Assembly: GCF_001652585.1 (NCBI RefSeq)
Contig: NZ_LWLG01000002.1
Coordinates: 180,001 to 212,000 of the forward strand
Source: Thermosulfurimonas dismutans
GTDB lineage: Bacteria > Desulfobacterota > Thermodesulfobacteria > Thermodesulfobacteriales > Thermodesulfobacteriaceae
Direction of reading: 5' to 3'
Length of the DNA: 32,000 nt
Shown here: positions 1 through 32,000 of the stretch, piece by piece
Numbering within the stretch: the stretch's first letter is position 1
Layout: every line of letters begins with the position of its first letter
Position numbers and translations under genes: made by a program
The notes under the pieces: model-generated
Seen by the model: the letters and a program-made list of their open reading frames with translations, nothing else
Database searches by the model: none
What the model was told of the DNA's origin: nothing

Positions 1-1451
1 AAGTGATTGGCAACTTCATAGAGCCCATGCCAGTGGGTGTAGTCCGGACCGAGCATAGCGGCTCCGTGACGGGCACGACGACCTTCATGATGCCAGATCT
101 CAAACCAGATCCAACCCACCTTGGACATGAAGGGGGACTTGGGCACCAGACCGTCCTTGACCAGCTCGGAGAAGATGCGCTTGGCGGGCTTAGCAAACTT
201 CTCGTTATAAGTGACCACCAGGGCATCAAACTGCTCATAGAAGTTATCCACTTGCTGCATGCTGTGACAGCTCTTACAGACCTCTTTCATCTCGGCCCGG
301 CGCTCCTTCCAGCTGATCACCTCCTTCACCTGTTTCTTAGTCTTCACCTTCACTAGCTTGTCACCCTTGCGCACGTAGTCGTAGACCTGCACAAATTGCC
401 CGGGAAGAGGCGGAATGTCTCCGGGAATGTCGTAAACCTTGCCGTCCGTAGTGATCACCCGGTTCAGCTTCACCGAGATCGGCGGACGTAGATTCCAAGA
501 GATACGGTCTCCCACATTGTGGGTGTTTGGCGCGATAGAACCGTTGGATTTCACATAAGCCCCCATATGACAGGTAGAGCAGGTAGGAGCGAAGTGATAA
601 TCCTTACCCAAGACCCAGCTACCGGTCTTAAGGATGTTCATCCCCATAAGCCCCCGCTCTCTGACCGCAGAAAGATAAGCAATTCCGTGCTTGGATTCTT
701 CATAAACCTCCTTCTGGGGATGATCCGGACCCAGGTGACACTTACCACAAGCAAAGGGCTGACGAGCCACACTCGCCCGAAAAGCGTGCTTGGAGTGACA
801 GGCATTACATGAACCCTTAGTGCCGTCAGGATTGATCCGCCCCATACCACTGTTAGGCCAGGTGGAAGGATCAAACTGAGGCGCTCCAGTTTTATTGCGA
901 ATAATGTTTCCTTTCTCGTCTTTCAGAACCTTGACCACCGATCCGTGACACTGCCAGCAAGCATTCTGAGCATCAGCCTTGGCCGCGTAAGCCGGAAGTC
1001 CCCACTTCTTCACCGACTCCGCCGGAGCACTACAGATCACCTCTCCAAGGATATTATCCAAGGATGCCATGATCTGTCCGGCCGTAGCATGATGGGAATT
1101 CTCAAACTCTTTAAATTCTCGGGAATGACAATAAGAGCAATCCTTGGGACTAATTAGGGTCTTAATAAAGGCCCCTTCGTGGTTATAACCCAAGGGATCC
1201 CCGGCATCAGCCGCGTGACAGGTGTAACAACCCACCGGGCCTTCTTTGGCTGCCGCATGGGGAGATTCCTGCCACTGAAACACCAAAGACTTGTTCTCCT
1301 TAAGGTGACACATCATACACTTCTTGTTCAATTCTTTAACTTTAGGATTAGTGACATCCTTAGAAAACTCCGTAGTAGCCCAACCAACTCCTCCCAACCA
1401 AAAAACACTTGCTACCATTACACCTAACAATCTCAAAAACCTCCATCTCAT
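1..1451 (-). CDS. HAO-family (hydroxylamine-oxidoreductase-like) octahaem cytochrome c; C-terminus lies outside the window
   Basis: Absent from the ORF track because it runs off the left edge. My own minus-strand translation from ATG 1451 (GAGGAGG SD just upstream) is open through all 483 visible codons. It has a signal peptide (MRWRFLRLLGVMVASVFWLGGVGWA) and eight CxxCH motifs: CMMCH, CYTCH, CSYCH, CWQCH, CNACH, CGKCH, CSTCH, CKSCH. The blocks CGKCHLGPDHPQKEVYEESKHG and WHHEGRRARHGAAMLGPDYTHWHG resemble HAO-type octahaem proteins. Confidence 0.85.
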   Translation of the reverse strand, partial: MRWRFLRLLGVMVASVFWLGGVGWATTEFSKDVTNPKVKELNKKCMMCHLKENKSLVFQWQESPHAAAKEGPVGCYTCHAADAGDPLGYNHEGAFIKTLISPKDCSYCHSREFKEFENSHHATAGQIMASLDNILGEVICSAPAESVKKWGLPAYAAKADAQNACWQCHGSVVKVLKDEKGNIIRNKTGAPQFDPSTWPNSGMGRINPDGTKGSCNACHSKHAFRASVARQPFACGKCHLGPDHPQKEVYEESKHGIAYLSAVRERGLMGMNILKTGSWVLGKDYHFAPTCSTCHMGAYVKSNGSIAPNTHNVGDRISWNLRPPISVKLNRVITTDGKVYDIPGDIPPLPGQFVQVYDYVRKGDKLVKVKTKKQVKEVISWKERRAEMKEVCKSCHSMQQVDNFYEQFDALVVTYNEKFAKPAKRIFSELVKDGLVPKSPFMSKVGWIWFEIWHHEGRRARHGAAMLGPDYTHWHGLYEVANH

Positions 1452-1466
1452 ACAGCACCTCCTCAA

Positions 1467-2642
1467 CTATTTTTTATAGGTTTTAACCTCTTCCGTTCCA
1501 AGCCATAATGGAAAAATTTTGGAAAGAACAAACAATATAATTATAGGGGCAATAAGAATAATAATGGTAGGCAAAATACCTTCTTTCTCGAAGAACTCGG
1601 GATGATAAAACACAAAGCCTCTACCACTCTTAGACATCATTTGACCACCCACTACCACATTCCAACGCATGCAGTAAACCTGAATAAGGAGCATAATTGA
1701 AGAAATCGCAGACAGATATTGCAAGGCCTTACCTCTCACATTTGCTAAAGATAATACTCCAAGAACTACCAGAGGAATGAACGAGAAAATAAAAACTTGC
1801 ATTACCCAAAAACTAACATAAAGAGGACCAAATAGCAGTTCATGCAAATGATGCCAACTTTCTTTCCTTAAATAGGCATGAACTCCGACTTCAAGAAGCT
1901 CAAAAACTACGTCGATAATAAGAAATCCCCACAAGTATTTTACCAAAGAAGAAAGACACTCTTCGTCTACAGCGCGACCTTTAACCCAGTGAACAAACAA
2001 GTATCCCAAAATGATACCCGAAATACCCGAGACACAAGCAGAAAGAAGGAAAATAATTGGCATCAGAGGCGTTGACCACCATTCTACAGCTTTAACACTC
2101 CCAAAAATAAAACCTACATAACCATGAAGAATACAGGCCATAGGAATACCAATAAGAGCCAACCAACTAGTTACTTTATGATCAAACTGTAAAGTAGCTG
2201 GAGATAGGTCTTGATTACCAAAAGTAAGCAATCGATAAAGCGTGGCTTTAAAACCCGTAGTTTGAGGCAATAACTTGGCAAAAACGCCACGATAGAGGAA
2301 CAAAATCTCCAACAACAGAACCACCATATAAGCACTATAAATAAAACCAAATCCCGCCATAGCCGAGGTAGGGTGAGGAGTCAACATAATATTAAAACAG
2401 CGCTCGGGACGCCCAAGATGATTTAAAAGTGGCCAAGTACAACAAAAACCAAAAGCCAAAGCAAAGACGAGAGCAAACCGCGAAACCGGCTTCAAGGCCT
2501 TCACATGAAAGACATGATAAAGAGAGGAAACAATAAAAGCACCGGCAATAATCCCGGTAATATAGGGATAAGTAACGATCATCAAAGACCAATGAATATG
2601 ATGCTCATTAGGAAAAACAAAACCTTCAACCAATCCACTCAT
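1467..2642 (-). CDS. NrfD/PsrC-type polytopic membrane subunit (putative quinone-interacting)
   Basis: The track ORF starts at TTG 2645. An ATG at 2642 shares one base with the TGA of the upstream Fe-S gene (TGATG). The protein is almost entirely hydrophobic helices. Its size (about 390 aa) and its position directly after an NrfC-type Fe-S protein fit the NrfD/PsrC family. The call rests on topology and context, not on a diagnostic motif. Confidence 0.7.
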   Translation of the reverse strand: MSGLVEGFVFPNEHHIHWSLMIVTYPYITGIIAGAFIVSSLYHVFHVKALKPVSRFALVFALAFGFCCTWPLLNHLGRPERCFNIMLTPHPTSAMAGFGFIYSAYMVVLLLEILFLYRGVFAKLLPQTTGFKATLYRLLTFGNQDLSPATLQFDHKVTSWLALIGIPMACILHGYVGFIFGSVKAVEWWSTPLMPIIFLLSACVSGISGIILGYLFVHWVKGRAVDEECLSSLVKYLWGFLIIDVVFELLEVGVHAYLRKESWHHLHELLFGPLYVSFWVMQVFIFSFIPLVVLGVLSLANVRGKALQYLSAISSIMLLIQVYCMRWNVVVGGQMMSKSGRGFVFYHPEFFEKEGILPTIIILIAPIIILFVLSKIFPLWLGTEEVKTYKK

Positions 2643-3409
2643 CAAATAACCTCCTGCCTCAAATGGAGATACTTAAGCCTTGGTTTAGTGCCCATATCGG
2701 GCTTAAGAACTCCTAAAGGCTCACTACTTTTCAATATTTGGGCCACCTCCGAATTTTCATCTCTAAGATCTCCAAACTTGCGAGCCCCTGTAGGACAAGC
2801 ATTCACACAAGCTGGTAGCAAACCTCGCCTCACGCGGTGATAACACCAAGTACACTTATCTGCCGTTCGCCTCTCCTTATGAATAAAGCGAACCCCGTAA
2901 GGACAAGCTTGAACACAGTAAGAACAGCCAATACATCGTTTATAATCAATCAATACAAAACCATCGTCAGTCTTAAAAGTAGCCCCCACCGGACAAACCT
3001 GAACGCAAGAAGGCTCTTCGCACATATTGCAGAGCTTAGGAACAAAAAAGGCATCTCGAATGGGCTTATCTATCTCCCGGGGCTCAGGATAACCTTTAAG
3101 AGCTCCCTTTGGAGAATCCACATAGACTTCCCCACCTTCCGCAATAAGGTATCGCTCCACCCAGGTACGGTATTGGCCGTCCGGAACTTGATATTCTCTC
3201 TTATCCGCCACACAACAGCTTCCACAGCCGATACAACGATTGATATCGACCAAAAAGACGTATTCATGGGCTTCGGGATCATACTTTTCATCTCTCAAAA
3301 TACCCGGAAGCTGAAGAGGTACCTTCACCGGCATAGGAAGGACCCAGTAAAGGGATCCCGCAGCACCCTTGAGAAGATATCCCAAAAACTTACGGCGCCC
3401 TTTATTCAC
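2642..3409 (-). CDS. Tat-exported 4x[4Fe-4S] ferredoxin-type subunit (NrfC/PsrB/DmsB family)
   Basis: GTG start at 3409 preceded by GGAGGGGG. Twin-arginine signal MNKGRRKFLGYLLKGAAG. Four Cys groups: CIGCGSCC, CNMCEEPSCVQVCP, CIGCSYCVQACP, CTWC...ACVNACP. It overlaps the upstream cytochrome gene by 8 nt. Confidence 0.85.
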   Translation of the reverse strand: MNKGRRKFLGYLLKGAAGSLYWVLPMPVKVPLQLPGILRDEKYDPEAHEYVFLVDINRCIGCGSCCVADKREYQVPDGQYRTWVERYLIAEGGEVYVDSPKGALKGYPEPREIDKPIRDAFFVPKLCNMCEEPSCVQVCPVGATFKTDDGFVLIDYKRCIGCSYCVQACPYGVRFIHKERRTADKCTWCYHRVRRGLLPACVNACPTGARKFGDLRDENSEVAQILKSSEPLGVLKPDMGTKPRLKYLHLRQEVI

Positions 3410-3983
3410 GAGCCCCCTCCTTCTCCTTCTCTAAGCCTGCAAAGAACTCATCGGCCTGCTTGATGTACTTAAGCGGTGCGTGCACAAGGTGACACTGATC
3501 ACAAGAATGCGTCTCCTTCACGTTCTGCTTTTTCAAATGATCCGGATAAAACACGGTCTTGATAACCTCGGGATTTTTAGGACGAGCATGAATAGCCCGA
3601 TTGTGACACCGCAAACACAAAGCCCGAATAGCTTCACCTCCCTTGGGATTCGGAAGATACCCAATCACTTTCCCCTCGCTATTTACATGATCAGCCCAAG
3701 GACCATGACAGAATTCGCAAGAAAGACTTCGATGTTTACTATTGACCTGGAGTTCATATTCCCAGGTATGACAACTCTCGCAGGAGGCATTCGTGAGATG
3801 ACGCGGCATTCGAGCCAACTCGTCGTCGATAGCCCCCTTCCGATAGAACTTATAGAAGAGGCTGCCATGATTCCCCAAATCTTTGGGAACCAGAAAAGTT
3901 CGTACCGTAGCCGCCAAAACCACCAAAACCACCAGCCCTACAACTATCCTTTTTGCATGGGTGCGATTCGGCTTCTCAGACAC
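3402..3983 (-). CDS. Membrane-anchored tetrahaem cytochrome c (NapC/NrfH-like topology)
   Basis: GTG start at 3983 with an AAGGGAG SD. One N-terminal TM helix (IVVGLVVLVVLAATV) followed by four CxxCH motifs (CESCH, CEFCH, CLRCH, CDQCH). First gene of the operon. Confidence 0.8.
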   Translation of the reverse strand: MSEKPNRTHAKRIVVGLVVLVVLAATVRTFLVPKDLGNHGSLFYKFYRKGAIDDELARMPRHLTNASCESCHTWEYELQVNSKHRSLSCEFCHGPWADHVNSEGKVIGYLPNPKGGEAIRALCLRCHNRAIHARPKNPEVIKTVFYPDHLKKQNVKETHSCDQCHLVHAPLKYIKQADEFFAGLEKEKEGARE

Positions 3984-4086
3984 CGTGCACTCCCTTCCCG
4001 CAAAATAGCTAAATCTCGTATAGCAGGCCTAAAATAGAGAAACAAGACAATAAAAATTTAAATTTGTTAAATTCATGTTAAAAAAA

Positions 4087-4782
4087 TTAACAGCGGATAA
4101 GAATTTCTGCGGAAAGGTGTTTTCTCAAGTAATCTGCCAGAGAAGAGACGATATCAGGAGGGAGGGAAGGACGGGGAAAGTCAGGGGCAAGGGTTTCGGC
4201 CTCGGGCACAAACTTTTGTAAAGCCACGCGCTTAACCTTTTTCAAATAGGGTAACATCTCCTCTAAATCCTGCTTAGCAACCAACCCAGGAGCTAGAGTA
4301 ATTCTTACTTCGGCACATCCATTGAGATCTCTGAGAAGTTCAAGAGTTTTCTCCACGGGATCAAAATCGGCCGAAAGTTCTGAATAACGGGAAGGGGCGG
4401 TCTTGAAATCCATAGCCAAATAATCGACAAGGCCTTCTGCCAGAAGAGAGGCCACCAACTCTGGGTTAGAACCATTAGTATCCAGTTTGACAGCCAGCTC
4501 GGTCTCATACTTGATTCTTTCCAAAAAGGCCTTAAGACGCCTTCCCCAGATAGTGGGTTCTCCTCCGGTAATGACTACCCCTTTAATGAACCCCTTGCGT
4601 CGCAAAAGATCAAAGAGAATTCCTTCTTCTGGAAGATCGGGAAGATTTTTTAATCTCTCCGGAAGAACCAGATCTACATTATAACAATAAGGACACCGCC
4701 AATTACAGCCCCCGAGGAAGACCACCGAGGCGATCTTCCCCGGGTAATCTACTACACTGGTTCCTCTAAACCCCTTGATCAT
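4087..4782 (-). CDS. nrdG: Anaerobic ribonucleoside-triphosphate reductase activating protein (radical SAM)
   Basis: N-terminus GTSVVDYPGKIASVVFLGGCNWRCPYCYN carries the CxxxCxxC radical-SAM motif typical of the roughly 230-aa NrdG type. Its ATG directly abuts the TAA of the glycyl-radical ORF. Confidence 0.85.
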   Translation of the reverse strand: MIKGFRGTSVVDYPGKIASVVFLGGCNWRCPYCYNVDLVLPERLKNLPDLPEEGILFDLLRRKGFIKGVVITGGEPTIWGRRLKAFLERIKYETELAVKLDTNGSNPELVASLLAEGLVDYLAMDFKTAPSRYSELSADFDPVEKTLELLRDLNGCAEVRITLAPGLVAKQDLEEMLPYLKKVKRVALQKFVPEAETLAPDFPRPSLPPDIVSSLADYLRKHLSAEILIRC

Positions 4783-4959
4783 TTAGCAACCACAAGTACG
4801 ACGAGCGAATTCCTTAAAGGAATCGATTCTCACGGTCTTCCTTTCGGAAAATTCCTGCTGTTTTCCGGAATTCCAGTTCTGAACCGGCCGGAAATAGCCC
4901 ACCACCCGGCTGTAGATCTCACAGGGTACTACTTTAACCTTTACTTTCTCTCTAATCAT
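4783..4959 (-). CDS. Stand-alone 58-aa glycyl-radical domain of class III RNR (NrdD C-terminal module encoded as its own ORF)
   Basis: Not in the track because it is under 60 aa. Hand translation gives MIREKVKVKVVPCEIYSRVVGYFRPVQNWNSGKQQEFSERKTVRIDSFKEFARRTCGC. SRVVGY...NWNSGKQQEF..R matches the NrdD glycyl-radical signature (RVxGY...NxGKxxE). AAGGAGGTGA lies 3 nt upstream of the ATG. An in-frame TGA sits two codons upstream. The ATG overlaps the nrdD stop (CATGATTAG). Confidence 0.7.
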   Translation of the reverse strand: MIREKVKVKVVPCEIYSRVVGYFRPVQNWNSGKQQEFSERKTVRIDSFKEFARRTCGC

Positions 4960-7087
4960 GGCTCACCTCCTTTCTCACGTTTTCTTGAAAGAGAGGACCT
5001 TCAGGCCCCTCTTGAGGTTCAACCATGCGATAGGCCTCCTCAGGGAGCACCTTCAAGGCCTCGATAAAAACCTCTACCTCTCGACCATAGCGAGCGAGAT
5101 CCTCCTCTGTGTGGGGATAAGGACAAAATTCGTGTTTCCCGGGAAGATAACCGTGGACCGGACAAACTGAAAAAGTGGGCGTAATAGAGAAGTACGGAAG
5201 CCGGAAATTGTTAACCACCGCCTTTACCAATTCCTTCACCATCCCGGTATCCGGAATTTCCTCGCCTACAAAAAGATGAACCACCGTGCCTCCGGTAAAG
5301 AGGGCCTGAAGGTCATCTTGGTGAACGAGGATCTCAAAGATATCGTCGGTGTAGCCCACTGGAAGATGTACGGAATTGGTATAATAAGGCACTTTTTCAG
5401 TGCCTGCGGTCTTTATGCGCGGGAACTTCTTTTTGTCCAAGCGGGCCAGCCGATAGCTAGCTCCCTCGGCTGGAGTGGCCTCGAGGTTGTAGAGATTGCC
5501 CGTCTCCTCCTGGAACTCGGAGAGTTTATCCCGCATAAACTTTAGCACTTTGATTACCCATTCCTTAGCCTCGGGATGGTAGATAGGAAGTCCCAAGAAG
5601 TTGAGACAGGCTTCATTCATACCGATCACACCAATCGTAGAAAAGTGATTCCCCCAGTAACGGCCACTACACTCTTTTACCGCCTGGAGATAGACTCGAG
5701 AGTAAGGGTAGAGCCCTCGTTCGGTAAAGTCCTCAATAACCTTGCGCTTGATCTCAAGAGAGGTCTTAGCGAGTTCCATGAGGTCCGAAAGGCGCTCAAA
5801 GAATTCCTCCTCGCAGGTCGAGAGATAGGCAATACGAGGCATATTGATGGTTACCACCCCAATGGAACCCGTAAGAGGCGAAGCTCCAAAAAGCCCACCT
5901 CCCCGTCTCTCAAGCTCACGGTTGTCGAGCCTCAGGCGACAACACATACTACGGGCATCCTCGGGACGCATATCAGAATTCACAAAGTTGGCGAAGTAAG
6001 GAATACCGTATTTGCGGGTCATCTCCCAAAGAGGTTCGATTTCGGGGTTATCGTAGTCAAAGTCAGGAGTGATATTGTAAGTAGGAATGGGAAAAGTAAA
6101 GATGCGACCCTTGGCATCGCCTTCAAGCATGAGCTCGCAGAAGGCCCGGTTGATCATGTTCATCTCTTCCTTGAACTCGGCGTAGGTCTCCGGTATATCC
6201 CGGCCGCCCACTACCGCCGGAATGTCCTTCAAAGTCTCGGGGCACTCAAGGTCAAAAGTCAAATTGGTAAAAGGCGTCTGGAACCCTACCCTCGTGGGCA
6301 CGTTGACGTTGAAGATAAATTCTTGGAGACACTGCTTAACCTCTTCGTAAGAGAGACCATCATAGCGGACAAAAGGGGCCAGCAGGGTGTCAAAATTAGA
6401 GAAAGCCTGAGCCCCTGCGGCTTCACCCTGTAGGGTATAGAAAAAATTAACCACCTGTCCCAAAGCACTCCGGAAGTGTTTGGGAGGTGCGGATTCAACC
6501 TTCCCTGGGACACCGCCGAATCCGCGTTTCAAAAGTTCGTAGAGATCCCAGCCCACACAGTACGGACCAAGAATCCCTAGGTCATGAACATGAAAGTCGC
6601 CCTCAAAATGGGCCTCGCCAACCCTGGTCGGATAGAGTTTGTTCAGCCAATACCGAGCTACCACCGAGGAGGAAATATGGAAGTTAAGCCCCTGGAGACT
6701 GTAATTCATGTTGGAATTTTCCTGAACCCGCCAGTCCTCCCGGGTAAGGTACTCCTCAATGAGGTTGACCCCGTCCACCAGAGCTTTACCCAGTTCCCGG
6801 GCCTGACGGCGTTTCTCACGATAGAGGATGTAGGCCTTGGCCACATCCGCAAAACCAAGCTCCATCAAAGTCTTTTCCACCAGATCCTGGATCTGCTCCA
6901 CATGCGGAACACCGCCATGCTTGAAAAACTGGCGATAGAGTTTTACGGCCACGGCATCCGCTACTTTTTCCGCTGAGCCCTTATCCCCCTGCCCCACGGC
7001 CCGCATGGCCTTAAGTACCGCCCGGATAATACGGCGCCGATTAAAAGGCTGAAACTTACCATCTCGCTTTCTAACCAAAGGCTCCAT
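4952..7087 (-). CDS. nrdD: Anaerobic ribonucleoside-triphosphate reductase (class III) large polypeptide, lacking the glycyl-radical C-terminus
   Basis: N-terminal ATP-cone (VRKRDGKFQPFNRRRIIRAV...ILYREKRR). NrdD-type core (SMCCRLRLD, GSIGVVTINMPRIAY, NLEATPAEG). Ends ...VRKEVSHD without an RVxGY motif. ATG 7087 with an AGAGGGGGA SD. Confidence 0.9.
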   Translation of the reverse strand: MEPLVRKRDGKFQPFNRRRIIRAVLKAMRAVGQGDKGSAEKVADAVAVKLYRQFFKHGGVPHVEQIQDLVEKTLMELGFADVAKAYILYREKRRQARELGKALVDGVNLIEEYLTREDWRVQENSNMNYSLQGLNFHISSSVVARYWLNKLYPTRVGEAHFEGDFHVHDLGILGPYCVGWDLYELLKRGFGGVPGKVESAPPKHFRSALGQVVNFFYTLQGEAAGAQAFSNFDTLLAPFVRYDGLSYEEVKQCLQEFIFNVNVPTRVGFQTPFTNLTFDLECPETLKDIPAVVGGRDIPETYAEFKEEMNMINRAFCELMLEGDAKGRIFTFPIPTYNITPDFDYDNPEIEPLWEMTRKYGIPYFANFVNSDMRPEDARSMCCRLRLDNRELERRGGGLFGASPLTGSIGVVTINMPRIAYLSTCEEEFFERLSDLMELAKTSLEIKRKVIEDFTERGLYPYSRVYLQAVKECSGRYWGNHFSTIGVIGMNEACLNFLGLPIYHPEAKEWVIKVLKFMRDKLSEFQEETGNLYNLEATPAEGASYRLARLDKKKFPRIKTAGTEKVPYYTNSVHLPVGYTDDIFEILVHQDDLQALFTGGTVVHLFVGEEIPDTGMVKELVKAVVNNFRLPYFSITPTFSVCPVHGYLPGKHEFCPYPHTEEDLARYGREVEVFIEALKVLPEEAYRMVEPQEGPEGPLFQENVRKEVSHD

Positions 7088-7130
7088 AAATCCCCCTCTT
7101 GTAATGATATTCTTGCGGATTGCTTAGATG

Positions 7131-7158
7131 ATTATACCTACACCATAAAGTGTGTCAA
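7131..7158 (-). promoter_or_regulatory. Consensus sigma70-type promoter for nrdD
   Basis: The minus strand reads TTGACA (7158-7153), a 16-nt spacer, then TATAAT (7136-7131). The -10 ends about 43 nt upstream of the nrdD ATG. Confidence 0.6.
7140..7155 (-). promoter_or_regulatory. NrdR-box-like operator 1 (in the promoter spacer, overlapping the -35)
   Basis: ACACCATAAAGTGTGT is an imperfect 16-bp palindrome. It resembles the published NrdR box consensus acaCwAtATaTwGtgt. Confidence 0.5.
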
Positions 7159-7169
7159 GCATAGACTAT

Positions 7170-7185
7170 ACACAATATATTGAGA
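7170..7185 (-). promoter_or_regulatory. NrdR-box-like operator 2 (upstream of the -35)
   Basis: ACACAATATATTGAGA matches the left two-thirds of the NrdR box consensus. It lies 30 bp centre-to-centre from box 1, about three helical turns, as is typical of tandem NrdR boxes. Confidence 0.45.
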
Positions 7186-7213
7186 TGTTAGGAAGAGACC
7201 TACATAAAGACCC

Positions 7214-7245
7214 AAAAATAAAAAAGGGGAGGCATCCGCCCCCCC
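7214..7245 (-). terminator. Rho-independent terminator after the molybdoenzyme operon
   Basis: The minus-strand RNA reads GGGGGGGC-GGAU-GCCUCCCC, an 8-bp stem including one G-U pair, followed by UUUUUUAUUUUU. It starts 28 nt downstream of the Fe-S subunit stop codon. The stem has an A-C mismatch on the plus strand, so the terminator is strand-specific. Confidence 0.75.
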
Positions 7246-7272
7246 TTCCTGAAATACAATAGTAATTGCGAA

Positions 7273-8097
7273 TTAGCCTAGAACCGGAATCTTCTTCAGG
7301 GCCAGTTTCAGGACATCGCGCCGGCTAGGAGCCTTGGCTTCCACCTCTTCCCAAGTGCGCTTACGAGGAGCAAAACGCTTGATAAGCAGTTCCAGATTCT
7401 TTTCTTTACCCATGAAGTAGACGTTGGGGCCAATTTTGACCACATCAGATTCCAAACGTCGGGCTTTTCCGCTTTTCACGAGCTTAGAGACTTCGGAGTT
7501 GGGATCTCCAAGATCTCCAAAGATACGGGCATCAGCGATACAGGTTTTTACACAGGCCGGTATCTCACCGTGTATGATCCGCTCGTAGCAGAAAGTGCAC
7601 TTGTCGGCCTTGGGTTCATCCAAGGTATCGTTGAGATACCGAGCCTTATAAGGACAGGCCTCTACACAGTTTCCGCACCCGAGGCAGCGCTCCTTATCAA
7701 TGAGAACCGCCCCGGTAAAAGGTTCTTTATAGGTGGCCTTGATCTCCATCTTAACGGTCTTTCCGGTCTTATAGCACTTGAACTCCCGCTCCTCGGGATC
7801 CGCCGGACACACCTCCACACATACCGGCCGGTCACAGTGGTTACACAAACCCGGAAAGAAGGTGAAGGCCAAGCCCTTGCTGGTCCGTTCAGGTCCCAGT
7901 CTTAAAACCCAATTACGGCGATAATCGCCCCCTTCTGCCGAGACCGTCTGAAGCCAGTCGTTGTAATCCTTAATAAAGGAATAACCGTCATAGTTCGGAT
8001 TTACCGGAACCTGCCATTCGGCCCGGCAGGCCACGGCACAGGCATGACACCCCACACACCGATCTAGATCTATGACCATAGCCCATTGGTGCTTCAT
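7273..8097 (-). CDS. 4x[4Fe-4S] electron-transfer subunit of a molybdopterin oxidoreductase (PsrB/PhsB/DmsB family)
   Basis: Cys groups CVGCHACAVAC, CNHCDRPVCVEVCP, CLGCGNCVEACP, CTFC...ACVKTC. It has no signal peptide of its own, so it may be exported with the Tat-signal-bearing A subunit. AAGGAGGT SD. At 274 aa it is larger than typical PsrB, with insertions and a basic C-terminal tail. Confidence 0.85.
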   Translation of the reverse strand: MKHQWAMVIDLDRCVGCHACAVACRAEWQVPVNPNYDGYSFIKDYNDWLQTVSAEGGDYRRNWVLRLGPERTSKGLAFTFFPGLCNHCDRPVCVEVCPADPEEREFKCYKTGKTVKMEIKATYKEPFTGAVLIDKERCLGCGNCVEACPYKARYLNDTLDEPKADKCTFCYERIIHGEIPACVKTCIADARIFGDLGDPNSEVSKLVKSGKARRLESDVVKIGPNVYFMGKEKNLELLIKRFAPRKRTWEEVEAKAPSRRDVLKLALKKIPVLG

Positions 8098-8109
8098 TTT
8101 CTACCTCCT

Positions 8110-10416
8110 TTAACCCTTCTTGATTTCAAACCGAGGAATTTCATTAGGTACCGGGCGAAGCTCCGGAATATTCAAAACCTTACCGTCTTTCACGATCCGG
8201 ACAAAATTCGTCCGGTGGCTCGAGGCTCCCATAAAGGGATCCTGTACGTAGTAGGTAATCAGAAATTGATCACTAGCCCCCTTCTTGTAAGCCCGGGAAA
8301 GCTTGGGAGAAAGGCTTCCAAAACCGTGAGGGAGATAGATGCAGTCCGGCCGGATACCCGGAGTGACCTTGGCCTTGACCGGGAAGGAACGCTTACCGTC
8401 CTGGTTTTCAAGGATGATTTCGTCACCATCTTTGATGCCGATTTTGGCCGCCACTTCATCGTTTATCCAGGCGTGGTTTTCAGGCCATTCGTGGTGAAGC
8501 CACTCGTTGTTCATAGTCCGGCTAAAGGTATGCACTGGCACACGACCGTAAATGAGACGGGCATAACCCTTGGGAGGCGCCGGCGTGGGTTCGAACTTAG
8601 GCACCGGCGAAAAGTCTTCATCTGCAAAGTCTTCGATGGTCAAATGAACTTTGAAGCCCTTTTCACCAAAGATATTCTTGAAATTCTCACGATCATAGGC
8701 TCCCTTGGCCGGGAGGACCACCAGCCCCCCTTCCTCCCTGAGCTTTTCCAAAGTAAGGTTGAGGCCTTTGAGCTTTTCGTTGATGATCTCTTCTTCCGAC
8801 TCCGCGTGGAAGATATCAAAACCCATACGCTTGGCCAGTTCCTTGGCTACCCAGAAAGGCGGTTTAGCCTCTCCCAGAGGTTCCACGGCCGGCTGACGCA
8901 CAGTCACAAAACACTCTGGAAGACCGTCATAAGTATAAACATCATCGTAACGTTCGAGATAAACCGCATCCGGCAGAACGATATCAGACCAAAGGGCCGT
9001 TTCCGTAGGCAACATCTCTAAGGAGAACACGAAGTCCAGCTTTTTAAGGGCTTCCATCGTCTGATAGGGATTGGGGATAGTCTGAAGAATGTTTACCCCG
9101 CAGATACCCCAGGCCTTAATGGGATAGGGTTCCCCCGTAATAGTGGCCCGGATGATCTCATGGGTGGGATTCCCAGGCAAAGGCCCCGCAAAGGGATATT
9201 TTTCCTTGAGGGGCTCGTCAGACTCCTTCGGCTCCATCTCCTTCACAGAATGTACGTGTCCCAAAGAGATAGGCGTGGGGAAGTAGAGCCCTCCTGGAGT
9301 TCCGATACCACCAAAAAGGGCCGCCAAGATGGCCAAGGCCTGATGCCTATATACGTCTCCCTTACCATACCAGGTGGAGTGCCGCCCCGGATGGATGCAG
9401 ACATGGGGCTTAGCCTCCGCAAGCATCTTGATGGCCGCCTCAATGTCTTCCTTCTTGAGGTCACATATCTTGGCCGCCCAATCCAGGGTATAGTCCTTAA
9501 CGGCTTCCTTAAGCTCGGAAAAGCCTTCACAATATTTGTTCACAAACTCCTTATCGTAGAGCTCGTGCTTAATCACATAATTGATCCAGGCTAAAAGCAA
9601 CGCGGTATCCGTTCCTGGACGGATAGGGAGCCAGATATCGGCCTTACCGGCAGCCACTGAAAACCGAGGATCAACCACCACCAGTTTGGCTCCCTTAGAA
9701 AGTCCACCAACGAAATCCATTACATGAGATACATGAACGTTCTCACCAATGTGGGAGGCCACCAGCAACATGGCCTTAGCATTGGCCATGTCGGTGTACT
9801 GCATAGTCCCAGAGGTGAGATATCCCATGGTGGAAATGTAGGCTATGGCCACCGGCCCCACACACTGGAAAAACGCGGGCTCATTGGAGTAATTTTCCGT
9901 ACCAATGGCCTTGAAGATCTCCCGCAGAGGTTCCGCCGAAGCCCCATGATCAAAATAAGCAATAGCATGCGGTCCGTATTTATCTTTGACTTTCTTGAGG
10001 TTATAGGCCACCTCGTCCAAGGCTTCGTCCCAAGAGATCTTCACAAACTTACCTTCCCCTCTAGCTCCCTTTCTCTTCAAAGGATGGAGCACACGGTCAG
10101 GATCATAGAGCAACTTCACACCCGAGTTACCACGGGCACAAACCCGGGCCTTGTCGCCCCGACCATTGGTGGGACTCTTAGGGTTACCCTCAATCTTGAC
10201 CACCTTGCCGTTCTTGACCTTGGCCACAATAGGACAGCGCCAGAAGCACATCTCGCAGACCGAAGTTACCTCCTTGGCCCCTAGACTTCCCGGAAGCTCC
10301 CCACCCGTATCGCAATGGGCATAAGCCTTCTTAAAAAAGCTTCCGGATCTGAGATCCATAGTGGCCAGAGCCAAAGAGGCCCCTGCCGAAAGCTTAAGAA
10401 AATCTCTTCTCTTCAT
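8110..10416 (-). CDS. Tat-exported molybdopterin oxidoreductase catalytic subunit (PsrA/PhsA-like polysulfide/thiosulfate reductase family)
   Basis: The track starts at TTG 10422. ATG 10416 has GGGAGGAGG 6 nt upstream and gives MKRRDFLKLSAGASLALA...AYA, a Tat signal. The N-terminal Fe-S motif CEMCFWRCPIVAKVKNGKVVKIEGNP is very similar to PsrA/PhsA. Length about 768 aa. No in-frame TGA. Confidence 0.85.
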   Translation of the reverse strand: MKRRDFLKLSAGASLALATMDLRSGSFFKKAYAHCDTGGELPGSLGAKEVTSVCEMCFWRCPIVAKVKNGKVVKIEGNPKSPTNGRGDKARVCARGNSGVKLLYDPDRVLHPLKRKGARGEGKFVKISWDEALDEVAYNLKKVKDKYGPHAIAYFDHGASAEPLREIFKAIGTENYSNEPAFFQCVGPVAIAYISTMGYLTSGTMQYTDMANAKAMLLVASHIGENVHVSHVMDFVGGLSKGAKLVVVDPRFSVAAGKADIWLPIRPGTDTALLLAWINYVIKHELYDKEFVNKYCEGFSELKEAVKDYTLDWAAKICDLKKEDIEAAIKMLAEAKPHVCIHPGRHSTWYGKGDVYRHQALAILAALFGGIGTPGGLYFPTPISLGHVHSVKEMEPKESDEPLKEKYPFAGPLPGNPTHEIIRATITGEPYPIKAWGICGVNILQTIPNPYQTMEALKKLDFVFSLEMLPTETALWSDIVLPDAVYLERYDDVYTYDGLPECFVTVRQPAVEPLGEAKPPFWVAKELAKRMGFDIFHAESEEEIINEKLKGLNLTLEKLREEGGLVVLPAKGAYDRENFKNIFGEKGFKVHLTIEDFADEDFSPVPKFEPTPAPPKGYARLIYGRVPVHTFSRTMNNEWLHHEWPENHAWINDEVAAKIGIKDGDEIILENQDGKRSFPVKAKVTPGIRPDCIYLPHGFGSLSPKLSRAYKKGASDQFLITYYVQDPFMGASSHRTNFVRIVKDGKVLNIPELRPVPNEIPRFEIKKG

Positions 10417-10972
10417 GGACAACCTCCTCCCGCAGTCTATTTGTAATTACCGAAACCAGTTCCCCTAAAGCCCTGTAAAAGGGCTTGGGCTCAGCTTGTT
10501 TCAAGGCCAACAAAAACCGGGGATACCATTTCAAAAAGTGGTCTTCAAGGAAACCCCGAAGCAAGTCTTTACGATTTTCTTCCAGAAGCAAGGCCATAAA
10601 AGCCAGTTCATAGGCCACATGATCAGCAAAGTCACCATCCTCCACCGGCTCATAGCCGGCCTCGCGATAAAAGGCTAGGGCCTGATCATAACCTTCACCC
10701 TTGAGACGCCTGTCAGAAGAAAGATAAACCGAGGCATATGGAGGAGCTGGAGTACGGTAAGGAGAAGTAATGAAAAGTCGGGTATATTCGACTTTGAGTT
10801 CCTCTAAATCTTCCACCCGAAAATCTCCGTTAAGATCTAAACCAGCTTTTCGGGAAAGGGCCTGAAGATAGGAGATTAGGCTCAAAAAGCCCTCTTCTTC
10901 TGGATAGAGGAAGGCTTCCGCCAACATTCTCAGATCTTCAGGCCCAAACATAGCGGGTTCCCATTTAAACAC
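10394..10972 (-). CDS. TorD/DmsD-family redox-enzyme maturation chaperone
   Basis: About 190 aa with EYTRLF...PYASVY blocks typical of the TorD family. It sits immediately upstream of, and overlaps by 23 nt, the Tat-dependent molybdoenzyme gene. The start is uncertain: GTG 10972 or ATG 10951. Confidence 0.7.
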   Translation of the reverse strand: MFKWEPAMFGPEDLRMLAEAFLYPEEEGFLSLISYLQALSRKAGLDLNGDFRVEDLEELKVEYTRLFITSPYRTPAPPYASVYLSSDRRLKGEGYDQALAFYREAGYEPVEDGDFADHVAYELAFMALLLEENRKDLLRGFLEDHFLKWYPRFLLALKQAEPKPFYRALGELVSVITNRLREEVVHEEKRFS

Positions 10973-11123
10973 AGATTAGTGCCAAAAGCAAATTCAAATA
11001 ACATTTATAGAAACTTTCCACTCAAATTTTTAGGTTTTAAATCTTTATTTTTATCCCAAAAATTATTTTTTTCTTTCTTTTAAAAAGTTTTTAACTGAAA
11101 GGAAATCAAAATTAATAAAAAAT

Positions 11124-11141
11124 TGGAAATTATAATTTCCA
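11124..11141. promoter_or_regulatory. Perfect 18-bp palindrome (candidate operator) in the divergent control region
   Basis: TGGAAATTATAATTTCCA is its own reverse complement. TATAAT sits at its centre (11131-11136). It lies 62 nt upstream of the livG ATG inside a 230-bp AT-rich intergenic region. Confidence 0.4.
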
Positions 11142-11202
11142 TGCAATAAAGTGTAGTTCTTAGGCCTTGTAAAAGGACTCTTTTTCTGCTTTTTATACGG
11201 AC

Positions 11203-11970
11203 ATGAGTTTTATACTAGAGGTAAAAAACTTAACCAAAAGGTTCGGAGCTCTTAAGGCCGTAAATGGACTTTCTTTCCGAGTTCGACAAGGAACCATTTC
11301 AGCCCTTATTGGGCCTAATGGTTCAGGAAAATCCACCACCTTTAACCTCATCACCGGCCATCTCAAACCCGACAGCGGTACTATCTTATTCGAAGGGCAT
11401 CACCTAGAAGGTCTTCCGGCGGAAGAAATCGCACGTCTCGGAATTGCTCGCACCTTCCAAACCCCTCAGATCTTCACACACCTTACGGTGCTCGAAAACG
11501 TCCTTCTTTCTGTATATCAAAGGAAACGTCCGGGGCTTCTCAGTTCCCTTTTGCGTCTCCCTAACTTCTTCAAAAAGGAAAAAGAGGCGCAAGAAGAAGC
11601 CTTTGTTTATCTGGAAAGATTTTTCTTGGCCGATGAAGCCCATCGACCGGCGGAGGGCCTTCCTCTAGGCAAACTCCGCCATCTGGAGCTGGCCCGGGCC
11701 CTGGCCTTAAAACCTAAACTTCTTCTCCTGGATGAGGCGGCCTCGGGGCTTGATCCCCGCGAAAAGATCGATCTGGCCGAGGCCCTAACTTCTCTACCAC
11801 AAGAAGGGATCACCCTTTTTTGGGTGGAACATGATCTCAATCTCCTTATGGAAGTAGCCGAGGAAGTCATCGTGCTCGACCAAGGGGAAAAAATTGCCGA
11901 GGGGCCGCCGAGGGAGATTCAAAGAAATCCCCGAGTTATTCAGGTATATTTAGGAGAGGAACATGCTTGA
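11203..11970 (+). CDS. livG: Branched-chain amino-acid-type ABC transporter ATP-binding protein (LivG-like)
   Basis: ILEVKNLTKRFGALKAVNGLSF, Walker A GPNGSGKST, LSGGxx-equivalent region, Walker B LLLLDEAASGL. 255 aa, typical of LivG. Confidence 0.85.
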   Translation: MSFILEVKNLTKRFGALKAVNGLSFRVRQGTISALIGPNGSGKSTTFNLITGHLKPDSGTILFEGHHLEGLPAEEIARLGIARTFQTPQIFTHLTVLENVLLSVYQRKRPGLLSSLLRLPNFFKKEKEAQEEAFVYLERFFLADEAHRPAEGLPLGKLRHLELARALALKPKLLLLDEAASGLDPREKIDLAEALTSLPQEGITLFWVEHDLNLLMEVAEEVIVLDQGEKIAEGPPREIQRNPRVIQVYLGEEHA

Positions 11971-12697
11971 AGTTCAGAACTTACACCTGAGCTACGGGAA
12001 ACTGAAAGTCCTTTCGGGTATCTCTTTCCATGTAAAAAGAGGAGAAATTGTCTGTCTTCTAGGAAGCAACGGAGCCGGAAAAAGCAGTCTCCTTTTAACC
12101 TTGATTGGTATCAACAAACCTCAAGAGGGAAAAATCATTTTTGAGGGCGAAGACATCACCGGAGTCTCTCCTCAAAAGATAATTTGTAAGGGTCTAAGTC
12201 TGGTGCCTGAAGGACGGCAAATCTTTTACCCTTTAACTGTGGAAGAAAACCTCGAACTTGGGGCCTATCACCGTTTCAGAAAAGAAAGCAAAAAGGCCAT
12301 CTATGCCGATCTTGAAAGGGTTTACGAACTTTTCCCTCGGCTAAAAGAACGACGTAAACAGAAGGCCGGGACCCTCTCCGGGGGAGAACAACAGATGCTG
12401 GCCTTAGGAAGGGCTTTTATGGCTAGGCCGCGACTCCTTCTCCTGGATGAGCCTTCTCTAGGGTTAGCCCCCAAAATCGTAGATCTCATTATGCAAACCA
12501 TCGTGAGGTTGAACCAGGAAGGCCTTACGGTCTTGCTGGTGGAGCAGAATGCCCGCAAGGCCCTCTCCATAGCTCATCGAGCTTACGTGCTTGAAACTGG
12601 GCATATAACCCTCCAAGGATCGGCCGAGGAACTACTAAACGACGAAGAGGTTAAGAGGGCCTATCTCGGAAAGGATTATCGAGAGTTTACGGATTAA
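11963..12697 (+). CDS. livF: Branched-chain amino-acid-type ABC transporter ATP-binding protein (LivF-like)
   Basis: Walker A GSNGAGKSS, signature LSGGEQQML, Walker B LLLLDEPSLGLAP. It overlaps livG by 8 nt (ATGCTTGA). Confidence 0.85.
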   Translation: MLEVQNLHLSYGKLKVLSGISFHVKRGEIVCLLGSNGAGKSSLLLTLIGINKPQEGKIIFEGEDITGVSPQKIICKGLSLVPEGRQIFYPLTVEENLELGAYHRFRKESKKAIYADLERVYELFPRLKERRKQKAGTLSGGEQQMLALGRAFMARPRLLLLDEPSLGLAPKIVDLIMQTIVRLNQEGLTVLLVEQNARKALSIAHRAYVLETGHITLQGSAEELLNDEEVKRAYLGKDYREFTD

Positions 12698-12708
12698 AGG
12701 AGGGCTGA

Positions 12709-13932
12709 ATGTCCACGGAAAAGGTGGAATATCTTTCCAAAGAAGAATGGCAACAATGGCATACGGAGCTCTTACAGAGCACTTTAAATCGTCTTTATCA
12801 CCGAGTCCCATTTTATCGGGAAAAGTTTGAAGCCTTAGGGATTCTCCCCGAGGATCTCAAAAGCCCGAAAGACCTGGCTCGTTTTCCCTTAACCACCCGA
12901 GAAGACCTCTCGGCCCATTATCCTTATGACCTCTTTGCAGTTCCTTTACGAGATATCGTGAGACTCCATTCCTTGCCCTGGCTTCCCAACCCTATCGTCA
13001 AAGGCTTCACCTTACAGGATGTAGAAAACTTGAAAAAGTTAAACATCCGTTTCCTATCGACTTGTGGACTTACCCCGGAGGATATCCTTTTCATTACTCT
13101 AGAACCCGGGATGGGGGTCTGGATAGAAGAAATAAAAGAGGCCGCCGAAATTATTGGAGCCACTGTTATTCCTCCCGAGCCCAGAAGTCCGGAGTTAAGC
13201 CTGAGGATTCTTAAAGATTTTCGGGCCACGGTATGGGTTAGCACGCCTTCTTTGGTATTGCATTTCATGAAAGTGGCTGAAGAAAAGGGCCTCCTTCCCC
13301 CAGAAAGCTTGCGATTGATCATTTTGGTAGGCGAAGGCCTCAAGACCTCGGATAGGGCCCGAATTGAAGAGTTCTTTGGGGCCGAAACTCGTCTGGGCTA
13401 TGGCATTGCGGAAGTCTTTGGACCTGGCATGGCCTACGAATGCGAGGCCCAAAACGGTCTTCACCTGGCTACGGATTACCTTTATCCTGAAGTCCTTGAT
13501 CCCGAAACCGGAGAACCGGCAGAAGAAGGTGAATTGTTATTAACTACCCTTAAGGTCAGAGCTAATCCCCTCCTGAGATTTCGGACCGGAGACAAAGTGC
13601 GCCTAACCTGGGAGCCCTGTAGCTGTCGTAGAACGACTCCGCGACTACTCGCCATAGAAGCTCAGGGGCAGGATCGACTATCCTATCGGGGAGTAAAAAT
13701 CCATCTTCGGGTACTTGAGGGCCTAATGCTCAAAGTGTTCGGCTTAAAACCGCAGTATCGCCTGAAACTTACCGGTAAGGACCCAGCCACCGAACTCAGG
13801 CTCGAGATCGTAATGGAAGAAAAACTCTTTTTGCCCAGCATAGTCGAGCTCCATGAAGAAGCCCATCGTTTTGAAAGGGCCTTCTTTGAATTCTTTGGCA
13901 TTCCTTGTCGGGTAAAATGGGTGGAAAGTTAA
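12709..13932 (+). CDS. Phenylacetate-CoA-ligase (PaaK)-like adenylate-forming family protein, degenerate
   Basis: PaaK-like N-terminus (VPFYREKFEALGILPEDLKSPKDLARFPLTTREDLSAHYPYDLFAVPL). YGIAEVFGPGMAYEC and LLRFRTGD are retained. The SSGTTGKP phosphate loop is replaced by SLPWLPNP (12970-12993). AAGGAGGG SD. Confidence 0.7.
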   Translation: MSTEKVEYLSKEEWQQWHTELLQSTLNRLYHRVPFYREKFEALGILPEDLKSPKDLARFPLTTREDLSAHYPYDLFAVPLRDIVRLHSLPWLPNPIVKGFTLQDVENLKKLNIRFLSTCGLTPEDILFITLEPGMGVWIEEIKEAAEIIGATVIPPEPRSPELSLRILKDFRATVWVSTPSLVLHFMKVAEEKGLLPPESLRLIILVGEGLKTSDRARIEEFFGAETRLGYGIAEVFGPGMAYECEAQNGLHLATDYLYPEVLDPETGEPAEEGELLLTTLKVRANPLLRFRTGDKVRLTWEPCSCRRTTPRLLAIEAQGQDRLSYRGVKIHLRVLEGLMLKVFGLKPQYRLKLTGKDPATELRLEIVMEEKLFLPSIVELHEEAHRFERAFFEFFGIPCRVKWVES

Positions 13933-15279
13933 TCAAAGATAGGGTTTTAAAGGCTCAAGAATCCTAACCTTTACCCAGTGGGGATCGAGCCACTCAATAG
14001 GATTCACGAAAACTCCCTGAACGATGACTGAAAAATGCAAATGATCCCCTCCGGCGAGGCCGGTAGTGTCGGTGTGACCAATAATCTGACCGCGTTTCAC
14101 ATCCGCTCCCGGAGAAATCTCTAGCCCGGCTAAATGAGCATAAAGCGTATAAAGCCCTAGACCATGATCAATGATGACGGTGTTCCCGTAAATTCCAAGA
14201 TAGTCGGCGAAAACAACTCGCCCATCGGCAGCCGCCGGAACCGGACTTCTAGCCACCGAGGCCAGATCTAACCCCAGATGCCAGGCCGAAGAGACTTTGC
14301 GGCCTTTATAGTAGTAGGTACGAAACTCCCCAAAATCGGACCTCTTGGCCGAATGGGGAAGAGGAAGCATGGCCCCTTTAAGGGTGAAAGTATTTTCAGA
14401 AGCCCGGGAAGTAATCTTGGCGATCATTTGATTGTTTTCCGACCGGAGGGTCTGGTTTACCCAGATAAAGGTCTCTATAAGAGAAGCTTTCTGAGCTTCA
14501 GGATATCTGGAAATAAATTCCGGCATCTTACGAGAGAGAAAACCATCGCTTATCCGCATCTTGAAGGAAGTGTAACGTCTCTTTTGGAGATAATAATTGA
14601 CCGGTATCTCCAAGGCGTTGCCAGCCTTATCTTCCGCATAAATAACAAAACGGCGGACATTTTTATCTTCAACGGGCAAAGCCACCAAACCGGCATAAAC
14701 GCCATTCTTTAAGGGATATCCCATGAAAAAGTGGTCGTTCACAAAAATGCCGCTTTTGCTAGGTTGTTCATTTAATTTGTAAAGTACAAGAGCCGAGCCT
14801 CCGCGGGCAATATAGATCGTCCCACTAAGCAACGTGATCCTGGGAGGGGTGAGATCGAGTTTTATCTTGAGCCTCTTTTCCGTAAGGTTACCCTTTAAAC
14901 CTTCACGCCAAGAGGCGTCTCTAACCTTCACCAGGAGATAGGCCTCCCCTTCCCTGAGACCGAGTTTGAGGGGCTCAACCTCAAAGGGCCAGCTCTTCTC
15001 TTTGACTTTGGAACCCTTGAGGAAAGTCACCGAAAAACTTTCCTTTTTCAGGAGAACCTGACTTTCTCCCTGGATCAAAGCTACCTCGATCTCCCTGAGA
15101 CCCGAACGAACGTCTTTGGCATAAACCGTAAAAGACAACTTCCGGCCCGCCGTTTCAGGGAGCCCGGAAACTTGGACCTCAGGAGAGTGAGCTTCAAACT
15201 TGACCAGAAAGAGGAAAGAACCCCCGGCTACAAGCATTAAGACCGTCAGAAGAATCAAAGCTTTAAACACGATTCTCAT
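13933..15279 (-). CDS. M23 (LytM-type) metallopeptidase with N-terminal membrane anchor
   Basis: N-terminal TM helix (ALILLTVLMLVAGGSFLFLV). The C-terminal M23 domain has HLGLDLA...GDHLHFSV (HxxxD and HxH zinc motifs). Confidence 0.85.
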   Translation of the reverse strand: MRIVFKALILLTVLMLVAGGSFLFLVKFEAHSPEVQVSGLPETAGRKLSFTVYAKDVRSGLREIEVALIQGESQVLLKKESFSVTFLKGSKVKEKSWPFEVEPLKLGLREGEAYLLVKVRDASWREGLKGNLTEKRLKIKLDLTPPRITLLSGTIYIARGGSALVLYKLNEQPSKSGIFVNDHFFMGYPLKNGVYAGLVALPVEDKNVRRFVIYAEDKAGNALEIPVNYYLQKRRYTSFKMRISDGFLSRKMPEFISRYPEAQKASLIETFIWVNQTLRSENNQMIAKITSRASENTFTLKGAMLPLPHSAKRSDFGEFRTYYYKGRKVSSAWHLGLDLASVARSPVPAAADGRVVFADYLGIYGNTVIIDHGLGLYTLYAHLAGLEISPGADVKRGQIIGHTDTTGLAGGDHLHFSVIVQGVFVNPIEWLDPHWVKVRILEPLKPYL

Positions 15280-15331
15280 ATGGTTGCCTTCCGCCTACCC
15301 ATTTTAGGATTTTTAAACTATAACAATAAAC

Positions 15332-15910
15332 ATGAAAAAGGAAAGTCGCACATTCTATCTCCTTCTAATTTTGATAGGACTTTCCAGTTTAGCCTTCAAG
15401 TTTCCAGATTTCAAAGCCCCGGAGATGCCCCCTTATGTCAAATACCGACTTTCAAAACTTCCTCTCATTGGGCGTTTTGTAGAACCTCCCCCTCCACCGG
15501 AAAAGGAATACCTTGAAACCAAACAACTGATGGAAGAGCTTAGTCGAGCCCGAGCCGATCGTTACGCCCCTGAGCTTTACAGTCAGATCCAAAAAAAATG
15601 GAAAAGGGCCGAGGAATATTACCACACTGGACATTACGACTGGGCCGAGATCTATTTTGATAAAATCCGCAAACTCTCTCAGGAAGCCTTAAGCAAGGCT
15701 CGAACCATCCGTGAAAAAAAGAAAAAAGCCGCCCTGGCAGTCCTTAAAAAAATGCGGTCTTCCTATGAAAGCCACAAGAAAAAGCTACCCTTTGAGAAGA
15801 GGCTGAAGATAGAACTCGTTCTCTGGCGTCTTGAGACCCTGATCGAACTCGAAGAATTCGATCTGTTCGCGACCGAAGCCCAGGAAGCCCAAAAAAACTA
15901 CCATCTTTAA
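15332..15910 (+). CDS. Hypothetical secreted Lys/Glu-rich coiled-coil protein
   Basis: Signal-peptide-like N-terminus MKKESRTFYLLLILIGLSSLA, a PPPPPEKE run, then highly charged helical sequence. I recognise no family. Confidence 0.55.
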   Translation: MKKESRTFYLLLILIGLSSLAFKFPDFKAPEMPPYVKYRLSKLPLIGRFVEPPPPPEKEYLETKQLMEELSRARADRYAPELYSQIQKKWKRAEEYYHTGHYDWAEIYFDKIRKLSQEALSKARTIREKKKKAALAVLKKMRSSYESHKKKLPFEKRLKIELVLWRLETLIELEEFDLFATEAQEAQKNYHL

Positions 15911-17826
15911 CGACGCACGCCTTTTCTCAACACCCGTTTGTCTCCTATGCGGATAGTAACCTTTTCCCTATCAAGGTACTCTAGAAGAGGTATAAGATAT
16001 TTACGGGAAGCTCCACCAGTGAGCTTCCGGAAATCTCCCACGGAAAGTTCTTGATGGCGCTCAAGAAAATCTATCACCAGCTTTTTGGCTTCTTCGAGAA
16101 CGCGGCGGTGGAAATAAAGCTTTTCGGCAAGCCTTACCAAGACTCCTTCCTGGACCAGGAGTTCGAACATATCCAAGGCCAGTTTCGGCTTGGCCCGGAA
16201 ACGTGAAAGGGCTTCATCCGGATCAGGAGGGGTGAAGCGAGCCTTGAGAAATATCCTCTCAATATCGCCTTTTAAGGCCTCCGCCTCTTCCGGAAGGACC
16301 GGTTGATGGCTAGCCAGTCTTAAATATTCCCTTTCCGCAACTAGTTTCCCCTCGGAAATCAATGCTTCTAAGGCCCGCTCAAAAGTCCTTTGGTGAGCCC
16401 GGGTCGAGACCCTCGCCCTAAGTTCTTCCTTGGCCAATCCGGGCTTCAGGGGAAACTTCTCATGAAACTTACGCAGAGCTTCTTGAATCTCGGCCTTAAA
16501 ATCCTCAAAGACTGCTCTGGAGAGAATAAGCTCCTCATCTTCTTCCGGTATCCGAACCACCTCATCGGACATCTCTTTAAGGAGTTCTTCCCAGGCTTTA
16601 CCGAAAAGTGATACTCGCAGTTTCAAATCCGAGGCCTTGAGCCCGGCCTCTCCGGCCTTCTCTAAGTGATACCGTAAGATTTCTTTAGGGTCTTCTTCAA
16701 GAAGACGAAGCAGTTCCTCTCGTTCCCAAGGTTTGGTGCGTTTTCGCCGGTGGGCTACGGGATTTAGAACCCGGCCGCCACCAAGGGTGACCAAGGGACT
16801 CCCTCCTCGGATCACAAAGCGATCTCCCCTCAAGCAGACCACAGGCTCAGAAAGCCTTATCTGAGCAATATCTTTCTCGCCGACTTCTAACCGGTCTTTT
16901 CCGAAGAGGACGATCTCTCCAATGACCTCCGAAGTTCCGATATGGAAGTGTACCTTTTCAAGATTCTTGAGCGCACGGGGAGCACTTTTGAGATAAATGA
17001 GTTCTAGATCAAGAATCCGGGAAGGTTTCAAAACTCCCTGTTCGGCCACTACATCTCCGCGGGAGAGGGCTTCCCTTTCAAGTCCCTGAAGATTTAGGGC
17101 AGTACGCATACCTGCCAGGGCTTCCTCCCGATCTTCCCCGTGAACCTGAATGCGCCTTACTCGGGTGGAAAGCCCCTGGGGATAAACCAGGACTTCATCC
17201 CCAACCTTGACCTTGCCAGAAAGGGTGGTTCCGGTGACTACGGTTCCAAAGCCTTTAACAATGAACACCCTATCCACAGGCAATCTAAAAGGACCTTCGG
17301 TCGACCGGTCCGGAATCTTAGAGACCAGCTCGTCCAAAGTCTTAAGAAGCTCTGAAAGGCCCTCCCCACTTACCGCCGAGACCGCTACTAAGGGAGCATC
17401 TTCAAGAAAAGTTCCACGTAAGGCTTCCCGCACGTCCTCTTTAACCAGCTCCAACCACTCCTCGTCCACCAGATCCCTTTTGGTTAGAACCACCAGACCA
17501 GTTTTCACGCCCAAGAGTTCGCAGATCTCGAGATGTTCACGGGTCTGGGGCATAACCCCCTCGTCGGCGGCAATTACCAGGGCTACTAAATCTACCCCTG
17601 CGGCTCCGGCTACCATGTTCCTCACGAACCTTTCGTGTCCAGGCACATCTACAATGCCAACCCGGTTGCCAGAAGGAAGATCAAGATGAGCAAAACCGAG
17701 CTCAATGGTGATACCGCGTTCCTTTTCCTCCTTTAGGCGATCGGTATCTATGCCCGTTAGGGCTTTGACTAACGTAGTTTTTCCGTGATCAATGTGTCCA
17801 GCAGTTCCCAGAATAACTCGCTTCAT
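15907..17826 (-). CDS. selB: Selenocysteine-specific translation elongation factor
   Basis: GTPase N-terminus [55 protein letters not shown] long C-terminal extension ends ...[29 protein letters not shown], typical of the SelB winged-helix SECIS-binding domains. Confidence 0.9.
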
Positions 17827-18620
17827 GATGGGGCATCCTCGGCTTTGACTAAATTCACCTTCCGGCCAAGAAATATACGGGCTATACGGCTGAAAGCCGG
17901 AGTTAGATCGGATACCAAAATAAGAGGTTCGCCGTCTTTTTCAAGCTCTCGGGAAAGTTCGGGATAGTTATCAAGATAAACCTTTACTTCTTCGGCCAAC
18001 TCCTCGGCAGGATCCACTAGGGTTACCCGCTTCCCGGCCTTAGCTTGGATAACCTTCTTTAGGACCGGATAATGGGTGCATCCCAAGATCAGGGTATCCA
18101 TGCCCCGCATCTTCAAGGGCAAAAGACATTTCTTTACAATCATGCGAGTTTCCGGCTTCTTTAACCAACCCTCTTCAACCAGGGGAACCAAAAGGGGACA
18201 GGCATTTCCGTAAACCTTAACTTCTGGATCCCTATCTTTAATGAGCCTTTGGTATATTCCGCTTCCGATAGTGGCCCGGGTCCCGATCACGCCGATGACC
18301 TTTTTACGGGTAACCCTAAGGGCCTTGCTTACCGAAGGGGTGACCACTTCGAAGATAGGGATATCAGGAAACCGCTCCTTTAAGGCCTCGGTAGCCACAG
18401 AGGAAGCCGAATGGCAAGCCACTACGATAACTCGAGCCCCTCGTTTCAAGAGATATTCGGTGTCCTCAATGGCATAGCGAATGATGGTTTCCGGACTTTT
18501 AGTGCCATAAGGAGTACGGGCCGTATCTCCGAAGTAGACCATACGATAGCCAGGAAGCCGCCTTACTAGCTCCCTTAAAACCGTAAGTCCACCTATGCCG
18601 GAATCGAAGACCCCAATCAA
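17823..18620 (-). CDS. murI: Glutamate racemase
   Basis: IGVFDSGIGGLTVL, VVACHSAS and LGCTHYP motifs. Apparent TTG start, with no Met alternative. ATGA overlap with selB. Confidence 0.9.
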   Translation of the reverse strand: MIGVFDSGIGGLTVLRELVRRLPGYRMVYFGDTARTPYGTKSPETIIRYAIEDTEYLLKRGARVIVVACHSASSVATEALKERFPDIPIFEVVTPSVSKALRVTRKKVIGVIGTRATIGSGIYQRLIKDRDPEVKVYGNACPLLVPLVEEGWLKKPETRMIVKKCLLPLKMRGMDTLILGCTHYPVLKKVIQAKAGKRVTLVDPAEELAEEVKVYLDNYPELSRELEKDGEPLILVSDLTPAFSRIARIFLGRKVNLVKAEDAPS

Positions 18621-19171
18621 AGGGAAACCCTTACCTCACCGCGGGTAAGTTGAAGGAGCCGCAACCTCATTTGACATTCCGGGCACAAATGAGAACTCTT
18701 CACATCTATCTCCATAAGAGACGAGGGCTGATACATCACACAATGGACATTTTTACAGGGGGGAAGCCCCAAGAGATGTCCCAAGGCCCGAATGGCTTCC
18801 TTTCTCAGTCTTTCCGTGAACAAAGTTTCGGGATCAGGACCGAAAAGGAATTCCCGCATACTTTGGGCTGAAAGCAAGGCCGTACGAGAAGAAAGATTGA
18901 TCTCGGAAAAGACTTGGATTCTTCTCGGAGAATAAAGTTCCTCCCCGCAGACTCCAAGCACAAAATCCACTTCTCTAGACAGCGATCGCAAAAACTCAGC
19001 TAGATAGGGCCCGAAAAATTTTTTAAGTCGAGGATGGAAAGCCGCCGGAGGAGGAGGCACGGGATTAGTAAGTTCTACCTGGGCCTTCCAGAAATCGGAA
19101 AGTTCTTGAAGAAACCTCTCAAGCCAAGGCCCAAAAACCCGTCCTATGGGTACCACCAGAATACGACGCAT
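18617..19171 (-). CDS. Archaemetzincin-like protein with a degenerate active site
   Basis: The C-terminal pattern GHLLGLPPCKNVHCVMYQPSSLMEIDVKSSHLCPEC fits the archaemetzincin signature HExxHxxGx3Cx4CxMx17CxxC, but HExxH reads RALGH. The track start is TTG 19192. ATG 19171 (MRRILVVPIG) with a GGAGAG SD is more likely. Confidence 0.65.
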   Translation of the reverse strand: MRRILVVPIGRVFGPWLERFLQELSDFWKAQVELTNPVPPPPAAFHPRLKKFFGPYLAEFLRSLSREVDFVLGVCGEELYSPRRIQVFSEINLSSRTALLSAQSMREFLFGPDPETLFTERLRKEAIRALGHLLGLPPCKNVHCVMYQPSSLMEIDVKSSHLCPECQMRLRLLQLTRGEVRVSL

Positions 19172-19202
19172 GAAATTTCTCTCCAAAACCAATTCTCAAA
19201 TA

Positions 19203-19922
19203 TTATACCAGAAGGATGAGGAAAAGAAGTTCTGAAACCTCACACAAAGCCCCCAGGAGATCACCGGTAAGCCCTCCGAACTTGTGTCTGAAATAAGAGA
19301 CCATCATTAAAAGTCCCGCCGAAACCAATACTACCTTCAGGGCATAAAACCAAAAAAGGAAGAAAAAGAGAACTACAAAAGCCGGCATAGCTCTGTTTTT
19401 GGCCTGGTGTGAAAGGAAGATCTGACCCAGGCCTTCGGATTTAGCCGGTCTTCCGAAAACCATTCCAGCCAGAAGCCCCAATCGCCCGAAAAGGGGTTTA
19501 AAAAAGAGCACCTCGGACATACCATAGGCAATGATCTTCTTCAACAAAAGGTATTCCCCCAAAAGGAAGAAGAATCCAAAAAGAAAACCTAGGGCCCCAA
19601 TTTCCGGGGTTTTCAAGATTTCAAGACGTCTTTTACGGTCAGCTCCGGCAGAGAGCGCGTCTAAGGTATCCATCAGGCCATCGAAATGAAAATAATTGGC
19701 CAGAAAATACTGAGCAAAGAGGAGAACTAGGGCCCTCATTTCCGGCGAAAGATGAGGCCTAGTCCAGTTTTCCAAAATATAGAGAATACCCCCAAGGAAG
19801 GCCCCCACCAGGGGAAGATAAGTGAGGGAGGCTTCTGGACGAAAAACTCCTTCCTTTACCGGAAATCGGGTAAAAAAAGCGAACGCTGTCTTTAAGGCCG
19901 CAAATTCTTCTTTCAATTTCAT
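19203..19922 (-). CDS. cobS: Adenosylcobinamide-GDP ribazoletransferase (cobalamin synthase)
   Basis: Polytopic membrane protein with FFTRFPV and GGLTGDLLGA motifs typical of CobS/CobV. The track start is TTG 19940. ATG 19922 (MKLKEEF...) is more plausible. Confidence 0.85.
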   Translation of the reverse strand: MKLKEEFAALKTAFAFFTRFPVKEGVFRPEASLTYLPLVGAFLGGILYILENWTRPHLSPEMRALVLLFAQYFLANYFHFDGLMDTLDALSAGADRKRRLEILKTPEIGALGFLFGFFFLLGEYLLLKKIIAYGMSEVLFFKPLFGRLGLLAGMVFGRPAKSEGLGQIFLSHQAKNRAMPAFVVLFFFLFWFYALKVVLVSAGLLMMVSYFRHKFGGLTGDLLGALCEVSELLFLILLV

Positions 19923-20031
19923 TGGGGGCTTCGCCCCCAAACCTTCAGCAGTTTCTTCACTTCTACTTCCTCTCCCTGCCGCCGGCTACTCTTTCGGCTC
20001 CAACGCCAGAGTTGAACAGATTTTGTCTCGT

Positions 20032-21078
20032 TCAACTCTGCTCAAATTCCTTACCGCGAGCCACCCCCGCTCCATCGAAGGTGGCCATTTCCCGATAGAT
20101 CCTCAAGGCCGTTTCAATAATCATACTAGCCAGAGCCGCTCCGGTGCCCTCTCCAAGACGCATTTCAAGATCTACAATGGGTCGAAGCTTGAGCTTTTCG
20201 AGGATCACGCGGGCCCCATTTTCCGCCGAGACGTGGCCGCAAAAGATATAGTTTTCAAGCCCCGGAGCTAGAGCCCTAGCCGTAAGAAAACCGGCCAGGG
20301 AAATGAAACCGTCCACGACTACCGGAACCCTATGCCTAGCTCCCCCGAGGAAGAGCCCTGTAATGGCTCCGATCTCAGCCCCTCCAAAGGCCGCCAAGGC
20401 TTCCACAGGGTCCTTGGGCTGGTGAAGAGTAAGAGCCTGCCTCACCACCTCGATCTTGTGTGCCAGACCCTCGTCATCCACCCCAGTACCCCGTCCGACG
20501 ATCTTTTCCGGGGCCTCCCTCAGGAAATGACAGATGAGACAGGCCGAAGGCGTAGTGTTTCCGATCCCCATATCCCCAGGAATAAGAAGTTTTACCCCTT
20601 CTTTGGCAGCTTCCTCGGCCAGCTCCATCCCCACCCGGATGGCCTTTTCGGCTTCCTCACGGCTCATAGCGGGTTCTTTAGCCAAATTCCTGGTCCCATA
20701 ACAGATCTTACGTCGAATAAGACCTTCCGCCTCCACCTCACCAGCCACGCCCACATCCACCACGAAGACCTCGGCCCCGGCCTGCCGAGCAATAACATTG
20801 ATACCGGCCCCTCCGGAAAGGAAATTATAGATCATCTGTCGGGTAACTTCCTGGGGATAGGTACTCACGCCCTCTTCCACTACACCATGGTCACCGGCAA
20901 AGACGTAAACCCTCTTTTTCAAGGGCAAATCGGGCTCGTGATCCTCGGTAATAAGGACGTAGCGTCTTGCGATTTCTTCAAGATACCCCAAGCTTCCCTT
21001 GGGTTTGGTAAGATTGTCTAGATGCCGAGACGCCCTTTCATAATGGCTCCAATCAAGCTCCGGCAACCGGATTTCCAT
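20032..21078 (-). CDS. cobT: Nicotinate-nucleotide--dimethylbenzimidazole phosphoribosyltransferase
   Basis: LDNLTKPKGSLGYLEE, VFAGDHGV, IPGDMGIGNTT and EMRLGEGTGAA motifs. GGAGG SD upstream of ATG 21078. Confidence 0.9.
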   Translation of the reverse strand: MEIRLPELDWSHYERASRHLDNLTKPKGSLGYLEEIARRYVLITEDHEPDLPLKKRVYVFAGDHGVVEEGVSTYPQEVTRQMIYNFLSGGAGINVIARQAGAEVFVVDVGVAGEVEAEGLIRRKICYGTRNLAKEPAMSREEAEKAIRVGMELAEEAAKEGVKLLIPGDMGIGNTTPSACLICHFLREAPEKIVGRGTGVDDEGLAHKIEVVRQALTLHQPKDPVEALAAFGGAEIGAITGLFLGGARHRVPVVVDGFISLAGFLTARALAPGLENYIFCGHVSAENGARVILEKLKLRPIVDLEMRLGEGTGAALASMIIETALRIYREMATFDGAGVARGKEFEQS

Positions 21079-21989
21079 AACCAGACCTCCGCAACCAAAA
21101 AGATTAAAAGCGCAATAACGGCCGAAAGCTTAATTAACTTCGTGGCTAACTTTATGTCCCCTTTTTCGATCTCACGCAAGGGGGTTCCTAGATAGGGGCG
21201 GGATTCAATCCTACCATGATAAGGGGTTGGGCCTCCCAGAGCCACTCCCAAGGCTCCAGCCAGCGCGGCCTCCGGCCAGCCGGCGTTTGGAGAGGCGTGT
21301 TTGTGGGCCTCGGTCAAAGCGGTTTTTAAAGCCCGTCTTCCAGAAAGTCTGCAAAAGGGAGCGGCCAAAGCGATAAAAAAAGCCGCAAGCCTTGCCGGAA
21401 GGAAATTCAAAAGATCGTCGGTTCGGGCTGGAAAGAATCCAAAACGCCGAAAGGGCTCGTGGCGGTATCCGAACATGGAATCCAGGGTCTCGGCCACCTT
21501 GTAAAAAGCCACTCCCGGAAGGCCGGCCACCACGTACCAGAAAAGCGGTCCGCAGAAGGCATCGTTAAAGTTCTCGGAAAGGGTCTCGAGGAGACCGCGG
21601 ACTAGACCTTTCTCGTCAAGCCTTTCCGTATCCCTTGAAACCAGATAGGAAAGCCGTTTCCTAGCCGAACGGAGATCCCCTTCTCTCAAGGGTTTGTAAA
21701 CCGCAAGCACTTCTCGAAGAAGGCTCCTCAGGGCCACAAAGTAAAAGAGCCAGACCACCTCAAGGACAGGAAACAACCAAGTTGAGCCGATAACCAGGGT
21801 CTCGAAAAGGACCGCCGTGAGGGCTAGGGTTAAAAAACCTCCGGTTAGGCCGAAACGGCCGAATAGGCCGTAGCACCATTCACCGAGTTTCCCTATGAGC
21901 CTTACCGGATGTCCAAAAGCGGGATCGCCTATCAGGGCATCGAGCCCCAGGGCCGCCAGAAGCACCAAAGGGGGAGGCAAAACCTTCAC
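21018..21989 (-). CDS. cbiB: Adenosylcobinamide-phosphate synthase (CbiB/CobD)
   Basis: Membrane protein with DALIGDPAFGHPVRLIG, SENFNDAFCGPLFWY and SPNAGWPEAALAGALGV blocks typical of CbiB. The GTG start directly abuts the carB TGA. Confidence 0.85.
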   Translation of the reverse strand: MKVLPPPLVLLAALGLDALIGDPAFGHPVRLIGKLGEWCYGLFGRFGLTGGFLTLALTAVLFETLVIGSTWLFPVLEVVWLFYFVALRSLLREVLAVYKPLREGDLRSARKRLSYLVSRDTERLDEKGLVRGLLETLSENFNDAFCGPLFWYVVAGLPGVAFYKVAETLDSMFGYRHEPFRRFGFFPARTDDLLNFLPARLAAFFIALAAPFCRLSGRRALKTALTEAHKHASPNAGWPEAALAGALGVALGGPTPYHGRIESRPYLGTPLREIEKGDIKLATKLIKLSAVIALLIFLVAEVWLWKSGCRSLIGAIMKGRLGI

Positions 21990-24900
21990 TCACAAAAGAC
22001 CCCGCTTGAGATAATAGCTCTCTGGGATCTCCCGATAGTAGTCCTGAAGGGGCCTTACCCGGAAATCGGCCTCATGAAGACGGCTTATGGCGCAGGCCAT
22101 GGCCCTGGCCCCGGAGATAGTAGTGGCGTACGGGATGTCGAGTTCCATAGCAAAACGCCGAATGAGATAGGCGTCCTCCCGACTGACCTTACCTTCGGCG
22201 GTGTTTATGACCAGGTGAATTTCCCCATTTTTGAGAAGGTCCACGGCGTTAGGTCTTAATCCCTCCGATATTTTGGGAACCACCCTAGCCGAAAGACCAC
22301 AGTTTTTGAGGTACTCGGCCGTACCCCGAGTGGCCAAAATCTCGAAACCGCACTCCAAGAGCGTCTTCGCCACTGGCACCACCTTGTCCTTGTCTCTGTC
22401 TCGCACGGAAATAAAGACCCGTCCCGAGGTAGGAAGTCGCATCCCGGCCGCAAACTGAGCCTTGGCATAGGCCAAGGGCAAATCCTGATCTATACCCATA
22501 ACCTCGCCAGTGGACTTCATTTCCGGGCCCAGCATCACGTCCACCCCCGGAAAGCGCCTAAAGGGAAACACCGCTTCCTTAACCGATATATGTTTCGGTT
22601 CAATCTCCTTGGTAAATCCCAAACTCTTCAGGCTTTCCCCGAGCATCACCCAGGTGGCCAGTCTCGCAAGCGGCACGCCAATGGCCTTGGAGACGAAAGG
22701 CACGGTTCGTGAGGCCCGGGGGTTGACCTCAAGCACATAAAGTTCTCCATCCTTGATAGCGTACTGCACGTTCATGAGCCCTATAACATTGAGCTCACGA
22801 GCCAGGGCCCGGGTGGCCTCCTTGATTTCTTCTACCAAGGGCCGAGGAATGCTCACCGCCGGTAGCACACAGGCCGAATCTCCGGAATGGACACCCGCTT
22901 CTTCAATATGTTCCATCACTCCACCGATGACCGTTATTTCACCGTCCGAAATGGCGTCCACATCCACTTCCGTAGCATCTTCCAAGAACTTATCAATAAG
23001 GACGGGATGCTCGGGATTGATCTGGGCGGCCGTGGCCATAAACCGCACCAATTCCTCTTCGGAGTAAACGATCTGCATGGCCCGTCCACCGAGCACGTAA
23101 GAGGGCCGTACTAGAACCGGATAGCCTATCTCGGAAGCCACCTCCAGGGCCTCCTCCACGGTAAAGGCCGTCCCTGCAGGAGGTTTCTTGAGCCCGAGCT
23201 TGTCTAGGAGCTCCACAAACCTTTCTCGATCCTCAGCCCGGTCGATACTCTCGGGAGAGGTACCGAGGATCCTCACACCAGCCTTGGCCAACGGCACCGC
23301 AAGATTGAGCGGGGTCTGCCCCCCAAACTGGACGATCACACCTTCAGGAGCCTCTTCCTCGTAAATGTTCAGCACGTCTTCCAAAGTCAGGGGCTCGAAG
23401 TAAAGACGATCCGAGGTGTCGTAGTCCGTGGAGACGGTCTCGGGGTTGGAGTTCACCATAATGGACTCTATACCCCGTTCGCGCAGGGCAAAGGAGGCGT
23501 GTACGCAACAGTAGTCAAACTCTATGCCCTGACCGATACGGTTCGGGCCACCTCCGAGAATCATAACCTTGCGGTTGCGTGAGACCCGAGCTTCGTCCTC
23601 TACTTCGTAAGTGGAATAGTAATAGGGAGTATAGGCCTCGAATTCGGCGGCACAGGTATCGACCAACTTGTAGACCGCCCGGAGGCCGAGTTCCTTACGA
23701 CGCCGGCGGACATCTTCTTCTGAGGAACCGGTGAGAAAGGCGATCTGGCGGTCAGAAAAACCCGCCTGTTTGAGCTCCAGCAAGTCCTCTTTAGAAAGTT
23801 CCTCGAGCCTTCGCCCCCGAACTCCGTCTTCAATCTTAAGCAGATCCGCCAGCTGATAGAGAAACCAGCGGTCGATTTTGGTAAGCTCATAGACCTCGTC
23901 CACGGAAAATCCAGCCCGCAGAGCCTCCCGCAGGAAAAAGATCCGCTGACTGTTCGGCCGGGCCAGTTTCTCCACGATGAGTTCCCTGGGAAGCACCTCC
24001 CCCCGGTCCGAAGGGCTTTTGCCATCGGCCCCGAAGCCGAAGCGTCCAATTTCAAGGCCTCGCAGGGCCTTCTGCAAGGCCTCCTTGAAGGTGCGTCCGA
24101 TCGCCATGGTCTCGCCCACCGAGCGCATGGAAGTGGTGATCTCGTCCTTGGTCTCCGGAAACTTTTCAAAGGTAAAACGCGGACATTTCACCACCACGTA
24201 GTCAATGGTAGGCTCGAAGGCGGCCTTGGTCTCCCTGGTGATATCGTTCGGAAGCTCATCCAAGGTATAACCTACAGCCAACTTGGCCGCCATCTTGGCA
24301 ATGGGAAACCCGGTGGCCTTGGAAGCCAAAGCCGAAGAGCGAGATACCCGGGGATTCATCTCTATGACCACCATCTCTCCGGTTTCGGGGTGGATAGCGA
24401 ACTGGATGTTTGAGCCCCCGGTCTCCACCCCGATCTCACGTATGACAGCGATGGCTGCATCTCGCATCCGCTGGTATTCCCGGTCGGTAAGGGTCTGGGC
24501 CGGGGCCACGGTAATGGAATCCCCGGTATGGACACCCATAGGATCGAAGTTCTCGATAGAACAAATGATAACTACGCTATCCTTGGCGTCCCGCATGACC
24601 TCAAGCTCAAACTCCTTCCAGCCCAGGACCGACTCCTCAAGCATCACCTGGTGGATGAGGGATAGCTCAAGACCCTGTTCCACGATCTCGCGAAGTTCCT
24701 CTATGTTGTAAGCCACTCCTCCGCCGGTCCCACCTAGGGTAAAACTGGGACGTACGATGATGGGGAAACCGATGCGCCTAGCCGCGGCCTCGGCCTCGGA
24801 AAGGTTCCTTACGATTTCGCTGTTTGGAACCCTGAGGCCGATATTCCGCATGGCCTCGCGGAAAAGTTCCCGATCCTCCGCCTTGGCGATGACCTCGGCC

Positions 24901-25256
24901 TTGGCCCCGAGCAACTCCACCCCATAGCGCTCAAGCACTCCCCGGCGGGCAAGTTCGAAGGCCAGATTCAGACCTGTTTGCCCTCCAAGGGTGGGAAGCA
25001 AGGCATCCGGACGCTCTTCCTTGATTATCTCGGTAAGTATCTCCGGCGTTAGAGGTTCGATATAGGTCCGGTGAGCCATTTCGGGGTCGGTCATGATGGT
25101 GGCGGGGTTGGAGTTCACTAGGATGACCTCGTAGCCTTCCTCCTTCAGGGCCTTAACGGCCTGAGTTCCCGAATAGTCAAACTCACAGGCCTGCCCTATC
25201 ACGATGGGACCGGAACCGATAATAAGGATCTTTTTGATATCCGTTCTCTTAGGCAT
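21990..25256 (-). CDS. carB: Carbamoyl-phosphate synthase large subunit
   Basis: 1088 aa. [33 protein letters not shown], duplicated ATP-grasp halves and a C-terminal MGS-like domain. Confidence 0.95.
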
Positions 25257-25259
25257 AGG

Positions 25260-27131
25260 CTACGGCAACTCCTTGTAAAGTTTTATTTCGGCTTTTTCTC
25301 TCAAATTTCGATACCAAGCCTGAAAGTAGGCCTCTCGTTTTTCCTGAGTAAGAATATGGGAAAGGATCTCCTTTTCCTTCTCCCAATCTGAAAAGTCAGC
25401 TGGCTTAAGCCCTTCAAGCCAAACGATGTAACAGGCCTGACTTCCGCAGGCCGGCTCCGGAACTATCCCGGGAGCGGCTCTTCCGGCCACAGCCCTAGCA
25501 ATGACCTCCGGAAGATGAGAAGTAAGCAATTCCTTGCGCCGGCTCTCCTTCCGGAAAATCTGAAGTCCTCTCTTTTCAAAAAAGCTCTTCGGATCCTTTA
25601 CTTTTTGGACCTCTTTGATAAGGGCCTCGGCTTCCTGACGGCAAAGCTCCCGAGCCTTTTCCTTAACCCAATCGGCTTTGACTCTATCCTTAGCTTCCTC
25701 TAAAGAAAGGATCCTAGAGGGTTCCTTTTTTTCAACCTGGAAAAGGATAACTCCCTTTCCGGTATCAATGGGGGAGGACAGTTCTCCCTCTTCAAGGGAA
25801 AAGACGGTCTCTAGGATTCCCGGACGAGTAAAAGGCTTTGCCGGTTTCTGACGTGAAAAGAATCCGGTCTCGGAAAGTTTCAGCTTCTCCTTTTGAGCGG
25901 CTTCTCGGAGCCCTCCCGCAAGCACGGCCTTCTCATAAAGGGTATCCGCGGCCGAAAAGGCTTCCTCCCGAGCCCGTTTTTTAATAAGCTCCTCTTTCAA
26001 GGTCTCCTTGACCTCGGCTAAAGGTTTAGTGCCCGCAGGTCTAATCTTTTCTATGAAGAAAAGATAATAGCCATTCTCGTGCTCTATAGGCCCCACAACT
26101 TCGCCTTCTTTGGCTGCAAAGACCAGGGTATCAGCCGTCGGAAAGAGCTCTCCAGCCTTGACGTATCCCAGGTCTCCTCCCAAAGGAGCGGTGGTCTTGT
26201 CGTCTGAAAATTTCCGAGCCAGTTTCACGAAGTCCTTGAGTCCTTTAATCTTCTCCTTCAGAGCTTCCGCCCGAGAAAGGGCCTCCCTTTTCTTTCCGGG
26301 CTTGGCCTTGATGAAAATCATACGCACTTTGCGCTTCTCCGGTTCAAAAAACCTATCCTTCTGGGCCTCGTAATAACTTTGGAGTTCCTCTTCGGTGATA
26401 CTGATCCTTTTTTGGTATCGCTCGTAAGGAAAGAAATAATAAACCACTTTGACCCGCTCATCACTCCGATAACGCTCACGGTGCTTCTCATAATAAGCAT
26501 TAAGCTCTTCGGGGTCGATCTTCACTTTTTTTTCACAGGCGGTATAAGGTCTTTCGACATAGGCCAATTTGAGTCGCTCATTTTCATAGGAGTAACGTTC
26601 TCGAACTTCGGTTTCCGGAGCAAAGATAGTGGCCGTAAGGAAGTGTTTGAGACGAGCCGAGAGGAGGTCTGCCCGTACGCTTTCCTCGAAATCTTTGGGA
26701 AGAAGGCCCATATCCCGAAGAACAGCCCGATAGCGGCGAAAACTGAAATGTCCCCCCTCTTGAAAGGCCGGAAGCTGACTAATGGCAAATCTTAGCTCGT
26801 CTTCGGTTACCGTGAGCTTTAGTCTCCGGGCGGCTTCTTCGAAAAGACGACGTTTTATCAATTCCTCAAGGACTTGTTCCCTAAAATGGATGGCTTTCAA
26901 AAATTCCTCATTCAACTTGTCACCAAACATCTGGCGAAGCTGTTGATAACGAAACTGATAGAGGGCCCGATATTCATTAACGGTAATGGCCTCACCGTTG
27001 ACCTTGGCCAGCACGTCCACCCGTTGCGCTCGAAAGGTTCCCACGCCCCAGAAAACGAAGACGATGATGATCACGGCAAAGAGGAGTTTTACGGCCGTGG
27101 ATTGGGCCCCTTTTCTCAGGAAATCAAGCAT
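25260..27131 (-). CDS. ppiD: Membrane-anchored periplasmic chaperone / parvulin-type peptidyl-prolyl isomerase (PpiD-like)
   Basis: N-terminal anchor (VKLLFAVIIIVFVFWGVG), a long SurA-like chaperone region and a parvulin domain (GGDLGYVKAGELF...GYYLFFIEKIRP). Confidence 0.7.
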   Translation of the reverse strand: MLDFLRKGAQSTAVKLLFAVIIIVFVFWGVGTFRAQRVDVLAKVNGEAITVNEYRALYQFRYQQLRQMFGDKLNEEFLKAIHFREQVLEELIKRRLFEEAARRLKLTVTEDELRFAISQLPAFQEGGHFSFRRYRAVLRDMGLLPKDFEESVRADLLSARLKHFLTATIFAPETEVRERYSYENERLKLAYVERPYTACEKKVKIDPEELNAYYEKHRERYRSDERVKVVYYFFPYERYQKRISITEEELQSYYEAQKDRFFEPEKRKVRMIFIKAKPGKKREALSRAEALKEKIKGLKDFVKLARKFSDDKTTAPLGGDLGYVKAGELFPTADTLVFAAKEGEVVGPIEHENGYYLFFIEKIRPAGTKPLAEVKETLKEELIKKRAREEAFSAADTLYEKAVLAGGLREAAQKEKLKLSETGFFSRQKPAKPFTRPGILETVFSLEEGELSSPIDTGKGVILFQVEKKEPSRILSLEEAKDRVKADWVKEKARELCRQEAEALIKEVQKVKDPKSFFEKRGLQIFRKESRRKELLTSHLPEVIARAVAGRAAPGIVPEPACGSQACYIVWLEGLKPADFSDWEKEKEILSHILTQEKREAYFQAWYRNLREKAEIKLYKELP

Positions 27132-27160
27132 TCAGGCCTCCTTTAATGAGGGTCGGCCTA

Positions 27161-28138
27161 TTATAATTTTTTTTGTTGGGACGGTAAAGAAACCTTTGAA
27201 AGCTTCGTAATCCCTTCGAGAAGCCTTTCCCGTAGTACTCGGCTAGTGGATATTTCTTTGGCAACCTCGAAGAGCACCGGAAGAAGCTCGGGTAAAGGAC
27301 GGCAAAAAAGAAGAAGATCATGACCAGCGGCCAGGGCGTAAATCAATCTCTCAGGCCACTCCCAGGCGGACAAGCCCTTCATGGCGAGATCGTCTGTGAC
27401 CACCGGCCCGCAAAAGGAAAGTTCCCTGCGAAGGATATCCACAGCCCTTTCAGAAAAGGTTAACGGTTTGTCGTCCCAACTCTTTACCACCAAATGAGTG
27501 GTCATCATAAAAGGTACCCCGACCGCGACCGCATTTTTGAAAGGCCAGAGGTCTTCCGGGCGAACTTTCTGGATTTCAGGAAGCTCTTCATGAGGATCTT
27601 TCTCGATGCCACCAAGCCCCGGAAAGTGCTTGGCACAAGGGAAAACTCCTTCCTCAAGATGGGCCCGGATAAAAACTTCCCCGAATCGGGCGACCTCTTT
27701 CGGATCTTCACCGAAGGTACGACCGCGGAGAAAATCCGGGGCCTCTTCCCCCGCTAGATCAAGTACTGGGGCCAAGTTGAGGTTGAGTCCCAGGAATCTA
27801 ACCGAACGGGCGATCTCACGCGAAAATTTCTCAACCTCAGAAGCCCCCCTACGGGCCACCTCAAAGGGCTCCGGGAATTCAGGGGCTAGGGGGGGCCCGA
27901 TACGTTGCACCCGGCCGCCTTCCTGATCTACGGCCAAAAGATTTTGGCCCTGGGCTAACCTTTCAGAAAGGGTTTTTATCTCCGCCATCAAGGCCGAGAT
28001 CTGATCCCTTTCCTGAAAATGGCGTTTAAAAAAAATGAAGTGCCGGAATCCGAGGTCCCGAATGGCCTCACGTTCTTCGTCCGTGAGCTCGGGACCTGAA
28101 AGGGTGGACATGAGGAGAGCTACCAGCTTCCGGATCAT
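27161..28138 (-). CDS. nagZ: Glycoside hydrolase family 3 beta-N-acetylhexosaminidase (NagZ-like)
   Basis: VDQEGGRVQR, KHFPGLGGIEKDPH (close to the NagZ signature KH[FI]PG[HL]Gx4D[ST]H, but with DPH) and VVTDDLAM. ATGA overlap with the upstream gene. Confidence 0.75.
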   Translation of the reverse strand: MIRKLVALLMSTLSGPELTDEEREAIRDLGFRHFIFFKRHFQERDQISALMAEIKTLSERLAQGQNLLAVDQEGGRVQRIGPPLAPEFPEPFEVARRGASEVEKFSREIARSVRFLGLNLNLAPVLDLAGEEAPDFLRGRTFGEDPKEVARFGEVFIRAHLEEGVFPCAKHFPGLGGIEKDPHEELPEIQKVRPEDLWPFKNAVAVGVPFMMTTHLVVKSWDDKPLTFSERAVDILRRELSFCGPVVTDDLAMKGLSAWEWPERLIYALAAGHDLLLFCRPLPELLPVLFEVAKEISTSRVLRERLLEGITKLSKVSLPSQQKKL

Positions 28139-28989
28139 AATTCAAACCCGTACCGTTCATAGATCCGACGGGCAGTTTCAGTGAAGAGGAAGTCCCGAAA
28201 GGCCGCCGCCACCTCATGGCAAGCGCCTCCCTGCATGAGGGCCACCTGGTATTCACTGCGGATTCGCCGGCCTTCCTCAAACTCCAAATAGTCGAAAAGC
28301 GGCTCCTCAAAGAACTCTGGATTTCGGTAATAGAGAGCAAAGTGGTAGTAGAGGGGGGCCACGTCTGCGAGGTCCTGGTGGATCATGGCCGGGATTTCCC
28401 GGTGATGAATAACGCGGCTTTTCAAGGCCTCTCTTTCGATCTTCTCGCGAAGTCCGGGCAGATGTTCGAGGGCAGAAAGGTAGGTACGATAGGAATTGAC
28501 TTCGGTCTCAGGGTTGGAGATGGCCACTCGGATGTCAGGCCGCAGGAGGTCCTCCGGCCCGGAAATCTCTCTGGGATTGCCCCTTTTCACCACCAGAACC
28601 ACGCCCCGATTACGCATAAAAGTCCGTGGTTTCTCAATAAGCCCTTCCTTATAAAGACCCTTCATGAATTCCGGTGGCCCCATCACTACCTGTGGCTTTA
28701 CGGAAACTACGAGATTGCCGATCGCAAGTGGCCTTCCTTCAACCAGTGGCCGTAAACGGGGCGGAGGAAGGGTTATATAGAAGACCGAAACCCTCCGGCC
28801 GAGATAATCGTAAAAGGCCTCAAGCAAGGCCGGAATGACCATAAACTGATTGCCCTCCATGGTGATGACGAGCTCGGCTTGACAGGGATCCCCGTGAAAG
28901 TCATAGACCACATTGGAGCCCGGGAGGAAGATGTTCTCTCGGACTCCTCTTCCGGTATCAAGGGGCCAGGGCAAGTACAAAACTGCCAT
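28135..28989 (-). CDS. Cytoplasmic periplasmic-binding-protein-fold protein (ModA/SBP_bac_11-like), function unknown
   Basis: 284 aa. Blocks such as VVLVVKRGNPREISGPEDLLRPDIRVAISNPET resemble molybdate/sulfate-type type II binding proteins. No signal peptide or lipobox at the N-terminus (MAVLYLPWPLDTGRG...). Family call is tentative. Confidence 0.5.
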   Translation of the reverse strand: MAVLYLPWPLDTGRGVRENIFLPGSNVVYDFHGDPCQAELVITMEGNQFMVIPALLEAFYDYLGRRVSVFYITLPPPRLRPLVEGRPLAIGNLVVSVKPQVVMGPPEFMKGLYKEGLIEKPRTFMRNRGVVLVVKRGNPREISGPEDLLRPDIRVAISNPETEVNSYRTYLSALEHLPGLREKIEREALKSRVIHHREIPAMIHQDLADVAPLYYHFALYYRNPEFFEEPLFDYLEFEEGRRIRSEYQVALMQGGACHEVAAAFRDFLFTETARRIYERYGFEL

Positions 28990-28991
28990 TT

Positions 28992-30107
28992 TTAAATGCC
29001 CTCCCTCAAGATCTCTAAGGCCCGATCAATATCTTCCAGAGTGGTAAATCTCCCCAGGGAGAACCTTATGGTTCCCCTAGCCACCTCCGGCGGGACCCCC
29101 ATGGCCGAAAGGACATGGGAGATGGCCTCCGCCCGGTCGTGGCAGGCCGAACCGGTGGAAGCGCATATTCCTCGAGCCCGGGAGAGCACCTCCGCCGCGC
29201 TGAGTCCTGGAAAAGATACACTCAGGGTGTTCGGAAGGGTTAGCTCTGGATCTCCATGTCTTATGGTCTTGGGATAGATCTCGTTAAGGCCCTCCCATAG
29301 CCTTTCCCGCAAGTACTTCTCTCTTTCGGCCTCTTCCCGAAGATCCGAGGCTGCCACTTCCGCGGCCTTTCCCAGACCCGCGATAAGGGCCATCGGCTCG
29401 GTACCGGGCCGAAGGCCTCTTTCCTGTCCTGCCCCAAAAAGGATCCTCGAAAGCTCAACCCCCTTCCGTATATAGAGGGCCCCAATGCCCTTGGGGGCGT
29501 ACATCTTGTGACCGGCGATGGTCAAAAGATCGCAACCGATCTCTTTGACCGAGACTGGAATCTTGCCCACGGCCTGGGCGGCGTCGGTGTGAAAAAGAAC
29601 CTCGGCTTCCCGGCAAACTTTCGCAATCTCTGCCACCGGCTGGATGGCCCCGGTCTCGTTATTGGCCAGCATTACCGAAACCAGCACGGTCTCAGGCCGA
29701 AGTCTGCGCCTCACCTCCTCCGGGTCCACATACCCCTTCCCGTCAACCGGGAGGAAGTCTACGGCGTAGCCCATCTCAAGGAGCCTTAACGCTGGCTCTA
29801 ATACCGAGGGGTGCTCGATCTTCGAAATCAGGACGTGTCCTCTTTCCCTCCGGAGAACCGTACCGAAAAGGGCCAGGTTATTGGCCTCCGTGCCTCCGGA
29901 AACAAAGAGAATTTCTTCGGAGTCCGCAGCTATCAGCCGGGCAAGCGCCCTTCGGGCCTCTTCTAGGATCTCTTTGGCTCGCAGACCATAAGCGTGTCCA
30001 GAACTCGGATTCCCGAATTCTTCCGTGAGACAAAACCTCACGGTCTCGGCCACCTCCGGGAGGACTGGCGTGGTGGCGTTGTAGTCTAGATAAACGGGCC
30101 GGTTCAT
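28992..30107 (-). CDS. Cysteine desulfurase (NifS/IscS-type class V aminotransferase)
   Basis: GGTEANN, HTDAAQAVGK, PLP-lysine context AGHKMYAPKGIGALY and active-site loop STGSACH. ATGA overlap with the upstream 588-aa gene. Confidence 0.9.
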   Translation of the reverse strand: MNRPVYLDYNATTPVLPEVAETVRFCLTEEFGNPSSGHAYGLRAKEILEEARRALARLIAADSEEILFVSGGTEANNLALFGTVLRRERGHVLISKIEHPSVLEPALRLLEMGYAVDFLPVDGKGYVDPEEVRRRLRPETVLVSVMLANNETGAIQPVAEIAKVCREAEVLFHTDAAQAVGKIPVSVKEIGCDLLTIAGHKMYAPKGIGALYIRKGVELSRILFGAGQERGLRPGTEPMALIAGLGKAAEVAASDLREEAEREKYLRERLWEGLNEIYPKTIRHGDPELTLPNTLSVSFPGLSAAEVLSRARGICASTGSACHDRAEAISHVLSAMGVPPEVARGTIRFSLGRFTTLEDIDRALEILREGI

Positions 30108-31870
30108 TTCCGTATCTCCCGGATCAGATCAAAAAGAGCCCGGGCGGCCTCTTTGGGACCTTCTTGTTCGTAGCCCTCGAGAGCCAACCGGGTCCGGATC
30201 TGCCCCACCCTCACCCCTCGGGCGAACATGGCCTCGAAGTATCTACGGGCAAGTTTCTCGTGCGCCTCCCTCCTCTGAGGGGCCCCGAAGGGATTGGCAA
30301 AATAGGTGTGCACCAGACCCTTTTCATCCGTGGTGCCCTTGGCCATCCTGGCCCCGGCACGGAAGACTGAAAGGGCCGTCTCCGGATCCTCAAAAAACTC
30401 CACCGCCGGTCGGGCCTTGCTCACCTCCTCGTAGTTGTTGGCGTAAAGAAAAAGATCCACCTTGAAGCCCTGTACAATCCGGTGGTAATACGCCACCGGG
30501 ATCACCACCCGGGCGTTAGTAAGATGGGGATTCATGAAAATACTGCGATCGATCTCGGAAAAGGCGTAACCCGGGGAAAGATCGTCAAGCCTCACGAAGG
30601 CCCCGATCTCGGTCCCGTAACATTTGAGGCCCTCCGCATCCTCACTGATAGAGCCCATGTCGTCGAAGATGACGATCATGTCGCTCAGGTAATCCTCGGA
30701 AAGGAGCCGAAAGGCCTCCAGGGTCTCGCTCTTTCCGGCCCCGGAATCCCCCACAATTACTAGCGTGGCCCGGGAGCCATCCTTGAGGACGATGTGCACC
30801 CCGGCCCCGTGGAGTGGTAAACGCCCCTGACGGATCATGATGATGTTGTGCAGGGTAAGGGTAGTCTTCTTGAGATAACCGAAATAGTCTGCAATCTCCT
30901 CGCCGATGACATAGCCCACCACCAGGTCGTTCTCTCGATCCTCATAGAAGAAAGAGATGCCCTCCTCGGGAAGTCTCGGACCTCCGAAGATCAAAATGGC
31001 ATCCGGACGGGCCCCTTGGATCTCGATCTTGTCCGCTAGTTCAAATAAATTGGCCAAAGAAAAACCCAGGGAGGCGAATTCGCGCCAAAAATAGATGAAG
31101 ATCAAAAGCGGCCCCACCTTGGCCGGATAGCAGAACCACTCCTCGGGATCGAGCCTGAGTTTAGCAAGGGGATTGTAGGAAAGCTCGACGAAAGCCCCCT
31201 GCCGGCGAATCTGGCGAGGATAGAAAATGATAGGCGGTTCAAGAAGGGCATAACGAATAAAGGGGATCTCCGCCAGAACACTGTATTCCTGAGAGGGGAT
31301 TTCCCAGGATATGGGCTCGGTGAGGGCCCCCAGGTTGGCTCCAGCCGGAAGCTGGCGGTACACACGGATGGCTTCTCCGGTAAGGTTAGTGCTTATGGTA
31401 CGGTAAACCCGAAGGATGAGCCCCTTGAGTTCCTCGTTCAGGTTCACGAAGCTGGCTTTATAGAGGCTGGACTTCCCGGCCACCCCTTCAGCCACGGCCG
31501 GAAGGATAAGGTAACGTTCAAAGGAGCGCCAGAAGTTGTAAAAGCCTTCCACGAATTCCCGCCAGAGACAGCGGGCCTCGATCACCGGCTGCCATTCGGG
31601 ATTGAGTTCCGGAAGCTCCTCTGCCCGATGAAGCATGAGTAGCTTAAAAAAGAGGAGAATTTTGGCCCGTAACCTCTCCTCGTCTCTTGTACCTAGATTA
31701 GCAACGATTTCCTCGTATCTAAGGGTGTTTTTCTTGCGGAGGTGTCGCAGGTAACGCCTCAAGATCTCCTCGAAGAGGGGACTTTTCAGCAACTTTTCGG
31801 GAGTATCACAATAAAGCTTGCCGGAATTGATAAAAATCTTTCGTTGGGATACGAAATAGGGAGCTTGCAT
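30104..31870 (-). CDS. Uncharacterised 588-aa protein with a PEPCK/HPr-kinase-fold P-loop domain in its C-terminal half
   Basis: LPLHGAGVHIVLKDGSRATLVIVGDSGAGKSETLEAF...MIVIFDDMGSI parallels the HprK core (hG..v...g.gvLi.G.SG.GKSE...lv.DD) and the PEPCK kinase-1a/-2 layout. The P-loop is at 30725-30751. I recognise nothing in the N-terminal 340 aa. It is clearly coding (long ORF, coupled to nifS), but the function is unknown. Confidence 0.6.
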   Translation of the reverse strand: MQAPYFVSQRKIFINSGKLYCDTPEKLLKSPLFEEILRRYLRHLRKKNTLRYEEIVANLGTRDEERLRAKILLFFKLLMLHRAEELPELNPEWQPVIEARCLWREFVEGFYNFWRSFERYLILPAVAEGVAGKSSLYKASFVNLNEELKGLILRVYRTISTNLTGEAIRVYRQLPAGANLGALTEPISWEIPSQEYSVLAEIPFIRYALLEPPIIFYPRQIRRQGAFVELSYNPLAKLRLDPEEWFCYPAKVGPLLIFIYFWREFASLGFSLANLFELADKIEIQGARPDAILIFGGPRLPEEGISFFYEDRENDLVVGYVIGEEIADYFGYLKKTTLTLHNIIMIRQGRLPLHGAGVHIVLKDGSRATLVIVGDSGAGKSETLEAFRLLSEDYLSDMIVIFDDMGSISEDAEGLKCYGTEIGAFVRLDDLSPGYAFSEIDRSIFMNPHLTNARVVIPVAYYHRIVQGFKVDLFLYANNYEEVSKARPAVEFFEDPETALSVFRAGARMAKGTTDEKGLVHTYFANPFGAPQRREAHEKLARRYFEAMFARGVRVGQIRTRLALEGYEQEGPKEAARALFDLIREIRK

Positions 31871-31922
31871 AGTATGCTTATTTTAATGCGCTTCTCCCTA
31901 ATTCCGCAACTCAAAATGGGGT

Positions 31923-31951
31923 TTGACTTTGGAGGCCAATTTAAGTATTTT
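31923..31951 (+). promoter_or_regulatory. Candidate sigma70 promoter for the rightward gene at the window edge
   Basis: TTGACT (31923-31928), a 17-nt spacer, then TATTTT (31946-31951). AAGGAGG at 31970-31976 and an ATG at 31984 follow. Confidence 0.4.
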
Positions 31952-31983
31952 GGCTCTGGAAACTTTGGTAAGGAGGCGGGAGT

Positions 31984-32000
31984 ATGCCTTCGGTAGTGGT
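31984..32000 (+). CDS. 5' end of an unidentified plus-strand gene (only 5 codons visible: MPSVV)
   Basis: ATG lies 7 nt downstream of a perfect AAGGAGG SD and downstream of the candidate promoter. Too little sequence is visible to identify it. Confidence 0.35.

Follow-up and report, generated by a model that had tools for sequence, protein, structure and literature searches.

The left end of the 32,000-nucleotide stretch of DNA analysed here (the window) carries an operon in which an HAO-type octahaem cytochrome c is encoded beside three candidate electron-transfer proteins, raising the question of which reaction the octahaem protein catalyses and from where its electrons come. Four translationally coupled genes occupy the minus strand of positions 1–3983 in the order (i) tetrahaem cytochrome c, (ii) FeS protein, (iii) NrfD-family protein and (iv) octahaem cytochrome (Table 1). 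Successive genes overlap by 8 nt and 4 nt at the first two junctions and are separated by 15 nt at the third; a GGAGG-like Shine-Dalgarno sequence precedes all four start codons. The octahaem gene is cut by the window edge: the window covers 483 of about 544 codons, leaving the C-terminal ~61 residues beyond its left end. Domains, motifs and export signals bear out the identities that an earlier note had given to all four products.

Table 1. Features of the octahaem cytochrome operon and its upstream region (window coordinates)
Feature	Position	Strand	Remarks
Membrane-anchored tetrahaem cytochrome c	3402..3983	-	193 aa, GTG start
Tat-exported periplasmic four-cluster ferredoxin, NrfC/PsrB/TtrB/DsrO family	2642..3409	-	255 aa
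NrfD/PsrC-family integral membrane subunit	1467..2645	-	392 aa
Octahaem cytochrome c, assigned to the HAO family (IhOCC-like clade)	1..1451	-	Eight CxxCH, PF13447
Fourth haem motif CWQCH, residues 165-169	945..959	-	Aligned to CTMCH, the motif of catalytic haem 4 (P460) in N. europaea HAO
Asp243-His244 in GPDHP	720..725	-	HMMER counterpart of distal Asp267-His268 in N. europaea HAO
Arg322	486..488	-	HMMER-aligned with active-site Tyr334 of N. europaea HAO
Loop GPDYTHWHG, residues 468-476	24..50	-	Homologous to HAO loop NPGGWTYTEGWG bearing crosslinking Tyr467
Putative promoter region	3984..4086	-	AT-rich intergenic, upstream of operon

The FeS protein bears a GRRKFL twin-arginine motif, and its 16 Cys form four cluster-binding groups (4x[4Fe-4S]); it matches Fer4_11 in Pfam at 7e-27. 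Its best NCBIfam scores were to TtrB (228 bits, cutoff 416), DsrO (167, cutoff 200) and NrfC (151, cutoff 378); since all lie below cutoff, it is a homologue, not an orthologue, of these proteins. The NrfD-family protein, with about nine hydrophobic segments, covers the full PF03916 domain (1.8e-40) and scores 49.6 bits against NrfD and 48.6 bits against DsrP in NCBIfam, each far under cutoff. Members of the NrfD/PsrC family carry no cofactor motifs. The tetrahaem cytochrome has a single N-terminal hydrophobic (TM) helix (residues 13–31) and CxxCH motifs at residues 68, 89, 123 and 161; these motifs and H84, H99, H149 and H168 do not vary among 37 homologues and suffice for four bis-His haems. 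It matched Cytochrom_c3_2 weakly (5e-6) and gave no match to PF03264 in Pfam or to TIGR03153, NrfH or NrfB in NCBIfam. Judged by these profiles, the protein is c3-like and, as had been claimed, differs from the NapC/NrfH-type HaoB. Its AF2 model is poor (pLDDT 55), the TM helix excepted.

The octahaem cytochrome begins with a signal-like hydrophobic segment and matches PF13447 at 1.2e-21. Its closest relative is a 544-aa Thermosulfurimonas sp. protein (93% identical). Among solved structures it matched IhOCC (4QO5, 3.3e-44), HAOr (6H5L, 7e-17), HDH (2e-12) and HAO (3e-12), and the family profile matched IhOCC at 9e-55. No multihaem family beyond HAO was matched at E<=1; Otr, MccA, ONR and NrfA were rejected as its family on this basis. 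These searches place the protein in the HAO clade, in agreement with the HAO-family hallmarks noticed in the earlier note. The closest solved relative, IhOCC (Igni_0955 of Ignicoccus hospitalis; 33% identity over 254 residues, E 3e-44), shares its eight-haem layout and C-terminal helices with the window protein; it is, however, archaeal, and has DPDV at the position of Asp243-His244, the HAO-type GPDH pair of the window family.

The active-site residues were located by HMMER alignment, the haem 4 motif being placed by aligning the family profile to 1FGJ/4FAS. Haem 4 has a CxxCH motif and a His, not a Lys, as proximal ligand. The Asp243-His244 pair is invariant in 80/80 family members, as is the Arg that replaces HAO Tyr334, which was identified from the alignment of THNVGDRISWNLRP to THNITRKTRWANYP. 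The region informative about the Tyr crosslink had been thought to lie outside the window, but the homologous loop falls within it. Which of its residues corresponds to HAO Tyr467 differs among three alignments: Tyr471 (hhalign, low confidence), His473 (by eye via IhOCC) or Trp474 (MAFFT, broad set). Tyr471 is nearly invariant, being present in 77/80 orthologues, and the profile–profile alignment by hhalign superposes it on Tyr467; both observations speak against a reductive enzyme. They would suit a Tyr-crosslinked P460-type haem at which hydroxylamine or a similar reduced N compound is oxidised, the tetrahaem and NrfCD-type subunits feeding the quinone pool as an anaerobic analogue of HAO-c554-cM552. 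We regard this oxidative direction as highly improbable. Quite apart from the low confidence of the hhalign placement, the hosts are strictly anaerobic, and we know of no source of hydroxylamine in them. Tyr471 is replaced by Phe in the remaining 3/80 orthologues, one of them at a complete-module locus, and by W, F or I in distant subfamilies, while in the broad MAFFT alignment the Tyr467 position is taken by an invariant Trp; IhOCC, reportedly lacking the P460 crosslink, has Phe there (PMC9250108). Although the alignment is ambiguous, the crosslinking Tyr is probably absent from the loop.

HAO-family octahaems without this Tyr are known to work reductively. Tyr-less epsilonproteobacterial HAOs (eHao, compared here by description) reduce nitrite and hydroxylamine in vitro, HAOr (Kustc0458/0457), which has the GPDHP motif in common with the window protein, reduces nitrite (PMC8042395), and IhOCC has been termed an octahaem nitrite reductase (PMC9250108). 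The redox partners differ: eHao is paired with the NapC/NrfH-type HaoB by the earlier note's account, and HAOr with the dihaem Kustc0457 (PMC8042395), whereas the window module has a c3-like anchored tetrahaem cytochrome and an NrfCD-type pair. The wiring instead follows the logic of E. coli-type NrfABCD, in which quinol oxidation at NrfD is followed by electron transfer through the four-cluster NrfC and a multihaem c mediator to a periplasmic multihaem nitrite reductase (PMC12285233). There, however, the catalytic subunit is a CxxCK pentahaem cytochrome and the mediator is the soluble pentahaem NrfB, whereas the window has an HAO-family octahaem whose active haem is His-ligated, and a TM-anchored tetrahaem; moreover, the window NrfC- and NrfD-like proteins lie far below the NrfC/NrfD equivalog cutoffs.

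The earlier note did not recognise this architecture; it is, in fact, in the literature. A four-gene cluster adjoining napMADGH (TDIS_0606-0609 / DBT_2326-2329, of Thermosulfurimonas dismutans and Dissulfuribacter thermophilus) was described in 2016 (PMC4911364), was suggested in 2017 to reduce nitrite or sulfur compounds (PMC5276818) and was also reported in 2022 for T. marina and strain F29 (PMC9676032). The four genes and their order match those of the window, and the lineage is the same at genus level; the architecture is identical, and the window module is an orthologue of this cluster. Identity between the window proteins and those of a Thermosulfurimonas MAG is 74-93%; in that MAG the cluster is followed by two uncharacterised periplasmic proteins and then napMADGH, matching the published order. 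The module is thus already described, while its function has been proposed (as the missing nitrite reductase) rather than assigned; the view that it is biochemically uncharacterised stands, as a literature search found no experiment on the four-gene module or its octahaem subfamily. The 2016 paper put the complex on the cytoplasmic side (PMC4911364); that placement is wrong. New here are the extent of the four-gene order, the contrast with a sister clade, a fifth gene, the recurrence of nap and hcp, and the active-site residues.

Among assessable genomes with an octahaem protein at least 57% identical, 32/33 have the four-gene order surveyed here at the earlier note's suggestion. The hosts belong to two phyla (Desulfobacterota, Arcobacter and Sulfurospirillaceae), most being sulfur-cycling Desulfobacterota. 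The arrangement is far beyond chance; the same order is kept where the proteins are just 47-60% identical. It is absent from the 49 loci of the octahaem sister clade, whose proteins are homologous (42-53% identity) and share the invariant Asp-His and Arg; there the quinol link is formed by Rieske and cytochrome b genes adjoining the octahaem gene (21/49 loci), with no NrfD or tetrahaem homologue. A conserved gene follows the octahaem gene, just beyond the window's left edge, and the unit is really one of five genes; the secreted product, whose fold was unrecognised, is probably part of the system.

Gene neighbourhoods bear on the substrate. Among the 35 loci with an octahaem protein at least 57% identical, six have napA within 7 kb, in at least three arrangements (Thermosulfurimonas, a Desulfobulbaceae MAG, Desulfocapsa, L015, Arcobacter and Sulfurospirillaceae), and three further loci have hcp immediately upstream. 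L015 is a MAG labelled only 'Proteobacteria bacterium'. The other 26, for example that of Desulfobacula phenolica, have neither nap nor hcp nearby. This last count, together with the sulfur-cycling hosts, weighs against a nitrite role, as do the FeS subunit, which scores highest with TtrB and DsrO and not NrfC, and the source of IhOCC, a sulfur-reducing archaeon. The FeS scores and the source of IhOCC would also favour an oxidoreductase of sulfite, tetrathionate, thiosulfate or polysulfide, analogous to MccA/SirA-CD or Otr but using an octahaem of HAO fold. So would the hosts, which reduce or disproportionate sulfur compounds, and sulfur chemistry was named as the alternative in the 2017 study (PMC5276818). 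Also in its favour, a PhsA-like Mo enzyme is encoded in the window 3 kb from the module, with nrdDG in between. Nevertheless, we consider a sulfur substrate quite unlikely. No similarity of the octahaem protein to MccA or Otr was detected at E<=1, and unbiased neighbour clustering revealed no sulfur-metabolism gene recurring beside the module, as nap and hcp do; the PhsA-like genes, beyond nrdDG, likewise have no recurrent counterpart there in other genomes.

The data presented above have led us to propose, with a probability of roughly 55%, that the operon products form a quinol-dependent reductase facing the periplasm, in which an HAO-type octahaem reduces nitrite and hydroxylamine with electrons from menaquinol. 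The proposal draws on the subunit domains and export signals, the HAO-only structure matches, the active site, the conserved gene order, the nap and hcp neighbours and host physiology. The analysis shows the subunit identities, the topology signals, membership of the HAO family, conservation of the module and its linkage to nap and hcp; from these we infer the substrate, the product, the reaction's direction and the path of the electrons. The NrfD-family subunit would be the site of menaquinol oxidation, passing electrons to the NrfC-like, Tat-exported subunit with its four [4Fe-4S] clusters, from which the anchored tetrahaem cytochrome would relay them to the secreted catalytic octahaem, working reductively. 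Nitrite, together with the intermediates hydroxylamine and NO, is the likeliest substrate, and the product would be ammonium. The module would then be a functional analogue of NrfABCD, the octahaem standing in for NrfA and the anchored tetrahaem for NrfB; it would complete Nap-dependent nitrate ammonification in bacteria without NrfA and, in sulfate reducers, serve in nitrite/NO detoxification.

The same wiring could also serve an N-oxide enzyme that is not a respiratory ammonifier, either reducing nitrite to NO only, as anammox HAOr does, or acting mainly in nitrite/NO/hydroxylamine detoxification in sulfate reducers. In the GPDHP(Q/D) segment the window protein hardly differs from HAOr (CHMGPDHPDAESYGESKHG vs CHLGPDHPQKEVYEESKHG), whose product is NO and not ammonium (PMC8042395); the hosts are mostly sulfate reducers or MAGs without a nap gene nearby, and the gene adjoining the module in the three hcp loci encodes an NO/hydroxylamine-handling protein. 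Host physiology and the active site make this alternative unlikely. T. dismutans and D. thermophilus, in which the cluster lies beside napMADGH, convert nitrate to ammonium without nrfA (PMC5276818), and a six-electron nitrite reductase is therefore needed in Thermosulfurimonas and Dissulfuribacter. This absence of nrfA is known from the two published genomes, the window spanning 32 kb. In addition, the invariant Arg and His near haem 4 resemble the proton-delivering residues of ammonifying NrfA, as judged from PMC8042395. The notion that the module supplies the nitrite reductase missing from an organism without NrfA, also raised in the earlier note, is compatible with this evidence.

Upstream of the operon, a sigma-70 consensus scan of the intergenic region (Table 1) gave no match above chance; a promoter is nonetheless likely to lie there, and the region contains TTAACAAAYTTAAA, common to the window and the Thermosulfurimonas MAG.

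The four genes at the left end of the window are real and were rightly annotated in the earlier note, whose description of them is accurate. Neighbouring genes overlap by 8 nt and by 4 nt at the first two junctions and are separated by 15 nt at the third, a GGAGG-type ribosome-binding site is found at each of the four start codons, and none of the genes contains an in-frame TGA. The architecture, which that note did not recognise as characterised, is already in print as TDIS_0606-0609 (PMC4911364, PMC5276818), and the operon is an orthologue of this published, uncharacterised gene cluster. Mardanov et al. (2016; PMC4911364) reported that the locus adjoins napMADGH and described it as an oxidoreductase whose specificity is unknown. 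Slobodkina et al. (2017; PMC5276818) demonstrated nitrate ammonification in T. dismutans and D. thermophilus, both of which lack nrfA, defined an 11-gene cluster composed of napMADGH, two periplasmic unknowns and the four-gene locus, and hypothesised that the latter reduces nitrite or, alternatively, sulfur compounds. A description of the module therefore exists, while its function is hypothesised (PMC5276818) rather than assigned, and our literature search returned no paper characterising it. The operon combines known modules in a variant wiring and does not amount to a new kind of system. Since the functional hypothesis has been published, the present analysis contributes a more precise definition of the system, one that can be put to the test, rather than a discovery. 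A look-up of the exact sequence of the window's NrfD protein gave no record. As a proxy for the DNA to the left of the window we used a Thermosulfurimonas metagenome-assembled genome (MAG; locus L001), the contig layout of which is exactly that of the published cluster.

Features of the module and of its surroundings (positions without a locus label are those of the window; L-numbers are surveyed loci of other genomes)
Feature	Position	Strand	Remarks
Tetrahaem cytochrome c, 193 aa	3983..3402	-	hydrophobic N-terminal helix (residues 13-31) and four CxxCH
FeS protein, 255 aa	3409..2642	-	GRRKFL twin-arginine motif; four cluster-binding groups with 16 cysteines in all
NrfD-family membrane protein, 392 aa	2645..1467	-	PF03916, 1.8e-40
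Octahaem protein, secreted, first 483 residues	1451..1	-	eight CxxCH; PF13447, 1.2e-21
Loop GPDYTHWHG, residues 468-476	50-24	-	homologous to HAO loop NPGGWTYTEGWG
Fifth gene	L001:9685-10266	+	just past the window's left edge; motifs PT..AH.K..YW and ATVK
Hcp (Prismane) genes directly upstream of the five-gene module	L085:1492-3135, L035:2345-4006, L029:2381-4039		Desulfobacteraceae-type genomes
AT-rich intergenic stretch upstream of tetrahaem gene	4040-4075	-	TTAACAAA(T/C)TTAAA; common to L001:5375-5410
NrdD (anaerobic ribonucleotide reductase)	4952-7087	-	711 aa
NrdD of the Thermosulfurimonas MAG	L001:983-4679		1170 aa and a 57-aa remnant
Tat-signal molybdopterin oxidoreductase	7273-10972	-	best against PhsA thiosulfate reductase, 471 bits, below the cutoff of 694
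ORF, 192 aa	15332-15910	+	no Pfam, NCBIfam or PADLOC match
SelB, selenocysteine-specific elongation factor	15907-17826	-	
ORF, 588 aa	30104-31870	-	no Pfam, NCBIfam or PADLOC match

The CxxCH motifs of the octahaem protein lie at residues 45, 75, 105, 165, 215, 235, 291 and 392, and motifs 1, 2, 4, 5, 6, 7 and 8 were aligned by HMMER to those of 1FGJ/4FAS in HAO-like order and spacing; the PF13447 score is 77.6 bits against a cutoff of 21.9. Its matches in the PDB are to IhOCC of Ignicoccus hospitalis (4QO5, 3.3e-44), the reductive anammox HAOr (6H5L, 7e-17), hydrazine dehydrogenase (HDH; 6HIF, 2e-12), Nitrosomonas HAO (1FGJ, 3e-12) and Kuenenia HOX (4N4J, 8e-10), and the IhOCC match rises to 9e-55 when the family profile is used. 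The protein is 33% identical to IhOCC and 24% identical to Nitrosomonas HAO. Among all solved structures, NrfA, ONR, Otr and MccA gave no match at E<=1, the MccA (4RKM) and Otr (1SP3) chains being absent from the hits. Judged by sequence, the assignment to the HAO family rather than to Otr or MccA, made in the earlier note, holds, borne out by matches to HAO-family structures alone, and within that family the protein is placed on the IhOCC side. HAO, HDH and IhOCC have been grouped as clade 1 of the octahaem cytochromes c (PMC9250108). The MccACD/SirACD sulfite reductases and Otr were rejected as models for the operon because the octahaem protein lacks MccA or Otr homology in the PDB at E<=1. 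Its nearest relative is the 544-aa protein of the Thermosulfurimonas MAG, which is 93% identical.

Active-site positions were compared with an N. europaea HAO reference sequence that matches 4FAS at 100%. In the HMMER alignment the fourth motif, CWQCH, falls on the P460 haem 4 motif CTMCH, so that the proximal ligand of the catalytic haem 4 is His; GPDH falls on GVDH, which holds the distal Asp267-His268 pair, and an Arg takes the place of the active-site Tyr334. All three residues (Asp, His and Arg) are present without exception in 80/80 family members from genomes. Since IhOCC has DPDV and HAOr has GPDHP at the GPDH position, the distal pocket is closer to that of HAO/HAOr than to that of IhOCC, with the Arg in addition. 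Tyr334 (N. europaea numbering), taken as a mark of the oxidative P460 enzymes (HAO/HDH), is thus replaced in this family by the invariant Arg.

The earlier note placed the region of the Tyr crosslink outside the window, when in fact the homologous loop lies within it. In N. europaea HAO the residue that forms the crosslink, to haem 4 of the adjacent subunit, is Tyr467. HMMER local and glocal alignments to HAO stop short of this loop. The counterpart of Tyr467 differs among three alignments, being Tyr471, His473 or Trp474, and the hhalign and MAFFT registers disagree: hhalign, at low confidence, sets Tyr471 over Tyr467, while MAFFT, run with 60 distant representatives, HAO, HOX and IhOCC and anchored on the helix Glu, a Pro and a Gly, puts the invariant Trp474 there along with a Phe of IhOCC. 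Tyr471 is replaced by Phe in 3/80 orthologues, including one whose locus carries the whole module, and in more distant subfamilies the loop Tyr position is W, F or I. These comparisons make a Tyr crosslink to haem 4 unlikely. The near-invariance of the Tyr in GPDYTHWHG would favour a Tyr-crosslinked, P460-type HAO in strict anaerobes (Desulfobacterota, Campylobacterota), oxidising a reduced nitrogen or other compound and delivering to menaquinone via the tetrahaem cytochrome and NrfCD, and the module would then parallel, in anaerobes, the HAO-c554-cM552 chain of nitrifiers; we hold this to be highly improbable. P460 has been reported absent from IhOCC (PMC9250108).

Among the partner proteins, the tetrahaem cytochrome has one weak, c3-like match in Pfam and NCBIfam, none to PF03264 or TIGR03153 (NrfH) at E<=0.01, and an E value of 0.41 against NrfH of 2J7A, and is on these scores not a NapC/NrfH-type cytochrome. 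Its four CxxCH and four further His are kept in 37 homologues, enough ligands for four bis-His haems; the AF2 model (mean pLDDT 55) is too poor for use. None of the four operon proteins takes a name from an NCBIfam model. The FeS protein scores highest with TtrB, DsrO and NrfC and the membrane protein with NrfD and DsrP, all under the curated cutoffs (150.7 against 377.6 for NrfC, 49.6 against 347.6 for NrfD), which marks them as general NrfC-like and NrfD-like family members rather than orthologues of named systems.

Other known assemblies were considered as models for the operon and rejected. An eHao/HaoB-type reverse-HURM module requires a NapC/NrfH-family tetrahaem partner, and this is absent (no PF03264/TIGR03153). 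NrfABCD is excluded because the operon has no CxxCK and its cytochromes are octahaem and tetrahaem, not the pentahaems NrfA and NrfB; the NrfB model (PRK11659) gives 16.8 bits on the octahaem protein. Alternative complex III and Qrc were dismissed because the operon has no gene for a molybdopterin-like subunit (the N-terminal part of ActB, or QrcB). The FeS protein is a stand-alone protein of 255 aa with a QrcC score of 94.5 against a cutoff of 400.

The four-gene order was followed into other genomes, as the earlier note had proposed. With one genome taken per species, at least 594 genomes encode an octahaem relative; 80 loci were kept, and two MAG chromosomes were added before counting. The order tetrahaem - FeS - NrfD - octahaem is found in 32/33 assessable loci whose octahaem protein is >=57% identical (hosts: Desulfobacterota, Arcobacter and Sulfurospirillaceae; sole exception, L016) and in 0/49 loci at <=53%, which include Verrucomicrobiota, Zixibacteria, Latescibacterota, KSB1, Brocadia, Nitrospira and Planctomycetota. 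The NrfCD-plus-tetrahaem wiring thus defines one subfamily. Rieske and cytochrome b genes adjoin the octahaem gene in 21/49 of the low-identity loci, and this sister subfamily is linked to the quinone pool in a different way. At L036:5187-8476, L043, L052 and 18 further loci these genes replace those for the tetrahaem, NrfC and NrfD proteins (octahaem identity 42-53%), and at four Rieske/cytochrome b loci the octahaem gene is followed by that of a conserved ~205-aa protein without a Pfam match. Four loci of Planctomycetota/Verrucomicrobiota (L071, L075, L079, L084) have a larger NrfC-like FeS ORF (~340-530 aa) ~1.3-2.9 kb upstream of the octahaem gene and no detectable NrfD or tetrahaem homologue, and may represent yet another wiring.

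A fifth gene follows the octahaem gene in 31/35 module loci. Its product, secreted and ~190-240 aa long, corresponds to one of the pair of 'periplasmic unknowns' in the published cluster and matches nothing in Pfam or NCBIfam; AF2 models it with confidence (pLDDT 87, pTM 0.80), and the model finds no significant PDB match by Foldseek (best E 0.046, TM 0.22). The module is not limited to one genus, being a fixed five-gene unit in many Desulfobacterota and some Campylobacterota.

Apart from the five core genes, unbiased clustering of all neighbouring ORFs returned generic sensor kinases alone as frequent neighbours. Within 7 kb, napA occurs in 6/35 module loci, from unrelated lineages and in at least three arrangements, hcp lies directly upstream in three more, and neither nap nor hcp is nearby in 26/35. 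Such linkage to N-oxide genes, seen repeatedly and independently, is what chiefly supports a nitrogen substrate. We favour, with a probability of about 0.55, a model whereby the octahaem complex would act as a periplasmic menaquinol:nitrite (hydroxylamine/NO) oxidoreductase, an analogue of NrfABCD in which the catalytic subunit has the HAO fold and the mediator is an anchored tetrahaem protein. N-oxide reduction of an NO-forming or detoxifying kind we regard as unlikely. A sulfur-compound reductase, the published alternative, seems less likely still, and no recurrent sulfur-metabolism gene was found beside the module in the neighbour clustering. The module is the best-placed candidate for the nitrite reductase of several nitrate ammonifiers without NrfA, such as Thermosulfurimonas and Dissulfuribacter. 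If this function is correct, estimates of DNRA from nrfA and onr alone would miss its carriers, and the module would form a third connection between an HAO-fold enzyme and quinones, in addition to Rieske/cytochrome b and to the partners reported for HAO-family enzymes, NapC/NrfH-type HaoB and dihaem Kustc0457. The module is widespread, clearly delimited and accessible to experiment, and it has a bearing on ammonification that does not depend on NrfA.

Upstream of the tetrahaem gene, the AT-rich stretch shared with the MAG may be a regulator binding site or promoter element; scans with promoter and terminator consensus sequences gave nothing above shuffled expectation. The PhsA-like molybdenum enzyme encoded 3 kb away was rejected as a partner of the module, because nrdDG intervenes and no counterpart recurs beside the module in other genomes; its gene is accompanied by those of a four-cluster FeS subunit and a DmsD/TorD-like chaperone, with no adjacent membrane-anchor gene. 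The presence of SelB in the window indicates that the organism makes selenoproteins. The nrdD region of the MAG has an additional ~1.4-1.5 kb separating the blocks that align with the window, which looks like an intein or other insertion.

Follow-up and report, generated by a model that had tools for sequence, protein, structure and literature searches.

A class III ribonucleotide reductase probably made as two polypeptides in Thermosulfurimonas dismutans, with the glycyl-radical loop in a separate 58-codon reading frame

Organization of the nrd locus

The window analysed here, a stretch of 32,000 nt from Thermosulfurimonas dismutans (GCF_001652585.1, contig NZ_LWLG01000002.1, 180,001–212,000 of the forward strand), carries on its minus strand nrdD-large (4952–7087), a small ORF (4783–4959) and nrdG (4087–4782). 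nrdD-large encodes a 711-aa catalytic subunit with an ATP-cone, a ten-stranded barrel and a metal-binding ribbon, without a glycyl-radical loop (PF03477, PF13597, NF006126). The 58-aa product of the small ORF is assigned as the glycyl-radical subunit from profile matches, homologues, an AlphaFold model and pN/pS, and nrdG encodes a 231-aa radical-SAM activase (TIGR02495, NrdG2; 169 bits, cut-off 131). No other NrdD is encoded within the 32-kb window, and an Rfam scan of the window returned no RNA family, hence no riboswitch or known recoding element there.

The small ORF (translation MIREKVKVKVVPCEIYSRVVGYFRPVQNWNSGKQQEFSERKTVRIDSFKEFARRTCGC*) starts at an ATG (4957–4959) that lies just before the nrdD stop codon (TAG, 4952–4954), giving an 8-nt overlap between different frames (junction ...AAGGAGGTGAgccATGATTAG). 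A Shine-Dalgarno sequence, AAGGAGGTGA (4963–4972, minus strand), ends 3 nt before the ATG and includes an in-frame TGA (4963–4965), and the TAA of the small ORF (4783–4785) directly abuts the nrdG ATG (4780–4782; TAAATG). The first-pass annotation had already described this arrangement (the overlapping 58-codon ORF carrying the glycyl-radical motif, its ribosome-binding site, the upstream TGA and the abutting nrdG start), and each element was recovered at these positions. The last residues of the large subunit, KEVSHD, are encoded by the Shine-Dalgarno region; because the large ORF reads through the ribosome-binding site in the Thermosulfurimonas group, its tail there (K-E-V-S/T/R-H-...) mirrors AAGGAGGTGA. 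The 8-nt overlap seen in the window is a lineage-specific variant.

Upstream of nrdD-large is a sigma-70 promoter (7131–7158, minus strand; TTGACA-16 nt-TATAAT) matched at 12/12 positions, overlapped by two NrdR-box-like palindromes (7140–7155 and 7170–7185, together spanning 7140–7185). These are the only two matches (≤3 mismatches) in the 32-kb window to ACACWATATATWGTGT, the NrdR consensus, with 0.06 expected by chance. A terminator-like hairpin of the upstream gene lies at 7221–7250, and no internal terminator was found within the nrd operon. With a perfect promoter, NrdR-like boxes, no terminator inside it and an NrdG scoring above its cut-off, the operon looks functional and regulated.

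The large subunit

The 711-aa protein matches NRDD/PF13597 over positions 1–537 of 562 (E 2e-180; 601 bits, cut-off 26) and NF006126 over positions 5–653 of 684 (1035 bits, cut-off 548). Its C-terminus is ...VRKEVSHD*, and the R-V-x-G-Y motif is absent; both the sequence and the end of the NF006126 match at position 653 of 684 agree with the original observation that the ORF stops short of this motif. The ATP-cone occupies residues 4–94 (6806–7078, minus strand; PF03477, E 6e-24). The finger-loop motif, M381-C-C-R384 (5936–5947, minus strand), is of the double-cysteine type, and the surrounding S-M-C-C-R-L-R (residues 380–386), which includes the finger-loop cysteine, is invariant across 75 aligned relatives, as are all catalytic motifs of the large subunit in the alignment. 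In the finger-loop classification adopted here, the double-cysteine M-C-C-R type is represented by the T. maritima enzyme and is linked to thioredoxin-dependent reduction (PMC9669993).

The four putative metal ligands all lie in the large subunit (C642-P-V-H645 ... C655-P-Y-P-H659; 5111–5164, minus strand) and are kept in 39/39 large/small pairs. His replaces Cys at two of the positions (C642-x2-H645 ... C655-x3-H659), and metal binding by this ribbon is a prediction from sequence. Superposition of the large part, as modelled by AlphaFold, on the solved NrdDs 9d3x, 8p28, 4coi and 1h7a gives TM-scores of 0.6–0.75.

Comparison of tails, DSSP assignments and pLDDT values define a C-terminal extension following the metal ribbon (residues 660–711; 4955–5110, minus strand). 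It consists of an acidic G-R-E-V-E-V strand, a conserved L..LP..AY(R/K) segment and a lineage-specific tail, in that order. DSSP on the concatenated AlphaFold model gives a strand at 669–674 followed by a helix at 675–679; pLDDT is below 50 for 691–713, and the lineage-specific tail is presumably disordered. The barrel, finger-loop cysteine and metal ribbon of a class III RNR NrdD are thus present in the 711-aa ORF, with NrdG encoded nearby, and the glycine loop is missing from the same chain; by sequence, the definition of NrdD fits the large and small proteins as a pair, not the large ORF alone.

The small peptide

The 58-aa ORF matches NRDD/PF13597 at positions 533–560 of 562 (37 bits, gathering score 26.2; E 2e-9) and NF006126 at positions 650–682 of 684. 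With the large ORF covering 5–653 of the latter, the two ORFs tile one NrdD model, which is also the outcome of the alignment of the pair to NRDD/PF13597 that the first-pass annotation had proposed. Relative to NrdD models and fused relatives, about 47 (large) and 11 (small) residues, or about 58 in total, are extra at the break. The small ORF has a basic KVKVKV strand at its N-terminal end and C-G-C at its C-terminal end.

An AlphaFold model of the peptide built with 57 homologues (pLDDT 81.5) contains strands at 14–17 and 22–25 and helices at 31–38 and 45–55, with Gly21 (4897–4899) at the tip of the predicted beta-hairpin. The peptide alone is therefore predicted to fold as a classical glycyl-radical finger, a Gly21-tipped hairpin followed by two helices. 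Foldseek of this model, a very short query, gave no significant match in the PDB.

Small-ORF pN/pS is about 0.05 against five close relatives (pS 0.42–0.64, pN 0.014–0.028; pS 0.42 and pN 0.028 for the window against relative L027), values indicating strong purifying selection on this frame. Fourteen columns, including S-R-V-x-G-Y, are invariant among the 57 diverse peptide homologues. The near-invariant core, (P)CE(V/I)YSR(V/I)VGY(F/L/Y)RPVxxWNxGKxxEF, is flanked by very diverse N- and C-terminal extensions. No dedicated family for the peptide was found in Pfam, NCBIfam or PHROG; source records label it ‘hypothetical protein’ or ‘anaerobic ribonucleoside-triphosphate reductase’.

Distribution of the split

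The glycine motif is missing from the end of 115/120 of the closest large-subunit relatives listed (63–99% identity), whose tails resemble that in the window. A genome scan using one genome per species yielded 42 related loci, and a small ORF of 52–82 codons with the glycine motif follows the large ORF in 38 of these; none is fused, and the other four contigs end before the region. Carriers include Thermodesulfatator, Thermodesulfobacterium, Caldimicrobium, Thermosulfurimonas, other Thermodesulfobacteriota and WOR-3. Across the 38 loci the frame difference between large and small ORFs is 0, 1 or 2 and the stop-to-start offset ranges from -46 to +20 nt, and most have a GGAGG-like site upstream of the small-ORF start, so that the split itself, and generally its ribosome-binding site, is conserved in related genomes.

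Queried by word index, the 58-aa sequence matched 387 clusters (90% identity). The top 120 are all 41–86 aa long, and records from the complete Thermosulfurimonas marina and Thermodesulfobacterium sp. TA1 genomes are among them. A profile of the 57 homologues, run against 1.84 billion representatives at 50% identity, gave 4997 matches at E ≤0.001. The best 150 of these are all stand-alone proteins of 47–106 aa, and all 140 newly retrieved sequences begin with M or V. Cluster look-up of these diverse small proteins gave almost only metagenome entries. One distant member has the identical gene order (NrdD, 679 aa; small protein, 72 aa; NrdG, 239 aa). Judged from these sequences, a split NrdD is the norm for the clade.

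The full-text literature searched (outside subscription-only sources), including a 2026 review of glycyl radical enzymes (PMC13450708) and a survey of RNR insertions and extensions (PMC9669993), yielded no account of a stable two-cistron NrdD with a glycyl-radical small product, in agreement with the initial remark that no characterised two-piece NrdD was known. The two-piece enzyme is visible in databases and apparently undescribed in this literature.

Anatomy of the break

Among the 39 large/small pairs, 28 have an acidic (Y/F)G-x-E-x-E strand (G.E.E) in the tail of the large subunit, where the mean net charge is -4, and 36 have [KR]x[KR] in the N-terminus of the small protein (mean charge +1.2). 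The peptide starts with a basic alternating strand, (K)VKVK(V/A)(V/I)P, immediately before CE(I/V)YSRVVGY. The L..L(P/S)..AY(K/R) segment of the large tail is conserved in split NrdDs and absent from fused relatives.

Fused relatives join the two sides by a short link (CPYDHAEEELKSVAHRNGRVLCEVYSRIVGY in an outlying fused clade). In one protein nested in the split clade (P0193; ...YGIEV-NSRK-QIPCEVY) the parts are fused via NSRK only; from its nested position this is a secondary re-fusion, and since the link is no longer than NSRK, the ends made by the split must be neighbours in the folded enzyme. We infer from these sequences that a short hairpin-like connection was opened and both of its strands lengthened into a charge-complementary zipper.

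In the AlphaFold2 model of the concatenated large and small proteins the barrel is good and both 669–674 and 716–721 are strands, with pLDDT below 50 for 729–769, which includes the glycine loop. The underlying alignment has almost no homologues over the loop, MAFFT having misaligned the few fused relatives and all of the small proteins, and the concatenated model is consequently uninformative on docking. Mapping the break by sequence onto solved NrdDs reached only distant structures (best 8p23, E 8e-40), with the alignment ending before the C-terminus.

Two other ways of joining the parts were considered and rejected. The cysteine preceding E-I-Y-S-R does not bridge a shared metal site as a general rule: V, P, T or A takes its place in some lineages, and in Thermodesulfatator-type partners, which have Val here, the large subunit keeps four ligands. 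Trans-splicing by a split intein is excluded, as neither ORF contains an intein/Hint domain (Pfam), the extra segments amount to only 47 and 11 residues, and the conserved part of the small ORF does not open with H-N followed by C/S/T. Inteins are present elsewhere in the NrdDs of relatives.

Orphan and viral copies

The peptide also occurs away from nrdD. One bacterial member, 58 aa long, lies among unrelated genes on a 130-kb contig. Of the best 80 viral loci in IMG/VR, 64 carry a small ORF for which even an iterated profile detects no NrdD less than 6 kb away; the remainder comprise 11 ordinary full-length NrdDs, four split arrangements and one locus with large and small genes 1.37 kb apart. 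No NRDD was found by Pfam among the large neighbours at three of the orphan viral loci. The archaeal virus ANMV-1 encodes a 144-aa protein combining a zinc ribbon with CEMYSRIVGY, and neither NrdD nor NrdG was found in its 38.5-kb record. Among GenBank phages, short matches were limited to ANMV-1 and one unannotated gut phage record; an Oceanotoga phage match proved to be an ordinary full-length NrdD.

These copies raise the possibility, which we put forward tentatively and regard as somewhat doubtful, of a large family of autonomous NrdD-type glycyl-radical peptides with two modes, one as an obligate subunit of a split RNR and the other as a free-standing module re-arming or commandeering a host class III RNR. 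The arrangement corresponding to the first mode is seen in Thermodesulfobacteriota, WOR-3, Aquificota-like and other lineages, and that corresponding to the second in some bacteria and, above all, viruses. A free-standing peptide would act on the host enzyme after oxygen damage or during infection.

Alternative explanations

Taken alone, the 8-nt overlap between different frames in the window resembles a single-base indel, such as a sequencing or assembly frameshift, or a recent pseudogene, would leave in what is truly one NrdD gene of roughly 765 aa. However, the break recurs in 38 independent loci, including the isolates Thermodesulfatator autotrophicus and Thermodesulfobacterium hydrogeniphilum, and in complete-genome protein records of Thermosulfurimonas marina, Thermodesulfobacterium sp. 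TA1 and Thermodesulfatator indicus; all three frame relations are found, intergenic spacers contain stop codons and, with so many additional residues at the break, correcting one base would not yield a normal NrdD. The probability of an artefact is vanishingly small, and it is for practical purposes refuted. A fused NrdD could also be produced by programmed frameshifting or stop read-through, with the Shine-Dalgarno-like sequence as frameshift stimulator: an internal sequence of this type near a stop codon stimulates +1 frameshifting in prfB, and here AAGGAGGTGA sits 8 nt before the TAG. To make a fusion, relatives would nevertheless have to shift by -1 at some loci and by +1 at others or else read through the stop, many have spacers of 10–45 nt to cross with stops in every frame, and on one 95-kb contig the large and small genes are 1.37 kb apart. 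Nearly all small ORFs start at ATG (GTG or TTG in a few) and have N-terminal extensions that vary, and orphan copies exist with no NrdD nearby, making recoding extremely unlikely. Because frames and offsets vary among loci, no sequencing error, single recoding event or single mechanism explains the pattern. The initial view that the small ORF is a genuine independent cistron rather than the product of a trivial frameshift thus gains support from the 115/120 relatives, the 38 loci, purifying selection and the stand-alone homologues.

Two further readings accept the small ORF as a gene and assign it, or the enzyme, another role. That the split NrdD is an inactive, decaying relic, with dNTPs supplied by another RNR class, is conceivable insofar as the genome is viewed here through a 32-kb window, but both ORFs are intact and strongly conserved among relatives (65–99% identity), the catalytic motifs are invariant, the small ORF is under purifying selection, and a consensus promoter, NrdR-like boxes and an intact NrdG have been kept; we consider a relic very unlikely. 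The orphan copies on a bacterial contig, on many viral contigs and in ANMV-1 show that the peptide is capable of existing as an autonomous module, as would suit a GrcA-like spare part or regulator with the normal radical site elsewhere, e.g. in a second full-length NrdD. Against such a role, the large subunit encoded next to it lacks a glycine loop altogether and so depends on a donor, conservation extends to the large-small-nrdG order and to the apparent translational coupling, and the window encodes no second NrdD; for this locus a spare part or regulator is improbable.

Proposed mechanism

The locus very probably encodes a class III RNR as two polypeptides plus their activase in one operon with NrdR-box-like sites at its promoter. 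As a glycine loop is missing from the large subunit itself, the peptide is an obligate subunit rather than a spare part, most likely a small subunit that carries the radical, receives it through NrdG and docks into its large partner. The data establish how the genes are arranged, their homology, that the split is conserved and that the small ORF is under selection; the separate translation, docking geometry, activation and benefit outlined here are what we infer for this pair.

The large subunit, the peptide and NrdG would be translated from one mRNA, the peptide from its own strong Shine-Dalgarno sequence and the ATG overlapping the end of nrdD. This overlap points to translational coupling and roughly matched amounts of the two subunits, and NrdG would probably be started by termination-reinitiation at TAAATG. 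NrdG would then abstract the C-alpha hydrogen of Gly21, and the peptide hairpin would slot into the large-subunit barrel, facing the M-C-C-R finger-loop cysteine, like the covalently attached domain of one-piece NrdDs. Docking may be aided by the basic K-V-K-V-K-V strand of the peptide, which would pair with its acidic G-x-E-V-E-V counterpart in the large subunit, and by the conserved L..LP..AY segment that the latter gained at the break. Catalysis would proceed as in one-piece enzymes of the double-cysteine type.

Oxygen cleaves glycyl-radical proteins at the glycine. As a speculation, oxygen damage would cost the split enzyme only the 6.7-kDa peptide, a fresh copy of which could return the 81-kDa body to service; NrdG may also find a free peptide easier to reach and to act on.

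Significance

A split NrdD that is common in thermophilic anaerobes means that the element bearing the radical can be produced, labelled, activated and titrated apart from the body, an ideal situation for studying the access of NrdG to the glycine, the entry of the loop into the barrel and the onset of radical transfer. It also suggests a built-in repair logic for oxygen damage, and together with the orphan and viral copies it makes the question of spare-part radical cofactors beyond pyruvate formate-lyase (PFL) directly testable. Annotation is affected as well, in that the small gene frequently goes unrecorded or is called ‘hypothetical’ and the large one called a complete NrdD, and surveys demanding the glycine motif would overlook the split clade.

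Comparison with known systems

Class III RNR is classically pictured as a single catalytic chain plus an activase and, to our knowledge, all solved structures and mechanistic studies have used the one-piece enzyme. One-piece NrdDs (phage T4, E. coli, Thermotoga maritima and Prevotella copri) with NrdG have all of their parts in common with the split locus, and the fold is matched. In contrast to these enzymes, the glycine hairpin is here a separate 58-aa polypeptide with a gene structure indicating independent translation, a conserved C-terminal extension has been added to the large subunit where the chain is broken, and the metal ligands are CxxH...CxxxH, whereas the metal site of phage T4 NrdD consists of four cysteines.

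GrcA/YfiD of E. coli and Y06I of phage T4 are likewise small stand-alone carriers of a glycyl-radical loop that act in trans with a large body. They are activated by the cognate radical-SAM activase and serve a PFL body without a usable loop, and are the only validated spare parts, both for PFL, although counterparts may exist for other glycyl radical enzymes (PMC8683613). If the free-standing mode proposed above is real, the orphan peptides would be the RNR counterpart of GrcA/YfiD and T4 Y06I, answering the question raised there about spare parts outside PFL (PMC8683613). GrcA belongs to the PFL-type Gly_radical family (PF01228, IPR011140), whereas the small ORF matches NrdD models only: no PFL-type Gly_radical match was obtained for it, Pfam (E up to 0.1) giving only PF13597 and NCBIfam only NrdD models. 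GrcA also repairs a full-length enzyme cleaved by oxygen, whereas the large subunit here never had a loop and the peptide is obligatory. The GrcA/YfiD analogy drawn in the first-pass annotation accordingly holds for a radical carried in trans and fails for the spare-part role, the adjacent large subunit having no loop to lose.

Catalytic subunits made from two adjacent genes are known in other RNR classes, NrdJa/NrdJb of Pseudomonas aeruginosa (class II) and NrdA-a/NrdA-b of Aeromonas phage Aeh1 (class I), and in both cases the products assemble into active enzyme (PMC9669993, PMC3653736). The break points differ from that described here, the radical-storing element is separated in neither, and the Aeh1 split arose when a homing endonuclease gene was inserted, a type of gene absent from the window. 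Among RNR genes, nrdD is the one most often split in phage genomes (6/16 split cases; PMC3653736). Interrupted phage nrdD genes include that of T4, with a group I intron carrying I-TevII, the phiAS4 fragments, nrdD-a/b of Lactococcus phage 949 and the intein-containing gene of Clostridium phage c-st. These interruptions reflect introns, inteins or recent fragmentation, and their products are spliced or without assigned function. Unlike them, the split NrdD of T. dismutans and its relatives is a stable, widely inherited two-cistron design in which the small gene has its own ribosome-binding site.

Putative operon control and gene context

The sigma-70 promoter of the nrd operon (minus strand) is perfect, matching at 12/12 positions, and a pair of NrdR-box-like palindromes, spaced by 30 nt, overlaps it (7131–7185 for promoter and palindromes together). 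These are the only NrdR-box-like sites in the whole 32-kb window and, together with their position over the promoter, the putative boxes imply NrdR control of the split operon. Respiratory oxidoreductase gene sets (1467–3983 and 7273–10972) flank the operon, all on the same strand. The upstream set encodes molybdopterin and FeS subunits together with a NarJ-like chaperone; the downstream set encodes a multihaem cytochrome c plus FeS and NrfD membrane subunits.

The final residues of the large subunit, K-E-V-S-H-D, are encoded by the stretch that holds the small ORF's Shine-Dalgarno site (4955–4972), with counterparts K-E-V-T-H-G or E-V-R-H-G in relatives. Constraint on this part of the tail therefore looks to reflect the RNA signal rather than protein function; in the structural model, pLDDT is <50 for the K-E-V-S-H-D part. 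In Thermosulfurimonas sp. F29, the large ORF (P0204, 747 aa; paired with P0008) appears by eye to extend well beyond the small ORF start in another frame, and part of its tail resembles the glycine-loop region read out of frame. Annotation of this relative lists the small ORF as a gene of its own.

Uncoupled, orphan and apparently re-fused forms

Coupling of the large and small genes is not obligatory, as shown by a 95-kb IMG/VR contig (L050, 2,480–6,132) in which 1.37 kb separates the gene for the 708-aa large subunit from that for the 52-aa small subunit. The spacer consists of small unknown ORFs, one encoding a zinc-ribbon protein, and a ThyX-like gene follows. Orphan NrdD-type glycyl-radical peptides, with neither NrdD nor NrdG nearby, were identified on many viral contigs, in one ANME-1 archaeal virus and on at least one bacterial contig; the loci covered were the 80 best IMG/VR viral loci (L046–L125), many of them with an orphan, ANMV-1 (L126/L127; KP703175.1, 25525–25959) and two further loci (L044 and L045). 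Some of these peptides contain a zinc ribbon, which is N-terminal in three of the viral loci (L083, L113 and L071) and in ANMV-1, and C-terminal in the database proteins P0369 and P0375.

The only fused NrdD nested within the split clade is P0193 (712 aa; junction YGIEV-NSRK-QIPCEVY), encoded at 3001–5139 of a phage-like contig from hot-spring sediment (L043; JGI 3300000866). Neighbouring genes there encode Gp3-like, PD-(D/E)XK nuclease and UDG-PolA proteins, and no NrdG adjoins it. P0193 is apparently a secondary re-fusion following viral capture. Mobile elements are frequent in the NrdD clade of the window, since many close large-subunit relatives are 1000–1240 aa long, with intein or LAGLIDADG domains (PF14890, PF14528; P0122, P0125, P0126, P0160, P0161, P0170, P0178, P0180, P0182, P0186 and others).

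Metal ribbon and C-terminal cysteines

The metal ribbon appears dispensable in some split enzymes, judging from the sequences of one lineage (P0236, presumably paired with P0118, as the longest contig of each is 36,010 nt) in which the large subunit has lost all four metal ligands (SPVSGY...FDPNPQ). In its small partner, Thr replaces the Cys before E-I-Y-S-R.

The small ORF ends in C56-G57-C58 (4786–4794). A C-terminal Cys pair (CGC, CC, CSC or GCGCG) is present in 19 of 39 small subunits, across several subclades and at varying distances from the glycine loop, including those of related loci L009, L010, L017, L036–L038 and L042. The pair could relay electrons to the active site of the large subunit with its double cysteine (M-C-C-R), or bind metal. 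Class I and II RNRs have C-terminal redox cysteine pairs, which the pair of the small subunit resembles.
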